The notes under the pieces: generated by a model
The model's database searches: none
What the model saw: the letters and a program-made list of their open reading frames with translations, nothing else
What the model was told of the DNA's origin: nothing
Assembly (NCBI GenBank): GCA_050173015.1
Contig: JBFXLE010000005.1
Span: forward strand, 160,001 to 224,000
From: Calditrichaceae bacterium
GTDB taxonomy: Bacteria; Calditrichota; Calditrichia; Calditrichales; JBFXGD01
Direction: 5' to 3'
DNA: 64,000 bases
Translations under genes and position numbers: made by a program
In this document: positions 1-64,000 of the stretch, one piece after another
How the letters are laid out: every line of letters starts with the position of its first letter
How positions within the stretch are numbered: position 1 is the first letter of the stretch

Positions 1-1
1 C

Positions 2-649
2 ATAAACCTGAATGAATCAATTTTTACTGACTTAACTACCATCGGGATTAGCAGTCTGATATTAGGTGCTATATTAGTTTTTATCGGTTTATGGGTTTCT
101 TCAAGAGCCAACCTGGGAGCGCCGCTAATTGCAAGATTCTTTTCTAAAAAACCAATTAACATAATAAAGAGAGAAGCCATCCTGTCAAGTATTCTTTTAG
201 CGGCAATGGTGGCTTTAATTCTATTGGGTTTATTTGAAATTCAAAAAGAGTTCTATCCGGTTGCGAATAAACTTTCACGCCCATCCAAACCTTTTTATGC
301 TCTTGTGTCATTCTCTGCCGGAATTACTGAAGAGATAATGTTTAGATTAGGATTAATGTCGTTCATAATAACGGTGATTCAATTTTTAAAAAAAGTTGAA
401 AATCCATCGAATAAAATTGTCTGGACAGGCATATTAATTTCCGCGATATTTTTTGGGCTTATCCACCTTCCCTTATCGAAAAATTTTGTAGAGTTAACAC
501 CTTTTACAATTAGCGTGACAATGATTGGAAATTTAATAACAGGGTCAACATTTGGCTGGATATTTTGGAAACGAGGATTATTAGTCGCGATTTTATCACA
601 TGTTGTGTTTGATTTAGTTTTTCATGTAATAGGAACACCATACGCATAA
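2..649 (+). CDS. CPBP (CAAX/Abi) family intramembrane metalloprotease, 5'-truncated by window edge
   Basis: Frame is open from position 2 (INLNESIFTDL...) into ORF 206..649; motifs EEIMFR, FFGLIH, HVVFD; hydrophobic. Confidence 0.85.
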   Translation: MNLNESIFTDLTTIGISSLILGAILVFIGLWVSSRANLGAPLIARFFSKKPINIIKREAILSSILLAAMVALILLGLFEIQKEFYPVANKLSRPSKPFYALVSFSAGITEEIMFRLGLMSFIITVIQFLKKVENPSNKIVWTGILISAIFFGLIHLPLSKNFVELTPFTISVTMIGNLITGSTFGWIFWKRGLLVAILSHVVFDLVFHVIGTPYA

Positions 650-658
650 AATAACAAT

Positions 659-790
659 GGCTAACATTGGCTATAATTCATTGGGGTTTTGTGCCACACC
701 ATAATAAAAGTATATATCAAACGACTGATTTCTCAGCGGAATAATCCTCGGGATGATTCCACAACGAAATCATAGCCGATGCCGTTACCC
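659..790 (+). mobile_element. attC-like cassette recombination site 1
   Basis: GGCTAAC (R'') 10 bp after the stop codon; ATTGGCTATAATTC pairs imperfectly with GAAATCATAGCCGAT; ends in GTTACCC (R'). Confidence 0.7.
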
Positions 791-949
791 GCAAGCAAAT
801 GTCAAGCGGAGCTCATAAATAATCGTGCATTTGTAAGCTTTTACGTTGGTATGACTTGTTGCGTATGACCAATCGCGCGTATTAATAAACCAGTCAGGCG
901 GTCTTCTTTAAATCAAACGATCAATTTCCTGTTTTAAACCAAATCCGCG

Positions 950-1077
950 CGCTAACAATCCATAAAAATCATCGCTAAACTTCTGCAATTTTAGAAATTT
1001 CTTTTTCTCTTTAATCGTTATGTCTTTTAGTTATGTTTCTGCTTTATTCCTAACGCCTTTGATGCTCAATGTTAGCA
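950..1077 (+). mobile_element. attC-like site 2 (closes an ORF-less cassette)
   Basis: CGCTAACA...TGTTAGCA ends pair; CATAAAA/TTTGATG inner boxes; length similar to the other sites. Confidence 0.45.
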
Positions 1078-1128
1078 GGAAGGCTGGAAGCCACGAAAGA
1101 AACGATAAACTTTAGATCTATAACTTAA

Positions 1129-3318
<2,190 letters not shown>

Positions 3319-3325
3319 ACCCGGC

Positions 3326-3458
3326 TGCTAACACCATATATAAATAATGGCGGGGCTTGCAGCGTATTAAAGCGTTCTGCCCCGCCATTAACTTTTGTGG
3401 CAATTTGACGGGATTCAGCCCCGAAGTCCGCCACTACACATATGCGTAACCGTTAAAT
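3326..3458 (+). mobile_element. attC-like site 3
   Basis: TGCTAAC just after the katG stop; CATATAT..TAATGGCGG pairs with CCGCCACTA..ATATG; ends in GTTAAAT. Confidence 0.75.
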
Positions 3459-3891
3459 TGATTATCAATATTGCGTATATCAAGGACATTTACCCGGAAA
3501 AAATACGCGGTTCCGCTCTTTTAATTGCATCAATTCGTTCTGGTTTATAGGTTTTCATTGAGTCCTACGCCGATTTGCTCACCTCCGGTTAAACCCAATC
3601 CGTAATGCGCCGAATTACTTAGCAAAACTCTTAGACCTTATTTTTGTTATCTTTAACCTTAGTAGAATAAACGCGACAAAAATACAAAACCTTATTATCT
3701 TATCCGCTTTACAAATCAGACTAGCAATCTTTCATACATTTTGTATCCAGCTCGTCGTTCTCTCCCTGAACAAACCCAAATCGTCCGGGGAATAGAAACC
3801 CGCCTATCGATTGGCGACAAAATAGAGCAAAGCATAAATTGAGCATAGTAAACGGGAAAAAGATTACGAGCCTGACCAAAAATATATAAAC

Positions 3892-4940
3892 AGATAATAA
3901 TATCATCCCTTTGGGGTTAGATATAATCAATGTACCATTTAGCTACAATAATTTCAGCCCTTCGGTATTAAATAAACCAAATCAAATCCCGAAAGAATAA
4001 AAATATCTATTTGAATGGCTTGAAGAATGATGCCACCCCTCCGGGGTTTGGTATAATCGATAAACCATATATCTATAATAATATCAGCCCTTCGGGCTTA
4101 TAAAACCAAACCAAATCCCGATGGGATGACGTGATTATAGGTGAAATAACCAACAAACTAAAATCCCAAAGGGGTGACATGATTATAGGATGAGATATTC
4201 ACAAAATATAAACCCCGAAGGGGTGAGATTATTATAAAGGGGAGATTATTGTAGAGATGAGATAACCACAAAATCCAAAATCCCGAAGGGATGATATGAT
4301 TATAGATGTGACAAGATTGAAAAAAACAAACCACAAAATCCAAACCCCGAAGGGGTGTCATTATTATAGAGATAATGTGATTATAGGATCAAATAATCAC
4401 AAAATCCAAAACCCCGAAGGGGTGACATGATTATAGGATGAGATATTCACAAAATATAAACCCCGAAGGGGTGAAATTATTATAGAGATGAGATAACCAC
4501 AAGATCAAAAACCCCGAAGGGGTGACATGATTATAGATGTGACAAGATTGAAAAAAACAAACCACAAAATCCAAACCCCGAAGGGGTGACATTATTATAG
4601 AGATAATGTGATTATAGGATCAAATAATCACAAGATCCAAAATCCCGAAGGGATGATATGATTATAGATGTGACATGATTGAAAAAAACAAACCACAAAA
4701 TCCAAACCCCGAAGGGGTGCCATAATTATAGAGATAATGTGATTATAGGATCAAATAATCACAAAATCCAAAATCCCGAAGGGATGACATGATTATAGAT
4801 GTGACATGAATGTAAAAAACAAACCACAAAATCCAAACCCCGAAGGGGTGACATGATTATAGATGTGAAATGGTTATAAATGTGAGATGATTATAAAGAA
4901 CGAACAACAATATCCCGAAGGGTTGACATTATTATAGAAG
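3892..4940. repeat. left REP-like hairpin array (about 4 inverted + 14 direct units)
   Basis: Consensus AAA(C/T)CCCGAAGGG(G/A)TGACATGATTATAG; hairpin ACCCC-GAA-GGGGT or ATCCC-GAA-GGGAT; spacing about 48-77 bp with recurring linkers. Confidence 0.9.
3999..4030 (+). pseudogene. remnant of the 3' end of a second tnpA copy (KYLFEWLEE*)
   Basis: 3999-4040 is identical to 5439-5480 (offset 1440). Confidence 0.8.
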
Positions 4941-5005
4941 TAACATTATTATAGGGTTGACGTGGTTATGGGTGATGTGTTTTATAAAAATCCAGGGAGG
5001 ACGAT

Positions 5006-5470
5006 ATGTCCGGAACGTATTCACAAATCTACATACATATTGTTTTCGCCGTAAAAGGCCGTGGAAATATCATATCCAAAACATGGCAAAACGAATTGCA
5101 TAAATATCTAGCAGGTATCATTACCAACAAAGATCAAAAATCAATTATTGTAAACGGGGTGTCAGACCATGTTCATGTGTTTGTTGGCTTAAAGCCTTCA
5201 ATGCCTGTTTCAGATTTGGTTCGAGATATAAAAAACAACTCAACCAATTTTATAAATAAAAAAAATTTTGTGAGCGAAAAATTTGCATGGCAAGAAGGTT
5301 ACGGCGCTTTTTCATATGGTCATACACAAATTGAACAGGTATATAATTACATATTAAATCAGGAAGAACATCATCACAAAAAAACATTCAAAGAAGAATA
5401 CATGGAATTTCTTCGAAAAAACGAAATAGAGCATAATGAAAAATATCTATTTGAATGGCTTGAAGAATGA
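5006..5470 (+). CDS. tnpA: Y1 HUH transposase, IS200/IS605 TnpA family, REP-associated (RAYT-like)
   Basis: HIVFAVKGR, DHVH (HUH), WQEGY, YILNQ catalytic Tyr; GGAGG RBS; no tnpB; flanked by hairpin arrays. Confidence 0.92.
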   Translation: MSGTYSQIYIHIVFAVKGRGNIISKTWQNELHKYLAGIITNKDQKSIIVNGVSDHVHVFVGLKPSMPVSDLVRDIKNNSTNFINKKNFVSEKFAWQEGYGAFSYGHTQIEQVYNYILNQEEHHHKKTFKEEYMEFLRKNEIEHNEKYLFEWLEE

Positions 5471-6272
5471 TGCCACCCCTTTGGGGTTTGAGAAAGACTA
5501 TAATCCATCTAGCTATAATAATATCAGCCCTTCGGGCTTAAAAAAAACCAAACCAAAATCCCGAAGGGGTGACATGATTATAGGATGAGATATTCACAAA
5601 ATATAAACCCCGAAGGGGTGAGATTATTATAGAGATAATGTGATTATAGGATCAAATAATCACAAGATCCAAAATCCCGAAGGGATGATATGATTATAGA
5701 TGTGACATGATTGAAAAAAACAAACCACAAAATCCAAACCCCGAAGGGGTGCCATAATTATAGAGATAATGTGATTATAGGATCAAATAATCACAAAATC
5801 CAAAATCCCGAAGGGATGACATAATTATAGATGTAAGACGATTATAAAGAACAAACAACGAAGACCAAAATCCCGAAGGGATGATATGATTATAGATGTG
5901 ACAAGATTGAAAAAAACAAACCACAAAATCCAAACCCCGAAGGGGTGTCATTATTATAGAGATGAGATAACCACAAGATCAAAAACCCCGAAGGGGTGAC
6001 ATGATTATAGATGTGACAAGATTGAAAAAAACAAACCACAAAATCCAAACCCCGAAGGGGTGACATTATTATAGAGATAATGTGATTATAGGATCAAATA
6101 ATCACAAGATCCAAAATCCCGAAGGGATGATATGATTATAGATGTGACAAGATTGAAAAAAACAAACCACAAAATCCAAACCCCGAAGGGGTGCCATTAT
6201 TATAGAGATAATGTGATTATAGGATCAAATAATCACAAGATCCAAAATCCCGAAGGGATGACATTATTATAG
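5465..6272. repeat. right REP-like hairpin array (2 inverted + 12 direct units)
   Basis: Same consensus and linker types as the left array. Confidence 0.9.
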
Positions 6273-6365
6273 ATGAAGAAAAATATTTGAAATCAGTACG
6301 TGGTGATAATTACATTGATAATAAAAAAAAGCAAACCGATATATGACAACAAATTAAACGCGAAC

Positions 6366-6440
6366 GCGTAACAGCGTTTGCGCCGGCTGATAATTACGAA
6401 ACCCGCAATCTTAAACCATTTATACACGTAAACATTTACC
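6366..6440 (+). mobile_element. degenerate attC-like remnant
   Basis: GCGTAACAGCGT ... TTATACACGTAAACATTTACC; R' GTT apparently mutated; short. Confidence 0.3.
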
Positions 6441-6463
6441 AATCAAAAAAGACCGGGAAGAAC

Positions 6464-7129
6464 ATGACACTAAAAGAAACACTTGAACAGCTTAAATCGC
6501 TAAGCGATGAAAAGACAAGAGCCTACAATATTAAGAATGGTGTAGGCGAAAATCAGTATGGTGTAAAACTCGGCGACCTCCGAAAGGTGGCCAAAAAGAT
6601 AAAGACAAACCATGGCCTGGCCATTGAATTATGGGAAACAGAGAACTTCGACGCGCAAATGCTGGCAATGCTCCTCATCAAACCAGATGAACTTAAAGCC
6701 GGTGAATTGGATGCGATGGTGCGCTCTGTGAAATATACCCGGGTGGCGGACTGGCTGAACTCCTATGTGGTGAAACTCCACCCTGACAACGAAACACTAC
6801 GCCGGAAATGGATGAAGGACGCCAACCCCATGGCAGCCCGCGCAGGCTGGAACCTGACTTCCCAGCGTGTAGTAAAGAATCCTGAAATGGTAGATATACC
6901 GGCATTACTTGACCGTATTGAAAGCGAATTGGCTGCAGCCGCTCCGGAAGCGCAGTGGACCATGAACTTCTGTCTTGCCGAGATAGGCATCAACCATTCC
7001 GGGTACCGGCAGAGGGCCATTGATATTGGAGAAAAGTTGGGTGTGTATCGCGACTATCCCGTTTCAAAAGGTTGTACATCACCATTCGCCCCAATTTGGA
7101 TAAAAGAAATAGTTAGCAGACAAGAGTAA
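6464..7129 (+). CDS. DNA alkylation repair protein (AlkD-like HEAT-repeat family)
   Basis: GVKLGDLRKVAKKI, ELWET, WTMNFCLAEIGI, C-terminal YRDYPVSKGCTSPFAP typical of this family. Confidence 0.85.
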   Translation: MTLKETLEQLKSLSDEKTRAYNIKNGVGENQYGVKLGDLRKVAKKIKTNHGLAIELWETENFDAQMLAMLLIKPDELKAGELDAMVRSVKYTRVADWLNSYVVKLHPDNETLRRKWMKDANPMAARAGWNLTSQRVVKNPEMVDIPALLDRIESELAAAAPEAQWTMNFCLAEIGINHSGYRQRAIDIGEKLGVYRDYPVSKGCTSPFAPIWIKEIVSRQE

Positions 7130-7138
7130 AAAAACCTG

Positions 7139-7271
7139 GCCCGACAACGGCTCAGAAAACATACGGATTGATGACATAGATGGAAGCATTTTCGATCTAA
7201 CAAAAACCATGTACACGACTGAAAAATACGTGATCTTCAACCCGCGCGTTGCTAAACCGGGACCGTTATGC
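7139..7271 (+). mobile_element. degenerate attC-like site (last in array)
   Basis: GCCCGAC (mutated R'') AACGGCTCAG..CGGATTGA pairs with TCAACCCG..CTAAACCG; intact R' GTTATGC. Confidence 0.55.
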
Positions 7272-7306
7272 TGAAAAAACGGAATAGTGCATTCACATTC
7301 CAAAAG

Positions 7307-9553
7307 TTAAATACTAAATAGGTATTGAAATTTCATAAAAAATTGTCGTGAGGTCTGCTCCCACCCGGCTTCGGTATAATCACGATAGTTATGCGATGAG
7401 CCCATATAAAATATGGTAAAGGGATTTAATTTATAACTCAATAACGGTTCTACAGAGAACCTGCTGTTGAAGTCGTTGTATTGAAAGACCAATCGTAAAA
7501 ACAACTCGCGCGTGAACTGCAAATTATTTCTCAGTCTGAAGATATACCCGCTAAATACTTTTTCATCATTGTCAAGCCGGTACATATCTGAGAAACGGAC
7601 GGCGGGTTCAATAATCCATCTTTGAGCCGGTTTAATGGTACCCCAAAATTCAAAATTGGTACCTCTTCCTTTTACGGGATCATCATCAAAACGGTTGGCA
7701 ATCATCCGCCCGGTTTGAAGCCAAAATCCGAGATGCAGCGGATCTGAAAAATCGGTATCAAATTCCATTTCAAAGCGGTTAATATCGGAAAATAGCTTAT
7801 CCTTGAATCGCTCGCTGTTGAATAAATAGGCGACACTAAAAAAGGTCTGTTTTTTAAAACGAAAAGAAAGTGATGGATTTATCCACTCGTCTTTTATGAT
7901 ACCATCATAATTCCAGACTCTTCCTGTACTGACACTTGGATTGATCCGGTTCAGATATTTGTTGTCAAAATAGAAGGTATATCCGTTCCACACGGAGGCC
8001 TGTCTGCGGTTACTGCTGGTAACAAAACCGTTATCTGCCCTAAATGTGGGTGATGTTTGCCTGAAATCAATATCAAAATTCCAGTGACGGGCATCTCTTT
8101 CAAAACTAGCGTAAACCGCGTTTCCGTTATATTCTTCTCCGTCAAAGGATGCGGAATAATTCCCGTCATCAAACCGGATACCATTCAATTCGCTTGTTCT
8201 GGATGTATCGTTTGGTTCAGCGGTTCTGCTGGTCACCGCCTGAACTTCAAGCCGGTAATTGTCAAGGAGTCGGAGGGATCCGTCAATTCCAATGGTGGTG
8301 CCGGATCCGCCACCGTCATAGCGCCGGTCCGTAATAATGGTTCCGAGATATGAATCTTCCAGGAAAGTTTGTTTAAATCTTAAGATATTGGATACACTGC
8401 GCTCCATCGGTACGAAGGAGCTCCGTTCCTCAAAAGGGAGAATCAGTGGTGTTGTTTCGTCGACGGCTGTGAGGAAGGCGAGTGTGGAACGCCGCCAGCG
8501 CCCGATAACTTTGCCCGCGGCAACCGGATCATTTATTGAGCGGGTGTAAACCACGTCAACCCATGTGGAGAATAAATCACTTCCCTCCAGGAAAAAAGGT
8601 CTTTTTTCGGAGAAACTCAACGCAAACGGCTGATTAATATCAATTTTGTCGGCATCGGATTCAACCTGGCTGAAATCGGGATTGTAGCTCCCTTCAACGG
8701 TAAGGCTTGGAGTGATGGTCCATTTAATTCCCAGGGACGCGTCACCATTAATGTCATGATTTTTGAAGTCGGAATCAGGATCAGATGGATCCTCAAGCGT
8801 AGCGGTCTGATTTGTAATCAAAGAAGGCAATAATTCAACTGATCTGCCGGATTCCACGTTTTTTATATTTTTCAAACTCCCGTATTGGCAAAGAAAGCAA
8901 GGATTATCCCGGTCAATTGCCGCCCACGAGTATGTGTTTCGGCTTTCCCGGGGATGTGTTCTCCAGAAATTGACGCGCCAGACCTGTTCATCGCGATCAG
9001 GGAAACGCAGGCTGGTAAACGGAATAGCCATTTCGACCTGATAGCCGGTTTCGGTAATTTTACCGTTGCTGGAAAATATGAGATCAAATCCGTCATCCTC
9101 GCCTGCGCTGCTTGAATAACGTGTATCACCCTGAACACCCAGAGGATTAGAAAATATAAAATATGCCCAGCTTGCATCGCCATAAGTATCTATGAGCAAC
9201 CCGATATAATCATCCGACCAAATCTGATCCCGATCCCTGAGAGAAGCTCTTATTTTCCGCGGATCATCTTCGCAGAGAAACGCCACGTAAAGGTTGGTGT
9301 CATCGTATGTCATAAGAACTTCGGTTTTTACGGGAGGTTTTGTCTGATCGCCCGGTTCAGTCTCACTAAAATTATTAGCGCGGATGGCATGCGACCAGCC
9401 GTCATCCGATAAATCCCCATCAATTATGATATTTCCCTGCAGGCGGGTCAGTGATAATTCAGGCGCGATATTCGGCCTAAAGGTCTCAGGTTTTTGTATG
9501 TCTCCGGCAAAAATAAATATTGGAATCAAACAAAGGAAAACAATATACTTCAT
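7307..9553 (-). CDS. CBM9-like domain + DUF5916 outer-membrane protein
   Basis: Signal peptide, IDGDLSDDGW, NPDFSQVESD, EKRPFFLEG, C-terminal beta-strand FMKFQYLFSI. Confidence 0.85.
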   Translation of the reverse strand: MKYIVFLCLIPIFIFAGDIQKPETFRPNIAPELSLTRLQGNIIIDGDLSDDGWSHAIRANNFSETEPGDQTKPPVKTEVLMTYDDTNLYVAFLCEDDPRKIRASLRDRDQIWSDDYIGLLIDTYGDASWAYFIFSNPLGVQGDTRYSSSAGEDDGFDLIFSSNGKITETGYQVEMAIPFTSLRFPDRDEQVWRVNFWRTHPRESRNTYSWAAIDRDNPCFLCQYGSLKNIKNVESGRSVELLPSLITNQTATLEDPSDPDSDFKNHDINGDASLGIKWTITPSLTVEGSYNPDFSQVESDADKIDINQPFALSFSEKRPFFLEGSDLFSTWVDVVYTRSINDPVAAGKVIGRWRRSTLAFLTAVDETTPLILPFEERSSFVPMERSVSNILRFKQTFLEDSYLGTIITDRRYDGGGSGTTIGIDGSLRLLDNYRLEVQAVTSRTAEPNDTSRTSELNGIRFDDGNYSASFDGEEYNGNAVYASFERDARHWNFDIDFRQTSPTFRADNGFVTSSNRRQASVWNGYTFYFDNKYLNRINPSVSTGRVWNYDGIIKDEWINPSLSFRFKKQTFFSVAYLFNSERFKDKLFSDINRFEMEFDTDFSDPLHLGFWLQTGRMIANRFDDDPVKGRGTNFEFWGTIKPAQRWIIEPAVRFSDMYRLDNDEKVFSGYIFRLRNNLQFTRELFLRLVFQYNDFNSRFSVEPLLSYKLNPFTIFYMGSSHNYRDYTEAGWEQTSRQFFMKFQYLFSI

Positions 9554-9801
9554 CGGATATACTTTTCTTGTTAAATCATTAAAAATTGAAGGTGATTTCT
9601 TTTCTTTCTACGGTAATAACCCATTTTTGTTGCCAAATATTTAACAAAATTAAAGCTGATATATTTTTGAATACCATAAATAGTGAATTTCAAATTGGTT
9701 GATATTTCCTGCGGGTTAGATTAACTTACTTGCTATGGTAATAGTTACAAATTTAGCTGTTTGATATAATTATTAAAACTCTCACAAGAAAGGTGACATT
9801 C

Positions 9802-11310
9802 ATGAGATGGCAATTACCACGATCGACTCAAAATTGGATCACTCTCATTGGCGCCACAATAGCTATAATCAGTTTGTTTATGATTATATTTCTTTTTGTT
9901 GTATCCACTTTTTGGGTTTCGAACCATACCTATCTTGGGTTGGTTATATATATAATGCTTCCGGCTGTCATGATTATGGGGCTGTTGTTAATCCCTCTGG
10001 GAATGTTTGTTCAGATGAACCGGGAGAAGAAGCATAAAACGGTAATCAGACCGCCCTGGCCGCGCATAGATTTAAATGATTCGGTGCATCGAAACGCGTT
10101 TTTTATTTTCACCGTCGGGACAACAATTCTTCTGTTTTTGTCCGCGATCGGAAGTTATGAAGCATTTCATTTTACCGAGTCTGTTTCGTTTTGCGGAGAG
10201 ACCTGTCATTCCGTGATGCATCCGGAGTTTGTCGCGTATCAAAATTCCCCCCATGCCAGGGTGTCGTGCGTGGAGTGCCATGTGGGTTCGGGGGCAGACT
10301 GGTATGTGAGGTCCAAGATGTCCGGAACCTACCAGGTTTATGCCGTTCTCGCGGATGTATATCCGAAACCCATTCCAACCCCCATTGAAAATTTGCGACC
10401 GGCGAGAGAGACGTGTGAGCAATGCCACTGGCCGCAAAAGTTTTACTCCTTTAAAATCCGCCACGAAACCCATTATCTCTCAGATGAAAATAATACGCAG
10501 TGGGATATTGATCTGGTGATGAAAATCGGGGCCAAAAAATCGGCGCTCGGGCTTCAGGAAGGGATCCACTGGCATATAAATCCTGATATAAAAATTGAAT
10601 ATATCGCATCGGATAAGACAAGGGAAAAGCTGCCGTGGGTGCGCTATACCAACCGGAAAACAGGCGAAACAATTATATATAACGATCAGGATGAACCTCT
10701 TGATGAAGATCAGATAATGAATGGTGAAATGAGGACAATGGAGTGTATCGATTGCCATAACAGACCGTCGCATAATTACAGACCGCCGACCCTGTTTATC
10801 AACGAGGCCATGACTGCCGGGGCGATTCCAAAAGAACTGCCAAACATCAAGTCCGTGGCCATCGATCTGTGTGCCGAAGAATATTCAACAATGGATTCCG
10901 CGATGATGAGTATTGAAAAAGAAATCCATGAATATTACCGGGAAAATTACCCGGATATATACGAAAGTAAAACAGAACTGATCGGAATGGCGGTTACGGG
11001 TCTGCAGGAATCATTTTCAAAGAATATATTCCCGGAAATGAAGGTGAAATGGAGCGCCTACCCGAATCATATCGGGCATCTTGAATTCAACGGCTGTTTC
11101 CGCTGCCACAATGATACGCATACCAGCGAAAAGGGAGATATTATCAGGAAAGACTGCAACCTGTGTCATGTCATTAACGCCCAGGGGACTGCTGAAAATA
11201 TGGAAATCGGGCGAGTGGGGGACGCGCTTGAATTCAAGCATCCGGAAGATATTGATGAAGCCTGGAAGGAAATGCTGTGCATCGATTGTCATACAGGTTT
11301 AAATCCATAG
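9802..11310 (+). CDS. imcH: ImcH-like inner-membrane multiheme cytochrome c (NapC/NirT-related, 3 TM, 7 hemes)
   Basis: Three N-terminal TM helices; CGETCH plus six CxxCH (CVECH, CEQCH, CIDCH, CFRCH, CNLCH, CIDCH); RPARETC, GIHWH; ATG 9802 preferred over GTG 9793. Confidence 0.8.
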   Translation: MRWQLPRSTQNWITLIGATIAIISLFMIIFLFVVSTFWVSNHTYLGLVIYIMLPAVMIMGLLLIPLGMFVQMNREKKHKTVIRPPWPRIDLNDSVHRNAFFIFTVGTTILLFLSAIGSYEAFHFTESVSFCGETCHSVMHPEFVAYQNSPHARVSCVECHVGSGADWYVRSKMSGTYQVYAVLADVYPKPIPTPIENLRPARETCEQCHWPQKFYSFKIRHETHYLSDENNTQWDIDLVMKIGAKKSALGLQEGIHWHINPDIKIEYIASDKTREKLPWVRYTNRKTGETIIYNDQDEPLDEDQIMNGEMRTMECIDCHNRPSHNYRPPTLFINEAMTAGAIPKELPNIKSVAIDLCAEEYSTMDSAMMSIEKEIHEYYRENYPDIYESKTELIGMAVTGLQESFSKNIFPEMKVKWSAYPNHIGHLEFNGCFRCHNDTHTSEKGDIIRKDCNLCHVINAQGTAENMEIGRVGDALEFKHPEDIDEAWKEMLCIDCHTGLNP

Positions 11311-11340
11311 TAAAAATGACTCACATTGGCGTGAAATCGA

Positions 11341-11370
11341 CAAAAATAGCAGCTTCGGCTGCTATTTTTG
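11341..11370 (+). terminator. intrinsic terminator
   Basis: CAAAAATAGCAGC-TTCG-GCTGCTATTTTTG perfect hairpin. Confidence 0.85.
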
Positions 11371-11411
11371 TTTGAGCTGTCAATAATGAAATAATGTTCT
11401 AATTAGAAACA

Positions 11412-12383
11412 ATGCGTAAAATCAAACGTAAATACTTCGAAAGACAAAAAGGAGTTCCATTGTTTGCATTAGAAACACAAGGTCTGACAAAATACTATTC
11501 CGGCGGAAAAGTAAAAGCGCTGGAAGAATTTTCCCTGCAGGTGGAAAAAGGTAAAATATTCAGTTTACTGGGACCCAACGGGGCCGGTAAAACCACATTG
11601 ATCAAACTACTGCTTGGAATCGCATTCCCAACCCGCGGGACCGCGCAAATACTCGGCAAATCAATCAGAAATCACGAGATTCACAATGATATAGGTTATC
11701 TGGCGGAAAACCATCATTTCCCGAATTTTCTCTCCGCAAATCAGATTTTATATTATTATGGTAAAATGTCGGGCGTGCCGGCTGCCGATTCGAAAAACCG
11801 AATTCCGGAATTACTGGAAATTGTAAAGCTTTCAGAATGGGGAAACACTAAAATTAAAAATTTTTCAAAGGGAATGCTGCAACGTCTCGGTATCGCGCAG
11901 GCGTTGATCAATGATCCGCAGATCCTGTTTCTTGATGAACCAACCGACGGTATTGATCCGGTTGGGCGCAGAGAAGTGCGTGATTTGCTTTCTTCGCTGA
12001 GAAACGAGGGTAAAACAATCTTTCTTAATTCGCACCTGCTCTCCGAGGTTGAACGGGTTTCCGACGAGATCGCCATCCTGAAAAATGGGCGGCTGCTCCA
12101 AAAGGGACGGGTTCAGGATTTTATCAACATCAAAGAACAATATCAAATAAAACTCACAGACGGCGCGGAACGAATTGATTCCGTCTGCGGGCGTTTAAAC
12201 ATCTCCTTAAGCTCCCAAAACGGTTATCATATTGTCCATGTGGTTGATGATATACAGCTGAACAATCTGCTGGATCAATTGCGAAAAGGCGATAATCTGA
12301 TAAAGGAAGTGATACCAAGAAAAATATCGCTTGAAGAGTTCTTTATAGATGTGGTTGAAGATAAACCGGAGACGAGTAAATGA
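11412..12383 (+). CDS. ABC-2 type transporter ATP-binding protein
   Basis: GPNGAGKT, FSKGM, LFLDEPT, SH; start may be TTG 11460 after AAGGAG. Confidence 0.95.
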   Translation: MRKIKRKYFERQKGVPLFALETQGLTKYYSGGKVKALEEFSLQVEKGKIFSLLGPNGAGKTTLIKLLLGIAFPTRGTAQILGKSIRNHEIHNDIGYLAENHHFPNFLSANQILYYYGKMSGVPAADSKNRIPELLEIVKLSEWGNTKIKNFSKGMLQRLGIAQALINDPQILFLDEPTDGIDPVGRREVRDLLSSLRNEGKTIFLNSHLLSEVERVSDEIAILKNGRLLQKGRVQDFINIKEQYQIKLTDGAERIDSVCGRLNISLSSQNGYHIVHVVDDIQLNNLLDQLRKGDNLIKEVIPRKISLEEFFIDVVEDKPETSK

Positions 12384-13201
12384 AGACATTGGCGATCATT
12401 CAACTGACATTCAGGGAATCTCTTGCAAAAAAAACATTCATTGCATTCTTTGGTATATCGACACTCGTTTGTTTGCTGTTTATTTTCGCGCTCAATCTCG
12501 ATATTGTTGACGGAGCACAGTCGTATATTTCTCTATTCGGGAAAGAAATTGAACAAGCCGTTCCTGTTCAGAAGATTATTCTGGGAATTGAGGGCGGCCT
12601 TGCGGTATTGCTATTTACGGGGGGATTGTTTTTATCCCTTTTCGCCACAAGCAATCTGATTCCTTCGATGCTCGAGCCGGGCAGTATTGACTTATTAATT
12701 TCCAAACCCGTTAGCCGGAGCAATATTCTTGCGGGCCGGTTTGCCGGAGGCGTGGCGATCGTGGCATTTAATGTGTTTTATCTTGTCGTATTCTCATGGT
12801 TAATTCTTTCGATCAAAACATCCGTTTGGAATTGGGGATTCTTGTTGGCCGGTGTAATGATCGTTATTACTTTCATCATTTTATTTACGCTTATGACTTT
12901 TCTCGGAATAGTGACGCGAAGCGGTCCGTTCTCATTAATGATTACTTATGCGATTCTTTTCTTCAGTCCCTTGTTATTACAACGGGATCAAATATACGCG
13001 TTATTATCGAATAAGATATATGGCTATATCCTTGACGGGTTGTATCATTTCTTCCCAAAAGCCGCGGAGCTTGGTGAAATTACGGAACGGCTGGTAAGAG
13101 GTGTCGATGTTGCGAGCTGGGTGCCTCTGTGGACGTCGCTTTTGTTTGGAGCTTTTATGATGATCACAACCGCAATCATTTTTGAAAAGAAAAATTTTTA
13201 G
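12380..13201 (+). CDS. ABC-2 type transporter permease
   Basis: Multiple TM helices; GSIDLLISKPVSR; overlaps the ATPase stop. Confidence 0.9.
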   Translation: MKTLAIIQLTFRESLAKKTFIAFFGISTLVCLLFIFALNLDIVDGAQSYISLFGKEIEQAVPVQKIILGIEGGLAVLLFTGGLFLSLFATSNLIPSMLEPGSIDLLISKPVSRSNILAGRFAGGVAIVAFNVFYLVVFSWLILSIKTSVWNWGFLLAGVMIVITFIILFTLMTFLGIVTRSGPFSLMITYAILFFSPLLLQRDQIYALLSNKIYGYILDGLYHFFPKAAELGEITERLVRGVDVASWVPLWTSLLFGAFMMITTAIIFEKKNF

Positions 13202-13210
13202 GAGGTTGTA

Positions 13211-14203
13211 ATGAAAAAGCGACTATTGTTAATATTTATCCTCGCGGGTATAGCGTTTTCCGTGTGGAGCTGCGATGTGGAAAGATCGGAACCGATCAAC
13301 TCGAAAATGGCTGAACAACTGGCTATGCTGCCTCAAAATGCTGATGGTCTTATGTATATCAATGCTGAAAAGATTATTAAAAGTAAATTTTTTAATTTAA
13401 TGATGGATAGCGCGGGATATTGCCTGGAAGACAACAAGGACTTCAAGGAAATGGAGGATCTGACAGGATTTAATATAAGAACAGACGCCAGGGAAGCATA
13501 TTTTACGTATTCAGCCACAAAGGACACGCTGGGCGATAAATTTCTTGCAGTGGTTACCGGTCGCTATAATGAATCCAAGATAATGGAGTTTATCCATCAA
13601 AATAAGAATGGGGCAGATATTCTCTACGAAGAGTTCGAAGGAATAAAAATATATTATTTCTCCGGCAAAGATATCCAATTCTGCTTTCCGGATCAGGAGA
13701 CATTTGTTTTCGGGCATAAAAAAACAATCAGATCGTGGATAGAAAAATTAAAAGCCGGCGCGTATAAAAAACCGGGTGGCAAATGGTTTGATGTGGTTAA
13801 AGACATAAAATATAAAAACGGCATATATTTTACAATGGATCCAAAGGGAGTGGTCGATCAAATGATGTCGGAAATGAAACGATTTGATGATTCACAAAAG
13901 TTTGAGGCGTTTAAGTCCGTGGAAAATATAAGTTTCTCAATGGATATGGATGATAAACTCAGATTTGACGGGTGGGGAAACTTCGGAAATAAGGAAACTG
14001 CCGAATTGTTTTTTGATTCGGCAAAAGGATTACTTGCAACCCTAAAATTATCGGTTAGCGGTGACCGTGACGCCGTAGATGTGGTTAATAAAGTGAAGAT
14101 CGCGCAGAAAAAAGAAAGTGTTCAGGTGAAGTTTGAAATCACGGGAGAAGACGCGCGAAAGCTGATTTCCCGCGGCCAATTCCCAAAATTCGCCATAAAG
14201 TAA
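13211..14203 (+). CDS. hypothetical lipoprotein
   Basis: Lipobox VWSC; GGAGG RBS; third gene of the ABC operon. Confidence 0.75.
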   Translation: MKKRLLLIFILAGIAFSVWSCDVERSEPINSKMAEQLAMLPQNADGLMYINAEKIIKSKFFNLMMDSAGYCLEDNKDFKEMEDLTGFNIRTDAREAYFTYSATKDTLGDKFLAVVTGRYNESKIMEFIHQNKNGADILYEEFEGIKIYYFSGKDIQFCFPDQETFVFGHKKTIRSWIEKLKAGAYKKPGGKWFDVVKDIKYKNGIYFTMDPKGVVDQMMSEMKRFDDSQKFEAFKSVENISFSMDMDDKLRFDGWGNFGNKETAELFFDSAKGLLATLKLSVSGDRDAVDVVNKVKIAQKKESVQVKFEITGEDARKLISRGQFPKFAIK

Positions 14204-14212
14204 ACTCCAATA

Positions 14213-14254
14213 CAATCCCGGCGATTTTTTCATAATTCCGGGATTGTTTTTTTT
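14213..14254 (+). terminator. probable intrinsic terminator
   Basis: CAATCCCGG...CCGGGATTG followed by a T-run. Confidence 0.6.
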
Positions 14255-14424
14255 ATCACCTATCCCAATAGCCATTTTTTTATCACTTCCACAGTTTTAC
14301 ACAAAAAATTCATAAAACTATAAAGTTGTCGAAGATCATAGATATTTCGATCCTGCCCGGGTATTTTAATCAAAGGTAAGGTTTGGTTTGCATATTTTTC
14401 GGTTTCATTTATGGAGGATTTATC

Positions 14425-15840
14425 ATGAGAACAAGGCTAATCATATTGTTATCGGCCGGAATTTTTATTTTTGGATGTGAGAATGACTCAACTTCTCCAA
14501 AGGCAACTCTGGAGATTGATGCTGTTGTCGAACAGTCCGCGTCGGTGGGTTGGGAAGTAAACAGAATGGCGGGCAGCAGTAATGAAATTGCATCTCTGAC
14601 CGGTGAAAGTGATTATGCCGGTGATACGGAGATTGGAAATTTCAACAGCGCGGCAAAGATGAAGACTCAGGCTGTAAATATGAAAATTGAAGCAGCGGAA
14701 TATCTCCCCAACCGGATGAGTCTGAGTAAGACCACCGGCGATTCTCTATACTATTTCGAGGAATCAATCAATGAAATGACCGGCTTTGGGGTGCGTAAGG
14801 CTCTTTATTATAATTCTGAAACGGGTATCGCAAGATTTTATGAAACGATTTTTCAATTTCCAAACTGGATGAATCTGGAGTATGATTCAAGTGAAATCCA
14901 AATAAACACCAATTATACATTGGAAGATGATTCGGATGATTATCTCGAGAGTCTATATAAAATTCAAAATTTCAAAGATACCTTCTTTATAGATTATATT
15001 GAATCCGCATTGACGGTTACCGACCACGAGGGGAATGACATCAAGGCATTTACGGCGTCTATGGATGCCTATTATAATGAAGGGATGAATCTTTCTCATC
15101 TTCGCCAGTCAATGGTAATAAATATTGATCAATCGGGCACTTTGCGGGAAGATTTTGAATTTCGCGATGGTAAAACCGCCTATAACAGCGTCACTTTTTA
15201 CGCAAATCATACCGGTGAATTTTCAAAATTGCTGAGAAACGGGACATTGATTTCCGGAACGTTTGACAGTGTGGAAGATGACCTTAGCGGGTTCTATAGT
15301 GAAATGATCAATTTTCCCGAAGGTTCATATATTGATCAAATTAATCGCTCAGCGGGGATAGAAATCACCTTACCTGATTCCATTCTGAATATCACGCTGA
15401 GGGAAGCGATCTATTTTGAATCCGGCAACATCGACTCATCGAGCGCGGATATAACAGTCCAAAATATCGACGGAGTTAAAATCACGGTCATAGATCTAAC
15501 AAAATCCAATTCTGCTAACGGCACGATCACCATCGTGGAGCAAGATACGGAAAGCTCACTCAGCGGAAACTGGACAACCAGGGATAATTATTATATTGTC
15601 TTTGAAGCCGAATCATATTTTGACGGCAGTTCTCATCTATACTATGAAGTATATCTAAATGAGGAAGCTTACAATAACGGTGATACGGCGCTTATTACCG
15701 GAGATTATAATTTCTCACCGGATCAAACCGGTCAGGGAACGCTCACCTATGGCGGGAAAACATACCTGATATCATTTAGCGACGCCGCCCGGGCAGAGAT
15801 TAGTTCCGGCGGTGAATCGGCGAGTATTAGTTTATTCTAA
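14425..15840 (+). CDS. hypothetical acidic beta-rich lipoprotein
   Basis: GGAGG RBS before ATG 14425; lipobox IFGC; long ORF. Confidence 0.75.
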   Translation: MRTRLIILLSAGIFIFGCENDSTSPKATLEIDAVVEQSASVGWEVNRMAGSSNEIASLTGESDYAGDTEIGNFNSAAKMKTQAVNMKIEAAEYLPNRMSLSKTTGDSLYYFEESINEMTGFGVRKALYYNSETGIARFYETIFQFPNWMNLEYDSSEIQINTNYTLEDDSDDYLESLYKIQNFKDTFFIDYIESALTVTDHEGNDIKAFTASMDAYYNEGMNLSHLRQSMVINIDQSGTLREDFEFRDGKTAYNSVTFYANHTGEFSKLLRNGTLISGTFDSVEDDLSGFYSEMINFPEGSYIDQINRSAGIEITLPDSILNITLREAIYFESGNIDSSSADITVQNIDGVKITVIDLTKSNSANGTITIVEQDTESSLSGNWTTRDNYYIVFEAESYFDGSSHLYYEVYLNEEAYNNGDTALITGDYNFSPDQTGQGTLTYGGKTYLISFSDAARAEISSGGESASISLF

Positions 15841-15853
15841 TAAAAAAAACATG

Positions 15854-15881
15854 GGCGGATGCAATAGTATCCGCCTTTTTT
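15854..15881 (+). terminator. intrinsic terminator
   Basis: GGCGGAT..ATCCGCC followed by TTTTTT. Confidence 0.8.
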
Positions 15882-16100
15882 GTGTTAGCTATAATCTTAA
15901 ATTCTATTTGGCAAAGAAACATCATACAGTAATAATATTTTTCATATAAAACAAAGCCGGGATGAATGCGTATATTATTCAGGAGCTGTAATTGAAATAA
16001 TGATCGAATAATATAAAAATATATATTTGTCCAAAGCAGGATAACTCATCATCCAGACGCGGTTTTTAGTTCTCAGTTTAATAAATTCTGGAGTAACCGG

Positions 16101-17171
16101 ATGAAGTGGATGCTAAGAAACATTGTTATTTTTTTGATGTTGGCGACTACCATTAGCTGTGTCAATCGGATTCACCGATACGAGGGTAATCAGATTGTTG
16201 ACGGCAAGTACGATTCAGAGTATCCCACACGTCCGGTTTCTGAACATCTGGAAAAACTCACAAAAAGCGTAAAATTAATAAGTATTTTTTCAATTTATGG
16301 AAGTTATGATATTTATGGTGACAGAAATTTAAGAAAAGAAGGACTGTCACACGCGGATATAAAAACAAACGCGACCTATCATTACATTTTTGAAAAACCG
16401 GCGACCGGAACGGCGACAATAATTTACGCGGATGATAATAAGATAGCCATGCTCACCTGCGCCCATGTGGTAAATTTTCCGGATACGGTATTCAGTTATT
16501 TTAAAGATAAATTTGGTAAAGACACGCCATATATTCGAAATGTATCGATCAAAGAAAGACAAAATATTCATATTCATGATGTGCCGGCATATAAGAATTT
16601 TGAAATAATAGCAATTGACTCAGAAGAAGATATCGCGTTAATCGGTTTTACTCTTGAATATAACCGTCCCGCTGAACTCATACCGGTCTTAAATTCTCCC
16701 ACCGGACGCGCGGAGGAGCTTGACTGGGGTACAAGGGTATATTTGATCGGATATCCGAGGGGTAAGAAAATCGTTTCAAACAATATGGTTAGCAGTCCGA
16801 ACCGGGATAAGAAACAAGGATTTATAATAGATTCAGTTTCTCCAAGGGGAATCAGCGGGGGACTGATCTTTGCGGTTCGGGACGGGGTACCGAATTTTGA
16901 AGTAGTGGGGATGGCCAGCGCTGTCGCTGCAGAATCAATGTACTACTTGAGCCCGGAAAAAAACTTTAAAATGTCTGATTATGATGCCCTTCACACTTAT
17001 GACGGTGATGCTTTTGTCCAAACCTATGATTCGGTGTTTTATGGTATCACGTATGCTCTTTCAATTGAATCAGTTTTAAAATTCATCAAGGAAAATGAAC
17101 CGGCGATCCGATCAAAAGGTTACAATCCGGACCGTTTTTTTGGCGGGAATATCAACTTTGAAAGAAATTAA
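16101..17171 (+). CDS. lipoprotein with trypsin-like serine protease domain
   Basis: Lipobox TISC; catalytic triad motifs LTCAHV, EDIALI, RGISGG. Confidence 0.8.
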   Translation: MKWMLRNIVIFLMLATTISCVNRIHRYEGNQIVDGKYDSEYPTRPVSEHLEKLTKSVKLISIFSIYGSYDIYGDRNLRKEGLSHADIKTNATYHYIFEKPATGTATIIYADDNKIAMLTCAHVVNFPDTVFSYFKDKFGKDTPYIRNVSIKERQNIHIHDVPAYKNFEIIAIDSEEDIALIGFTLEYNRPAELIPVLNSPTGRAEELDWGTRVYLIGYPRGKKIVSNNMVSSPNRDKKQGFIIDSVSPRGISGGLIFAVRDGVPNFEVVGMASAVAAESMYYLSPEKNFKMSDYDALHTYDGDAFVQTYDSVFYGITYALSIESVLKFIKENEPAIRSKGYNPDRFFGGNINFERN

Positions 17172-17287
17172 TCATTTCTTTAGAGTGCATGGAGAATTAA
17201 GGTCCGGCGGGGCAAACTTGAAAGTTTGAACTTATAAAATTATATTTAGCCTATGTAAGGCTTAAATAATTTTGCAGGATAATTTAA

Positions 17288-17947
17288 TTGAGAATCGTAG
17301 CATTCAGCGACACTCATGGTTACCATGATCAAATCAAAATTCCCGACGGAGATATATTAATTTTTGCGGGAGATATGTGCACAAAAAGATCTTTGGAAAG
17401 CATTGAAAAGTTTAATCATTTTTTGGGAAGTTTGCCGCATACTCATAAGATTGTAATTGCCGGAAATCATGATTTCCCATTTGAACGCGAACCCGTTGAA
17501 GCAAGAAAACTTATAACAAACGCCATTTATCTTCAGGATCAATCAACTGTAATAGAAGGAATTCATTTTTACGGATCGCCCTGGCAACCCTGGTTTTTTG
17601 ACTGGGCGTTTAATTTGAAAAGAGGGCAGGCGTTAAAAGAAAAATGGGATCTTATCTCTTCCGACACGGATATTCTGATTACACACAGTCCTCCTTTCGG
17701 AGTTCTTGATCTGGTAGGCCATAAACATGTCGGATGCGAAGAACTGACCGCCGCTCTGATGAGAATTAAACCCAAATATCATATTTTCGGCCATATCCAT
17801 GAAGGTTATGGCACAAAAGAAATGAATGGAACAACATTTATCAATGCCGCCATATGCAACGGCCGTTTTGCTCCTGAGAATAAGCCGATGATTATTGACT
17901 ATAAACCGTCACATATCACCCGCCCGGATGCCGCCGCGTCTATCTGA
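17288..17947 (+). CDS. metallophosphoesterase (MPPED1/2-like)
   Basis: SDTH, AGD, GNHD, THSPP, FGHIH. Confidence 0.92.
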   Translation: MRIVAFSDTHGYHDQIKIPDGDILIFAGDMCTKRSLESIEKFNHFLGSLPHTHKIVIAGNHDFPFEREPVEARKLITNAIYLQDQSTVIEGIHFYGSPWQPWFFDWAFNLKRGQALKEKWDLISSDTDILITHSPPFGVLDLVGHKHVGCEELTAALMRIKPKYHIFGHIHEGYGTKEMNGTTFINAAICNGRFAPENKPMIIDYKPSHITRPDAAASI

Positions 17948-17955
17948 ATAAACGT

Positions 17956-18408
17956 TTAATCAGCACCTTCGAATAAGGCTCTTAAATTAAGCGAGGGCGC
18001 TTTTTTGTTGGCCGCGAGAGAAACATAAGTCTGGGCAAAATGTTCTTTTCCGGCGCCAAGCACGGTGCTGATCGTCCCAAGAGCCAATGCAAGTTCGTTT
18101 GGCGGGAAGCGCTTTACAATCTCATTCCAGATAATTTCTTCTAGTATATTAAACGCCGAGTGCACTTCATAAAGATCAAATCCTTCGGCATGCCGTTCAT
18201 TTGCTATTTTTTCTGTATAGCTAAGCATGGGAATGATCTGTTTTGATGAAACACATTCACTCATCACCGAGTAAAGCGATTCAATCCGCATGTGTGTTGT
18301 TTCCGCCGGGCTTTTCTCATAGTGCTTCAGACGGACACTTTTCAACATCTTAACGGCAGATTCAAGAAGACTCTGTTTTTCTGATTTTAGTACTGTATTT
18401 AAATCCAT
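17956..18408 (-). CDS. hypothetical helical protein, resembling RsbRD N-terminal/globin-like sensor domain
   Basis: IANERHAEGFDLYEVHSAFNILEEIIW; all-helical 150 aa. Confidence 0.5.
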   Translation of the reverse strand: MDLNTVLKSEKQSLLESAVKMLKSVRLKHYEKSPAETTHMRIESLYSVMSECVSSKQIIPMLSYTEKIANERHAEGFDLYEVHSAFNILEEIIWNEIVKRFPPNELALALGTISTVLGAGKEHFAQTYVSLAANKKAPSLNLRALFEGAD

Positions 18409-18517
18409 AATGATCCTTTTTAATGTGTGATTAAAGTAAGAATAATTTCACAAATTCAGACATCAAATGGAAGTAATTATTTTTTTTTTGGATATGAAAA
18501 GGGGTGAGAATTTACGA

Positions 18518-19153
18518 TCAGAAACTACCTTTGTGGCCATTGCTTAAATAATAATGCCAGATCATTCTGGCTGCCACGGCCCTCCATGGACGCCAGGGTT
18601 GAGCAAGGGTGGTCATTTCATCCCGTGATGGTTTTTTAGAAAAATTTTTTAATTTTTTCAGAGCGATTTGCAGCGCTAAATCTCCGTCAGGCCAAATATC
18701 CGGACGCCTTAAAGCCATTAAAAGATAGATATCTACAGTCCAAGGACCAATTCCTTTTAGTTTGAGTAATTCTATCCTCGCGGGTTCATTTTCGAGGGTG
18801 TTTATATCTTCAAGGCTGATGTTCCCGGCCAAAATTGAATCAGCTAAATTCCTGCAATACAGAGTCTTTTGGCGGCTGAATCCAATGGCTTTTAGTTCCG
18901 TGTCATTTAATGTGATGAAATTCTCGGGTGTAATTGATTCTATCGCTTCATGCAACTTATCGAAGGCCGCTTTGGCGGAAGCCAGTGACACCTGCTGTTC
19001 CAATATGATATGAACCAGGGTTGAAAAACCGGGATCTCTGGTCCACATCGGCGGGCGGCCGAACTGAAGATAAATTCTGTTTAGATCCGGATCTGCTTTA
19101 CATAGAAAGCTTAATCCTTCATCGAAAGTTTGTGTGTTTAGTGAATTGATCAT
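18518..19153 (-). CDS. alkA: DNA-3-methyladenine glycosylase II family (HhH-GPD)
   Basis: ILEQQVS, LKGIGPWTVD (HhH), WPDGD, WRPWR. Confidence 0.9.
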   Translation of the reverse strand: MINSLNTQTFDEGLSFLCKADPDLNRIYLQFGRPPMWTRDPGFSTLVHIILEQQVSLASAKAAFDKLHEAIESITPENFITLNDTELKAIGFSRQKTLYCRNLADSILAGNISLEDINTLENEPARIELLKLKGIGPWTVDIYLLMALRRPDIWPDGDLALQIALKKLKNFSKKPSRDEMTTLAQPWRPWRAVAARMIWHYYLSNGHKGSF

Positions 19154-19203
19154 TTATTTTCTTTTTGAAAAACCGAAATTCATAGCTGAGCGCAATATTC
19201 TGA

Positions 19204-20049
19204 TCAGACAGAAGTCGTCATATCTGAACGCCTGGCCGCTTCCCAGCCCAATATAGCTTTTTTACGGGCGGCGCCCCAATGATAATTACCAATCCGTCCC
19301 ATTTTTTGTATAACCCGGTGGCATGGGATGAGGTAGCTGACCGGATTTGATCCGACCGCGTTGCCAACCGCCCGGCTGGATGAAGGGTGCCCGATTTTGC
19401 GGGCTATATCATCATAGGAAGCCAGGCCGCCATCCGGAATTTTCAAAAGAGCCTCCCAGACTTTTATCTGAAAATTTGTTCCTTTCACATATAGTTTCAG
19501 CGGAACCGGATCAGCCTTGTTTACAAATATTTTATTAAAATAACTGGAAGTTATTTCCGGGTTTTCAATAATCACGGCATTGGGCCAGTTTTTTCTTAAG
19601 GTCGTTAATCCCTCTTCCTTGCCGTACTCATCATGAAAAGATAAACCGCAGATACCTCTGCCGGTTACGGCAATCAGGCAGCAGCCAAACGGACTTTCAT
19701 GAAAACCATAATTAATCTTAAGTCCGGATCCTTTAATCTTATATTCGCCGGGTGTGACGGCGTCAATAGTTATAAACAGGTCGTGCAGCCGGCCCGGGCC
19801 GGACAGTCCGGAGTCATAGGCGGCATCCAGAACACTGCGTGATTCAGCAAGCGCTTTTCTGGCGTGATCTATAGTCAGGAATTGTAAAAAACGTTTGGGA
19901 CTAATCCCTACCCATTGCTTAAATACTTTTTGCAGGTGGAATGAACTTATTCCAAGACCTGCTGACAATTCTTCCAACCCGGGCTGTTCACGAAAATGAT
20001 CATCCAGATACAGGATGGTTTTTTCTATCAAATCATATTGAGATAACAC
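19204..20049 (-). CDS. ada: bifunctional AraC-HTH / methylated-DNA-protein-cysteine methyltransferase
   Basis: GISPKRF HTH region; GTNFQIKVW; IPCHRV active site. Confidence 0.88.
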   Translation of the reverse strand: MLSQYDLIEKTILYLDDHFREQPGLEELSAGLGISSFHLQKVFKQWVGISPKRFLQFLTIDHARKALAESRSVLDAAYDSGLSGPGRLHDLFITIDAVTPGEYKIKGSGLKINYGFHESPFGCCLIAVTGRGICGLSFHDEYGKEEGLTTLRKNWPNAVIIENPEITSSYFNKIFVNKADPVPLKLYVKGTNFQIKVWEALLKIPDGGLASYDDIARKIGHPSSSRAVGNAVGSNPVSYLIPCHRVIQKMGRIGNYHWGAARKKAILGWEAARRSDMTTSV

Positions 20050-20158
20050 AATTTTTTCTCCACGTTCTTTAACATGGTGAAAAATAACAAATCTGAATAT
20101 TCAAAATCCACCCGATTCTTGTGTATTGTAAAAAAAGCAGATGAGACGGTTGCAATGA

Positions 20159-20944
20159 TTAATCGTCATTACGTTGCACTCTGCCGGCAACATTTGTGAT
20201 ATCGAGTCCCCCGCTGCCGGAATCATCAATGATCACATCTTTTCCCACATCATCAATAATCACAGAACCCGAACCGTCATCAATCCTGACGTTGCCGCCT
20301 ATCTGACTGATATACATATTGCCGCTTCCGTCATCCAGGGTAACGTTTCCCCGGACGTTCTTTATTTTAACATGACCCGAACCGTCGTCAATATCGGCGT
20401 TTCCGGAAACATCATCAATCTCCAGATCTCCTGACCCGTCATCTATAAGCAAATTTCCGCCAACACCGCGTACCGTCAAATCACCGGAGCCGTCATCGAT
20501 CTCAACATCGGAGTTCATGTCGTTGATTTCAATGTACCCCGAACCGTCATCGACATATAACCTTAATGACGCGGGCGTTTTAACCGTCAGATTGACTTGA
20601 ATATCGGGATTTTTATCAAGAATGGTAGAGAAAAATGAGTGACCGTCTGAATTAATCTCACTCCGGAGAACCGCCTGACGGCCTTCCTTCACCAGCTCCA
20701 GCTTGAGATACTTTTCAAGATACTGCTTTATTTCTTTTCCGTCGCCATTCATGCTGACAATCTCGGCGTTTACCTGAATTTCTTTCAGATCTTTATCACC
20801 CTGAACTTTTAGAAATCCGGCGCCGCAGTAGATTGCTAATGATTCTAATCCATTGGCGGTTAAACTGAGTTTACGAGTGCCGGAATTATCAACAGCGAAT
20901 ACGGGTAGGGTAATCAAAATAAGAAGCCATATCATCGATTTCAT
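20159..20944 (-). CDS. DUF4097-like beta-strand repeat protein, secreted
   Basis: Repeated DDGSG motif with about 19-aa period; signal peptide from ATG 20944 (AAAGGAG RBS). Confidence 0.8.
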   Translation of the reverse strand: MKSMIWLLILITLPVFAVDNSGTRKLSLTANGLESLAIYCGAGFLKVQGDKDLKEIQVNAEIVSMNGDGKEIKQYLEKYLKLELVKEGRQAVLRSEINSDGHSFFSTILDKNPDIQVNLTVKTPASLRLYVDDGSGYIEINDMNSDVEIDDGSGDLTVRGVGGNLLIDDGSGDLEIDDVSGNADIDDGSGHVKIKNVRGNVTLDDGSGNMYISQIGGNVRIDDGSGSVIIDDVGKDVIIDDSGSGGLDITNVAGRVQRNDD

Positions 20945-21063
20945 AATATCTCCTTTCAATTCATACAGTCTGCGGATAAGAAATTTGGAGTACATATTAA
21001 AAGAGTACGGGATAAATCGGAAAATGTTTGCTTCCATAAATAATATTTCCGGGATTCAGAATT

Positions 21064-22533
21064 CTATTTTAACAGTAGCATACGCCGGGTGGTTGTCATT
21101 GCTTTATCTGATCGAAGACGAACAAAATAGACACCGGATGGCACCAATTGCCCATTTTCATTTTTCCCGTTCCAGTAAACGGTATATCTGCCGGCGCTGA
21201 ATGTATTTCTGACCATATTTTTTACTAATTGTCCCCCAATACTGTATATATTCATTTCAAGTTCTGAGAGTCTATTTACGGTAAACGGAATAATGGTGCC
21301 CGGATTAAATGGATTAGGATAGTTGGGTTCAAGAATAAATATAGCCGGTTGTAAAACAGATGGATCATCAATGGATGTGGTTATCGTAGGTTTAAAACGG
21401 TAGATTTTCCCGTCAAACGCGCAAATATACAATTCATTATCCTGATCGATGCCAAAAGAAGAAATATTTACTGATGTGTCGATCAAAAGTGAATTTACAG
21501 CCGGATTCAGGCCGTCATAAAGGAGAGACCAGATTCGGCCGCTTACATAATCAGCATAAATGTATTTCCCCTGCAGTTCCGGGACCGTTTTTCCCCGGTA
21601 AACATAACCCCCCGAAACCGATGCTCCAGAACTTCGCCCATACTCCCATATCGGAAAAGTAAGTCCGGTTGTATCGCACCCGCTGGAAGGGTTATAACAG
21701 TGTGAAGCCTCCATGATCCGCCAGCCATAGTTTTTGCCTTTCGCAATAATATCGATTTCTTCGTAGGCGTTTTGTCCCACATCAGCGGCCCACAACAAAC
21801 CGGTGACAGAATCAAAACTGAATCGCCATGGATTTCTCAACCCAAAAGCGTATATCTCTTCTTTGTATCCTGATTGATTATTGTTAAAAGGATTGTCGGC
21901 GGGGATAGCATAGTTCATTGTATCGGAAACCTGATTTACATCAATCCTTAATATAGAACCGAGAAGAGTTGTTAAGTCCTGGCCGTTTCCGTTTGTTCCA
22001 TGCTGATCGCCTGATCCTCCGCCATCTCCCATAGCAATGTACAGATAACCATCCGGTCCAAAGGCAATCTGCCCGCCGTTGTGATTGCTTTCCGGCTGCG
22101 GGATCTCAAGAATGATCAATTCGCTGTTTTTTGCGGCGGAATCAGGATTTGTATCCGACACCTTAAACCTTGAAATCACCGTTCTTCTGGGAGAAGAAGC
22201 GGTATAATCCACAAAAAAATAACCGTTGTTTTTATAATCCGGATGAAAGGCTAATCCAAGCAATCCTTCCTCATTACCGGAGTCGTTGACATCGTCTTTG
22301 AGATTGATAAATTCACTTTTCCGGGTAACCGTGGAATCATTATCAAAGACATAAATAATTCCCTGCTGTTCAACCACAAAGATCCGGTTTGCGTCATCAT
22401 CCGCGGATTGCAGATCGACAGGGCGTATAAATGAAAGGTTGGGAAAAGCCTCAATCAGCTCAGACTGGGCGTAAACAGAGACCGTATTCAGAATAAAACA
22501 AATTATTAAAAGCATTAATCTAAAAAAATTCAT
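21064..22533 (-). CDS. PQQ-dependent sugar dehydrogenase (GSDH) with C-terminal sorting/FlgD-Ig domain
   Basis: GLLGLAFHP, NHNGG, GLRNPWRFSFD, DVGQ; NYPNPFNP C-terminal domain. Confidence 0.9.
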   Translation of the reverse strand: MNFFRLMLLIICFILNTVSVYAQSELIEAFPNLSFIRPVDLQSADDDANRIFVVEQQGIIYVFDNDSTVTRKSEFINLKDDVNDSGNEEGLLGLAFHPDYKNNGYFFVDYTASSPRRTVISRFKVSDTNPDSAAKNSELIILEIPQPESNHNGGQIAFGPDGYLYIAMGDGGGSGDQHGTNGNGQDLTTLLGSILRIDVNQVSDTMNYAIPADNPFNNNQSGYKEEIYAFGLRNPWRFSFDSVTGLLWAADVGQNAYEEIDIIAKGKNYGWRIMEASHCYNPSSGCDTTGLTFPIWEYGRSSGASVSGGYVYRGKTVPELQGKYIYADYVSGRIWSLLYDGLNPAVNSLLIDTSVNISSFGIDQDNELYICAFDGKIYRFKPTITTSIDDPSVLQPAIFILEPNYPNPFNPGTIIPFTVNRLSELEMNIYSIGGQLVKNMVRNTFSAGRYTVYWNGKNENGQLVPSGVYFVRLRSDKAMTTTRRMLLLK

Positions 22534-22831
22534 ATCTTACCTTTCCATAAAATTGGACTGCCGGTGTATGGTTTTTGAATGAAAAAGGACCCAATTCCGG
22601 CAGATTATGGATCAATCACGGAATAAATTGCGGAAAATGAAGGGATTGATCAGCTTTTTTAAAAAAAAGTAATTAATTAAACCGGATATCCGATATAGAT
22701 ATTTCACAGAGGACAAGGAAAGTCCGTCAGACATTCGGGAATCCGCGTGAAAGAGATAATTTTATCTACATATTTAATGCATGATAATCATATAATAACT
22801 ACATGAAATTTTTTAATTAGCAGGAGGATGC

Positions 22832-24967
22832 ATGCGAATTATTACGGTAGTCCTTTTTATTTTATTTACGTCAAATGTGTTCGCGCAAACCGCAAAGGCA
22901 AAATTCTTTATCGGTGAAGTGCGGGTGAAAAAAGCAACCGAGCAGGGAACCTGGAAAAATCTTACTCTAAAAACTGAGTTGGAAAACAAAGATCTGATCA
23001 GAACAGGTGAGAAATCCCGCTGCGAGATCCTGCTCCCTGATGGTTCGATTACTTATATTTCGGAAAACTCAATGCTGGAGCTTCGAAATATCAGCAATCC
23101 GGAAACTTCGGGAATAGAGATATTTACCGGATTTGGAAAATTTCTGTTTAAGGTTAAAAAAATAATTTCAGGAAACTTCCGGGTAGGAAGTCCGGCGGCG
23201 GTTGTCGCCATCCGGGGAACGGAATTTATTCTTATTAATGAAGGCGGCCAGACAGAGTTGATGGTAAAAAGCGGAGTCGTGGATTTCAGCGATCCGGCGC
23301 TGGTGACAACATTGCAGGTTCAGACAGGCCAGAAGTCCGTCACCATCGCGGGTGAAGCGCCGCAAACTCCGATGGTATTGAGTGAAAAAGACCTGGACCT
23401 TTTCGATGAAATGACGTCACAACCGGAAGAAATGAATCAGGATTCGCCAGAAACCGAAGAAACGGCCAAACCGGCGACTAAAGAAATTAATCAGGAACCA
23501 CAGCCCTCCACCGGAGATGACGCGCAGAAGCCGGATAAACGATCAAGTGATGGCCCGGGATTTAGCGCGGGTGTTTCAGTCGGCGCCGTTTTGATAGATG
23601 ATCAGATTTATAACCAGATCGGGATCCGGCCGGAGTTTTCCATAGGCAAGCTGGGAGTGGCTCTTGATTTAAGTTTATATATGGATAAAGACGGCAATAT
23701 CCGTGATGAGAACTGGGATGAGTTTAGTGATATATTCGAAAAAATTTATTATGTCCGTTGGGGTCAGAAAGGCGATCCGTTTTATGTAAAGGCGGGGGCG
23801 ATTGATAATTATCGTCTTGGATACGGCTTGCTTATGAACCATTATTCAAACACTATTGAATATCCGACGGTAATACGTACGGGAATGGAACTCGGGCTTC
23901 AGGGGGATAAATTCGGATTTGAAGGGATGGTCAATGATTTTGGTGAACTATCCGATGGCGGTGGTTTGACGGCCGGCAGAGTCACATATAAGATCCTGGG
24001 CGATCTGGAAATCGGAGCGAGCGTTGTTTATGATGTAAACCAGTACAAGTCGCTAAAAGACAGAGATGGGGATGGTATTCCTGATTATATAGATGATCTG
24101 CCTGATGATAAAAAATACTCGGTTGACACGGATGGCGACGGCGTGCCTGACGCGCTGGATCCTGACAGGGACGGTAACGGCTACTCCGACAATTACGCGG
24201 TTCTTCCGGATTCATCCTATTATAACGATGATCAGTTTAATGAAGGTAAATTAAAGAAAACCCCGTTTGATGTGGATGACGCGGATAATAAATCACAAAT
24301 AGGTTTCGCGCTGGATATCGCATACCCATGGATCAATTTTGATTATTTGAAACTGATCACCTATGGCCAGGTCGCGAAATTCGGCAACGACGGTGGATGG
24401 GGTATCGCGGCTCCGGGCGTGATGGCAAAGTTCGCGTTTATCAATGCGTATGCGGAATACCGTATTTATGATGAAAAATTTATTCCTGAATATTTTAACA
24501 CAACTTACGAACTGGAACGCGCGGTATTTACAACAGACAGTACCGGACAGCTGGTACCATATACAAAGAGACAACTTTTGGAATCGCTGAATGATAAAGC
24601 GACCGGTTTTGTGGTCGGCGCGGATTTTGATATTTTAAGTCTTATGATATTCGGGGCGGAATATCAACATATGAATAAAAGTGAAATCGAATTCAAAACT
24701 TTCAGGGCAAATCTGGACCTGAATACAAGCTTCCTGCCGAAAATCAACAGGGCCGGCGCCTATTATATCCAAAATAATGTTGTGGATCTGTTTGAAAAAA
24801 GTCCGGGGACGATATTGGGTTACCGTTTTGAATACGAGATCAGCGGAAATGCCTCGCTGTTGCTTGACTTCCGGCAGAATTACCGTGATTTAAACGGCGA
24901 CGGAAAAATCTCAGGGTCAAATGAGACCGTTAGAACAACAAATGTCCAGACGGTTTTCAGGTTTTGA
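22832..24967 (+). CDS. FecR-domain protein fused to probable beta-barrel with DxDxDG Ca-binding repeats
   Basis: Signal peptide; IRTG..S, AIRGTEF (FecR); acidic linker; DRDGDG/DTDGDG/DRDGNG; terminal VQTVFRF. Confidence 0.75.
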   Translation: MRIITVVLFILFTSNVFAQTAKAKFFIGEVRVKKATEQGTWKNLTLKTELENKDLIRTGEKSRCEILLPDGSITYISENSMLELRNISNPETSGIEIFTGFGKFLFKVKKIISGNFRVGSPAAVVAIRGTEFILINEGGQTELMVKSGVVDFSDPALVTTLQVQTGQKSVTIAGEAPQTPMVLSEKDLDLFDEMTSQPEEMNQDSPETEETAKPATKEINQEPQPSTGDDAQKPDKRSSDGPGFSAGVSVGAVLIDDQIYNQIGIRPEFSIGKLGVALDLSLYMDKDGNIRDENWDEFSDIFEKIYYVRWGQKGDPFYVKAGAIDNYRLGYGLLMNHYSNTIEYPTVIRTGMELGLQGDKFGFEGMVNDFGELSDGGGLTAGRVTYKILGDLEIGASVVYDVNQYKSLKDRDGDGIPDYIDDLPDDKKYSVDTDGDGVPDALDPDRDGNGYSDNYAVLPDSSYYNDDQFNEGKLKKTPFDVDDADNKSQIGFALDIAYPWINFDYLKLITYGQVAKFGNDGGWGIAAPGVMAKFAFINAYAEYRIYDEKFIPEYFNTTYELERAVFTTDSTGQLVPYTKRQLLESLNDKATGFVVGADFDILSLMIFGAEYQHMNKSEIEFKTFRANLDLNTSFLPKINRAGAYYIQNNVVDLFEKSPGTILGYRFEYEISGNASLLLDFRQNYRDLNGDGKISGSNETVRTTNVQTVFRF

Positions 24968-24990
24968 TAATTAATTTGTGTTGAATTATG

Positions 24991-25027
24991 AAGCGTAATA
25001 CCCAAAAGGTATTGCGCTTTTTTTTTT
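24991..25027 (+). terminator. intrinsic terminator
   Basis: AAGCGTAATACC-CAAAA-GGTATTGCGCTT followed by a T-run. Confidence 0.85.
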
Positions 25028-25221
25028 GATAATCGAGCTGTTTGGCCTTCAAATTACCAGATAAATTTGAACTGAAAAATCGCCGCGAAAAATTATTTTA
25101 AATATTTATTCATTTTTGATTGTTTTCATTTGTCATTTTTGTTATCTATATCTTACGGAAATCGCAAAACAAAATTTGTGATCCAAAAATAAATAAATTA
25201 TAATTCGAATCAAATTGGAGA

Positions 25222-25491
25222 TTGCTAATGCAAAAACAAACAGCAATAAATTTGATTGAAGAAACCCGTTATTTAATCGGGAAAGACATAGAACTTAAAA
25301 GATTAGATCTGGATTCCGATAAATACAGCACAGAAACATTTAAAATTCTGGATAATTCTTCAATTATATCTTTAACGAATCCTTCGAGCTCCAGGGTCTG
25401 TCTTGATGTATATGCAAAAGTTGAAAATCAGATGACCAGTGAAGTTCTTCATATCTCCCTGAAAAAACTGGCAGAACTGTATCTCTCATAA
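25222..25491 (+). CDS. small hypothetical protein
   Basis: GGAG RBS; fills intergenic gap; start may be ATG 25228. Confidence 0.6.
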   Translation: MLMQKQTAINLIEETRYLIGKDIELKRLDLDSDKYSTETFKILDNSSIISLTNPSSSRVCLDVYAKVENQMTSEVLHISLKKLAELYLS

Positions 25492-25515
25492 CGCCCGGAT
25501 TTATAGCCACCGCAA

Positions 25516-26574
25516 TCAGGGAAATTTAAGTTCAATCCCAAATCGCGGTTTTCCCCGCAGATTTAATTTGAACGGATCTGATTCCGAATCAACGTTTTGA
25601 CCGACCCGGTAGCCTGATTTGAGTTTGTTTGCAAATTCGAGACTGTATCCGGCAAACAGGTGAATATCAACCACATCAAGTGAAATCCCTCCTCCGATGC
25701 CGATAATCGGCTCGAGAATTTCCGCCATTCTGAGCCCCCCCAGCAGGTGGATAGATGTGCCGATGGTTTTGGCCTTCGTGTCTACCGGTTTCAGATGATA
25801 GTTTATCACCCCGAATCCCGCCACGTCCGCCGACGGTTTAGGGCGGATGATAATTTTTCCGTCGCTGCCCACTTTCAGATCCACATCATCAGCGCTGGTT
25901 ACCGCCAGAGCGATACCATAACTCCATCGTTCAAGAGAAGTGTTGTCAAATACGGCGCTGGCAAGTACGTTTGGAGATGAAAGATCTTCTTTTACGATGA
26001 TAGACAGGTCACTGAATTTTTGATATGATTTTGGAATGGTGAATTTACGGATGTCAACCCAGGTTTCCTGACCCGCCAGACCGGGGAGCGCCTGTGCCCG
26101 GGTAAATGGACCGAACAGTCCCAGAAAACCCGGAAGATTTTCAAGAAAAGGAGAACTTTTTGCGGTTGCCATCAGGGAAATAAATGAAGGGGCCTGTGGT
26201 GAGCGGGAGATAAAAATATAATACAGGTTATCCTCCTTTAATCCATAAAGACGAGTGTTGAAGAAGTCCGTATTTTCATGCAGGATACCCATTGGCGCGA
26301 ACTCATCCATAAAATGGGCAACCACAATATAATAGTTTTTTGGATCAAGCTTATATCCCGCGCCTTCGATGACTTTCTTCAGATTAAAGACGGCGCTGTC
26401 GGCCTGATTCTCAAGAAACCAGCGATACGCCTTGCCGTAGTATTCTTCACTGTCATCATAAACGAATGGCGCGCCGGGAATTTGCTTTGGAACCAGAATG
26501 GTTCTCTCCTGGGCATAGACTGTTGTTACCAGGAAAACAGTGCACATAATGATGTTAATACAGATATGACGCAT
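25516..26574 (-). CDS. secreted hypothetical protein with beta-rich C-terminus
   Basis: Signal peptide VYA-Q; 352 aa. Confidence 0.7.
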   Translation of the reverse strand: MRHICINIIMCTVFLVTTVYAQERTILVPKQIPGAPFVYDDSEEYYGKAYRWFLENQADSAVFNLKKVIEGAGYKLDPKNYYIVVAHFMDEFAPMGILHENTDFFNTRLYGLKEDNLYYIFISRSPQAPSFISLMATAKSSPFLENLPGFLGLFGPFTRAQALPGLAGQETWVDIRKFTIPKSYQKFSDLSIIVKEDLSSPNVLASAVFDNTSLERWSYGIALAVTSADDVDLKVGSDGKIIIRPKPSADVAGFGVINYHLKPVDTKAKTIGTSIHLLGGLRMAEILEPIIGIGGGISLDVVDIHLFAGYSLEFANKLKSGYRVGQNVDSESDPFKLNLRGKPRFGIELKFP

Positions 26575-26624
26575 GATACCCCCAATCTTTTACATGCGGT
26601 GAATTATTAAATCATAAAAGATAT

Positions 26625-27671
26625 TTACTGTTTTTCAATAAATAATGTTTGGGTCGGATAGGCAAACTCAATTTTATTCTCCCCGAATTTACGGATGAGC
26701 TCCAGATTGATTCCCTGTTGCGTATCCATATAAACAGTGTAATCAGGACTTTCCATCCAATAAACGATTTCAAAATTAAGAGAAGAATCGCCAAAGCCTT
26801 TAAAATGCGCTCTGTCAAACCGGGCCAAATCCTGTTTGGTGATAATATCTTTAATCATTCCGGGAATGGCTTTCAAATTATCCGCAGAGGTCTGATAAGT
26901 CACGCCTATGGAGAATACGACCCGACGCTCGGACATCCTTTTATAGTTGCGAATCCGGCTATTCAGCAAATCACTGTTTGAAAATACAAGCTGTTCTCCG
27001 GAAAGGCTGCGAATACGGGTTGTTTTTAAACCGATGTGTTCGATGGTCCCCATATAACTGTCAATAATGATAAAGTCTCCGAGAACAAACGGCTTGTCCA
27101 GAATGATTGAAAGCGACGCGAACAAATCACCGAGCACATTTTGTACCGCGAGGGCAACCGCGATACCACCAACGCCCAGACCCGCAACAAGCGCTGTGAC
27201 ATTTATGCCGAGGTTGTCAAGGGCGAGGAGGCTGATGACGGACCACAGAATAAGCCGGCTGACAAATCCAAGGGCAGAAAAAGTTGTCGCGCTGGCAGCG
27301 TCTTCTTCCATTTTTTGACTTTGGTAACGCTTTAACCAGTAGTTGATAATTTCGCTTCCCCAAATCGCGCCCTGAAACAACAATGAAATAATGAGCAGCT
27401 TAATCATGATTTCTCTGCCTGTTTCGGGAAGCGAGAGATACAGGGAGCCGGTATATACAGAAACATAAATTAAAAACCAGAGTTTGATTTTATCGATCAA
27501 TCCGGCAATCATATCATCAATATCAGTTTTTGTCCTTTTTGCCAGGGATAGAATGCGCCGGTGCAGCAGGCTTTTTATAATACGCAGACCGATCAGAACT
27601 AAAACCGCGATAATAATTACCGTTAACCAGGACTTGAAGGTGTTGTTATAAAAAACCTGATCAAAAAACAT
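26625..27671 (-). CDS. mscS: small-conductance mechanosensitive channel family protein
   Basis: GLGVGGIAVALAVQN, DKPFVLGD, IGLKTTRIR, FAYPT. Confidence 0.93.
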   Translation of the reverse strand: MFFDQVFYNNTFKSWLTVIIIAVLVLIGLRIIKSLLHRRILSLAKRTKTDIDDMIAGLIDKIKLWFLIYVSVYTGSLYLSLPETGREIMIKLLIISLLFQGAIWGSEIINYWLKRYQSQKMEEDAASATTFSALGFVSRLILWSVISLLALDNLGINVTALVAGLGVGGIAVALAVQNVLGDLFASLSIILDKPFVLGDFIIIDSYMGTIEHIGLKTTRIRSLSGEQLVFSNSDLLNSRIRNYKRMSERRVVFSIGVTYQTSADNLKAIPGMIKDIITKQDLARFDRAHFKGFGDSSLNFEIVYWMESPDYTVYMDTQQGINLELIRKFGENKIEFAYPTQTLFIEKQ

Positions 27672-27812
27672 GAAATATCTCCTTTGTTTTAAAGAACCGG
27701 GAAAAATGCCAACATGGAAATTTATTAAAAATTGTCAGAAAGTAATATGTTTCTAATAAAAACTACCCTTCATATTATGTTACTAAATAAATTCAAAGTC
27801 AATACTTTAGAT

Positions 27813-28721
27813 TTATTCATACGGTGGTGACTTGTCACTGTTTTTTGGTTTTGTATTTGGAAAAGTCCAGTTGATCTCCGCGGTGATCATCCCGAATACA
27901 ATTAGCAGGCCTCCGAGCCACCCGGTAAAAGGCAAAATTTCTCCCGCGATCAGAAAGGCAAACAAAGCGGCAAATACCGGTTCCATGGAGAAAACAAGCG
28001 CGGTTCGCGTGGCGGTGGTGAATCGCTGCATAGCTGTCTGCATCAAAAATGTATACACGGTGCCGAAAAGCGCGAGATAAAGCAGCACGTAAAGATAAAT
28101 AGTCGTCGGAATAAAACCCGGACTTTCTGAAAAGGGTAAAGTGGAAAGGCTTAAGATCGAAACCGCGATGAGCTGAACGGCGGTCAGAACATAGATGTTA
28201 TGCAGACGGGCGTATTTTCCGGTCAGGATGACATGAAAAGTAACCGAGAAGGTGCACACGAGAACCAGATAATCACCATAATTCCATTTAAGAGGATTAC
28301 CGCCTGAAAGCAGCAAAAGCCCCGCCGTTGCCAGAGCGACACCGGCAAGAGAATTTAGTCGCGGGTGAGCGCGAAAGAACAGGATACCAAATGCCGGAAC
28401 AAAGACGACGGAAAGTCCGGTGATAAATCCGGCGTTTGAAGCGCTCGTGTGCTGGATACCCCACATCTGAAACAGGTAAGAGATAAAAAGGAAAATACCA
28501 AGAATCGCGCCGTGTGTGACTGTTGAACGGTCAATAAGTTTTCGATGGGGTATCGCGATCAGCGTCATAAAAAAGGCGGCAAGAGAAAGGCGAATCGCCA
28601 GGAACGTCTGAAGGGGAACGGACTCAAGGGTCAATTTGGAAATAATAAACGTCGTTCCCCAAAAAACGGTAACGGACAATAGCAAAAGATCGGCCCTGGT
28701 TTTTGATATCTGTTTTGTCAT
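27813..28721 (-). CDS. EamA/DMT family transporter
   Basis: About 10 TM; FWGTTF, SASNAGFITGL, EPVFA. Confidence 0.92.
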   Translation of the reverse strand: MTKQISKTRADLLLLSVTVFWGTTFIISKLTLESVPLQTFLAIRLSLAAFFMTLIAIPHRKLIDRSTVTHGAILGIFLFISYLFQMWGIQHTSASNAGFITGLSVVFVPAFGILFFRAHPRLNSLAGVALATAGLLLLSGGNPLKWNYGDYLVLVCTFSVTFHVILTGKYARLHNIYVLTAVQLIAVSILSLSTLPFSESPGFIPTTIYLYVLLYLALFGTVYTFLMQTAMQRFTTATRTALVFSMEPVFAALFAFLIAGEILPFTGWLGGLLIVFGMITAEINWTFPNTKPKNSDKSPPYE

Positions 28722-28791
28722 AATACGCAGGTCTCTCCGCTTTGCCGTTTAAAAGAAAAAATAAATTCAAAAAGTTGAGTCATGATATCTA

Positions 28792-29301
28792 TCAGTATTT
28801 ATCATGATCGTGATCGTTTTCTTCATCTTCATCATGATCTTCTTTATTCTTTTCGGTTAAAGCGGAGCCGGTATTTGATGTCATACCGGTCCATGATTGG
28901 ATGAGCGCCAGGTCAGTCCGGCTGAGTCTTGCGTCGCTATGGATTAAAGTGTATTGCCAAAGCGGCATTTCACCTTCAGAAACTTCCTCCCATATCTCTT
29001 TGATTTTTTTGTTTCTTTTTTCAGCATCAAAACGATTCCAGGTAGAGAAATTAAGCTCTTTTCTAGCCTCTTTTACATCGTATGCCACAAGCCATGAGGC
29101 CGGCGCCACATAACTGTACCAGGGCCATTTGACTTCATTTGAATGACAGTCATAGCAGGCGCGTTTAAGAACGGTTTTAACTTCATCCGGAGCGGGTACT
29201 TCCGTTTCCACAGGCGGATTAGACCGGGATACGGGAACAAGCTGTATGGCGGCGAAAAAAAGGACAATAACAATGAGTGATGTACGTTTAATGTTTTTCA
29301 T
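28792..29301 (-). CDS. heme-binding domain protein (Haem_bd-type cytochrome c)
   Basis: ACYDCHS, WPWYS, LNFSTW, EMP; His/Asp-rich tail. Confidence 0.85.
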   Translation of the reverse strand: MKNIKRTSLIVIVLFFAAIQLVPVSRSNPPVETEVPAPDEVKTVLKRACYDCHSNEVKWPWYSYVAPASWLVAYDVKEARKELNFSTWNRFDAEKRNKKIKEIWEEVSEGEMPLWQYTLIHSDARLSRTDLALIQSWTGMTSNTGSALTEKNKEDHDEDEENDHDHDKY

Positions 29302-29329
29302 GGCGAAAGATCTCCCAATTTATTCTGTT

Positions 29330-30493
29330 TCAGTGAGATTTTTTTAAAGCCTGATCAAAATCGTAAATAATATCATCAACATCTTCAATACCGATGGAAA
29401 CGCGGATAAGGTGGTCTGATATACCCAGATTTTTTCTGTCGCTTGTGGAAAGGCCTGAGTGTGATGTTGTCGCCGGACGCGTCAGCAGAGTTTCGACACC
29501 GCCGAGACTGGGAGCGATGATAGGAATGGTGGTGTTTTGCATAAATTTTTTCGCGGCAACGACGCCTCCTTTTGGTTCAAAGCTAAGCATACCCGAGAAG
29601 CCGTCAAACAGTTTTACCGCGCGGAAATATCCCTCATTGCTCTCGAGTCCGGGATAGTTCACATTTTTTATATCCGGATGATTTTCCAGAAATTTCGCAA
29701 CTTTTAATCCGCTTTCATTATGCTGTTTCATTCTCAAAACAAGCGTTTTCATGCCCCGGTGCAGTAAAAAACAGGCATGAGGATCGAGCGCGCCTCCGAG
29801 CAGTTTTAGTTTCAGGGCGGCTCTTTCAACCAAATCTGCTTTTCCGATCACCGCGCCGGCAACGATATCCGAATGTCCGTTTAAATACTTTGTGCCGCTG
29901 TGAAGGGAAAGATCAAATCCGAATTCCGGCGGTCTGAAATTGACAGGGCTGGCAAAGGTGTTGTCAATCATCGAAATAAGACCGTTTAATTTTGAAAATT
30001 CAACGACCGCCTGAAGATCCGCCACCTGCAGAAGCGGATTGGTCATGCTCTCTACATAAATAACTTTAGTATTGGATTTTATTTTGGTTTTCCACGTATC
30101 CGGATGCCGGGCGTCGATGAAATCATAACCAATGCCGTATTCCGGCAGCACCTGAGTAATAAAGGTGTGCGCGCCTCCGTAAAGACAATCCTGAGCGAGA
30201 AGGTGATCCCCGGAGCGAAGGCAGCTTAGCAGAGCGGCGGATATGGCTGCCATTCCGCTTCCGGCAACCAAAGCGGATTCAGCGTTTTCCAAAGCCGCCA
30301 GCTTTAGATTTAACGCGATATGGTTTGGTGTATTGTTCAGACGGATATATTTAAGCATCTCATGATCGCCTTCGCCTTTGAATTCGTACATGGCGGTTTG
30401 AAATATCGGCATACTTACCGCACCGCTGATTAGAGGGTCGGGTTCGCCGGCATGAATGACTTTTGTGGCGAGTTTATCGGAGTTGTTTTTCAT
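29330..30493 (-). CDS. PLP-dependent trans-sulfuration enzyme (cystathionine gamma-synthase/lyase, Met gamma-lyase family)
   Basis: SGMAAI, DNTFA, HSGTKYLNGHSD, SLGG, RVSIGIE. Confidence 0.92.
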   Translation of the reverse strand: MKNNSDKLATKVIHAGEPDPLISGAVSMPIFQTAMYEFKGEGDHEMLKYIRLNNTPNHIALNLKLAALENAESALVAGSGMAAISAALLSCLRSGDHLLAQDCLYGGAHTFITQVLPEYGIGYDFIDARHPDTWKTKIKSNTKVIYVESMTNPLLQVADLQAVVEFSKLNGLISMIDNTFASPVNFRPPEFGFDLSLHSGTKYLNGHSDIVAGAVIGKADLVERAALKLKLLGGALDPHACFLLHRGMKTLVLRMKQHNESGLKVAKFLENHPDIKNVNYPGLESNEGYFRAVKLFDGFSGMLSFEPKGGVVAAKKFMQNTTIPIIAPSLGGVETLLTRPATTSHSGLSTSDRKNLGISDHLIRVSIGIEDVDDIIYDFDQALKKSH

Positions 30494-30668
30494 AAGCCCC
30501 CCAAGTTAAAAATTTACAATGATAAAATCAGAGTTTCTAACGTTAAAATTATATAAAAAGACACAATCCGGGCAATTAATTTCTAATATTTGATTTAATC
30601 CCAATATAAACGCTTCAACACTCTTAGGGGAGATAAATGTTCCGGCGGTGGATGTTTTCTGAGTCAGG

Positions 30669-31388
30669 TCAAAACCTGGATGAAGAATCCGGGTAAAGGA
30701 TCTCCATCGGAAAGCCGTAAGCGTCTTTATCGGGATGTTCCGGGATGCTTTTAATCATCTCCGGCGGAGACGCGGCGGTGACGGCGAGAATCAGCGCGTC
30801 GAGAATATCATCTCTGGCGACATCACTCCGTTTGAAGCGGCTTAATGCCGTGTTATAAATTTTCGGCAGTGATAATTGGATGTTGTTGAGTATTTGTAAA
30901 CGCTTATTAACTCCATGAATGGTCTTCTTACTGTTTTTTAAGGGTTGGCCGTTTAATGACTGAAAACAGATTTCCGGATGGGATTCATGTATTTTAATCC
31001 GCGCTTGGCCTTGTGAGGATAATAAGATGTCCGTTTGCCGGATTTTTGGAATGATATTCCATGTCTGAACGGATAATTTTTTACCCAGGGTTTTCTGGTT
31101 GATCAATGAGGCGTCCCTGTAATTCGCCGCGTAAACCGCGTCACGGCATGGGGCGGGGAAAATACTTGAAGGGCGGGATTTTAATATCTTCCGGGCAAGG
31201 ATATCGCATTCTCTCGCCCGCGAGGAGGGCAGGCCAATGGGGATATCGATCAAAATCATGGAAGACTCCCGAAACTCATCCCAAAGCATGGCGAGTTCCG
31301 GGAATAGCTTTAATTCGCCGTTAAAATCAGTATCGATACCGGCGGCAATCCACCCGGCGCGGCAACCGTCAACTCCAACGAATCTCAT
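30669..31388 (-). CDS. DUF429 domain protein (RNase H-like)
   Basis: GVDGCRAGW, IDIPIGL, ESHPE, DDILDA. Confidence 0.85.
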   Translation of the reverse strand: MRFVGVDGCRAGWIAAGIDTDFNGELKLFPELAMLWDEFRESSMILIDIPIGLPSSRARECDILARKILKSRPSSIFPAPCRDAVYAANYRDASLINQKTLGKKLSVQTWNIIPKIRQTDILLSSQGQARIKIHESHPEICFQSLNGQPLKNSKKTIHGVNKRLQILNNIQLSLPKIYNTALSRFKRSDVARDDILDALILAVTAASPPEMIKSIPEHPDKDAYGFPMEILYPDSSSRF

Positions 31389-31392
31389 TTTA

Positions 31393-32730
31393 TTAATTTG
31401 TCAATCCGCGTTCATAATACCAATCTTCAAGCTTCAGATAACCTCTCAATGCTCCGGCGGTTATGATACGCAAGGGTTCCGGCGGCCAGGGGATAACTCG
31501 CGGATTAACAAATGGGCTGTCGGTCAGGTCGGTCTGTCGTTCAAGGAGCATATCACACATGGTTTTGGCATTCAGGTGACTCATAGACACACCATGACCA
31601 ATGCACCCGATGGAATAAACCGCGTTTTTGTTTTTGATATATCCCATCGCGGGAGTCAGGGTAACGGTCACCGAAAAAGGGCCGCCCCATCGATGGCTGA
31701 TTTTTACATTTGCCAGAGAGGGAAACAAAAATCGCAGATGATTATCAAGATGATTCCATGCCGCCTTGCTCTCGTCGCCGTGAAGATCGTTCGCGTAAGT
31801 TAATCCGACGGGACCGCCTCCGATCACAACACGCTTATCCGGCGTAATGCGGTAGTAATGAATAAGATTGCGGGCATCCTCCACGCCTTCCTGACCCAGC
31901 CAGCATATCGGTTCAAGCTGTTCGGAAGATAGAGGTTCGGTAGCGATCATATATGTAAAAGCCGGAATTTGCTTTCTTTTTAGATCTGGAAACAGGTGCG
32001 AATAAGCGTTTGTAGCAAAAACCAGTTTTTCGGCGGTCACCGCGCCCCGGGGAGTTTTCAGTATGAAGTTGTTTTTTGAGTTGATTTCGATCACGGGTGT
32101 GTTCTCATATATTTTAACACCATGCCGTTTTGCCAGATCTTTTTCCTGCCGCACCAGTTTGGCGGGATTGACAAGAAGCAATCTCGGTTCCAGCATAGCT
32201 CCGAGATACCTTTCGGAATTGACCCTGGAGCGTGTCTCTTTGGATTCGATCCAGCTAATATCATCGAAACCCAGAGAATTCATTAGTTCAATATCATGTT
32301 TTAGTCTGTTAACATACCCGGGAGTGGTGGCGGCGCGCAGAAAACCGGGTCTGATCTTATCACACTCCAGTTTTTCGAAAGTGATCAGCTCATCGAGATG
32401 ATCCACCGCCCGCATCATGTAATGGTGGGCTTCGCGGACATATTCTTTTCCCCTCAGCATGGCGGTAACTCCAAAACCGAGACCCACGACGGTCATGGCA
32501 AAGGAACCGTTTCTGCCGCTCGCGCCATAACCGATCGTTTTCGATTCAATAAGCGCGACACTCATTCCGGGTTCAGCTAGTTTTAATTCACGGGTGGTGG
32601 CGACACCCGTAAAACCGCCTCCGATTATTGCGGTATCAACAGTAATATCTTCACTGATGGGTGGATCCGGCGAATAATCACCGTAGGTATCCAGCCATAA
32701 TGAAAGCGGGGAGTCCGGAAAGATTTGCAT
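31393..32730 (-). CDS. FAD-dependent oxidoreductase (DAO/PuuB-like)
   Basis: [24 protein letters not shown]. Confidence 0.9.
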
Positions 32731-32852
32731 GAGATTCTCCTGAATTACAAATGGCGCGTCTGAATGTAAAGAAGTGATATTAAGTTAAATTAATTTATTT
32801 CACATTTCAATCGACGATCAACCATGAGACCGCATCTTTATCATTATACATG

Positions 32853-33674
32853 CTAAAGTTTAAATCCGGGTCCTATAATTGAGATATGAATCAGCAGGAT
32901 TATGATGGAGGCCATAATCCAGAACCAATTTAATTCAACTTCCAAAGGTTTCAGCGGTTGTTTCTTAAACCAATTAGTCTTAAAAAGCTGCGACATCCAG
33001 GCTAAGGCGGAAGTTCCTCCAAAAGATGAGGCGGCGGAAGTGATAACAAATAACATGGAGATCGGATTTAGAAACGCGCCGATAGTCGATGCCGCGCTGC
33101 CGGAAAGATAGGGAATGACCGTTAATATTAGCGCGCGCTTTAAGCGGTTTGAATCATCTTCGCCGATTAATAAATTTAATTCGCGGAGTGAAATCCAAAT
33201 GGATATAACGTATAAAACAGCGCCGGTAAGGATTAATATTACTCTCCAGAACCAGAAAAATTCAACGCCCTCAATCACATGAATCCAGTCCCCAAAACCG
33301 ATGATGCCGGAGAATAAGGGATAACCGGTGGCGGTTAACAGATTCACGGTCATAGACAGCCAAAGGAAAAATCGCCATTCCGATGAACGCACACGGATTT
33401 TTTTTAACATTACCCAAAAAAAGAGCCCTGTTAATAAGTTGACAATACTGCCCGCGCTGGCGATCAGCCGCCGGAGGGAATCGCTCATTGTCTCATGGTC
33501 ATACTCAAAGTAGGCGGTGGAGAAGGAGACAGGATCACCCCCGGAAAGGTAACACGCTCCACCGTGACCGATCAGTTCATGCAAAATGTTTTGAATAATA
33601 TAGACGATGACGGATATGGCTATGATTGTTAGAATGTTGATGTTTAAACCGGGCTTAACTGATTGGTGATTCAT
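32853..33674 (-). CDS. multi-pass membrane protein, possibly M50-like peptidase
   Basis: LHELIGH, AGSIVN, GDW; about 7 TM. Confidence 0.6.
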   Translation of the reverse strand: MNHQSVKPGLNINILTIIAISVIVYIIQNILHELIGHGGACYLSGGDPVSFSTAYFEYDHETMSDSLRRLIASAGSIVNLLTGLFFWVMLKKIRVRSSEWRFFLWLSMTVNLLTATGYPLFSGIIGFGDWIHVIEGVEFFWFWRVILILTGAVLYVISIWISLRELNLLIGEDDSNRLKRALILTVIPYLSGSAASTIGAFLNPISMLFVITSAASSFGGTSALAWMSQLFKTNWFKKQPLKPLEVELNWFWIMASIIILLIHISIIGPGFKL

Positions 33675-33802
33675 TTTATCTCTTCTTTTTATCAGTTGGG
33701 GTTAATTAATATAAACTTTTTACCAAAAATTCAAAATATTTAAGAAAAACGGTCTGAACCTTGGTTAAGAAAGTAGAAAGTAGAAAGTAGGAAGTAGGAA
33801 GT

Positions 33803-34748
33803 AAGAAGGATAAGAAAAAAGATAAAAGAAAAAAGAGTAAGACAGACTGTTTCCCCCTGGCCACAGGGGGACTAAGGGGGTTGTTTTTTTGTCGTAAGTA
33901 AGAAGTAGGAATTTAAGAGCGTTAAGAGAAAAGAGTTAAGAGTGGGGAAAGAAAGTAAGAAGTAGGAAGTAGGAAGTAAGAATTTTAAGAAAAAAGATAA
34001 AAGAAAAAAGAATTAAGAGTTTAAGATACAACTATTGTGTTGCGGAATTCTTCGGGGCGAATTTTCTGTTCGAGTGGTTGAATTAGAAAAACGGAGAAAT
34101 TTATACGAGTTAAAATTCGCCAGGGCTTTTTGCTACTTTTTGGCCATTCAAAAAGTAGGGAGGGAGAAAAGGAAGAAGTAGGAAGTAAGAAGTAAGAAGT
34201 AAGAAGTAAGAAGTAAGAATTGTTAAGAGTAAAGAGTGTAAGAGTAGGGGCGCGATGCTCGCGCCCTAAGAAGAGAGCAAGAAGGATAAGAAAAAAGATA
34301 AAAGAAAAAAGAGTAAGACAGACTGTTTCCCCCTGGCCAAAGGGGACTAAGGGGGTTGTTTTTTTGTCGTAAGTAAGAAGTAGGAATTTAAGAGCGTTAA
34401 GAGAAAAGAGTTAAGAGTGGGGAAAGAAAGTAAGAAGTAGGAAGTAGGAAGTAAGAATTTTAAGAAAAAAGATAAAAGAAAAAAGAATTAAGAGTTTAAG
34501 ATACAACTATTGTGTTGCGGAATTCTTCGGGGCGAATTTTCTGTTCGAGTGGTTGAATTAGAAAAACGGAGAAATTTATACGAGTTAAAATTCGCCAGGG
34601 CTTTTTGCTACTTTTTGGCCATTCAAAAAGTAGGGAGGGAGAAAAGGAAGAAGTAGGAAGTAGGAAGTAGGAAGTAGGAAGTAAGAAGTAAGAAGTAAGA
34701 ATTGTTAAGAGTTAAGAGTGTAAGAGTAGGGGCGCGATGCTCGCGCCC
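33803..34748. repeat. 476-bp tandem duplication of a mosaic of heptamer repeats and three hairpin types
   Basis: 33803-34267 repeated at 34279-34748; AGTAAGA/AGTAGGA/GTTAAGA runs; CCCCCTG..CAGGGGG; GGCGAATTTT..AAAATTCGCC plus CTACTTTT..AAAAGTAG; GTAG-GGGCGCGA..TCGCGCCC. Confidence 0.92.
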
Positions 34749-34833
34749 CGGGAAGAACGTAGGCATCAGAGTTTTCATGTAATCATCTAATTCAAAGTTC
34801 AAACAATCTTTAATCCCAGTTCAGACAATGGCA

Positions 34834-34865
34834 AAAAAAAGCCGGACCTGAAACAGGGCCGGCTT
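34834..34865 (-). terminator. intrinsic terminator of rubrerythrin gene
   Basis: AAAAAAAGCCGG..CCGGCTT (stem plus U-tail on minus strand). Confidence 0.7.
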
Positions 34866-34886
34866 GATATTGATTCGATATGGTTA

Positions 34887-35465
34887 TTAATAATTTTCTG
34901 CCAGGATTTCAAAATACGACTGTGAATGAGCGCAAGCCGGGCATGCTTTTGGCGCTTCTTCGCCTTCATGCAGATAACCGCAGTTGCGGCAGCGCCAGAC
35001 GATTTTGTCATCACGGCGAAACACGATTTCATCTTCAATGTTGTCAGCAAGCTTTTGATACCGGCCGCAGTGATATTTTTCGGCGTTGGCCACATATTCG
35101 AACACTTTCGCGATGCCTTCAAAGCCTTCTTCTCTCGCGATTTTAGCGAACCCCGGATACATTTCGGTGTACTCGTGTTTTTCACCGGCGGCAGCCGCGC
35201 GCAGATTTTCTTCGGTTGATCCAATCATTCCTGCCGGAAAGGCCGCTTTAATTTCCACATCGCCGCCCTGAAGATATTTAAAGAACCGTTTGGCGTGTTC
35301 CTTTTCCTGATTGGCGGTTTCCTCAAATATTTCAGCGATCTGTATATAGCCCTCTTTTCTTGCCTGACTTGCGTAAAATGTGTAGCGGTTCCGCGCCTGT
35401 GATTCACCTGCGAATGCGGTTAGCAGATTGATCTCGGTTCTGGTCCCTTTTAGTGATTTAGTCAT
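34887..35465 (-). CDS. rbr: rubrerythrin
   Basis: AFAGESQARNRY, EKEH, EKYH; C-terminal CRNC/CPAC rubredoxin domain. Confidence 0.96.
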   Translation of the reverse strand: MTKSLKGTRTEINLLTAFAGESQARNRYTFYASQARKEGYIQIAEIFEETANQEKEHAKRFFKYLQGGDVEIKAAFPAGMIGSTEENLRAAAAGEKHEYTEMYPGFAKIAREEGFEGIAKVFEYVANAEKYHCGRYQKLADNIEDEIVFRRDDKIVWRCRNCGYLHEGEEAPKACPACAHSQSYFEILAENY

Positions 35466-35640
35466 ACTTAATACTCCTTCCATCAATGAATAGATACCAT
35501 TACATCAGGAACATATCAAATTAATCATGATGTTGACTATTAATATAAAGATATTTTTCACATTATGAAATCGAAAAAAGATTTCACAACATAACATTGA
35601 TGGATATCAAATTTAAAAAAGAAAGAAGGTTGAGGAAGAT

Positions 35641-35668
35641 AAAGCCGGCAGAGTATATCTCTGCCGGC
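35641..35668 (-). terminator. probable terminator
   Basis: GCCGGCAGAG-TATAT-CTCTGCCGGC hairpin after the DUF2911 gene. Confidence 0.65.
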
Positions 35669-35677
35669 CAGAAATGA

Positions 35678-36736
35678 TTATTTTTTCTTTAGCTTCTGAA
35701 GTATATCATTGATGCGCTGTTTCTGGGTATCGCCTGTGACCATGTTATGCGCTCTGGTGTAATTTTCAAGAGCCAGCTTATAATTACCGTCATTTGCATA
35801 CGCTTCACCAAGACTGTCATAGACATTCCATGAATCCGGGTAGCGTTTTACATTCATTTTAAAGATATCAATCGCTTTAGGGATGTCGCCTCTGTTCATC
35901 ACTTCATAACCCCAGTTGTTCAATTCGGCTTCAGTGGCCATTTCCAGAGCCTTGTTTTTTAATTTATCCGCCTCTGCCTTATTGCCTTTTCGATTTATGA
36001 TTTCGGATTTCAGATTAAAATTGGTGAAATTAGGTGTCATCGAGATGGAATGATCGATCCACTCTTCCGCCTGCTCCGGAAATACATTGTTTTTATAACA
36101 GTAGTTCGCTGCATCATACCAACCCCGCCAGCTGAACCGGGGAAGCGACCGAAGTTCCTTCCGCATATTGTTCACAACGGAAGCATGCACATCGATTGCC
36201 ACATCGAACGAAACCATCAGTTTCTCCCAGTGCAGGCTTACCCGTACCGAATTTTCGGTTGGATCAATAAACCGGTATTCCAGCCGCTCGACAAATTCAG
36301 CCGGTGCGGGAATCGCTGAAACCCTCAGGGCGTCTTCCGCCGCATCATAACTAAAACTTCCCCATGCCGCGTTCATTTTACTAAAAATCAAAGTCCATTC
36401 TTTTTCGGAAGGGATGATATGAAATCCATAAGTCCCCGCCGGAAGATCTTTGCCGTTTATCTTGACCGGATCGCTGAAAGAGATAGTTGTGTTTTCATTG
36501 GCGCCCGCCCGCCACATCTTATTATAGGGCACGAGATCATCCCATATTTGCCGCCCCTTTACTGCCGGGCGGTGATAGGTAATCGTAATTTCTGTCAGGC
36601 CGATGGTTTGGCTCACCATCGCTGCGGGACTGGTTCTGGGCATCGTCAGGGCAGGTTGCGATGATGCCCTGTTAACAAAAAACAGTCCTGAGATAAAAAA
36701 AATGACCATTACCGAAACAAAAAACTCTTTACGCAT
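35678..36736 (-). CDS. DUF2911 domain protein with TPR repeats
   Basis: SPAAMVSQTIG, YHRPAVKGR, WRAGANENT; NVYDSLGEAY TPR. Confidence 0.9.
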   Translation of the reverse strand: MRKEFFVSVMVIFFISGLFFVNRASSQPALTMPRTSPAAMVSQTIGLTEITITYHRPAVKGRQIWDDLVPYNKMWRAGANENTTISFSDPVKINGKDLPAGTYGFHIIPSEKEWTLIFSKMNAAWGSFSYDAAEDALRVSAIPAPAEFVERLEYRFIDPTENSVRVSLHWEKLMVSFDVAIDVHASVVNNMRKELRSLPRFSWRGWYDAANYCYKNNVFPEQAEEWIDHSISMTPNFTNFNLKSEIINRKGNKAEADKLKNKALEMATEAELNNWGYEVMNRGDIPKAIDIFKMNVKRYPDSWNVYDSLGEAYANDGNYKLALENYTRAHNMVTGDTQKQRINDILQKLKKK

Positions 36737-36949
36737 AATTTTCCCCCTGATGTCTGATACTTATTCATGTTTTAGATATAATAAATTCACTTTGACTTTA
36801 TTCATATTACATTAAAAGTAAGCAAAAAATTCCTGAGCGGATAAGTCTGTTTGCATCAAAGATGGCTTGATGAACTAAATGGAAGCTTGTATGAGTTATA
36901 TATGCCGTTTGCAGAAAAAGTAGAATCTCAAAAAATAAGGAGTCATAAA

Positions 36950-37486
36950 TTGAAGTGGTTACTGCGTATTGGCATAGGGGTAGTGATATTAATCTTTGCG
37001 GCGTTTATGGTGATGTTTGTATGGAGCGGCGCGGCAAAGGGAATCGGACATAGTGAAATAAAAATTCAGATCGACCGTCCGGCCGCGGAAGTGTTCGAAT
37101 GGATCACGGATACAGATAAACTTAAATCATGGATGGAAGGATTTGTTGAAGAAAAGCCTTTGAATGGTGACAGCCTGAGGATCGGCGCCAGGTCGATGCT
37201 TATTATCGAATATGATGAACAGATTTATGAAATGGAAATGGAAATCACTGACCTTGAAATAAACCGCTTACTGGAAGTAAAAATCAGCGCGATCGGTTGG
37301 GATGAAACTTCCCGATATGTCTTGAATGAATCGGACGGCAGCACGACCCTTCTGTTCAAAGATGAAACGCAATACAAACATACTTTTGCAAAACTGATGG
37401 AGCCGCTGATCACTTTGTCCGCGAGAAATCATTTTCAAAAGAACTTTACGCGATTAAAAACACTGGCGGAGTCCGCTGAAATGTGA
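36950..37486 (+). CDS. SRPBCC family protein with N-terminal TM
   Basis: IQIDRPAAEVFEWITD..W; TTG 36950 after AAGGAG. Confidence 0.8.
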   Translation: MKWLLRIGIGVVILIFAAFMVMFVWSGAAKGIGHSEIKIQIDRPAAEVFEWITDTDKLKSWMEGFVEEKPLNGDSLRIGARSMLIIEYDEQIYEMEMEITDLEINRLLEVKISAIGWDETSRYVLNESDGSTTLLFKDETQYKHTFAKLMEPLITLSARNHFQKNFTRLKTLAESAEM

Positions 37487-37505
37487 CACCTCTCCGAAGA
37501 ATAAA

Positions 37506-38099
37506 TCAACGAATTTCATAACGCATGATGGGACGTGTTTCCGAACGGCGGGCCGCTTCCTTAAATCCGGCCTTGCGAAAAGCGGATGCCAGTCCGGTCC
37601 AGGCGAAAGCATCGGGCAACTGATCTTTTTTGGGTTCAACCGGATAACCTTCGATCAGATTGCCTCCATTTTGTTTGACATAGATAGTGGCGGCCTTCAG
37701 CAGGTTGACGGTTAAGCCTTGTTTTCGGAATCGCTTGTCAATAAAGAAGCATACTACTGACCATACGGGGCGGCTATCCAATGGCTTTAAGATTCTCGAG
37801 CGCTCCAGCACCGAATACTGATCACGCGGGGCCACCGAGCACCATCCTACCGGCTGACCATCCCAGTAGGCGAGTATTCCGGGCACTTCACCGCCAAGGA
37901 TAATCGATCTCATCGCTTTTTTGTTTTTTTCACCCTTGTTTTTTTCAAACTCGGACCGCCTGATACGCCACCACATACACCAGCAGCCGGCGCAGGCTCC
38001 GCGTTCACCGAATAATGTTTCAAAATCGTGCCATCGGCCGGCGTTTACGGGGTAAAATTCAAATCCGTCAACGATATTGATTGGCTGTTCTGCTGACAT
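37506..38099 (-). CDS. GNAT family N-acetyltransferase
   Basis: CWCMWWR, GWCSVAPR, RFRKQGL, EGYP. Confidence 0.9.
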   Translation of the reverse strand: MSAEQPINIVDGFEFYPVNAGRWHDFETLFGERGACAGCWCMWWRIRRSEFEKNKGEKNKKAMRSIILGGEVPGILAYWDGQPVGWCSVAPRDQYSVLERSRILKPLDSRPVWSVVCFFIDKRFRKQGLTVNLLKAATIYVKQNGGNLIEGYPVEPKKDQLPDAFAWTGLASAFRKAGFKEAARRSETRPIMRYEIR

Positions 38100-38133
38100 T
38101 TTGTTCTACCTTCTATCCAATCAATTATATATG

Positions 38134-38168
38134 AAAAAAAGACCGGTGTTGGATACGTCCGGCCTTTT
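38134..38168 (-). terminator. probable terminator
   Basis: AAAAAAAGACCGG..CCGGCCTTTT. Confidence 0.55.
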
Positions 38169-38189
38169 AACAATTATTTGAATGTTTTA

Positions 38190-38603
38190 TTACTTTGCCG
38201 CTTCCGCCGGTTTATAAATGAGAGAGGCGACGATGCCGTCAATGACCAGCTGAATATATCCGAACGCGATCCACATCAATGTGAGGTTTAATGAAATATC
38301 GAATGTTACATATTGAGCGAACATGCCGGGAATCATTGTCAAAGAGGCGATGATCAGTCCATAGCGGACACCCTCCATGACACCCCGACCTTCATAGCCA
38401 CGGGCAAAAATGAACACAAAAAAGTAAATAAATACCACCTCGGCCAGATACATCACCCACATCAGGCTTTCCATATTTTCACGCCAAACACCGGTCATTG
38501 CCTGGTAGGTTGGACCAAGAATGACGGCGTGGATGACAAAATTTAGAATTTCGTGGACGATGTAAACAATAAACGTCGCGGTAATAATTTTTTTCCAGTT
38601 CAT
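38190..38603 (-). CDS. small 4-TM membrane protein
   Basis: Hydrophobic; GGAGG RBS; EGVRYG motif. Confidence 0.75.
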   Translation of the reverse strand: MNWKKIITATFIVYIVHEILNFVIHAVILGPTYQAMTGVWRENMESLMWVMYLAEVVFIYFFVFIFARGYEGRGVMEGVRYGLIIASLTMIPGMFAQYVTFDISLNLTLMWIAFGYIQLVIDGIVASLIYKPAEAAK

Positions 38604-38690
38604 CTCCCCTCCCAATTGATAAATAAGTGATGGTTGAAAAAGTCACTCTTCAATCTAACGCAAACAAAAAGGATAGACAATAAAATGATT

Positions 38691-38818
38691 AAAAAGTAGG
38701 GAGGAAGAAGTAGGAAGTAAGAATTGTTAAGTGTTAAGGGTGTAGGAGTAGGGGCGCGTAACTCGCGCCCTGAACAGAAAGCAGATAACGCATCAGAGTT
38801 GTCATGTAATCACCTCAA
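38691..38818. repeat. partial third copy of the right end of the 33.8-34.7 kb mosaic, including a GTAG-REP
   Basis: AAAAAGTAGGGAGG..AGTAGGAAGTAAGAATTGTTAAG..GTAGGGGCGCGTAACTCGCGCCCT..GCATCAGAGTT.TCATGTAATCA matches 34625-34790. Confidence 0.85.
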
Positions 38819-38879
38819 TCATTGTTTAGACAAACACAGGGAGACGCGGCGTCATGGTTAAGATTTTTAAACGGGCATC

Positions 38880-39060
38880 GGTCCCGGGGCGGGTACCTCC
38901 GCCCCGGGGAAGGTCACTCCCTTCCGGGGAAGCGTTACTTTTCAAGAAGAAAGCATCACCTCGCCTCCGGGGAAGAAAAAGATTCACCGGGAAGGTTTGC
39001 CTCTCTTACGGGAAGCGCTAAAATTTTACCGGGGAAGTACAAAATCACTGCGGGAAATGT
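38880..39060. repeat. CCGGGGAAG motif recurring with about 21-bp period
   Basis: Copies near 38905, 38925, 38967, 38987, 39009, 39029, 39052. Confidence 0.65.
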
Positions 39061-39071
39061 TTAAGGACCAA

Positions 39072-39235
39072 TAGCCCCGACCTTCGGATCGGGGATGACA
39101 GGTAAACCAAAATAATCCCGGGTTTCAGCCCAGCTTCGGCTAAAGCCAAATAAAATAAGATTCCCGGCTGTCCACGAGCTATAGCCCGTGGCAATAAGTA
39201 TAAAGCGATTCATTGCCCCGACCTTCAGGTCGGGG
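39072..39235. repeat. REP-like cluster of a different family
   Basis: T(A/T)GCCCCGACCTTC(A/G)G(G/A)TCGGGG twice, GGGTTTCAGCCC, GGCTAAAGCC, inverted CCACGAGCTATAGCCCGTGGCAA. Confidence 0.8.
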
Positions 39236-39255
39236 GTAACCGATAAAGCGAAATC

Positions 39256-41175
39256 CTATTCGACTTGTTTTTTACTGGCAAGCATGAACAGGTAAGCGCC
39301 CAACAGGCAAAATATTATAAAAGAAACCGCTTCTCCCGCCAGTCCGTGCAAGCCAAAGCTGAGGCCGCCGGGCTTGGTGCCGGCCACAAAGGCAAATCCG
39401 GCGATGACAACCCCCATGATGCCCTCCCCGGCGATCAGCCCCGAACTAAACAGCACACCCGTATCGGTTTGTTTCTCGGCCACACCCTCTATCTTACGAT
39501 TCCGTCTCGCTTCCACAAAATATTTGATCACGCCACCCACAAATACGGGCGTCATGGTGGAAAGGGGCAGATAAATCCCAACCGCGAACGGCAGGGACGG
39601 CACGGACAGCAGTTCAGCCACAACGGCAAAACTGGCGCCGATGAGCACCAGACTCCAGGGCAGATTGGCCTGTAGAACACCGTCAACCACCGTTTTCATT
39701 AGCGTGGCCTGCGGAGCTGGGATCTCTTTTGATCCAAAACCATACACTTCACCAAGCGTCACCACCGCGAGGGCAATGAAGAATGCCGAGCTGAGAGTGC
39801 CGAATAATTCGCTTGCCTGTTGTTTCGCGGGTGTCGCGCCGAGCAAATAACCGGATTTTAAATCCTGCGAAATATCACCGGCGATCGACGCCGCGACCGC
39901 CACTACCGTCCCGATCGTCAGTACCGCTGTCTTGCTCATGGGATCTGTCCAGCCGAGCATATAAAACACGGCGCTCGTCCCCAGCAGGGTAACGATGGCC
40001 ATACCCGATGTGGGATTGGAGGATACACCCACCAGACCGACAATCCGGGAAGATACGGTAACAAATATAAAAGCAAACAACACAATGGCCAGAGATCCAA
40101 TGACACGCGTAATCATAATCTGATCCACACCAACCACATAAGGAGTGGCAATACTGGTGATCAGGAACAACGCAACCACCGCGATAACGACTTTAAATGA
40201 TAAATCACGGTCCGTCCGAATTCGTGAGGATATCTCTGTGACAGCTTTCGGCGAGAGTTCGCGAATTCCGATTTTCAGAGAATTGATCATGGTCGGGAGC
40301 GACTTGAATACGGTAATGACACCCGCCACCGCCACAGCACCGGCGCCGATATAACGGACGTAGCGTGTCCAGATAAGCTGCGGCGACATATCCACGATAA
40401 GTTTTTCGGTCTCCGGAAACATGGGCGTCGCGACCAGTTCCCCAAAATGGGCGATGGCCGGAATGATTCCTAGCCAGGACAGTAATCCGCCGGCAACCAT
40501 AATGGCGGAAATCCGGAATCCAAGAATATAGCCCACTCCCAGCAAAGCCGGTGTAGCTTCCAGTCCCAGCTCCCCTTTTTTGAGTCCGGGAATATTCATC
40601 GCTACTTCTGACGGCCATAATTTGGCAAAAGACAGCAAACCTTTATATATGGCGCCGAGGCCGAGTCCGTAAAACACAAATTTGGCTTTACTGCCTCCGC
40701 TGTCCGCCGCGATCAGAACCTGAGCCGCAGCCGTGCCCTCCGGATAGGGAAGCGATTCATGTTCTTTAACAATCAGAAACCGGCGCAAAGGAATCATAAA
40801 AACAATCCCCAGCATGCCGCCCAGTAATCCAAGAAGGGCGATCTGCGCGAGCTCGGGTTTAAATCCCCATATAAATAGGGCGGGTACGGTAAAGATGATT
40901 CCGGAAGCAAGGGATGAACTTGCGGAACCGGTAGTCTGGGCGATATTGGCTTCCAAAATAGACGCCTTCCCCCAGATCTTTTCGAATGATTTAAAGAGAG
41001 CCACCGAAATTACCGCCAACGGAATAGCGGTACTTATGGTTAATCCGACTCTTAATCCCAGATACGCGTTGGCGCTTCCGAAGAGGACACCGAACACGGC
41101 GCCGACAATCAACGCCCGTACACTAAAGTCCTTTAAATTTGAATCATGCGGTACATGCGGTTTAACTTCAGACAT
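39256..41175 (-). CDS. OPT family oligopeptide transporter
   Basis: YLGLRVGLT, EANIAQT, YPEGTA, QDLKSG, PAPQATLM, SGLIAGEG. Confidence 0.95.
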   Translation of the reverse strand: MSEVKPHVPHDSNLKDFSVRALIVGAVFGVLFGSANAYLGLRVGLTISTAIPLAVISVALFKSFEKIWGKASILEANIAQTTGSASSSLASGIIFTVPALFIWGFKPELAQIALLGLLGGMLGIVFMIPLRRFLIVKEHESLPYPEGTAAAQVLIAADSGGSKAKFVFYGLGLGAIYKGLLSFAKLWPSEVAMNIPGLKKGELGLEATPALLGVGYILGFRISAIMVAGGLLSWLGIIPAIAHFGELVATPMFPETEKLIVDMSPQLIWTRYVRYIGAGAVAVAGVITVFKSLPTMINSLKIGIRELSPKAVTEISSRIRTDRDLSFKVVIAVVALFLITSIATPYVVGVDQIMITRVIGSLAIVLFAFIFVTVSSRIVGLVGVSSNPTSGMAIVTLLGTSAVFYMLGWTDPMSKTAVLTIGTVVAVAASIAGDISQDLKSGYLLGATPAKQQASELFGTLSSAFFIALAVVTLGEVYGFGSKEIPAPQATLMKTVVDGVLQANLPWSLVLIGASFAVVAELLSVPSLPFAVGIYLPLSTMTPVFVGGVIKYFVEARRNRKIEGVAEKQTDTGVLFSSGLIAGEGIMGVVIAGFAFVAGTKPGGLSFGLHGLAGEAVSFIIFCLLGAYLFMLASKKQVE

Positions 41176-41251
41176 TGCTCTCCCCTGATGTTGAGATATT
41201 TGTTTCACCGTCTTTATTTATCATGATGATTGGTTTTCTTTCTAACCTGAT

Positions 41252-42118
41252 TCAGGTGGTTTTGCTTTCCGGTTTTATTAGTTCCGACAAATAAATTTTC
41301 ATTTCGGATACAACGGCCTTTGTATGGGTATTGTTGTTTGTCTCCATATCAACGTAGGTTGAATTTGTCAGATCGTGTACAATTTTCTTTAGGTTCCCCG
41401 GGTCGTGCAATTTATCCTTTGAAGCTCCGATAATCAACGCGGGATATTTAACATGTTCGAGAAAATCCCATATTTTATATTTTGCCAGGGATAAAACCGC
41501 TTTTTTCAGTTTCCATGGATCGGCAGCGTCAAGAGACGACGAATACTTTTCGAATTGGGCATAGTCGTGTTTAACATTCAGACGAAAATTTTTCAGATAC
41601 CACAGAACAGTTGGTTTGATCAGCTTATACATGGGGGGATAAAAAATGGTGACGAGGAAAATCCATGTTTTTGGAACCCTGAATTCCGCGTTTGGTCCTA
41701 CCAAAACAAGGCAGCGCGGATCGGATTTTAGCAAACGGCAGCTGTCAAGTATCGTAGTCGCGCCCAATGAGCTTCCGAAAAAGATATATTCACCGTCTTT
41801 TAAATTAAAGTGTTCGATGAGTTTGACAATATCCTGCCCCATATCGGCGACGCCGTATCCCACATCGCCTCTAACCCGGGATGATATTTTTTCACGTGTT
41901 TCGATATAGTACACATTAAATTCTTTTGTCATTTCCAGCAGAACTTCCCGCCAGGCGGAAATCTGAGATACCCATCCGGCGACAAATACAACCGATGGAT
42001 TTGAAGTTTTTTTAGGCGCGGTAAATGTAATTACCCGAAGAGAAACATGTTCGGATGTATCGATCATTTCATCCCTGAAAGACACGCCGGCAGCACAATA
42101 TTCCGTTAAATTTTCCAT
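41252..42118 (-). CDS. alpha/beta hydrolase
   Basis: VVFVAGW, GSSLG nucleophile elbow, DKLH, terminal H. Confidence 0.8.
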   Translation of the reverse strand: MENLTEYCAAGVSFRDEMIDTSEHVSLRVITFTAPKKTSNPSVVFVAGWVSQISAWREVLLEMTKEFNVYYIETREKISSRVRGDVGYGVADMGQDIVKLIEHFNLKDGEYIFFGSSLGATTILDSCRLLKSDPRCLVLVGPNAEFRVPKTWIFLVTIFYPPMYKLIKPTVLWYLKNFRLNVKHDYAQFEKYSSSLDAADPWKLKKAVLSLAKYKIWDFLEHVKYPALIIGASKDKLHDPGNLKKIVHDLTNSTYVDMETNNNTHTKAVVSEMKIYLSELIKPESKTT

Positions 42119-42184
42119 TATCCCTGTGATTTTTATTCTACATTATTAGATTAATTTAAGCCGTTTTTCAACTTTTGCTTTCAG

Positions 42185-43771
42185 TTAATGCGAATTATTC
42201 ATCCTGGCATACCATTTCTTGTTCTGTTTGTACACATTTCTAAACTCGGCGTACATTTTGTCATAGAGCGATCTGTTGGCCGGATTTGGATTATATTGTT
42301 TTTCGATTTTAATATATTTTTTTATTTCTTCAAAGGATTTAATATAGCCCAGGCTCATGCTTGCCAGTAGTGCCACACCTTTGCCGGCAGCCTCCTGCGG
42401 ATCTGATACCTGGTTAATATTCCGGTTAGTCACGTCGGCGATAATCTGACACCAGACGCTGCTTTTCGCGCCTCCGCCGATGATATTTAGTTCATCGACT
42501 TTATCATACAGATTTTCCAGCGTCTCCATTGCCCAGCGGGTATTGAAGGCAACTCCCTCAAAGACGGCTCTCACAATATGCTCTCTCGAATGGTTTAGAC
42601 CGATATTATAGAGTCCTCCCCGTACATGATTGTCATCAAGGGGGCAGCGTTCTCCAAACAGCCAGGGGGTGAACATCAACCCATCCGATCCCGGTGGCGC
42701 TGATTCCGCGAGCTGATCCAGAAGCTGAAAAATTTCGCTGACGTTGCCTTCTTCCTTTAGCTGTTCTTCGTGATAAAGTACCTTTGTTTTCAGCCATTCC
42801 AGACATAATCCCGCGGTTTCCTGATGAGCAAGTCCGAGATAATATTTTTTCGGCCAGGTGCTGCCGATGCATCCCGCGTAGTGGACAAGATCGATTTTTC
42901 GTTTGGTAAAATGTCCGGCAACGCCACCGCTCGTGCCGATCCTGATGTGCAGTTCCCCGTTGTCAATCGCTCCGGACCCCAGCGCCGATGCGCTCAGGTC
43001 GCCGGCGCCGTTGATGATCGGTGTGCCGGGCAGTAATCCTGTTTCCGCGGCGGCTTCAGGCGTCAGCTCCCCTGCGATAGCCGCGCTCTCTTTTACCTCG
43101 GCAAGACGCTCGGGTATGATACCGGGGATTTTACATAATCCGGAGTGCCACTCATTTTTATTTTTTCTGGTATCAAGAAGCCACCATATCACCGCCAGAT
43201 CGACGGAAGTGACAAATTTTCCGGTGAGCTTATAGATGATAAAATCCTTGGCGTCGATAAATTTATACGTTTGCGCGAATATGTCCGGCTTATTTTTTTT
43301 AAGCCAAAGCATTTTCGCGATGATATCTTTCCCGGTGTGTCCGGGAGTCCCTCCGGTTATTTTTAGAAATTTAAGGAGCCGGAATATATTAAAACCGAGA
43401 ACCCGCGGAGCCGTCCATAAAGTATCTTTCAAAATTTCCGCGCTGCGCACATCAAGCCAGCTCATGGCGGGAGTCAGAGGTTCACCGGATTCGGATACCG
43501 GAATAAGATTTTGCATCTGTGACGCGAAGGTTACTCCGACCACATCTTTGGGTTCGACACCTGATTTTTTTAACACGGTCCGCGTATTATCGCAGACCGC
43601 ATCCCACCAGTCCAGTGGATTTTGTTCGGCGTAACCCGATTTGGGATGACTTAAATGGTAGGTTTTTTTGGCGGTGTCAATGATTTCTCCGAAAACTGTC
43701 GTTAAGAGGACTTTGTCGGAGCTGGTTCCCATATCATGCGTAATAATGTACTTTTCGGGCATAGGCTGCAA
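42185..43771 (-). CDS. FGGY-family carbohydrate kinase (xylulokinase-like)
   Basis: DMGTSS, EQNPLDWW, GAGD, IGTSG, GERCP, GGGAKS. Confidence 0.92.
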   Translation of the reverse strand: MQPMPEKYIITHDMGTSSDKVLLTTVFGEIIDTAKKTYHLSHPKSGYAEQNPLDWWDAVCDNTRTVLKKSGVEPKDVVGVTFASQMQNLIPVSESGEPLTPAMSWLDVRSAEILKDTLWTAPRVLGFNIFRLLKFLKITGGTPGHTGKDIIAKMLWLKKNKPDIFAQTYKFIDAKDFIIYKLTGKFVTSVDLAVIWWLLDTRKNKNEWHSGLCKIPGIIPERLAEVKESAAIAGELTPEAAAETGLLPGTPIINGAGDLSASALGSGAIDNGELHIRIGTSGGVAGHFTKRKIDLVHYAGCIGSTWPKKYYLGLAHQETAGLCLEWLKTKVLYHEEQLKEEGNVSEIFQLLDQLAESAPPGSDGLMFTPWLFGERCPLDDNHVRGGLYNIGLNHSREHIVRAVFEGVAFNTRWAMETLENLYDKVDELNIIGGGAKSSVWCQIIADVTNRNINQVSDPQEAAGKGVALLASMSLGYIKSFEEIKKYIKIEKQYNPNPANRSLYDKMYAEFRNVYKQNKKWYARMNNSH

Positions 43772-43948
43772 TCTCTCTTTTCAGTTACTGACTCTATACG
43801 AATATAATAATACGCGATATTATATTAAGGATTTCCCTTTCAGCACAACCGGGTTTCTTTAACCTTTTTCATATTTGGAGATGTTGACAATAAATCATAT
43901 AATCACCACAACTTTGGAAAACTTTTTATTAAACAGAGAATCATGGTA

Positions 43949-44437
43949 TTATTGATCAGCATAGGACTCAACCTTGTCATCGACAACCGTTAACTCAACT
44001 CCCGCCTGTTTAAAAAGCTCCCGGGTTTCTTCGGCGGCATGATACTTCTTTTGAGCGACGACTCTTGTTATACCGACGCTTATGATCAGCATGGCGCACA
44101 CCCGGCAGGGTTCCATGGTGCAGTATAAGGTGGTGCCCTGTAGCGAAATCCCGTATTTTGCCGCCTGACATATGGCATTTTGTTCGGCGTGAATGGTGCG
44201 CACGCAATGCTGAGTGATTGTGCCGTCACTGTTCAGCACTTTTTTTAGCTGATGTCCGGCCTCATCGCAGTGCGGCAGTCCCGGCGGGGAGCCGACATAT
44301 CCGCTGCATAACATCCGTTTTTCACGAACAATGATACATCCGCTCTTGCCTCTGTCGCATGTTGCCCGATTCGCGACTTCAGTCACGAGCTTTAAAAAAT
44401 ATTCATCCCAGCTTGGGCGTTTTTTTTCGGCTGCCAT
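43949..44437 (-). CDS. dCMP deaminase family protein
   Basis: RPSWDEYF, RATC, HAEQNA, PCRVC. Confidence 0.93.
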   Translation of the reverse strand: MAAEKKRPSWDEYFLKLVTEVANRATCDRGKSGCIIVREKRMLCSGYVGSPPGLPHCDEAGHQLKKVLNSDGTITQHCVRTIHAEQNAICQAAKYGISLQGTTLYCTMEPCRVCAMLIISVGITRVVAQKKYHAAEETRELFKQAGVELTVVDDKVESYADQ

Positions 44438-44579
44438 ATGGTCCGATCCTTTCAAATTCGCCAACAGACCCAGAATTTAACTTTAATATAACTGAAATAT
44501 GATTATATTCAAGTTCTAATTTTAAGGTTGTTTGATCATTATGTGAGCAGGAGATTATAAAAGTTGAAGCTATGAAGGA

Positions 44580-46040
44580 TTATTCCGATCGCATAATATT
44601 TCGCCTGATTCCCGCGTCGGGCGCGGAATCGTTGAATCTTATCTGATCGAAAAACAGATCAATACCCAGGGCATCATACACTTCTGAGAGATCGGGAAAG
44701 TCACTGGAATTGACATGCGCGTTGTATAAATCTGTAAAAACGGTTGTCCGGGTGAGCAAATCCAGTTTTCCGGATATCTCCAGAGCGGTCCACATGCGGT
44801 CAGAAGGCATACAGCATTCTCTGAGCAGGCCGAGCGCTGTATCAAGAGTCATTTTGCCGCCGGATAATTTACGCAGACGCCAGTCGGCCATCAGCATCAT
44901 TCCCGCGCCGCTCCAGTAAACTCTCATAAACGCCCGGTTACGGTACATGTGTTCGGCCGCGTCGCTTAGTGTTTCATCACCGGATTCATTTTTGCCGCGG
45001 TTAAAGCCTTCGTGTAGTTTCTTCCAGGCCTTTTTTTCAGTAAGAATTCCGGTTCGGGCTAGCAAGACATTTTGATAATAACTGGCAAGCCCTTCAGAAA
45101 ACCAGGCGTCATTTCTGCTTATGAACGGCAGGGTCAAATGACTAAATTCATGAAAAGCGGTCCAATCCTTCAAAAAATCCTCTTGTGCCCGGCGCTGATC
45201 AATAAAAAAATGCGCCGCGGGGCTGCCTCCCCTTAAAACCTGCGCATAGGGCACCGGCTCACGGCCTTTGTTTACGGGTATAACTAAAACCTGAGTATAT
45301 TTTTGTGGAAACTGTCCATAAATATCAGCCACCGCCTGCGCGGATTTTTGAATCCAGTGACTGATCTCATCCGGTTTAACAGGAGGATCACCATCCATTA
45401 TGGCAAGTAAAAGAGTGCCGCCGGAAACCTGAATTTCTTTTGAATAGAATTTACCAAAGACAACCGTGACCGGCCATTCATGAGGGGTATGACCCAACCG
45501 GTATACAGCTTTTCCGGGTTCCGTGCTGACCTTCTCCCATGGGGCGGAGACCTTTATGTTCCCCGGAAGTTCAAAGGATATCAGGATATCAACATCTGTC
45601 CGGTCTTCTTTTGGAAGCCATAACCACAGATCCGCGGAGGTGATCAGGGCCGAACCCGCTCTTCTGACCATGCTCCATTTATTTTTACTAACCGCGCTCT
45701 GTAAGTCAACCTGATATTCGATACCGCTGCCATCGGCGATTTTGCCAAGGTTGATTTTATTGTCACCGATATTCGTTTCGTTGTTTCCTCTGACATGGGT
45801 CAGATATTTAGAAGCTTTTTTATTGCCTGAATAAAGAACATCCGGGGAAGGCCCTTGATAAATAATCTGAACGGTCAGGAACGCTAAAGATGAATCAACG
45901 CGGACAGAATAATAATGAATCCTTTTTTTTTGACCGGAAAAGACAGACATCCCGCAGATGAAAGAGAATATGATAAGTAAAACACCTATCGGGAACAGAG
46001 CGGGATTGACCTTAATATTTTGAATCCGGATATTCATCAT
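44580..46040 (-). CDS. zinc metallopeptidase, M61-like (gluzincin)
   Basis: HEFSH, WFSEGLASYY, RVYWSGA; N-terminal TM/signal. Confidence 0.75.
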   Translation of the reverse strand: MMNIRIQNIKVNPALFPIGVLLIIFSFICGMSVFSGQKKRIHYYSVRVDSSLAFLTVQIIYQGPSPDVLYSGNKKASKYLTHVRGNNETNIGDNKINLGKIADGSGIEYQVDLQSAVSKNKWSMVRRAGSALITSADLWLWLPKEDRTDVDILISFELPGNIKVSAPWEKVSTEPGKAVYRLGHTPHEWPVTVVFGKFYSKEIQVSGGTLLLAIMDGDPPVKPDEISHWIQKSAQAVADIYGQFPQKYTQVLVIPVNKGREPVPYAQVLRGGSPAAHFFIDQRRAQEDFLKDWTAFHEFSHLTLPFISRNDAWFSEGLASYYQNVLLARTGILTEKKAWKKLHEGFNRGKNESGDETLSDAAEHMYRNRAFMRVYWSGAGMMLMADWRLRKLSGGKMTLDTALGLLRECCMPSDRMWTALEISGKLDLLTRTTVFTDLYNAHVNSSDFPDLSEVYDALGIDLFFDQIRFNDSAPDAGIRRNIMRSE

Positions 46041-46131
46041 CTTTCTTCTCTTAATGCATATAAATATTTAAGTGAAGAAGACAATAAAATATTTCAAAAA
46101 TTCGGTTGGATGGCTGAAAGCCGCAAAGCGA

Positions 46132-48906
46132 CTATTTGAGATATAGCATTTTTCCTGTTCCGCTGAATAGAATTCGGGAACCCGAGGTTGCCCGTATCAA
46201 ATAAAAATAAACACCGCTCGCCATGCCCGCGTGCGGTTGATAAACGAAACGGTGAAGCCCGGGCCGTTGCTGCTTTTTTAGCGGGATATCAATACGCCGT
46301 CCCGATATATCAAAAACGGCGATTTCAACGTCCGATATTTGCGGAATAGTGTACTCAATGGTTGTAGAAGGATTGAACGGATTGGGATAATTTTGGCGGA
46401 TTGAAAAAGCCAACGGCAATGATTCTGTATGCTCAACAGGTGTGGATATGTTGATATCTTCAATTTTAATTTCATGATTTTCTGTCGTGTTCAAATCGGA
46501 TTGAACATACAAAATTTGATTATCGGGGTCATAATAATACCCGTTCTCCGATTGTCGCAACAACACAAGAGAGGCGAAGGCGCTCGTTTCAGCGTTGTCA
46601 ACAAACAGCCTTTCAGGAGCGCTATTCACCTGATGAATTTCGGCAAGATAAACACGGTCGGCGGGCATTCCCGCGTAACTACCTTCAGAGGCGCCGATAA
46701 TCATCATCATTATATTTTTACTGTCCTGTGTATAAAATGACTGAGAAAAATTTGTCAATGTATAGCTGCCAAGCTGATATTCCAGACTGTTATTATCATC
46801 TTCATACAATATAAAGGACGCGTCGGCTTCCGGGTCGGGATAGACGGTGAGCGTCAAAGTATCCACGGGAAATTCATCCACATAATTCATCACCGGCTGC
46901 ATGGGAATAATGCTCCCTGCTTTGATGAACAGCGGGATTTGATCAAGGGGTGCGTCAACCGAAACACTTCGCCCGCCTTCATAAATCTGATCTGTCCAGA
47001 AATCAAACCAGCGCCCCGAAGGAAGATAGAAGGTCTTGCTTCGCTGCCCCGACTGAACCACCGGGGACACCAGGATGTTCTCCCCGAAAAGGAATGAATC
47101 CTCATCATTAGTAAGAGCGGGATCATCGGGATCGGCAAAAAACAACGGTCTGGCAATGGGCATTCCGGTCGTGTAATTTTCGTAGGCCAGCGTATAGAGA
47201 TAGGGCAATAACCGATAGCGCAACTGAATGAATTTTTTGCTGATCGCTTCGGCTTCTGTTCCGAATCCCCAGGGTTCGGTGGACTGATTATCCACACCAT
47301 GCGCGCGCATCACCGGATTGAAGGCCCCGAACTCGATCCAACGGATATACAGCTCCGGAGAAGATGTTCCGGTGAATCCCCCCAAGTCGGAACTGTGATA
47401 AGCCAGGCCGGAAATTCCGGTATTAAGCATCAACGCCGGCTGAACAGCCAAACCCCCGAAAGTTCTTGAAACATCTCCCGACCAGGTAAATACCCCGTAG
47501 CGCTGAATCCCGGCATAGCCCGAGCGGGTAAGATTCACAACCCGTTCATTGGGACGGTAATCGCTGAATCCTTCATACACGGTTTTGGCCCAGAGAAGAT
47601 TGTACAGATTATGTATTTCACGTGCTCCGCCAAGAAAATGCACCATATCGACAGGATGATTTTCCGGTTCTCCAAGATCTGTCCATACACCGGCCACCCC
47701 ATAATCCATAAATGTCCGGTACTCGTTCCATAACCACTCCCGCGCGTCCGGATTTGTAATATCAAACAAAACCGCGTTACAACCGCATGACCACCAGTTG
47801 GAAAGGATATAGGGATTTCCAAAAGCATCCATAGCGCTGTACGCGCTCAGAGATCCGGTAAGATCGGAATAATGCCGGGAGTACTGGGTAAAATACGGTT
47901 CGGTGATGACAATGGTCTTAAATCCCCGGTCCATGAAATCAGAGGTCATTCCCGCCGGATCGGGCCAATCGCCAAAATCCCAGGACAGATCACCCATGTT
48001 TTGAAACCAGTAAAGATCAAGTATAATGGCATCGGCGGGGATATTTTTGGCGCGCATGGTACTGACCATGTTACGGGCTTCGTTTTCATTTCGGTAGCCG
48101 AATTTTGATTGCAGATATCCCAGCGCCCATTTTGGCGGAAGCGGCTGTCTCCCCGTAAGCCAGGTGTAGGCCTCGATTTGATCGGGAACGGTTTCACCTG
48201 CGATAAAGAAATAGGAAAGGACGCCTCCATACACATGATAATAAAAATTATCCGGTTCATACACCCCAAGATCAAATTCCGCTTTACCGTTATTTTCGAA
48301 ATAAAGCGCGTATCCCCGCGCGGATGAAAGAAAGGGAATGTTGATGTTCATGGTTGAAGGGACGGGAGATCCATACCCGTAAACCTGTGTGTTATAACTG
48401 GTAAAAGCGTAACCGCGTAAATCCAGATCCAATCCCCGTTCACCGGTTCCGTAAAAGTGATCGGCGGGATCGAGCATAAATGTGGCCGCTTTATCATCTC
48501 CGTTCCATAAAAATCCGCCGGCGGACGGTTCGTCCAGCAACGGCATTCCGGAAGCCGTCTCGTAATGTATCCGCAAAGGAAATTTATCCAGCCTGATTGT
48601 CAATCCGGCAGTCTGAATATTGATTTCACTCTCAGATTCGCTAAGGGTGTATGATATGGCCTCACTGGTGTCCTGAACAACAACCCGGGATGTATCGGGC
48701 GCGGTATTTCCATCCGGGAGAAGATCGACGCGAACGATATCAGACCGGTAAAAGGTAAATATTATGGCGGCGGGATTGGCTTCTACAATAATCTGCTTGC
48801 CTGAAATTCGGTAACCCGTAAAATCACCGGTAGATGACTGTCCAAAGACCAATCCGGTATGCAACGCGATGACAATTATAATAGATAAAGCGTTTTTTAT
48901 ACGCAT
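46132..48906 (-). CDS. glycoside hydrolase family 31 with C-terminal sorting domain
   Basis: WTDLGEPE nucleophile, WSGDV acid/base, MRAHG; NYPNPFNP C-terminal domain; signal peptide. Confidence 0.93.
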   Translation of the reverse strand: MRIKNALSIIIVIALHTGLVFGQSSTGDFTGYRISGKQIIVEANPAAIIFTFYRSDIVRVDLLPDGNTAPDTSRVVVQDTSEAISYTLSESESEINIQTAGLTIRLDKFPLRIHYETASGMPLLDEPSAGGFLWNGDDKAATFMLDPADHFYGTGERGLDLDLRGYAFTSYNTQVYGYGSPVPSTMNINIPFLSSARGYALYFENNGKAEFDLGVYEPDNFYYHVYGGVLSYFFIAGETVPDQIEAYTWLTGRQPLPPKWALGYLQSKFGYRNENEARNMVSTMRAKNIPADAIILDLYWFQNMGDLSWDFGDWPDPAGMTSDFMDRGFKTIVITEPYFTQYSRHYSDLTGSLSAYSAMDAFGNPYILSNWWSCGCNAVLFDITNPDAREWLWNEYRTFMDYGVAGVWTDLGEPENHPVDMVHFLGGAREIHNLYNLLWAKTVYEGFSDYRPNERVVNLTRSGYAGIQRYGVFTWSGDVSRTFGGLAVQPALMLNTGISGLAYHSSDLGGFTGTSSPELYIRWIEFGAFNPVMRAHGVDNQSTEPWGFGTEAEAISKKFIQLRYRLLPYLYTLAYENYTTGMPIARPLFFADPDDPALTNDEDSFLFGENILVSPVVQSGQRSKTFYLPSGRWFDFWTDQIYEGGRSVSVDAPLDQIPLFIKAGSIIPMQPVMNYVDEFPVDTLTLTVYPDPEADASFILYEDDNNSLEYQLGSYTLTNFSQSFYTQDSKNIMMMIIGASEGSYAGMPADRVYLAEIHQVNSAPERLFVDNAETSAFASLVLLRQSENGYYYDPDNQILYVQSDLNTTENHEIKIEDINISTPVEHTESLPLAFSIRQNYPNPFNPSTTIEYTIPQISDVEIAVFDISGRRIDIPLKKQQRPGLHRFVYQPHAGMASGVYFYLIRATSGSRILFSGTGKMLYLK

Positions 48907-48937
48907 TAGCCGCCTTCTTGCTCTCAAATTTTATGTT

Positions 48938-51900
48938 TTAATCTGTTCTTAACAACCGTTTAAACCAAAGAATGGAAATCACCGCCAATGCCAGCGATGA
49001 AAGAACAGCGCCCGGGATCGCTTCGGGAACAGCATTAAACACCCCCTGTTTGACTGAACCGAGAATCATCAATGACCCGCTCATCAATGGAATGAGCGCC
49101 GGTTGAAAACGGAATACGGTAATATACATGATAATAAAATATATACCTGAAATTATTCCCAGGGTCATCCAAAGGTTGAGATTGTCAATGGCAAATCCGC
49201 TGTAAATAAAGCCGAATAAGAAAAGCGCCAGGAGAGTAAGGATTTTTCTGCCGGACCATCCGTCAGAGAATTTATCAAGGGCGGTGAATACCAGCAAGAG
49301 CAGGGCGGTTTCGATAATATACCCGGCGATGGGCTGTAATGCCGCACCAAGAAGTGGGATTGAACCGGCGATCGTTTTATATTCCGCCCAGACCGGCTTG
49401 AGGACCGGACCGGTTAATGATCCCGCGGATGTTAGTAATCCCGCGAAAAGCAGCCCGATGGAGGCTCCAGCTAAAATCATGGTGAAGCTACCGCGGGCTT
49501 TTTGGGCTCGTTTCCATTTTTGCGTGAATCCGCCGATAAAGGCGGGGCCGGCCGCGAGAAGCAGGATCAAAATAACAGGCATAACGAGCGCGAGAATCAT
49601 CTGATTGAAATACGGTTCGGATGTCGAAAATTTAGCGACAGAACAATTCCATTCATTGATGATGTCAATAATCCCGATTCCAAGCAGAAAAGTGAGAATC
49701 CATAAAAAAACAGAGGGAGAAAATTTCTTTCTGCTCCAGGCAACGATAGCGCCGATTATACCGGCGAGGAAAATCAACACGGCAGACATGATGACGAGAC
49801 CCCTGATGAGTCTTGAAAGATTCGTTCTGTTTATTTCATCGCGTTCCCAGTCTTCCTTGACATATATATAACGATAACTGTCAGTCACCTCTTTGCCCGA
49901 AATGAGAACCGCGATCCGGGCCTCCCCGTTTTCGGTCGAATAAACCATCGTGTCCGCGAAAGTAATCGTCCAGTCAAGACGATTTTCAAGCCGTGAAGGT
50001 TCTACAGAGATCACTTTCAGGACTGAGGGGTCCATCCGGTGCAGATTGACGATTACAGAATCGGCTATTTTTTTTGCCTGTTCTTCTTCAAGAATCGCGC
50101 CGGTTCTTGCCTCGGGCAGGATATGGCGGAAACGGATATTGTTTTCATCCTGAATCAATATCTGATATTCCTCGGCTCTATCCGCCACATCACCTTCAAA
50201 ACGGATATAACGAATCTTCCAGTATGGCGGTGACAGGTAGTTGCCGATCAATCCGGCGTAGCTCTCAGACCCTTCTGTCTGCCAGATCATCCGGTCATCC
50301 GCGCCGTTGGGGGATTCAATACAGCTCAGCATCCTCCATTCTTTGGGTAACTGAATATTTCTTTCCTTCATAATTGTATCGGCAATTCGAATCGCCTCAG
50401 TTTTTTGAATATCCAAACGTGGCGCTTCGTTTTTGAAATTGGCGGTGAAAATCCAAAGAACAAGCCCGGCAATTCCGGCAAATATTAGGAAGTAATTGAT
50501 GTTTTTTCCCTGTGAAACTTCCTCTTTTTGGGGAGTCGGCACCGGTTTTTCTTTCAACGGATCCGGTTCCCATGATCCGTTAAGCTGTTCATCCCTTATT
50601 GTTGTCCATTTTTTGGATCTTAAGCGGGCAAACAGGATTACCCACAGCGGAACCAGCACGAGAATGAAAACCATCAGGCGGTCGGCCCAGATTCCGGGAG
50701 CGGTCGAAACAAATAAAGGAAGGGCGAACCAAACAACATCCACAGCGTAATGCAGAATAATACCCGGAAGCAACCCGAAGTACAGATAAACAAGACCGAA
50801 ACCGATAGAAGGGATAATCAGTTCCACTAGTCTGGCGTACGCCGGCTGCTGCGGATAATTGGCGTGAGCCGCCCCAAAAATCACCGCCTGGAGAATAAAC
50901 GCGGCGAATATCCAGGCTTTTCTGTGCCCGTATTTTTGACCGATCAGAGCGGCCCCGGCGATGGGAATCGCCCGGAACAGACATTCTTCCATAAAACCGG
51001 CCTGAAAAGAAATGGTTATGGATGACAGCCAGGGAAAATATGAGGCCAGTATATCGGGCTCAAATAAAGCCTCGGATGGCGACCACCAGCCAAGATACCG
51101 CGAGGCAAAAAAGTATAACCCGATATCGAAGGCAAAGAACAATCCAACCGCCAGATACCCGCCGAATGTCTGTCCCCAAACAACCGGCGAGCTTGCCGTG
51201 TCTTTTGACCAAATATTCCAGAACCGCAGATGGTTAGGAAAGGCTTTTCTTGTGAGACTTTCCGCCGCCATAAATGAAAGCGTAAAAAAGATTGTCAGTC
51301 CGATAAATGACACGAGCAAACCGACAATCTGCTGCATTACAAACCCTTGCGCGGAGAGGGCCGTGTCATATCTCATCCATGACAGCGGCCATCGGTTCAA
51401 AGAGTTTAATATTTGCAGCAGCGCGACAAAGATCCCCCAGAACAGAGGTTTTCGCCAGATAATCCATCTTTGCCGGATGAGAAAAAACAATCCGATGATC
51501 ATACCGCCCAAAAAGTAAAAAATGATCATTCCCACCAACGCGCCCGCGGAGATGGTTTCATTTGATGAACGCATTTCACTGTATCGTCTGGAGAAGGCTT
51601 CGGGTATTTTCACAAAATGCGTTAATTCGGTAAACTTATCACCCGATACGACCAGGCGCATGCGATAGTGGGCGTCACCGGTTTTAATATCGGCGCGTTC
51701 ATATACAAAGGTATGATCAACACGGCCGCCGGGGCGGACTTCCTTCGACGTTTCCACAAGATTATATACACTCAGATCAGTTTTTAGGAACAGCCGCGCG
51801 TTTTGTTCGGCGATCACCCGGGCGGAGTCCGGTATTAATGCCGCGCCCGGCGCCTTCTCCGAAAGCGTTTCGACAAAACCGTATGGTTCGCCTCCCGGTG

Positions 51901-52258
51901 TGAAGCGGATTTCCGTTTCATTTACTTCCGATTCTCTGTAATGACGAACATGCCATGTGTAAGGATAGTAGATTTTCTCCTCAAGGACGGCGCTGAATGC
52001 TTCCGCTCCCCCCGCTTCAAGCTCCACATAATTCTGAAATTTGTTGTCCAGGTCAAACGAAGCCGCCTGATCAAAATCAGTGGGTCCGAGATTTAGGATT
52101 CCGGAAAACTGTTCCGCGGCGCTCAGTGCCGTCTGCCTGTCCATCTGCAGATCCAGATTAACAAGCGGATAGGCCATAGGGAAAAACCGGTAGGTAAATA
52201 TGGCGCCTGCAATGGAAAAAATAGTAAGAATGATCCAGAAAGCGGGTTTTCTAAACAT
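48938..52258 (-). CDS. large CPBP-family intramembrane protease with duplicated extracytoplasmic domain
   Basis: EECLFR, FGAAH, HYAVD motifs in first half; many TM. Confidence 0.82.
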   Translation of the reverse strand: MFRKPAFWIILTIFSIAGAIFTYRFFPMAYPLVNLDLQMDRQTALSAAEQFSGILNLGPTDFDQAASFDLDNKFQNYVELEAGGAEAFSAVLEEKIYYPYTWHVRHYRESEVNETEIRFTPGGEPYGFVETLSEKAPGAALIPDSARVIAEQNARLFLKTDLSVYNLVETSKEVRPGGRVDHTFVYERADIKTGDAHYRMRLVVSGDKFTELTHFVKIPEAFSRRYSEMRSSNETISAGALVGMIIFYFLGGMIIGLFFLIRQRWIIWRKPLFWGIFVALLQILNSLNRWPLSWMRYDTALSAQGFVMQQIVGLLVSFIGLTIFFTLSFMAAESLTRKAFPNHLRFWNIWSKDTASSPVVWGQTFGGYLAVGLFFAFDIGLYFFASRYLGWWSPSEALFEPDILASYFPWLSSITISFQAGFMEECLFRAIPIAGAALIGQKYGHRKAWIFAAFILQAVIFGAAHANYPQQPAYARLVELIIPSIGFGLVYLYFGLLPGIILHYAVDVVWFALPLFVSTAPGIWADRLMVFILVLVPLWVILFARLRSKKWTTIRDEQLNGSWEPDPLKEKPVPTPQKEEVSQGKNINYFLIFAGIAGLVLWIFTANFKNEAPRLDIQKTEAIRIADTIMKERNIQLPKEWRMLSCIESPNGADDRMIWQTEGSESYAGLIGNYLSPPYWKIRYIRFEGDVADRAEEYQILIQDENNIRFRHILPEARTGAILEEEQAKKIADSVIVNLHRMDPSVLKVISVEPSRLENRLDWTITFADTMVYSTENGEARIAVLISGKEVTDSYRYIYVKEDWERDEINRTNLSRLIRGLVIMSAVLIFLAGIIGAIVAWSRKKFSPSVFLWILTFLLGIGIIDIINEWNCSVAKFSTSEPYFNQMILALVMPVILILLLAAGPAFIGGFTQKWKRAQKARGSFTMILAGASIGLLFAGLLTSAGSLTGPVLKPVWAEYKTIAGSIPLLGAALQPIAGYIIETALLLLVFTALDKFSDGWSGRKILTLLALFLFGFIYSGFAIDNLNLWMTLGIISGIYFIIMYITVFRFQPALIPLMSGSLMILGSVKQGVFNAVPEAIPGAVLSSLALAVISILWFKRLLRTD

Positions 52259-52557
52259 CTCATCCCCCAATTTTTTTTGAGAATGGATTTAAATATGATG
52301 AAGATTCGCCGGACTAAATGAACGGTTGTGTGAAAATATAAGCACGGGAGGCGTTCATAGGAAATATTAATAAATTAATTAATTCGGAAGGTTTGGCCGG
52401 ATCGCGACCAATTATTAATTATGATGAGACCTAAGATTATTCAACGGGCTTTGAAGCCGTAATCAGGAATTGAATATTATAAATCTTGTAATGAATAAAA
52501 GTGTATGATATTTTACAAAAGCTGAATAATTGAGACAGCTTTTGGTAAGGTTAGACT

Positions 52558-53907
52558 ATGAAAAACACAATTTCATGCCGCCAGAATGCATGGTATGGAG
52601 ACAATGAGATTTCTTACCGGTTCCCCGACAACTGGAAAATTACCGTATTTTCCCCTCAAGACAGGGCAAAGCTGAGTGATGATGAAATTTATACAAAGAT
52701 ACAAAATCCCCTGGGCTGTTTTCCCCTGATCAAACAATTGAAGCCGGGTATGAAAGTATTAATTATCAGCGATGATATAACCAGACCCACCCGTACAGAT
52801 GTCATCATTCCGATTCTTCTCAATATCCTGAAAAACGCCGGTATTCATTCCACTCATGTTTCTATATTGATCGGAACGGGCCTTCATTCGCTTATGGGTG
52901 ATCATGAGAAGATGCTTAAATTCGGCAAAGCAATAGTTGATAATTTTAAAATATATGACCACGATTATCGCGGAAAAAACATTTACGCGGGAAAAACAAG
53001 ACAGGGGACACCGGTTTTTATAAACAGACATGTTATGGAAAGCGATTTTATAATCGGTGTTGGCGGGATTTATCCTCATAATCCGGCCGGATTCGGAGGA
53101 GGAGCCAAGCTGATCCTGGGTGTCAGCGGGGAGAAAACAATCAAATATTTTCATCTGAGAAGAAAAGGCGTGGACGCCGGCGGAGCAGTTTCAAATGAAT
53201 TCAGACAGGATCTGCTTGAAGCTTCAAGGTTGGCGGGAATGAATTTTATCATCAATAACCTGGTTGATAAAAACAGAAATATAATCGATATCTTTGCCGG
53301 AGATGTTGATTCGGCTTATCATGCGGGTGTGGAAAAAGCGATGGATATTTTCGGTGTTCCGAGTCCCGCCGATCAATCGTTTGATTTAGTGGTGGCTGAC
53401 GCCTATCCCTTTGACAGTACATTTGCCTTTACCCGAAAAGGATGGTGGCCTATCCGTCAATGCGGGAGAAAAAGCTACAAACTTATTATTTCTTCTATCC
53501 CTAATGGAATAGGGAATCATCCGCTATTTCCGACGGTTCCGGTCCGATACCCAAAGATAATTGACGCGTATAATCAATACCTGACCTCCGGAATCAAAGA
53601 TTTTATCTTCAACTACTCCGTAAAATCCATTTACCGGGGAGGCCGAAACTTTGCGTCAGAAGGATTTCATAAGGTTAAGAATATGATTCGTCCGTCCGCG
53701 AAGGAAGCTCCGGCAGCCCGGAATCAGCCTCTGCCGGCGACACTGCTTCATGGTTTGGATAAAAATTTCTCAAATCAACCGTTACCGTATTCTCTGCGCT
53801 CAACAAATAATCTTAAGGAATTCACAGATCATTTGATATCCCAAACCGGCGACAGGGAATTAAAAGTGGGATTTTATCAAGCATCGTCTCTGACTTTTCC
53901 TGGATAG
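52558..53907 (+). CDS. LarA (nickel-pincer lactate racemase) family protein
   Basis: DITRPT, GTGLH, PHNPAGFGGGAK, downstream H. Confidence 0.85.
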   Translation: MKNTISCRQNAWYGDNEISYRFPDNWKITVFSPQDRAKLSDDEIYTKIQNPLGCFPLIKQLKPGMKVLIISDDITRPTRTDVIIPILLNILKNAGIHSTHVSILIGTGLHSLMGDHEKMLKFGKAIVDNFKIYDHDYRGKNIYAGKTRQGTPVFINRHVMESDFIIGVGGIYPHNPAGFGGGAKLILGVSGEKTIKYFHLRRKGVDAGGAVSNEFRQDLLEASRLAGMNFIINNLVDKNRNIIDIFAGDVDSAYHAGVEKAMDIFGVPSPADQSFDLVVADAYPFDSTFAFTRKGWWPIRQCGRKSYKLIISSIPNGIGNHPLFPTVPVRYPKIIDAYNQYLTSGIKDFIFNYSVKSIYRGGRNFASEGFHKVKNMIRPSAKEAPAARNQPLPATLLHGLDKNFSNQPLPYSLRSTNNLKEFTDHLISQTGDRELKVGFYQASSLTFPG

Positions 53908-54198
53908 CGCGATGGTTATTTCGGGACCGGGAACTACATTTTTTTTATAAAAACAGCACTTCTATAAAGGCTTTTTGTCATAAGCGCGTCAGCCGTTTCT
54001 TTGATGTGTAAGTTATGATCGGCTCATACCTATGTTTTGATTGGCTGAACCGTATGTTATAATCGGTTCATGCGTAGCAGACGATGGTGTTATCCGTTTA
54101 GGCCACAACGGTTATTTGAAATATTGACGCGGGATTACACGTTTATTGAAGATGTCGGCCATATCCGCGCCGGATTAAGTGATACTCAGGATGTAATT

Positions 54199-54471
54199 AT
54201 GATCATGTTTTACAGGCATAAAAACTGTTCCGAATGCGACGATATTCAGGACCGGCTCGATGAGCTGGTCATTGCATACGAGTCCGTCATACCGGGGGCG
54301 GAAGAGCGGCCGGAAATTCAAAACCTGCCTGTTTTAAAAGATGACGGTAAAAATTTTACCGGGATACAATCGATTTCTAAGCATATTGATGAATTAACGT
54401 CCTTTAAAGAGATTTGGGATAAATTTCAGGGCGATTCATGTTATTGCAATGACCGGGGCGAGGTCGAATAA
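54199..54471 (+). CDS. small glutaredoxin-like protein (CxxC, C-terminal CxC)
   Basis: CSEC near N-terminus, LPVLKDDG, GDSCYC; AGGA RBS before ATG 54199. Confidence 0.6.
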   Translation: MIMFYRHKNCSECDDIQDRLDELVIAYESVIPGAEERPEIQNLPVLKDDGKNFTGIQSISKHIDELTSFKEIWDKFQGDSCYCNDRGEVE

Positions 54472-54673
54472 TCCTGCTTTTTCATCATTTCTCATGTGAT
54501 TTTTAAACAAAACCTTACGTTCATCGTGTTTCAGTATCTGCGTATCTCAGAAAATTGGATTAATCAGGGAGTAACGCGATGCACGGCAGAAGAATTTATA
54601 TCTTCATATTTGTGTAATAATATATTAATTTAATCATAGCAAAGGCCAGTTTCACATAAGCTTGGGATCATTT

Positions 54674-57607
54674 ATGAAATCAAAAGTCCTCATTCCTCTT
54701 CTGCTTCTTTTTCAGTTTCTGTTTTTAGTTTTCAGTGTCAATCTTTTTTCGCAGTCAATTGAATCTGCCGAAATTACCGGATTAATACAGTCATTTAAAA
54801 AAGACGAACGCGGCCCCTATCAGGCGATCCGTTGGTTTTGTCCGGATGGCACCATCATTCCGCCCAAGGAAAGGTGTCCGGAGCCCGGCGGTATTCAGCA
54901 CGCTCTTCATAAAGATATTGTCACGCGAATCGCGAAAAATAACGGGATATACCTGGGACAGATTCTTGCCGGAGCGAAGTTTGAAGATGTCTTGGATGAA
55001 CTGAACCGGAACTCCAGATTAAAACAATATATGATGGAGAGATATCTTCAGCGCTCCGATGACGGCTGGATTTTTCGCAGAGCGCGTTATTACCGGGGCG
55101 CCATCCAGGTAGAAGATGAAGAATATTGGGGAGTGAATTTTCTAAAATGGCTCGTCTCCAGGGAAGATATTATTGATAAGCAATTCTATTTGTTGCGTCA
55201 GGCCGCAAAGGATATTCCGCATAAGGCCAATGATAATCACTGGAATAATATCCGGGATCTCTCCAAAACGCTTGGCGATTCACTGCCGTCATTTATGGAT
55301 TTGCGGGTGAAATTACACGGTCAGCCGGATATGGGAGATCTGGAACGGGTAAGAAATTTCAAAACACGAAACAAAAACAAAATTCCGGTGATGATGGATG
55401 AATTGCTGCAGAATCTGGAAAAGGAACTGGAACTGGCATTCAAACCGACTGATCTTCAGACACTCAGCGCATACGTTGAAAAATTACCATCATCTAATAT
55501 TCTATCCGTACGTACTAAAAAACTAATCACTGCTTACGGAAGAAAGAGCAGTCAGAATACGCCGGACAACCGAATAAAGGACATTGCTTCCCTACTGTGG
55601 GAGATCAGAGCCAATCTTCTTTCTGTGTCAAAGCCGGATCAACGTCTGGCCATCATCGATCTTTCAAACGAGCTCGAAACGATCCTTTTCAGCGAAATTC
55701 GTTTATGGAAGCCGGAAACCATCGGCGGGCTGCTTGAGAAAAATTATTATCTTACAAAAGCGGCGGCAGGATGCGGATTTCTTGAAAAATGGGAATGGGA
55801 ACAGATTGAGCAACTCCTATCGGTGTCCGGAAACGCTGAAGATATGAGTCTGGATGATTTCAGAAAAAAAAGCGAAACTTCAAGGCGAGCCGTCGAATGG
55901 AGCGCGGGAATGGTACGGGCTAATTTTGAACCGGTCGTTTCATTGTTCGATGCATTCGAGCCGCTTGCAAAAGGTTTTACGGATGACCGCATTCGCGGCT
56001 CTGTGCTTCTTCCTCTTGGAGAAGTCGCGGGCGATTTGTCAGACCGGTTGTCTGTCTTTGCAGGTCAGAGCAACAATGTAATGGGGATAAGTAATCAGAA
56101 TAAAATTACCGGTCTTAATCCGGGATTTGCTTTTGGGAAGCTGGAAGTTGTTCCCGGGGCGCCGGATGACATTCAGTTCGCGGCGGATAAAATTTATATA
56201 CTGATGCGACCGCCCGCGGATATGAAACCGGTAGCGGGAATTGCTACTGTTTCAGAAGGAAATCTGGTCTCGCATGTGCAGCTGCTGGCGCGGAATCTTG
56301 GAATTCCGAACGCGGTCTTGTCGGATCAGAATTTGGCCGATTTATCCGCTTATTCGGGGAAAGACGTGTTTTATGCGGTTTCACCGGGCGGCAGCGTGTT
56401 AATGAAACCGGCTGAAAAAATGACGGATAGGGAAAAAGCTCTTATTCAGATTAAAAAGAGGAAAGAAGAAAGAATTAAAGTTCCAACAGGGAAAATCAAT
56501 TTAAATCAGACCGATATTATAAGTCTGCGTAAGCTCAGGGCATCCGATTCGGGAAAGATCTGCGGCCCTAAAGCGGCAAATCTTGGTCAGTTGAAAAGTA
56601 TGTTCCCGCGGCAGGTGGTAGAGGGTCTGGTGATTCCATTCGGAATTTTCCGTCAGCACATGGATCAATTCATGCCGGGTAGTGAATTAACTTACTGGCA
56701 GTATTTACAGGAAACGTTTGAGAATGCATCCGGTGAGAATAAAACGGGAATGACAAATGACCAAATAGATTCAATGGTATTAAAGCGTCTCGAAGTTCTT
56801 CGTGAAGCGATCAGGAAAATTAAATTTTCACAGGAGTTTTTACTAAAGATGAAAGCCGGATTCACGGATGTTCTTGGCAGGGACATGGGCGGAGTACCGG
56901 TCTTTATCCGCAGTGACACCAATATGGAAGATTTAAAGGATTTTACGGGCGCGGGATTGAATCTGACGGTATTTAATGTGGTTGACGAAGAAAAAATTTT
57001 ACAGGCAATCCGCGACGTATGGGCTTCTCCGTTCACGGAACGGAGTTATAAATGGAGACAAAAATTTCTGCTTAATCCGGAAAATGTATATCCGTCTATT
57101 CTTATTATTCCCACCGTGGATGTTGAAAAATCGGGGGTGATGATAACGACCGGTGTCACCTCCGGGAATCCGGAGGATGTTACCATCGCGTTCAACCGCG
57201 GAGCCGGCGGGGCGGTGGAGGGTCAGGCGGCCGAATCGTATCTTCTGAGAAACGATGGCTCAAATCAACTATTGTCTCCTTCGCGAGAAACTCTCAGCAC
57301 AACGCTCCCGGCAACGGGCGGAACGGCAAAAGCAATCATGCCTTTGAACAAACCGGTGCTGGATAACAATGAACTAAGCATGCTTCGCGCTTTTGCCGGT
57401 GAGATCAAAAAGAAACTCCCGGGGACTCCCGGAATTGAATCAAAAGGGCCGTTTGATGTGGAGTTGGGATTTAAAGACGGGCAAATCTGGTTGTTTCAGG
57501 TACGGCCATTTGTGGAAAATAAAAACGCGCGATCTTCAGAGTATCTCCAGAAAATGGATCCGAAGATAAAAGATATCCGGATATCGCTAACCGATACTCT
57601 GAATTAG
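54674..57607 (+). CDS. exported PEP/pyruvate-binding-domain dikinase (N-terminal helical domain, phospho-His swivel, C-terminal ATP-grasp)
   Basis: Signal peptide MKSKVLIPLLLLFQFLFLVFSVNLFS-Q; VSHVQLLARNLGIP; GPKAANL, RSDTNMED, GAG, VWAS, SGV, DVE..FQVRP. Confidence 0.85.
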   Translation: MKSKVLIPLLLLFQFLFLVFSVNLFSQSIESAEITGLIQSFKKDERGPYQAIRWFCPDGTIIPPKERCPEPGGIQHALHKDIVTRIAKNNGIYLGQILAGAKFEDVLDELNRNSRLKQYMMERYLQRSDDGWIFRRARYYRGAIQVEDEEYWGVNFLKWLVSREDIIDKQFYLLRQAAKDIPHKANDNHWNNIRDLSKTLGDSLPSFMDLRVKLHGQPDMGDLERVRNFKTRNKNKIPVMMDELLQNLEKELELAFKPTDLQTLSAYVEKLPSSNILSVRTKKLITAYGRKSSQNTPDNRIKDIASLLWEIRANLLSVSKPDQRLAIIDLSNELETILFSEIRLWKPETIGGLLEKNYYLTKAAAGCGFLEKWEWEQIEQLLSVSGNAEDMSLDDFRKKSETSRRAVEWSAGMVRANFEPVVSLFDAFEPLAKGFTDDRIRGSVLLPLGEVAGDLSDRLSVFAGQSNNVMGISNQNKITGLNPGFAFGKLEVVPGAPDDIQFAADKIYILMRPPADMKPVAGIATVSEGNLVSHVQLLARNLGIPNAVLSDQNLADLSAYSGKDVFYAVSPGGSVLMKPAEKMTDREKALIQIKKRKEERIKVPTGKINLNQTDIISLRKLRASDSGKICGPKAANLGQLKSMFPRQVVEGLVIPFGIFRQHMDQFMPGSELTYWQYLQETFENASGENKTGMTNDQIDSMVLKRLEVLREAIRKIKFSQEFLLKMKAGFTDVLGRDMGGVPVFIRSDTNMEDLKDFTGAGLNLTVFNVVDEEKILQAIRDVWASPFTERSYKWRQKFLLNPENVYPSILIIPTVDVEKSGVMITTGVTSGNPEDVTIAFNRGAGGAVEGQAAESYLLRNDGSNQLLSPSRETLSTTLPATGGTAKAIMPLNKPVLDNNELSMLRAFAGEIKKKLPGTPGIESKGPFDVELGFKDGQIWLFQVRPFVENKNARSSEYLQKMDPKIKDIRISLTDTLN

Positions 57608-57641
57608 TGGTTTGTTTAATATTTGGGGAGAAACAGATCCA

Positions 57642-58889
57642 ATGAAAATAAAAATAGCGGCGTTACTTTTTTTTATGATCCTTTTTGACGGTCTTTCGGG
57701 TTACCCGATCGACGGATATCAATGGACAGGAATAAGACGCTTATTGAGATTAAGCCTGATGAGCGAGGGACAGATTAAAGGTACTTTGCCCCCACCCGGA
57801 GGCAGGAAGCCTTACTCGGAAATCGCTTTGAATCTTTTAAACGCGAAAGGTGACAGTCTTGATACGCTTCCGAAGGTAGATCAGGAATTACAGAAACGGA
57901 TTGACGCGCTGTTCCCGAATCGCGATGAAAGTTATTCACTGGCGCTTCTTGAAATCACCCCGGGTAAGCCGATGCGCTTTGCCAAACGACAGGCGGAAAA
58001 CAGATTCGCTCCCGGAAGTGTGGGAAAGCTGGCCATTTTAGCCGGACTGTTTACCGAATTACAAAAAATCTACCCGGATTCACCCGAAAAAAGAAAGGAA
58101 CTGCTGCGCGCCCGAATGGTCGTCGCGGATAAATGGATTCTCACAGATCATCATGAAGTACCATTTTTTAATCCGGAAACGAAGGCGGCATCCTGGAGAC
58201 CGATAAAAGAAGGGGATACATTTTCTCTGTATGAATGGGTAGATCACATGATCTCAGCCAGCGCGAATTCAGCGGCAAGCGTTGTCTGGAAAGAAGTTCT
58301 ATTGATGAGAGCATTCGGGAAAAATTACCCGGCGAGTCCGGAGTGGGAAAAACATTTTTTTGAAAAAACAACAAAAAGTGAACTCAGTGCCATAGCCATG
58401 TCAACGGTTAATGACCCGCTCAGGGCGATGGGGATTGAGCAGAATGAATGGCAGCTTGGCAGTTTTTTTACGCAAACAGGCAAAAAACTGGTTCCGGGCG
58501 GTAGTGGAAGCTACGGGACTCCCACGGCTTTGCTAAAATATCTTATCGCTTTGGAACGGGGAAAGATAGTGGATGAATGGTCAAGCCTGGAGATTAAAAG
58601 AATGATGTATATGACCGCGAAACGAATCCGCTATGCGTCAAGCCCGGCGTTAGCAGACGCGGCGGTCTATTTTAAATCGGGAAGCCAGTACCGCTGCAAA
58701 GTGGAACCTGATTTCAAGTGCGGTAAATATATGGGAAATGTTGAAAACTATATGAATTCGGTTGCCATTGTCGAGCATCCGGCCGGTCGTGTCTATCTTG
58801 TGGCGCTTATGTCAAATGTTTTAAAGAAAAACTCAGCGGTGGAACATCAGTCGCTGGCCACATTTATCGACAGGATCATTTCAAAATAA
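57642..58889 (+). CDS. exported serine hydrolase, class A beta-lactamase/PBP fold
   Basis: Signal peptide; SVGK (SxxK), SAN (SxN), KSG; GGAG RBS. Confidence 0.8.
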   Translation: MKIKIAALLFFMILFDGLSGYPIDGYQWTGIRRLLRLSLMSEGQIKGTLPPPGGRKPYSEIALNLLNAKGDSLDTLPKVDQELQKRIDALFPNRDESYSLALLEITPGKPMRFAKRQAENRFAPGSVGKLAILAGLFTELQKIYPDSPEKRKELLRARMVVADKWILTDHHEVPFFNPETKAASWRPIKEGDTFSLYEWVDHMISASANSAASVVWKEVLLMRAFGKNYPASPEWEKHFFEKTTKSELSAIAMSTVNDPLRAMGIEQNEWQLGSFFTQTGKKLVPGGSGSYGTPTALLKYLIALERGKIVDEWSSLEIKRMMYMTAKRIRYASSPALADAAVYFKSGSQYRCKVEPDFKCGKYMGNVENYMNSVAIVEHPAGRVYLVALMSNVLKKNSAVEHQSLATFIDRIISK

Positions 58890-58899
58890 ATGTGTTGTT

Positions 58900-61785
58900 T
58901 TAGCGGTCGACACCAATATGCTTCAGCGCGAAACCGGCCATTTTTCTGACTTTGGGATCCGGACTGTTCACCAATGATCCAATATAAGGAAGATATTTCT
59001 CATCTTTTAATTGACTGACAAGATACAAGGTACGGATTTGCAGTGTCGTGTCTTCGCTTGAAAGAAGCGTTGTAAGGCATTCGTGCTCAGACTTGATTTT
59101 TAATCCAAACTGCTCAAGCGTTTTATCGATAACAGAACTGATCATTGTCGTTTCAACGATCGGTATGATGATCTTTTTCAAATCGCTCTCCAGGACATTA
59201 TCCAAAAACTCAACCGCGTTGACACGGACATCCGGTTTGCTGCTGCTGATTCCACTGTACACATTCTCTATATCTTCAGGCGGATATTTTAATCCAAGCA
59301 GCCGGAATATTCTTTCCAGATTGTTGTCCAGGCGATCCTCTAAAGCCTTGATCAGCATATTTCTGGCTTCATGCAGTTTGGTTTGATTGGGATCAGATAA
59401 GTTCCCGGCACCGGAAATCGTCTCGGCTCGCACCTGTGAATAAAGAAACGCGAGAGTGTTAACATAATCGTTGGCTTCCGCGAAAATTCGGTTGGCGAGG
59501 TTGGGGACATGGAAATTCAGCGCGGGGGAATTCAGTCTCAGGTCGTATAAAGCATTGATGACTTCATAGCGGACGAGCGCGTCTTTTAACTGTAAATTTT
59601 TTACAAGAACATCTACCGCTTTTTGGTTGCGGAAATTGGCGATCAGAGCGGGAATACTCAATCGAATATTTCTCTCAACATACGGATTGTTTAAATGTTC
59701 ATTCAAAACATCAAGTATTTCCGGCCCAAACGCAAGGAGTGCTTCGTAGGTGTATTTCCATAATCTTTTCTTTTTTTGCATACGGATCAGAACGGGGATA
59801 AAGTCCATATTCTTGCTGGATCCGGCGGCTAATATCGCTGCTTTTAAAACGTCAGGATCGCTATCGCTCAATAAAATATGCAGATAGGGGTACAATTCGG
59901 GAATATCCGCCGCGCCAATGACCCTGGATGCCAGAGTTTTTAAAGATTTTGTATGGGATTTGTTTGTCTGAAGCCGCAAATCTTTCATCAATTCGTTTAC
60001 CGATTCTTTCACTCTGAATTGCTGCTTTAATTCGGGATTATTACGGCTCTCCCTTGCCGCGCACAGAAGGGCGGCGCTGCGAACGGTAATATCGGGAGAC
60101 TGCAGGAATGAAGACAGCTTTTCAATTCTTTGTCCGCCGGCCCTCTGAAACAGATAATGTATGGCCTCAGTTTTTATCTCTAAATCCGGGTCTTGGATAA
60201 GATTTTCGACTTCTGCGGAAAGATCCACATGTTTATAAAAATAGATATTTCTAAGTACTTCAAGTTTTATTTCTCCGGAAGAATGGTTCAGAAGTTTCTG
60301 AAAGCATGGAAGAAGACGGTCGTTTTGAATTGGCTTCACCATTTTAAGAACCTGGAGAATCTGAGATTCATTTTTTCCTTCAAGGATTTTGATGAATCCG
60401 CCAAATACAGACTCGTTTTGAATGTCGGGCAAATCTGAATTTGAGTTTATCTTATTGGATTCAATCTTTAAGCGGAAAGAATTGACATACTCTTTTCTAA
60501 TCCTGGTGACAAGATATATCCATAGAGAAAGCAATAAAATGATAATAAGACTGATCTGCCTGATGGAGAAGTCGAATCCGTACGTTAAAAAAATCAGAAG
60601 CAATCCGCCAATTCCTGTCGCGAAGCTATCTACAAAAACATCGATAAACGATTTTGCCTGATTTTTAATTTCCACCGGAATAGGCAGGGCGAGCAGTTCG
60701 ATTCCGGCCTTGTTGATGGAGTTTTTAAGACTGCCGTCCGTTATTTTGATAAAAACTCCCGCCCACAGCACGGGAGTGATAAAGATGGTTACCGCGCCGA
60801 TAAGAATTCCAACCGGCAGAAACAATAAAGAAGTACCCACTCCAAAAACGCCCACAACCCGGCGCGTGACAAACAGCTGAATCAGAAGAGAAGCGATATT
60901 CAGATTGGAAAGCCAGAATCCGAAGAAGGCGGTTAACTGATCCTCATTGGTGATTTCTCTGGCAGCGATGGCTCCAAACTGATACTCAATAAGTTTGGCG
61001 ACCAACACACCGGTTCCAACGATGCTGGCCAGATAAATAAGATGCTTTGACTGCCGGATTATACGGACCGGATGGACCGCCGTCACGGATACCGGATGCG
61101 CCCGGTATAATTTACGGTGTTCGGCGTTCCTAAAATAATCCTTCCATAAATTATTTGTGATTGGTATGCACAATAATAAAAAACCGATACAAATAAAGAT
61201 CAGATTTTCACTGCTGATGACAGGGGCAAGAAAATTGGTGAGATACCCGCCGAAAATCCCTCCGGCGATGGCGCCGGATCCTATGAATCCGAATAAGCGT
61301 TTCGCCTCACGGGCGTTAAATATCACATTCGCGAGTATCCAGAACTGAGAACTCGAGATGACGGCAAATATGGCGACAAACACATAAAAAATGTATATGA
61401 TCCAGCCGGGCAGCAAATTTAACTGCAGAAACGACCAGAACATAAATAAAAAAGCAATTGAAATTTTTAGTGTTTTTACAATTAAACGGTGCACAGGCGC
61501 TTTTTTAAGCAGTTCTGAATAAAGAGATGATATTCCGGCCGCAAACACGGCAACCAATATAAATACAAAGGGAAGCTGTTCAACGCCGAACCTGGTAAGG
61601 AACATTGAAATAACCACAGGTTTTACAATGAGCAGAGACGAGATGATCAGAAAAATATAAATCCACATCATCAGGGCTCGTCTTCCCTCCCCGTGTCTTA
61701 TATCAAAGGTCTCGTTAAGAATTTTTTCAACGATGTCAATGAATTTTACCCCGGCAACGCTGGAACCGCTGTTTGTGCTCACCAT
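58900..61785 (-). CDS. NTT/TLC (Npt1/Npt2-like) nucleotide translocase fused to HEAT repeats
   Basis: About 12 TM; QFWILAN..EAKRLFG, QAKSFIDVFVD; C-terminal HEAT repeats (DPDLEIKTEAI, DITVRSAAL, DPKVRKMA). Confidence 0.82.
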   Translation of the reverse strand: MVSTNSGSSVAGVKFIDIVEKILNETFDIRHGEGRRALMMWIYIFLIISSLLIVKPVVISMFLTRFGVEQLPFVFILVAVFAAGISSLYSELLKKAPVHRLIVKTLKISIAFLFMFWSFLQLNLLPGWIIYIFYVFVAIFAVISSSQFWILANVIFNAREAKRLFGFIGSGAIAGGIFGGYLTNFLAPVISSENLIFICIGFLLLCIPITNNLWKDYFRNAEHRKLYRAHPVSVTAVHPVRIIRQSKHLIYLASIVGTGVLVAKLIEYQFGAIAAREITNEDQLTAFFGFWLSNLNIASLLIQLFVTRRVVGVFGVGTSLLFLPVGILIGAVTIFITPVLWAGVFIKITDGSLKNSINKAGIELLALPIPVEIKNQAKSFIDVFVDSFATGIGGLLLIFLTYGFDFSIRQISLIIILLLSLWIYLVTRIRKEYVNSFRLKIESNKINSNSDLPDIQNESVFGGFIKILEGKNESQILQVLKMVKPIQNDRLLPCFQKLLNHSSGEIKLEVLRNIYFYKHVDLSAEVENLIQDPDLEIKTEAIHYLFQRAGGQRIEKLSSFLQSPDITVRSAALLCAARESRNNPELKQQFRVKESVNELMKDLRLQTNKSHTKSLKTLASRVIGAADIPELYPYLHILLSDSDPDVLKAAILAAGSSKNMDFIPVLIRMQKKKRLWKYTYEALLAFGPEILDVLNEHLNNPYVERNIRLSIPALIANFRNQKAVDVLVKNLQLKDALVRYEVINALYDLRLNSPALNFHVPNLANRIFAEANDYVNTLAFLYSQVRAETISGAGNLSDPNQTKLHEARNMLIKALEDRLDNNLERIFRLLGLKYPPEDIENVYSGISSSKPDVRVNAVEFLDNVLESDLKKIIIPIVETTMISSVIDKTLEQFGLKIKSEHECLTTLLSSEDTTLQIRTLYLVSQLKDEKYLPYIGSLVNSPDPKVRKMAGFALKHIGVDR

Positions 61786-61806
61786 AAATCCTGTTTTTTT
61801 ATAAGG

Positions 61807-62724
61807 TTAGACTTTTTTACCGGTTTTTAAAACCTTCTCCGCCGTCAACAACAAATCTCTAAGAATCGCCTCTCCGTGAGGATCTTCGACAAGTCCCACC
61901 AGTATATAACGCCGCCATTCCGGACCCCAGACCATTACAGAATCTGAATGCCAGTTCCGCCAGGTGCCTGATTTTCTGTATATCTTGGCATCCGGAACGA
62001 CTTCGTCCAGACTATGCACAAATTTATGATGAAGTTCAGGATCCGAAAGAAAATCCAGCATTTGGGCTGAGCGATCCCGGCTAACCAGTTTTCCGAACGC
62101 CAGTAAATAATAATAGCGGCAAACCTGTGTGGCGGTAGCGCCGTGACTTAGACCCATTAAAGGATCAGGATAGCGTTTTCCCAATTTCGCGTAACGTTTG
62201 CCAACCCACAATCCTCCCCCCAATTCCGGCGCGTATAACTGATACTCTGGATTCATAAGGACAGCCTGGATTTTTTTAAATCCGACCCGGTCAATCATTC
62301 TCGTTGCCGCCGAATTATCTGATTTACTGATCATGATACGCATATCTTGCAATACTTCAGGTGACTCTTCAAGCGTACCATCTTCAAGCGACTGCGATGC
62401 GCCCAACAGGATTGCCAGTTTTGGTAAACTTGCCGCATACATCATCAGATCGCCGTTAACTCTGGCAAACCTTACATGATGCGGGTCGCTGATGTCAACG
62501 AGGCCGACCGACATTTTCTTTTTATCGATCAGTCTGGCCCAGGTTTTATCTTTACGAAGCTGTTTTTCCAATTCAGCCTGAAAATCATTGTCAACCAGTT
62601 TCCTTAAAGGTTTGATTTCCTTGTCAGCGATAGAATAAGGGAGTGGTTCGTCTTTGTTGGTCTGAGTGAAGCCATGAGGAATGAACACCAAAAATGCAGT
62701 AATCAAAAGATAGAGTATTTTCAT
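61807..62724 (-). CDS. exported serine hydrolase, class A beta-lactamase/PBP fold
   Basis: Signal peptide; AASLPK (SxxK), SDN, KSG. Confidence 0.85.
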   Translation of the reverse strand: MKILYLLITAFLVFIPHGFTQTNKDEPLPYSIADKEIKPLRKLVDNDFQAELEKQLRKDKTWARLIDKKKMSVGLVDISDPHHVRFARVNGDLMMYAASLPKLAILLGASQSLEDGTLEESPEVLQDMRIMISKSDNSAATRMIDRVGFKKIQAVLMNPEYQLYAPELGGGLWVGKRYAKLGKRYPDPLMGLSHGATATQVCRYYYLLAFGKLVSRDRSAQMLDFLSDPELHHKFVHSLDEVVPDAKIYRKSGTWRNWHSDSVMVWGPEWRRYILVGLVEDPHGEAILRDLLLTAEKVLKTGKKV

Positions 62725-63038
62725 AAATGTAATCCTTAAAAAATGTTGTAATCACCCCGGATCACGCCGATTAATTCGAGAATTAAACGAGACTGAAATA
62801 TGTTAGTTCACGGAAATAACCGGAAATAATACAAATTCATAAAATATATTTGAATAAACAAGATATTTTTAAACGCCGGTTATATTGGTCATAAAACAAT
62901 ATTTATTCCTGGTCAAAATGATTGAAATGTGATAATTTTATTTTTTGTTTTGAGAACTACGATTTATCTTATATCATAATAGAGTGTATTTAATATATTT
63001 GGATAAACTCAGGTCAGGCCGAAACTCTGGGGTGCGCC

Positions 63039-64000
63039 ATGTTTAAAAACAACAACATCAAACGAATCTTTATGACTGGCGCTACCGCGGCGCTGGTGCT
63101 TATGTCCGTTTCGATAGGTTTTTTCTGGATAACGGCCGAATTCCGTCAGTTTGAACAACAGTCGGAAGAGCTGGAAAAAACATACATTGAATCGCAAAAA
63201 AAAATGGTAAAGGATCAGGTCGAAAATGTCATTAACTATATTCATTATAACCGGGCGATCTACGAAAAAAACCTTCAGGATGATTTAAAACAGCGTGTTT
63301 ATCAGGCGCATGCCATAGCCTCCAATATTTACAACCAATATAAAGATCGGTATCCGGAAGCAGATTTAAAAAAAATGATCCTTGACGCTCTTAGGCCTGC
63401 CCGTTTTAACAACGGCCGGAGTTATTTTATTGTGACGGATCTTTACGGCATATCTCAGTTATATCCCCCGGAACCGTCAGTTGAAGGCACCAGCCTGGGA
63501 GAATGGGTTGATGCAGACGGGAAATATGTAACCAAAGAAATTATCGCGCTCTTAAAAAAGGAAGGAGAAACGTATCGAAAATATTTCTGGCACCGCCAGG
63601 ATGAAAACTCTGAAAAGACATATCCTAAGATAGGGTTTGTAAAAATCTTTAAGCCATTCAACTGGTTTATCGGCACCGGAGAATTTCTTGATAATGTCGA
63701 GAATGATATAAAGAAAGAAGTTCTGGAGCGAATATCCAGAATTAGTTATGATGAAAACGGTTATGTCTTTGTGAACACCTTTGATGGGATCGCTCTGATT
63801 ATTGACTCAGAAAAATACAAAGCCGGCGATAATGTCTGGGAATTGACGGATCCTAATGGTGTAAAAGTTGTACAGTTAGAGAGAAAAGCGGCCGAAAATC
63901 CTGAAGGAGGATTTATCCATTACTCCTGGGTAAAACCGTCAACCAGCCAATATTCACCAAAAATATCATTTATTAAAGCGGTAAATGACTGGAAATGGAT
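63039..64000 (+). CDS. Cache-domain sensor (histidine kinase/chemoreceptor-type), 3'-truncated
   Basis: Absent from ORF track (no stop in window): MFKNNNIKRIF..TM..; two Cache repeats (DADGKYV..YFW..PKIGFVK..WFIGTG; DPNGVKVV..YSWVKP..PKISFIK). Confidence 0.85.
   Translation, partial: MFKNNNIKRIFMTGATAALVLMSVSIGFFWITAEFRQFEQQSEELEKTYIESQKKMVKDQVENVINYIHYNRAIYEKNLQDDLKQRVYQAHAIASNIYNQYKDRYPEADLKKMILDALRPARFNNGRSYFIVTDLYGISQLYPPEPSVEGTSLGEWVDADGKYVTKEIIALLKKEGETYRKYFWHRQDENSEKTYPKIGFVKIFKPFNWFIGTGEFLDNVENDIKKEVLERISRISYDENGYVFVNTFDGIALIIDSEKYKAGDNVWELTDPNGVKVVQLERKAAENPEGGFIHYSWVKPSTSQYSPKISFIKAVNDWKW

Follow-up and report, generated by a model that had tools for sequence, protein, structure and literature searches.

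Does a bacterium that pairs a dikinase bearing an export signal with an NTT-type carrier feed ATP into its periplasm, a compartment that textbooks hold to be ATP-free? The question is raised by four genes between positions 54674 and 62724 of the window, by which we mean the whole stretch of 64,000 nucleotides of Calditrichaceae DNA that was analysed. They lie in two convergent pairs, the genes for the dikinase and a hydrolase (BLA_A) on the forward strand facing those for an NTT-HEAT transporter and a second hydrolase (BLA_B) on the reverse strand, and only 10 bp (58890-58899) separate the converging stop codons of BLA_A and the transporter. An earlier sequence-only reading of this DNA had described the same four open reading frames, the two convergent pairs and the 10 bp gap, and its positions match our ORF calls. 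Literature searches found no paper describing the four-gene module.

Gene content and domain structure of the locus

The dikinase ORF (54662/54674-57607, forward strand; Pfam PPDK_N E 3.2e-26) starts at the ATG at 54674, in agreement with the orthologue start MKSKVLIPLL, and encodes 977 aa counted from this codon; the residue numbering used here (P0001) begins at a TTG 4 codons upstream. It has 846 homologues, the best 120 of which are full length and 52-98% identical; among the cultivable bacteria that carry it are strains of Maribacter, Formosa, Olleya and Labilibaculum. A signal peptide, MKSKVLIPLLLLFQFLFLVFSVNLFS|Q (54674-54754, forward strand), presumably cleaved at the point marked, precedes an N-domain of about 450 aa that is presumed to bind the acceptor (residues 32-482, 54755-56107, forward strand), followed by a swivel phosphohistidine domain (residues 483-553, 56108-56320, forward strand) and a C-terminal ATP-grasp nucleotide-binding domain (residues 634-960, 56561-57541, forward strand; PPDK_N 92.8 bits against a cut-off of 27). 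The swivel domain aligns to residues 384-457 of the PEP synthase 8a8e, the S-H of its motif included, and the swivel histidine, His538 within EGNxVSHVQLLARNLGIPN, is invariant in 23/23 alignment rows from the first dikinase clade and 24/24 rows from a second, while the Pfam model PEP-utilizers matches this domain at E 0.013 and 15.5 bits, under its cut-off of 23.1. The ATP-grasp motifs GPKAANLG, RSDTNxED, GAGLN and D/E..Q.RP are likewise invariant in both clades, and PDB chains of the PEP synthase and rifampin phosphotransferase type match the domain at E 5e-15 to 1e-12. With an ATP-grasp domain and a swivel histidine the protein would, on its sequence, be placed in the PEP synthase/PPDK/GWD superfamily.

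Over residues 1-629 of the dikinase a Pfam search at E<=1 returned nothing except the weak swivel match. The AF2 model of the N-domain is mostly helical (pLDDT 87.5, pTM 0.84) and gave no Foldseek match in the PDB at E<=0.001, and its best VIA Z of 10.8 across 88 residues amounts to generic similarity. The N-domain is found in 685 cluster representatives at E<=1e-3 and has a Cys pair, C60/C72, which is nearly invariant in the first clade and invariant in the second.

BLA_A (57612/57642-58889, forward strand, 425/415 aa; Beta-lactamase2 E 1.9e-7) and BLA_B (61807-62724, reverse strand, 305 aa; Beta-lactamase2 E 2.6e-16) are predicted to be serine enzymes of the class A beta-lactamase/PBP-A fold with intact catalytic motifs, those of BLA_A (S126/K129, S207/N209, K345-S-G) being invariant in 36 rows and those of BLA_B (S99xxK102, S135xN137, K251SG) in 33. 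BLA_A also has an invariant Cys pair, and the best Foldseek matches of its AF2 model (pLDDT 92.2) are the PBP-A structures 2jbf, 2j8y and 2j7v (E ~1e-10, TMt 0.72-0.75), although this DD-peptidase outranks the lactamases by a hair only. For BLA_B the fold is assigned from Pfam Beta-lactamase2 only (60.1 bits against a cut-off of 22). Neither protein found a match in a PDB sequence search, profiles included, or in NCBIfam.

The transporter (58900-61785, reverse strand, 961 aa) consists of an NTT/TLC-type transmembrane domain (residues 1-445, 60451-61785, reverse strand), with about 12 TM segments by crude hydropathy, and a C-terminal HEAT-repeat domain of about 515 aa (58900-60450, reverse strand; HEAT_2 E 6.2e-27, 94.1 bits), which is also matched by alphaRep/HEAT chains in the PDB and which, by analogy with the 12-TM MFS topology, is probably cytoplasmic. 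The sequence-only reading had called this protein an NTT-HEAT fusion. The HEAT part is present and the NTT/TLC family holds at the profile level; the protein's own sequence misses Pfam TLC even at E<=1 and matches only MFS_1 at 0.0022. Among its orthologues 20/26 match TLC at E<=0.01 (best 7.3e-12), and a profile of the TM-domain family searched against 177,635 PDB sequences found only 9j3j AtNTT1 (E 6.3e-14) and 9j3n (3e-13), so the NTT label comes to the window protein through its family. Its NTT-type domain is the sole such domain in this genome.

Export signals and co-inheritance

The signal peptides that the earlier reading had seen on the dikinase and on both hydrolases are conserved in the two dikinase clades when N-termini are scored by a crude hydropathy test, not SignalP. 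In the first clade signal-like N-termini were found in 74/78 dikinases, 66/68 BLA_A and 51/53 BLA_B complete orthologues, and in the second clade the corresponding counts were 65/73, 41/45 and 26/32. Many second-clade dikinases show AXA|Q at the N-terminus, many AXA sites in the same clade stand immediately ahead of the conserved mature start of BLA_A, YP(I/L)DGY, and some BLA_B orthologues carry a lipobox. Together with the Cys pairs and a fold typical of exported enzymes, these signals suggest that all three enzymes are exported. As export is called here from hydropathy and motifs only, the hydrophobic N-terminus might instead be an anchor or an annotation artefact, with the dikinase never leaving the cytoplasm and working next to the HEAT domain, a protein-binding fold on that side of the membrane, and the carrier importing its substrate. 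We consider this very improbable: two deeply split dikinase clades both keep a positively charged N-terminus that leads into a hydrophobic core, together with AXA or A|Q sites, the Cys pairs of the dikinase N-domain and of BLA_A are conserved, the partners have a fold known from exported enzymes as well as signals of their own, and the HEAT domain is missing from most second-clade carriers.

Clustering was counted in those genome loci whose downstream flank spans 6 kb or more (n=56), and all four genes were found together in 49/56, across many phyla; the incomplete loci include three of the 56 with the dikinase and BLA_A only and two with the dikinase alone (within 10 kb). In genomes with a split locus the transporter and BLA_B are encoded elsewhere in 5/5, and in those with a dikinase-only locus BLA_A is present in 4/5, with none in G301. 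A search of 251 Bacteroidota genomes placed the dikinase, BLA_A and BLA_B in the same 5, and none of the three was found in the remaining 246; the top 5 matches to the transporter fall in these 5 genomes too, on contigs shared with the other module genes. Conserved clustering across phyla, as the sequence-only reading predicted, is therefore borne out by 49/56 loci and by 14/25 in the distant second clade, and the co-occurrence with transporter and Beta-lactamase2 genes on which it asked to be judged is a strict match of presence and absence in the 251 Bacteroidota genomes. Only four gene families recur across 80 + 80 loci from the two clades.

Dikinases of the second clade are 31-36% identical to those of the first and keep the same partner types. 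Among 25 second-clade loci with flank, the full set of three partners is present in 14, and 9 are without an NTT within reach. Their transporters are mostly stand-alone TLC proteins, one being an NTT-HEAT-cNMP protein, and 10/10 score above the Pfam TLC cut-off; since the HEAT domain is dispensable here, what is conserved as the partner of the dikinase is the NTT domain rather than its fusion to HEAT. A quickly built tree places the carriers linked to a dikinase, whichever clade they come from, on one side of a branch with 96% SH-aLRT, apart from 9 other NTT-HEAT relatives. The same group holds three carriers away from any dikinase, two of them within an Omp85/metallophosphoesterase operon, which means that carriers of this type also occur outside the module. 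In the second clade, 10/80 loci contain or adjoin a gene for a lipoprotein HAD-IIIB acid phosphatase.

The distribution also bears on whether the module inactivates an antibiotic or other xenobiotic, with the exported dikinase phosphorylating a cell-wall-active or other compound and the beta-lactamase-fold pair hydrolysing the same or a related one. Such a function would fit the match of the ATP-grasp domain to rifampin-phosphotransferase-type chains (5hv1, 5fbs and others, E ~1e-12), the match of the NCBIfam model RIF_Ptrans_rph at 1.4e-15, though far under its cut-off, and the class A beta-lactamase fold and motifs of both hydrolases. Rifampin phosphotransferase acts in the cytoplasm. Inactivation seems improbable to us given that the order of His before ATP-grasp differs from that of rifampin phosphotransferase, that no solved structure is related to the N-domain, that the first-ranked structural match of BLA_A is, by that hair, a DD-peptidase, and that the four proteins are kept at 45-70% identity across distant phyla, with no match to the module in 72,556 plasmid records and no mobile-element genes recurring beside it in the 80 + 80 loci.

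A proposed ATP supply for periplasmic phosphotransfer

We lean slightly towards the reading in which the exported dikinase transfers phosphate in the periplasm with ATP provided by the NTT-type carrier. The earlier reading had proposed this, or else a recovery of nucleotide by the translocase, and it is supported in part, by the clustering, the export signals and the NTT family; the substrates it named (a glycan, a peptidoglycan fragment or an antibiotic) stay guesses. Gene content, export signals, intact motifs, family membership and the co-inheritance of the four genes are what the sequences show. For the dikinase we infer the chemistry from the analogous PEP synthase and glucan,water dikinase. 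Family resemblance leaves the cargo of the transporter unfixed, and we infer ATP as that cargo, its outward direction and the kind of substrate that the dikinase would phosphorylate.

On this supply reading the carrier would let cytoplasmic ATP into the periplasm, probably in exchange for returning AMP, ADP or phosphate, and the membrane potential would favour ATP exit. The Sec-exported dikinase would bind this ATP in its C-terminal ATP-grasp domain and pass the beta-phosphate to His538, with release of AMP and Pi, and the swivel domain would then bring the phosphate to the N-domain for transfer to an envelope substrate. BLA_A and BLA_B may act on that same substrate before or after its phosphorylation. 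Our guess is that it is peptidoglycan-derived, a D-Ala-ended peptide or a glycan bearing one, and it is the fold of the two hydrolases, and that alone, which leads us to it. With a mass of about 500 Da, ATP would be expected to escape by way of porins, and a free periplasmic pool would therefore be costly.

The direction of transport is the point on which known carriers speak for another arrangement. All characterised NTTs are importers in the account given by Major et al. (2017, PMC5381601) and in the passages of a preprint, which give the mitochondrial AAC as the only known ATP exporter. The carrier could accordingly work inward, on nucleotide left by the dikinase, on external nucleotides or on the phosphorylated product, with the dikinase drawing its ATP from another source such as leakage or lysed neighbours, and the HAD-IIIB lipoprotein phosphatase of the second clade agrees equally well with periplasmic nucleotide turnover and with export. 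Such salvage or uptake would, however, leave an invariant ATP-grasp site without a dependable periplasmic donor, carrier and dikinase are inherited together more strictly than a general salvage carrier would require, and the genomes carrying the module are free-living and 4-8 Mb in size, not those of energy parasites; we judge it unlikely. Import of ATP would also suit a dikinase run in reverse, forming ATP in the periplasm from AMP, phosphate and an external energy-rich phospho-compound, and pyruvate,phosphate dikinase is described in part of the literature as working toward ATP in some organisms. We give this hardly any weight, as it assigns no role to the two serine enzymes. The chemistry of water dikinases, moreover, runs strongly downhill to AMP + Pi except with a donor that matches PEP in energy, and we know of no such external donor.

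If export of ATP is taken as the starting point, the module could form an ATP-fuelled periplasmic cycle, in which an NTT-type exporter feeds a GWD-like dikinase acting on peptidoglycan or another envelope polymer, two PBP-like serine enzymes cut or re-link the polymer once it is phosphorylated and, in some lineages, the lipoprotein phosphatase resets it. We put this forward tentatively and with some doubt. If true it would involve the first bacterial ATP exporter and would mirror the plastid starch phosphorylation cycle in a compartment held to be ATP-free. That many phyla keep together genes for a dikinase and two PBP-type enzymes with export signals and for a carrier of the ATP/ADP-transporter family suggests, without proof, that such bacteria supply their periplasm with ATP.

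Comparison with known systems

The hydrolases resemble PBP-A of Thermosynechococcus and class A beta-lactamases (PER, TLA, CTX-M) in the BLA_A model (TMt 0.69-0.76, E ~1e-10) and in the SxxK, SxN and KSG motifs invariant in both. BLA_A differs from them in its identity of only 12-18% and in about 140 additional residues; near its N-terminus the segment YPIDGY is conserved, and KSG is followed by a loop that a Cys pair bridges.

With the plastid and chlamydial ATP/ADP carriers (9j3j AtNTT1, 9j3n) the TM-domain profile aligns over about 310/423 positions and shares the motifs FW..AN....EAK and K..IDV, whereas identity is low and the known carriers, as far as the accounts cited above describe them, import ATP. 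A TLC-type domain joined to C-terminal HEAT repeats in one protein is also what Major, Embley and Williams (2017, PMC5381601) describe in free-living bacteria as a monophyletic, widespread fusion of unknown function. The parts of that paper dealing with the fusion give no link to a dikinase or exported enzymes, whereas in our data a sub-clade accompanies the module, and module carriers can be without the HEAT part.

Closest to the dikinase by sequence are PEP synthase and rifampin phosphotransferase, with which it shares the ATP-grasp domain and the swivel His motif. It differs from both in its circularly permuted domains, with the His before the ATP-grasp, and in bearing a signal peptide; it has no rifampin-binding domain (Pfam), and the PEP/pyruvate TIM barrel of PEP synthase and PPDK gave no Pfam match. 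The NCBIfam PEP synthase and RIF_Ptrans_rph models match it weakly, at 85.6 bits against a cut-off of 598 and 56.8 against 999. A PEP synthase or PPDK proper was considered and rejected on the absent barrel, the order N-domain, His, ATP-grasp and these equivalog scores far below the cut-offs.

GWD proteins are ordered as an acceptor-binding N-part, a His domain and a C-terminal ATP-grasp, and it is this order, that of the plastid alpha-glucan,water dikinase and phosphoglucan,water dikinase (PWD), which the window dikinase has. It differs from them in having no CBM45, CBM20 or any other carbohydrate-binding module (Pfam E<=1), in a helical N-domain model without a CBM-like beta sandwich or solved relative, and in the absence of GWD chains among its PDB sequence matches at E<=0.01. 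The partner hydrolases are of the serine DD-peptidase/beta-lactamase fold and not amylases. The likeness to the plastid GWD/PWD system lies in its parts, as there too an NTT-family carrier supplies ATP to a compartment and hydrolases work on a phosphorylated substrate, and the phosphatase gene near some module loci recalls the starch phosphatases of plastids. The compartment here is the bacterial periplasm, and the carrier would therefore have to export, unlike the plastid NTT.

Layout and distribution of the four-gene locus

Two convergent gene pairs lying 10 bp apart had been claimed in the sequence-only reading and the ORF coordinates agree, with four ORFs arranged as two convergent pairs whose stops are 10 bp apart. 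The dikinase ORF (54662-57607, forward strand) encodes 981 aa when counted from a TTG; its predicted true start is the ATG at 54674, which matches that of a 90%-identical orthologue. Downstream on the same strand lies BLA_A (57612-58889, ATG at 57642), and on the reverse strand are the 961-aa transporter (58900-61785), referred to here as the carrier, and BLA_B (61807-62724, 305 aa). BLA_A and BLA_B are serine enzymes of the class A beta-lactamase/PBP-A fold. A scan of the module stretch returned promoter-like and terminator-like matches at background level (19 where 16.6 are expected and 12 where 9.7 are expected, respectively), and PADLOC gave a weak HEAT match on the module and otherwise nothing. 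The window corresponds to C5:160001-224000 of a 4.3 Mb genome that is 97.5% complete and whose closest relative with a name is a Calditrichaceae MAG. Conservation does not extend to the genes that flank the module in the window, namely a 1110-aa membrane protein carrying a CAAX protease domain of Rce1-like type (48938-52270, reverse), a protein with a LarA-type lactate racemase N-domain (52558-53907, forward), a 133-aa ORF without family (54070-54471, forward) and a dCache_2 sensor truncated at the edge of the window (63039-63998, forward).

A genome scan found at least 588 dikinase loci, the best 80 of which were kept as the first clade, comprising the window dikinase and its close orthologues. 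These 80 loci come from Calditrichota, KSB1, several orders of Bacteroidota, Ignavibacteriales, Desulfobacterales and Rhodothermia, and by tblastn they contain the dikinase in 80, BLA_A in 72, the HEAT part of the carrier in 60, its transmembrane (TM) part in 57 and BLA_B in 56. The proposal that the four genes act together was followed by a gene-neighbourhood check across phyla, in which clustering proved to be conserved, all four genes occurring together in 49 of the 56 first-clade loci whose downstream flank measures 6 kb or more. The other seven consist of two loci with three genes and the fourth at the locus edge, three with dikinase and BLA_A only and two with the dikinase only. Nearly all loci share the order dikinase > BLA_A > < transporter < BLA_B; the exceptions are two loci in which all four genes are co-directional and one with divergent pairs. 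Clustering of all ORFs of the 80 loci gave no fifth conserved family, and the checked example members of intermediate ORF 'families' were short ORFs inside the four genes.

Individual loci show further variation. BLA_B is duplicated in tandem in a Lutibacter MAG (L073:13512-15413), while one NTT-HEAT gene (L027:15527-18374) and one BLA_A (L049:12835-14107) are each split into two overlapping ORFs, maybe through frameshifts or assembly errors. In loci that separate the dikinase from the carrier, genes for membrane transporters of other kinds lie directly upstream at L016:7214-9737, L017:3745-6466, L047:8843-9793 and L050:8968-9918, encoding TerC and CorA (L017, and L016 by cluster membership), TerC alone (L047) or EamA (L050). 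Such genes may supply metal to an exported Mg/Mn enzyme or may be there by chance.

To set these counts against whole genomes we used 251 evenly drawn Bacteroidota genomes, among which related genomes are not independent. The dikinase was present in 5/251, and BLA_A and BLA_B occurred in the same five, with no match at E<=1e-6 in the remaining 246. These five genomes also supplied the top five transporter matches (E<=1.3e-149), which adjoin the dikinase, and 14 further genomes held more distant transporter relatives only (21-32% identity). All five genomes with a partner-poor dikinase locus encode a transporter (41-49% identity) and BLA_B elsewhere; BLA_A was found in 4/5 genomes with dikinase-only loci, with no match in G301, a genome that may be incomplete. 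The distribution is patchy, since within the window's order only members of the same genus carry the dikinase.

A search of cluster representatives returned many full-length dikinases at 31-36% identity, which we treat as a second clade. In 80 metagenome loci of this clade BLA_A was found in 59, BLA_B in 45 and an NTT-like gene in 30, with HEAT in only 7. All three partners were present in 14 of the 25 loci with at least 6 kb downstream; the remaining 11 held BLA_A and NTT (2), BLA_A and BLA_B (4), BLA_A only (3), BLA_B only (1) or none (1). Recurrent families were four only, as in the first clade. A HAD-IIIB acid phosphatase (Acid_phosphat_B, E 6e-42) that in many cases has a lipobox is encoded within or beside 10/80 second-clade loci (L121, L138, L140, L159, L160, L163, L164, L166, L172 and L178), directly adjoining the NTT gene in L159, L160 and L172, and it could serve in AMP recycling or in removal of phosphate placed by the dikinase. 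The window genome has one copy of this phosphatase, on a different contig.

Domains and export of the dikinase and serine enzymes

The sole Pfam match of the dikinase is PPDK_N, the ATP-grasp nucleotide domain (residues 634-960, E 3.2e-26), and solved chains of PEP synthase and rifampin-phosphotransferase type match the ATP-grasp part (E 5e-15 to 1e-12). Solved chains also align weakly over residues 483-553, which puts the swivel phosphohistidine domain N-terminal to the ATP-grasp match and gives N-domain, His domain and ATP-grasp as the domain order. Plant glucan,water dikinases have the same order of N-part, His domain and ATP-grasp, whereas that of PEP synthase is permuted relative to the window dikinase. 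Every score against the NCBIfam dikinase models was far under the model's own cut-off. In an alignment of 23 full-length first-clade homologues (52-62% identity) His538 in EGNxVSHVQLLARNLGIPN is invariant, as are GPKAANLG, RSDTNMED, GAGLNLT and the C-terminal D.E..Q.RP, and the same His538 and ATP-grasp residues are invariant in 24 second-clade members. That the dikinase runs in reverse, forming ATP, we regard as highly improbable.

Residues 32-482, the N-domain, have no Pfam match. The model, folded with 57 sequences, is mostly helical and confident (pLDDT 87.5, pTM 0.84). Foldseek against the PDB returned nothing at E<=0.001 (best 0.12), and a wide VIA-align search returned generic helical-bundle matches only, the best Z of 10.8 over 88/451 residues being under the tool's caution line for helical folds in a search that effectively covered residues 230-327. 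The best ESM Atlas scores (0.85 and 0.76) were to clusters without name, a minority with PEP-utilizers, and serve as leads only. Searched against 1.84 billion proteins, the N-domain profile matched 685 cluster representatives, 311 of them at E<=1e-30. Among the 150 listed matches the domain starts ~25-80 residues from the protein start, full-length proteins are ~920-1040 aa and no other architecture was seen, although shorter rows may be fragments.

Pfam Beta-lactamase2 matches both BLA_A and BLA_B, and SxxK, SxN and KSG are kept in all aligned orthologues (36 and 33 rows, respectively). Neither enzyme gave a match to PDB sequences, by single sequence or profile, or to NCBIfam. The BLA_A model (pLDDT 92.2) is closest to PBP-A, the DD-peptidase of cyanobacteria, and to class A beta-lactamases (E ~1e-10, TMt 0.69-0.76, 12-18% identity), from which it differs by ~140 extra residues. 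BLA_A and BLA_B would each be a new branch within the family of penicillin-binding enzymes. Complex prediction for dikinase residues 32-600 with mature BLA_A scored 0.00 with controls not folded, which counts neither for nor against a contact. A module for drug inactivation, a reading on which the rifampin-phosphotransferase-type and beta-lactamase likenesses bear, seems to us quite unlikely; a search for the module on plasmids gave no match at E<=1e-20.

The N-terminus of the dikinase reads MKSKVLIPLLLLFQFLFLVFSVNLFS/QS. Signal peptides had been claimed for the dikinase and both hydrolases, and a crude hydropathy test on complete orthologues found signal-like starts conserved in both clades: for dikinase, BLA_A and BLA_B these were 74/78, 66/68 and 51/53 in the first clade and 65/73, 41/45 and 26/32 in the second. 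Some first-clade BLA_B proteins have a lipobox, and many second-clade proteins have classical AXA sites (e.g. VDA/YPLDGY, ALA/QE). In many first-clade proteins A/Q or S/Q closes the signal, and this apparent cleavage pattern fits the Bacteroidota habit of a glutamine directly after cleavage. The Cys pair C60/C72 of the N-domain shows few exceptions in the first clade and none in the second, and BLA_A has an invariant Cys pair C-terminal to KSG. Beside this evidence a cytoplasmic dikinase with enzymes that are not exported appears very unlikely.

The carrier and its relatives

The label NTT-HEAT given to the transporter held in part: HEAT repeats make up its C-terminal half and family-level profiles are of NTT type, but the window protein itself has no TLC match. 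Its N-terminal 445 residues alone had no Pfam TLC match, matching only MFS_1 (0.0022), whereas many orthologues have precomputed TLC matches or the name Npt1/Npt2 and TLC was matched by 20/26 scanned orthologues (best 7.3e-12). At E<=0.01 the TM-domain profile had just two distinct PDB sequences as matches, both of them ADP,ATP carriers: AtNTT1 of the chloroplast (6.3e-14) and one other (3e-13), which share with it the motifs FW..AN....EAK and K..IDV. By hydropathy the transporter has ~12 hydrophobic segments, and given this number and the MFS topology the HEAT part would be cytoplasmic. The window genome holds no second domain of this TM type.

Second-clade carriers are mostly stand-alone proteins of 420-480 aa, and 10/10 scanned passed the Pfam TLC cut-off (5.8e-22 to 1.6e-4); among these ten is a dikinase-linked NTT-HEAT-cNMP-binding fusion (L113:15467-18670). 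We built a quick tree of 53 TM domains from 13/54 first-clade rows and all second-set rows of at least 400 aa. The tree is midpoint-rooted, has long branches, carries SH-aLRT values as its only support and contains no characterised NTT as outgroup. A 96% branch in it separates the dikinase-linked carriers of both clades, together with three carriers without a nearby dikinase, from nine other NTT-HEAT relatives. The first-clade NTT-HEATs form a 99% group.

Two second-clade loci (L138, L178) have NTT genes in tandem, the copies falling in different tree groups. One first-clade locus, from a Desulfobacterales MAG, has in place of the NTT-HEAT a HEAT-less carrier of 477 aa and 26% identity (L025:5524-6957), which has no Pfam match and groups with second-clade carriers in the quick tree. 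NTT-HEATs at 31-32% identity also occur without a dikinase (L093:6940-13830 in G148:C3 and L095:8646-15512 in G256:C3), in an apparent operon with an Omp85-superfamily protein, a 568-aa protein without Pfam match and a calcineurin-like metallophosphoesterase. They are sister to the dikinase-linked NTT-HEATs in the quick tree, and the operon may represent another envelope system using such a carrier.

Proposed nucleotide supply outside the membrane

On the simplest account nucleotide would reach the outer side of the membrane through the carrier, because an exported enzyme with an intact ATP site is co-inherited with an ATP/ADP-type carrier and with two exported penicillin-binding-type enzymes. 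The only solved relatives of the carrier move ATP and ADP. A carrier working inward would share these relatives, and set against the same co-inheritance we judge it unlikely. With modest confidence we favour a carrier that supplies ATP to a periplasmic phosphotransfer step. We lean towards a peptidoglycan-derived substrate, the sole basis being the fold of the partners.

The periplasm is widely described as without ATP, with phrases to that effect in 99 papers by full text, and because it is held to be so the inner membrane is taken to relay the energy for envelope processes. An exported ATP-grasp/His-swivel enzyme co-inherited with an ATP/ADP-type carrier would make this assumption directly testable, and the module occurs in marine bacteria that are harmless and cultivable. 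Cultivable carriers include Formosa algae KMM 3553, Olleya namhaensis DSM 28881, Maribacter arenosus and Labilibaculum filiforme. NTT-HEAT fusions are described by Major et al. (2017; PMC5381601) as monophyletic, widespread among free-living bacteria and of unknown function. Two papers mention NTT-HEAT, and we found no paper on the module or on an exported or secreted dikinase; the supplements of Major et al. may list these proteins. If the favoured reading is true, some of the so far unexplained NTT and NTT-HEAT proteins in free-living bacteria would acquire their first function, and the reading would point to a phosphorylated envelope component not known before, handled by BLA_A and BLA_B.

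By analogy with mitochondria, whose carrier is called the only known ATP exporter in a passage of a 2026 preprint, ATP4- would move out in exchange for AMP2- or ADP3-, with the membrane potential driving the exchange. The closest working analogy to the whole module is the plastid starch cycle, with its dikinase, hydrolases, phosphatase and NTT; because starch-cycle dikinases have carbohydrate-binding modules and the window dikinase is without them, we draw this likeness as an analogy and not as a family assignment.
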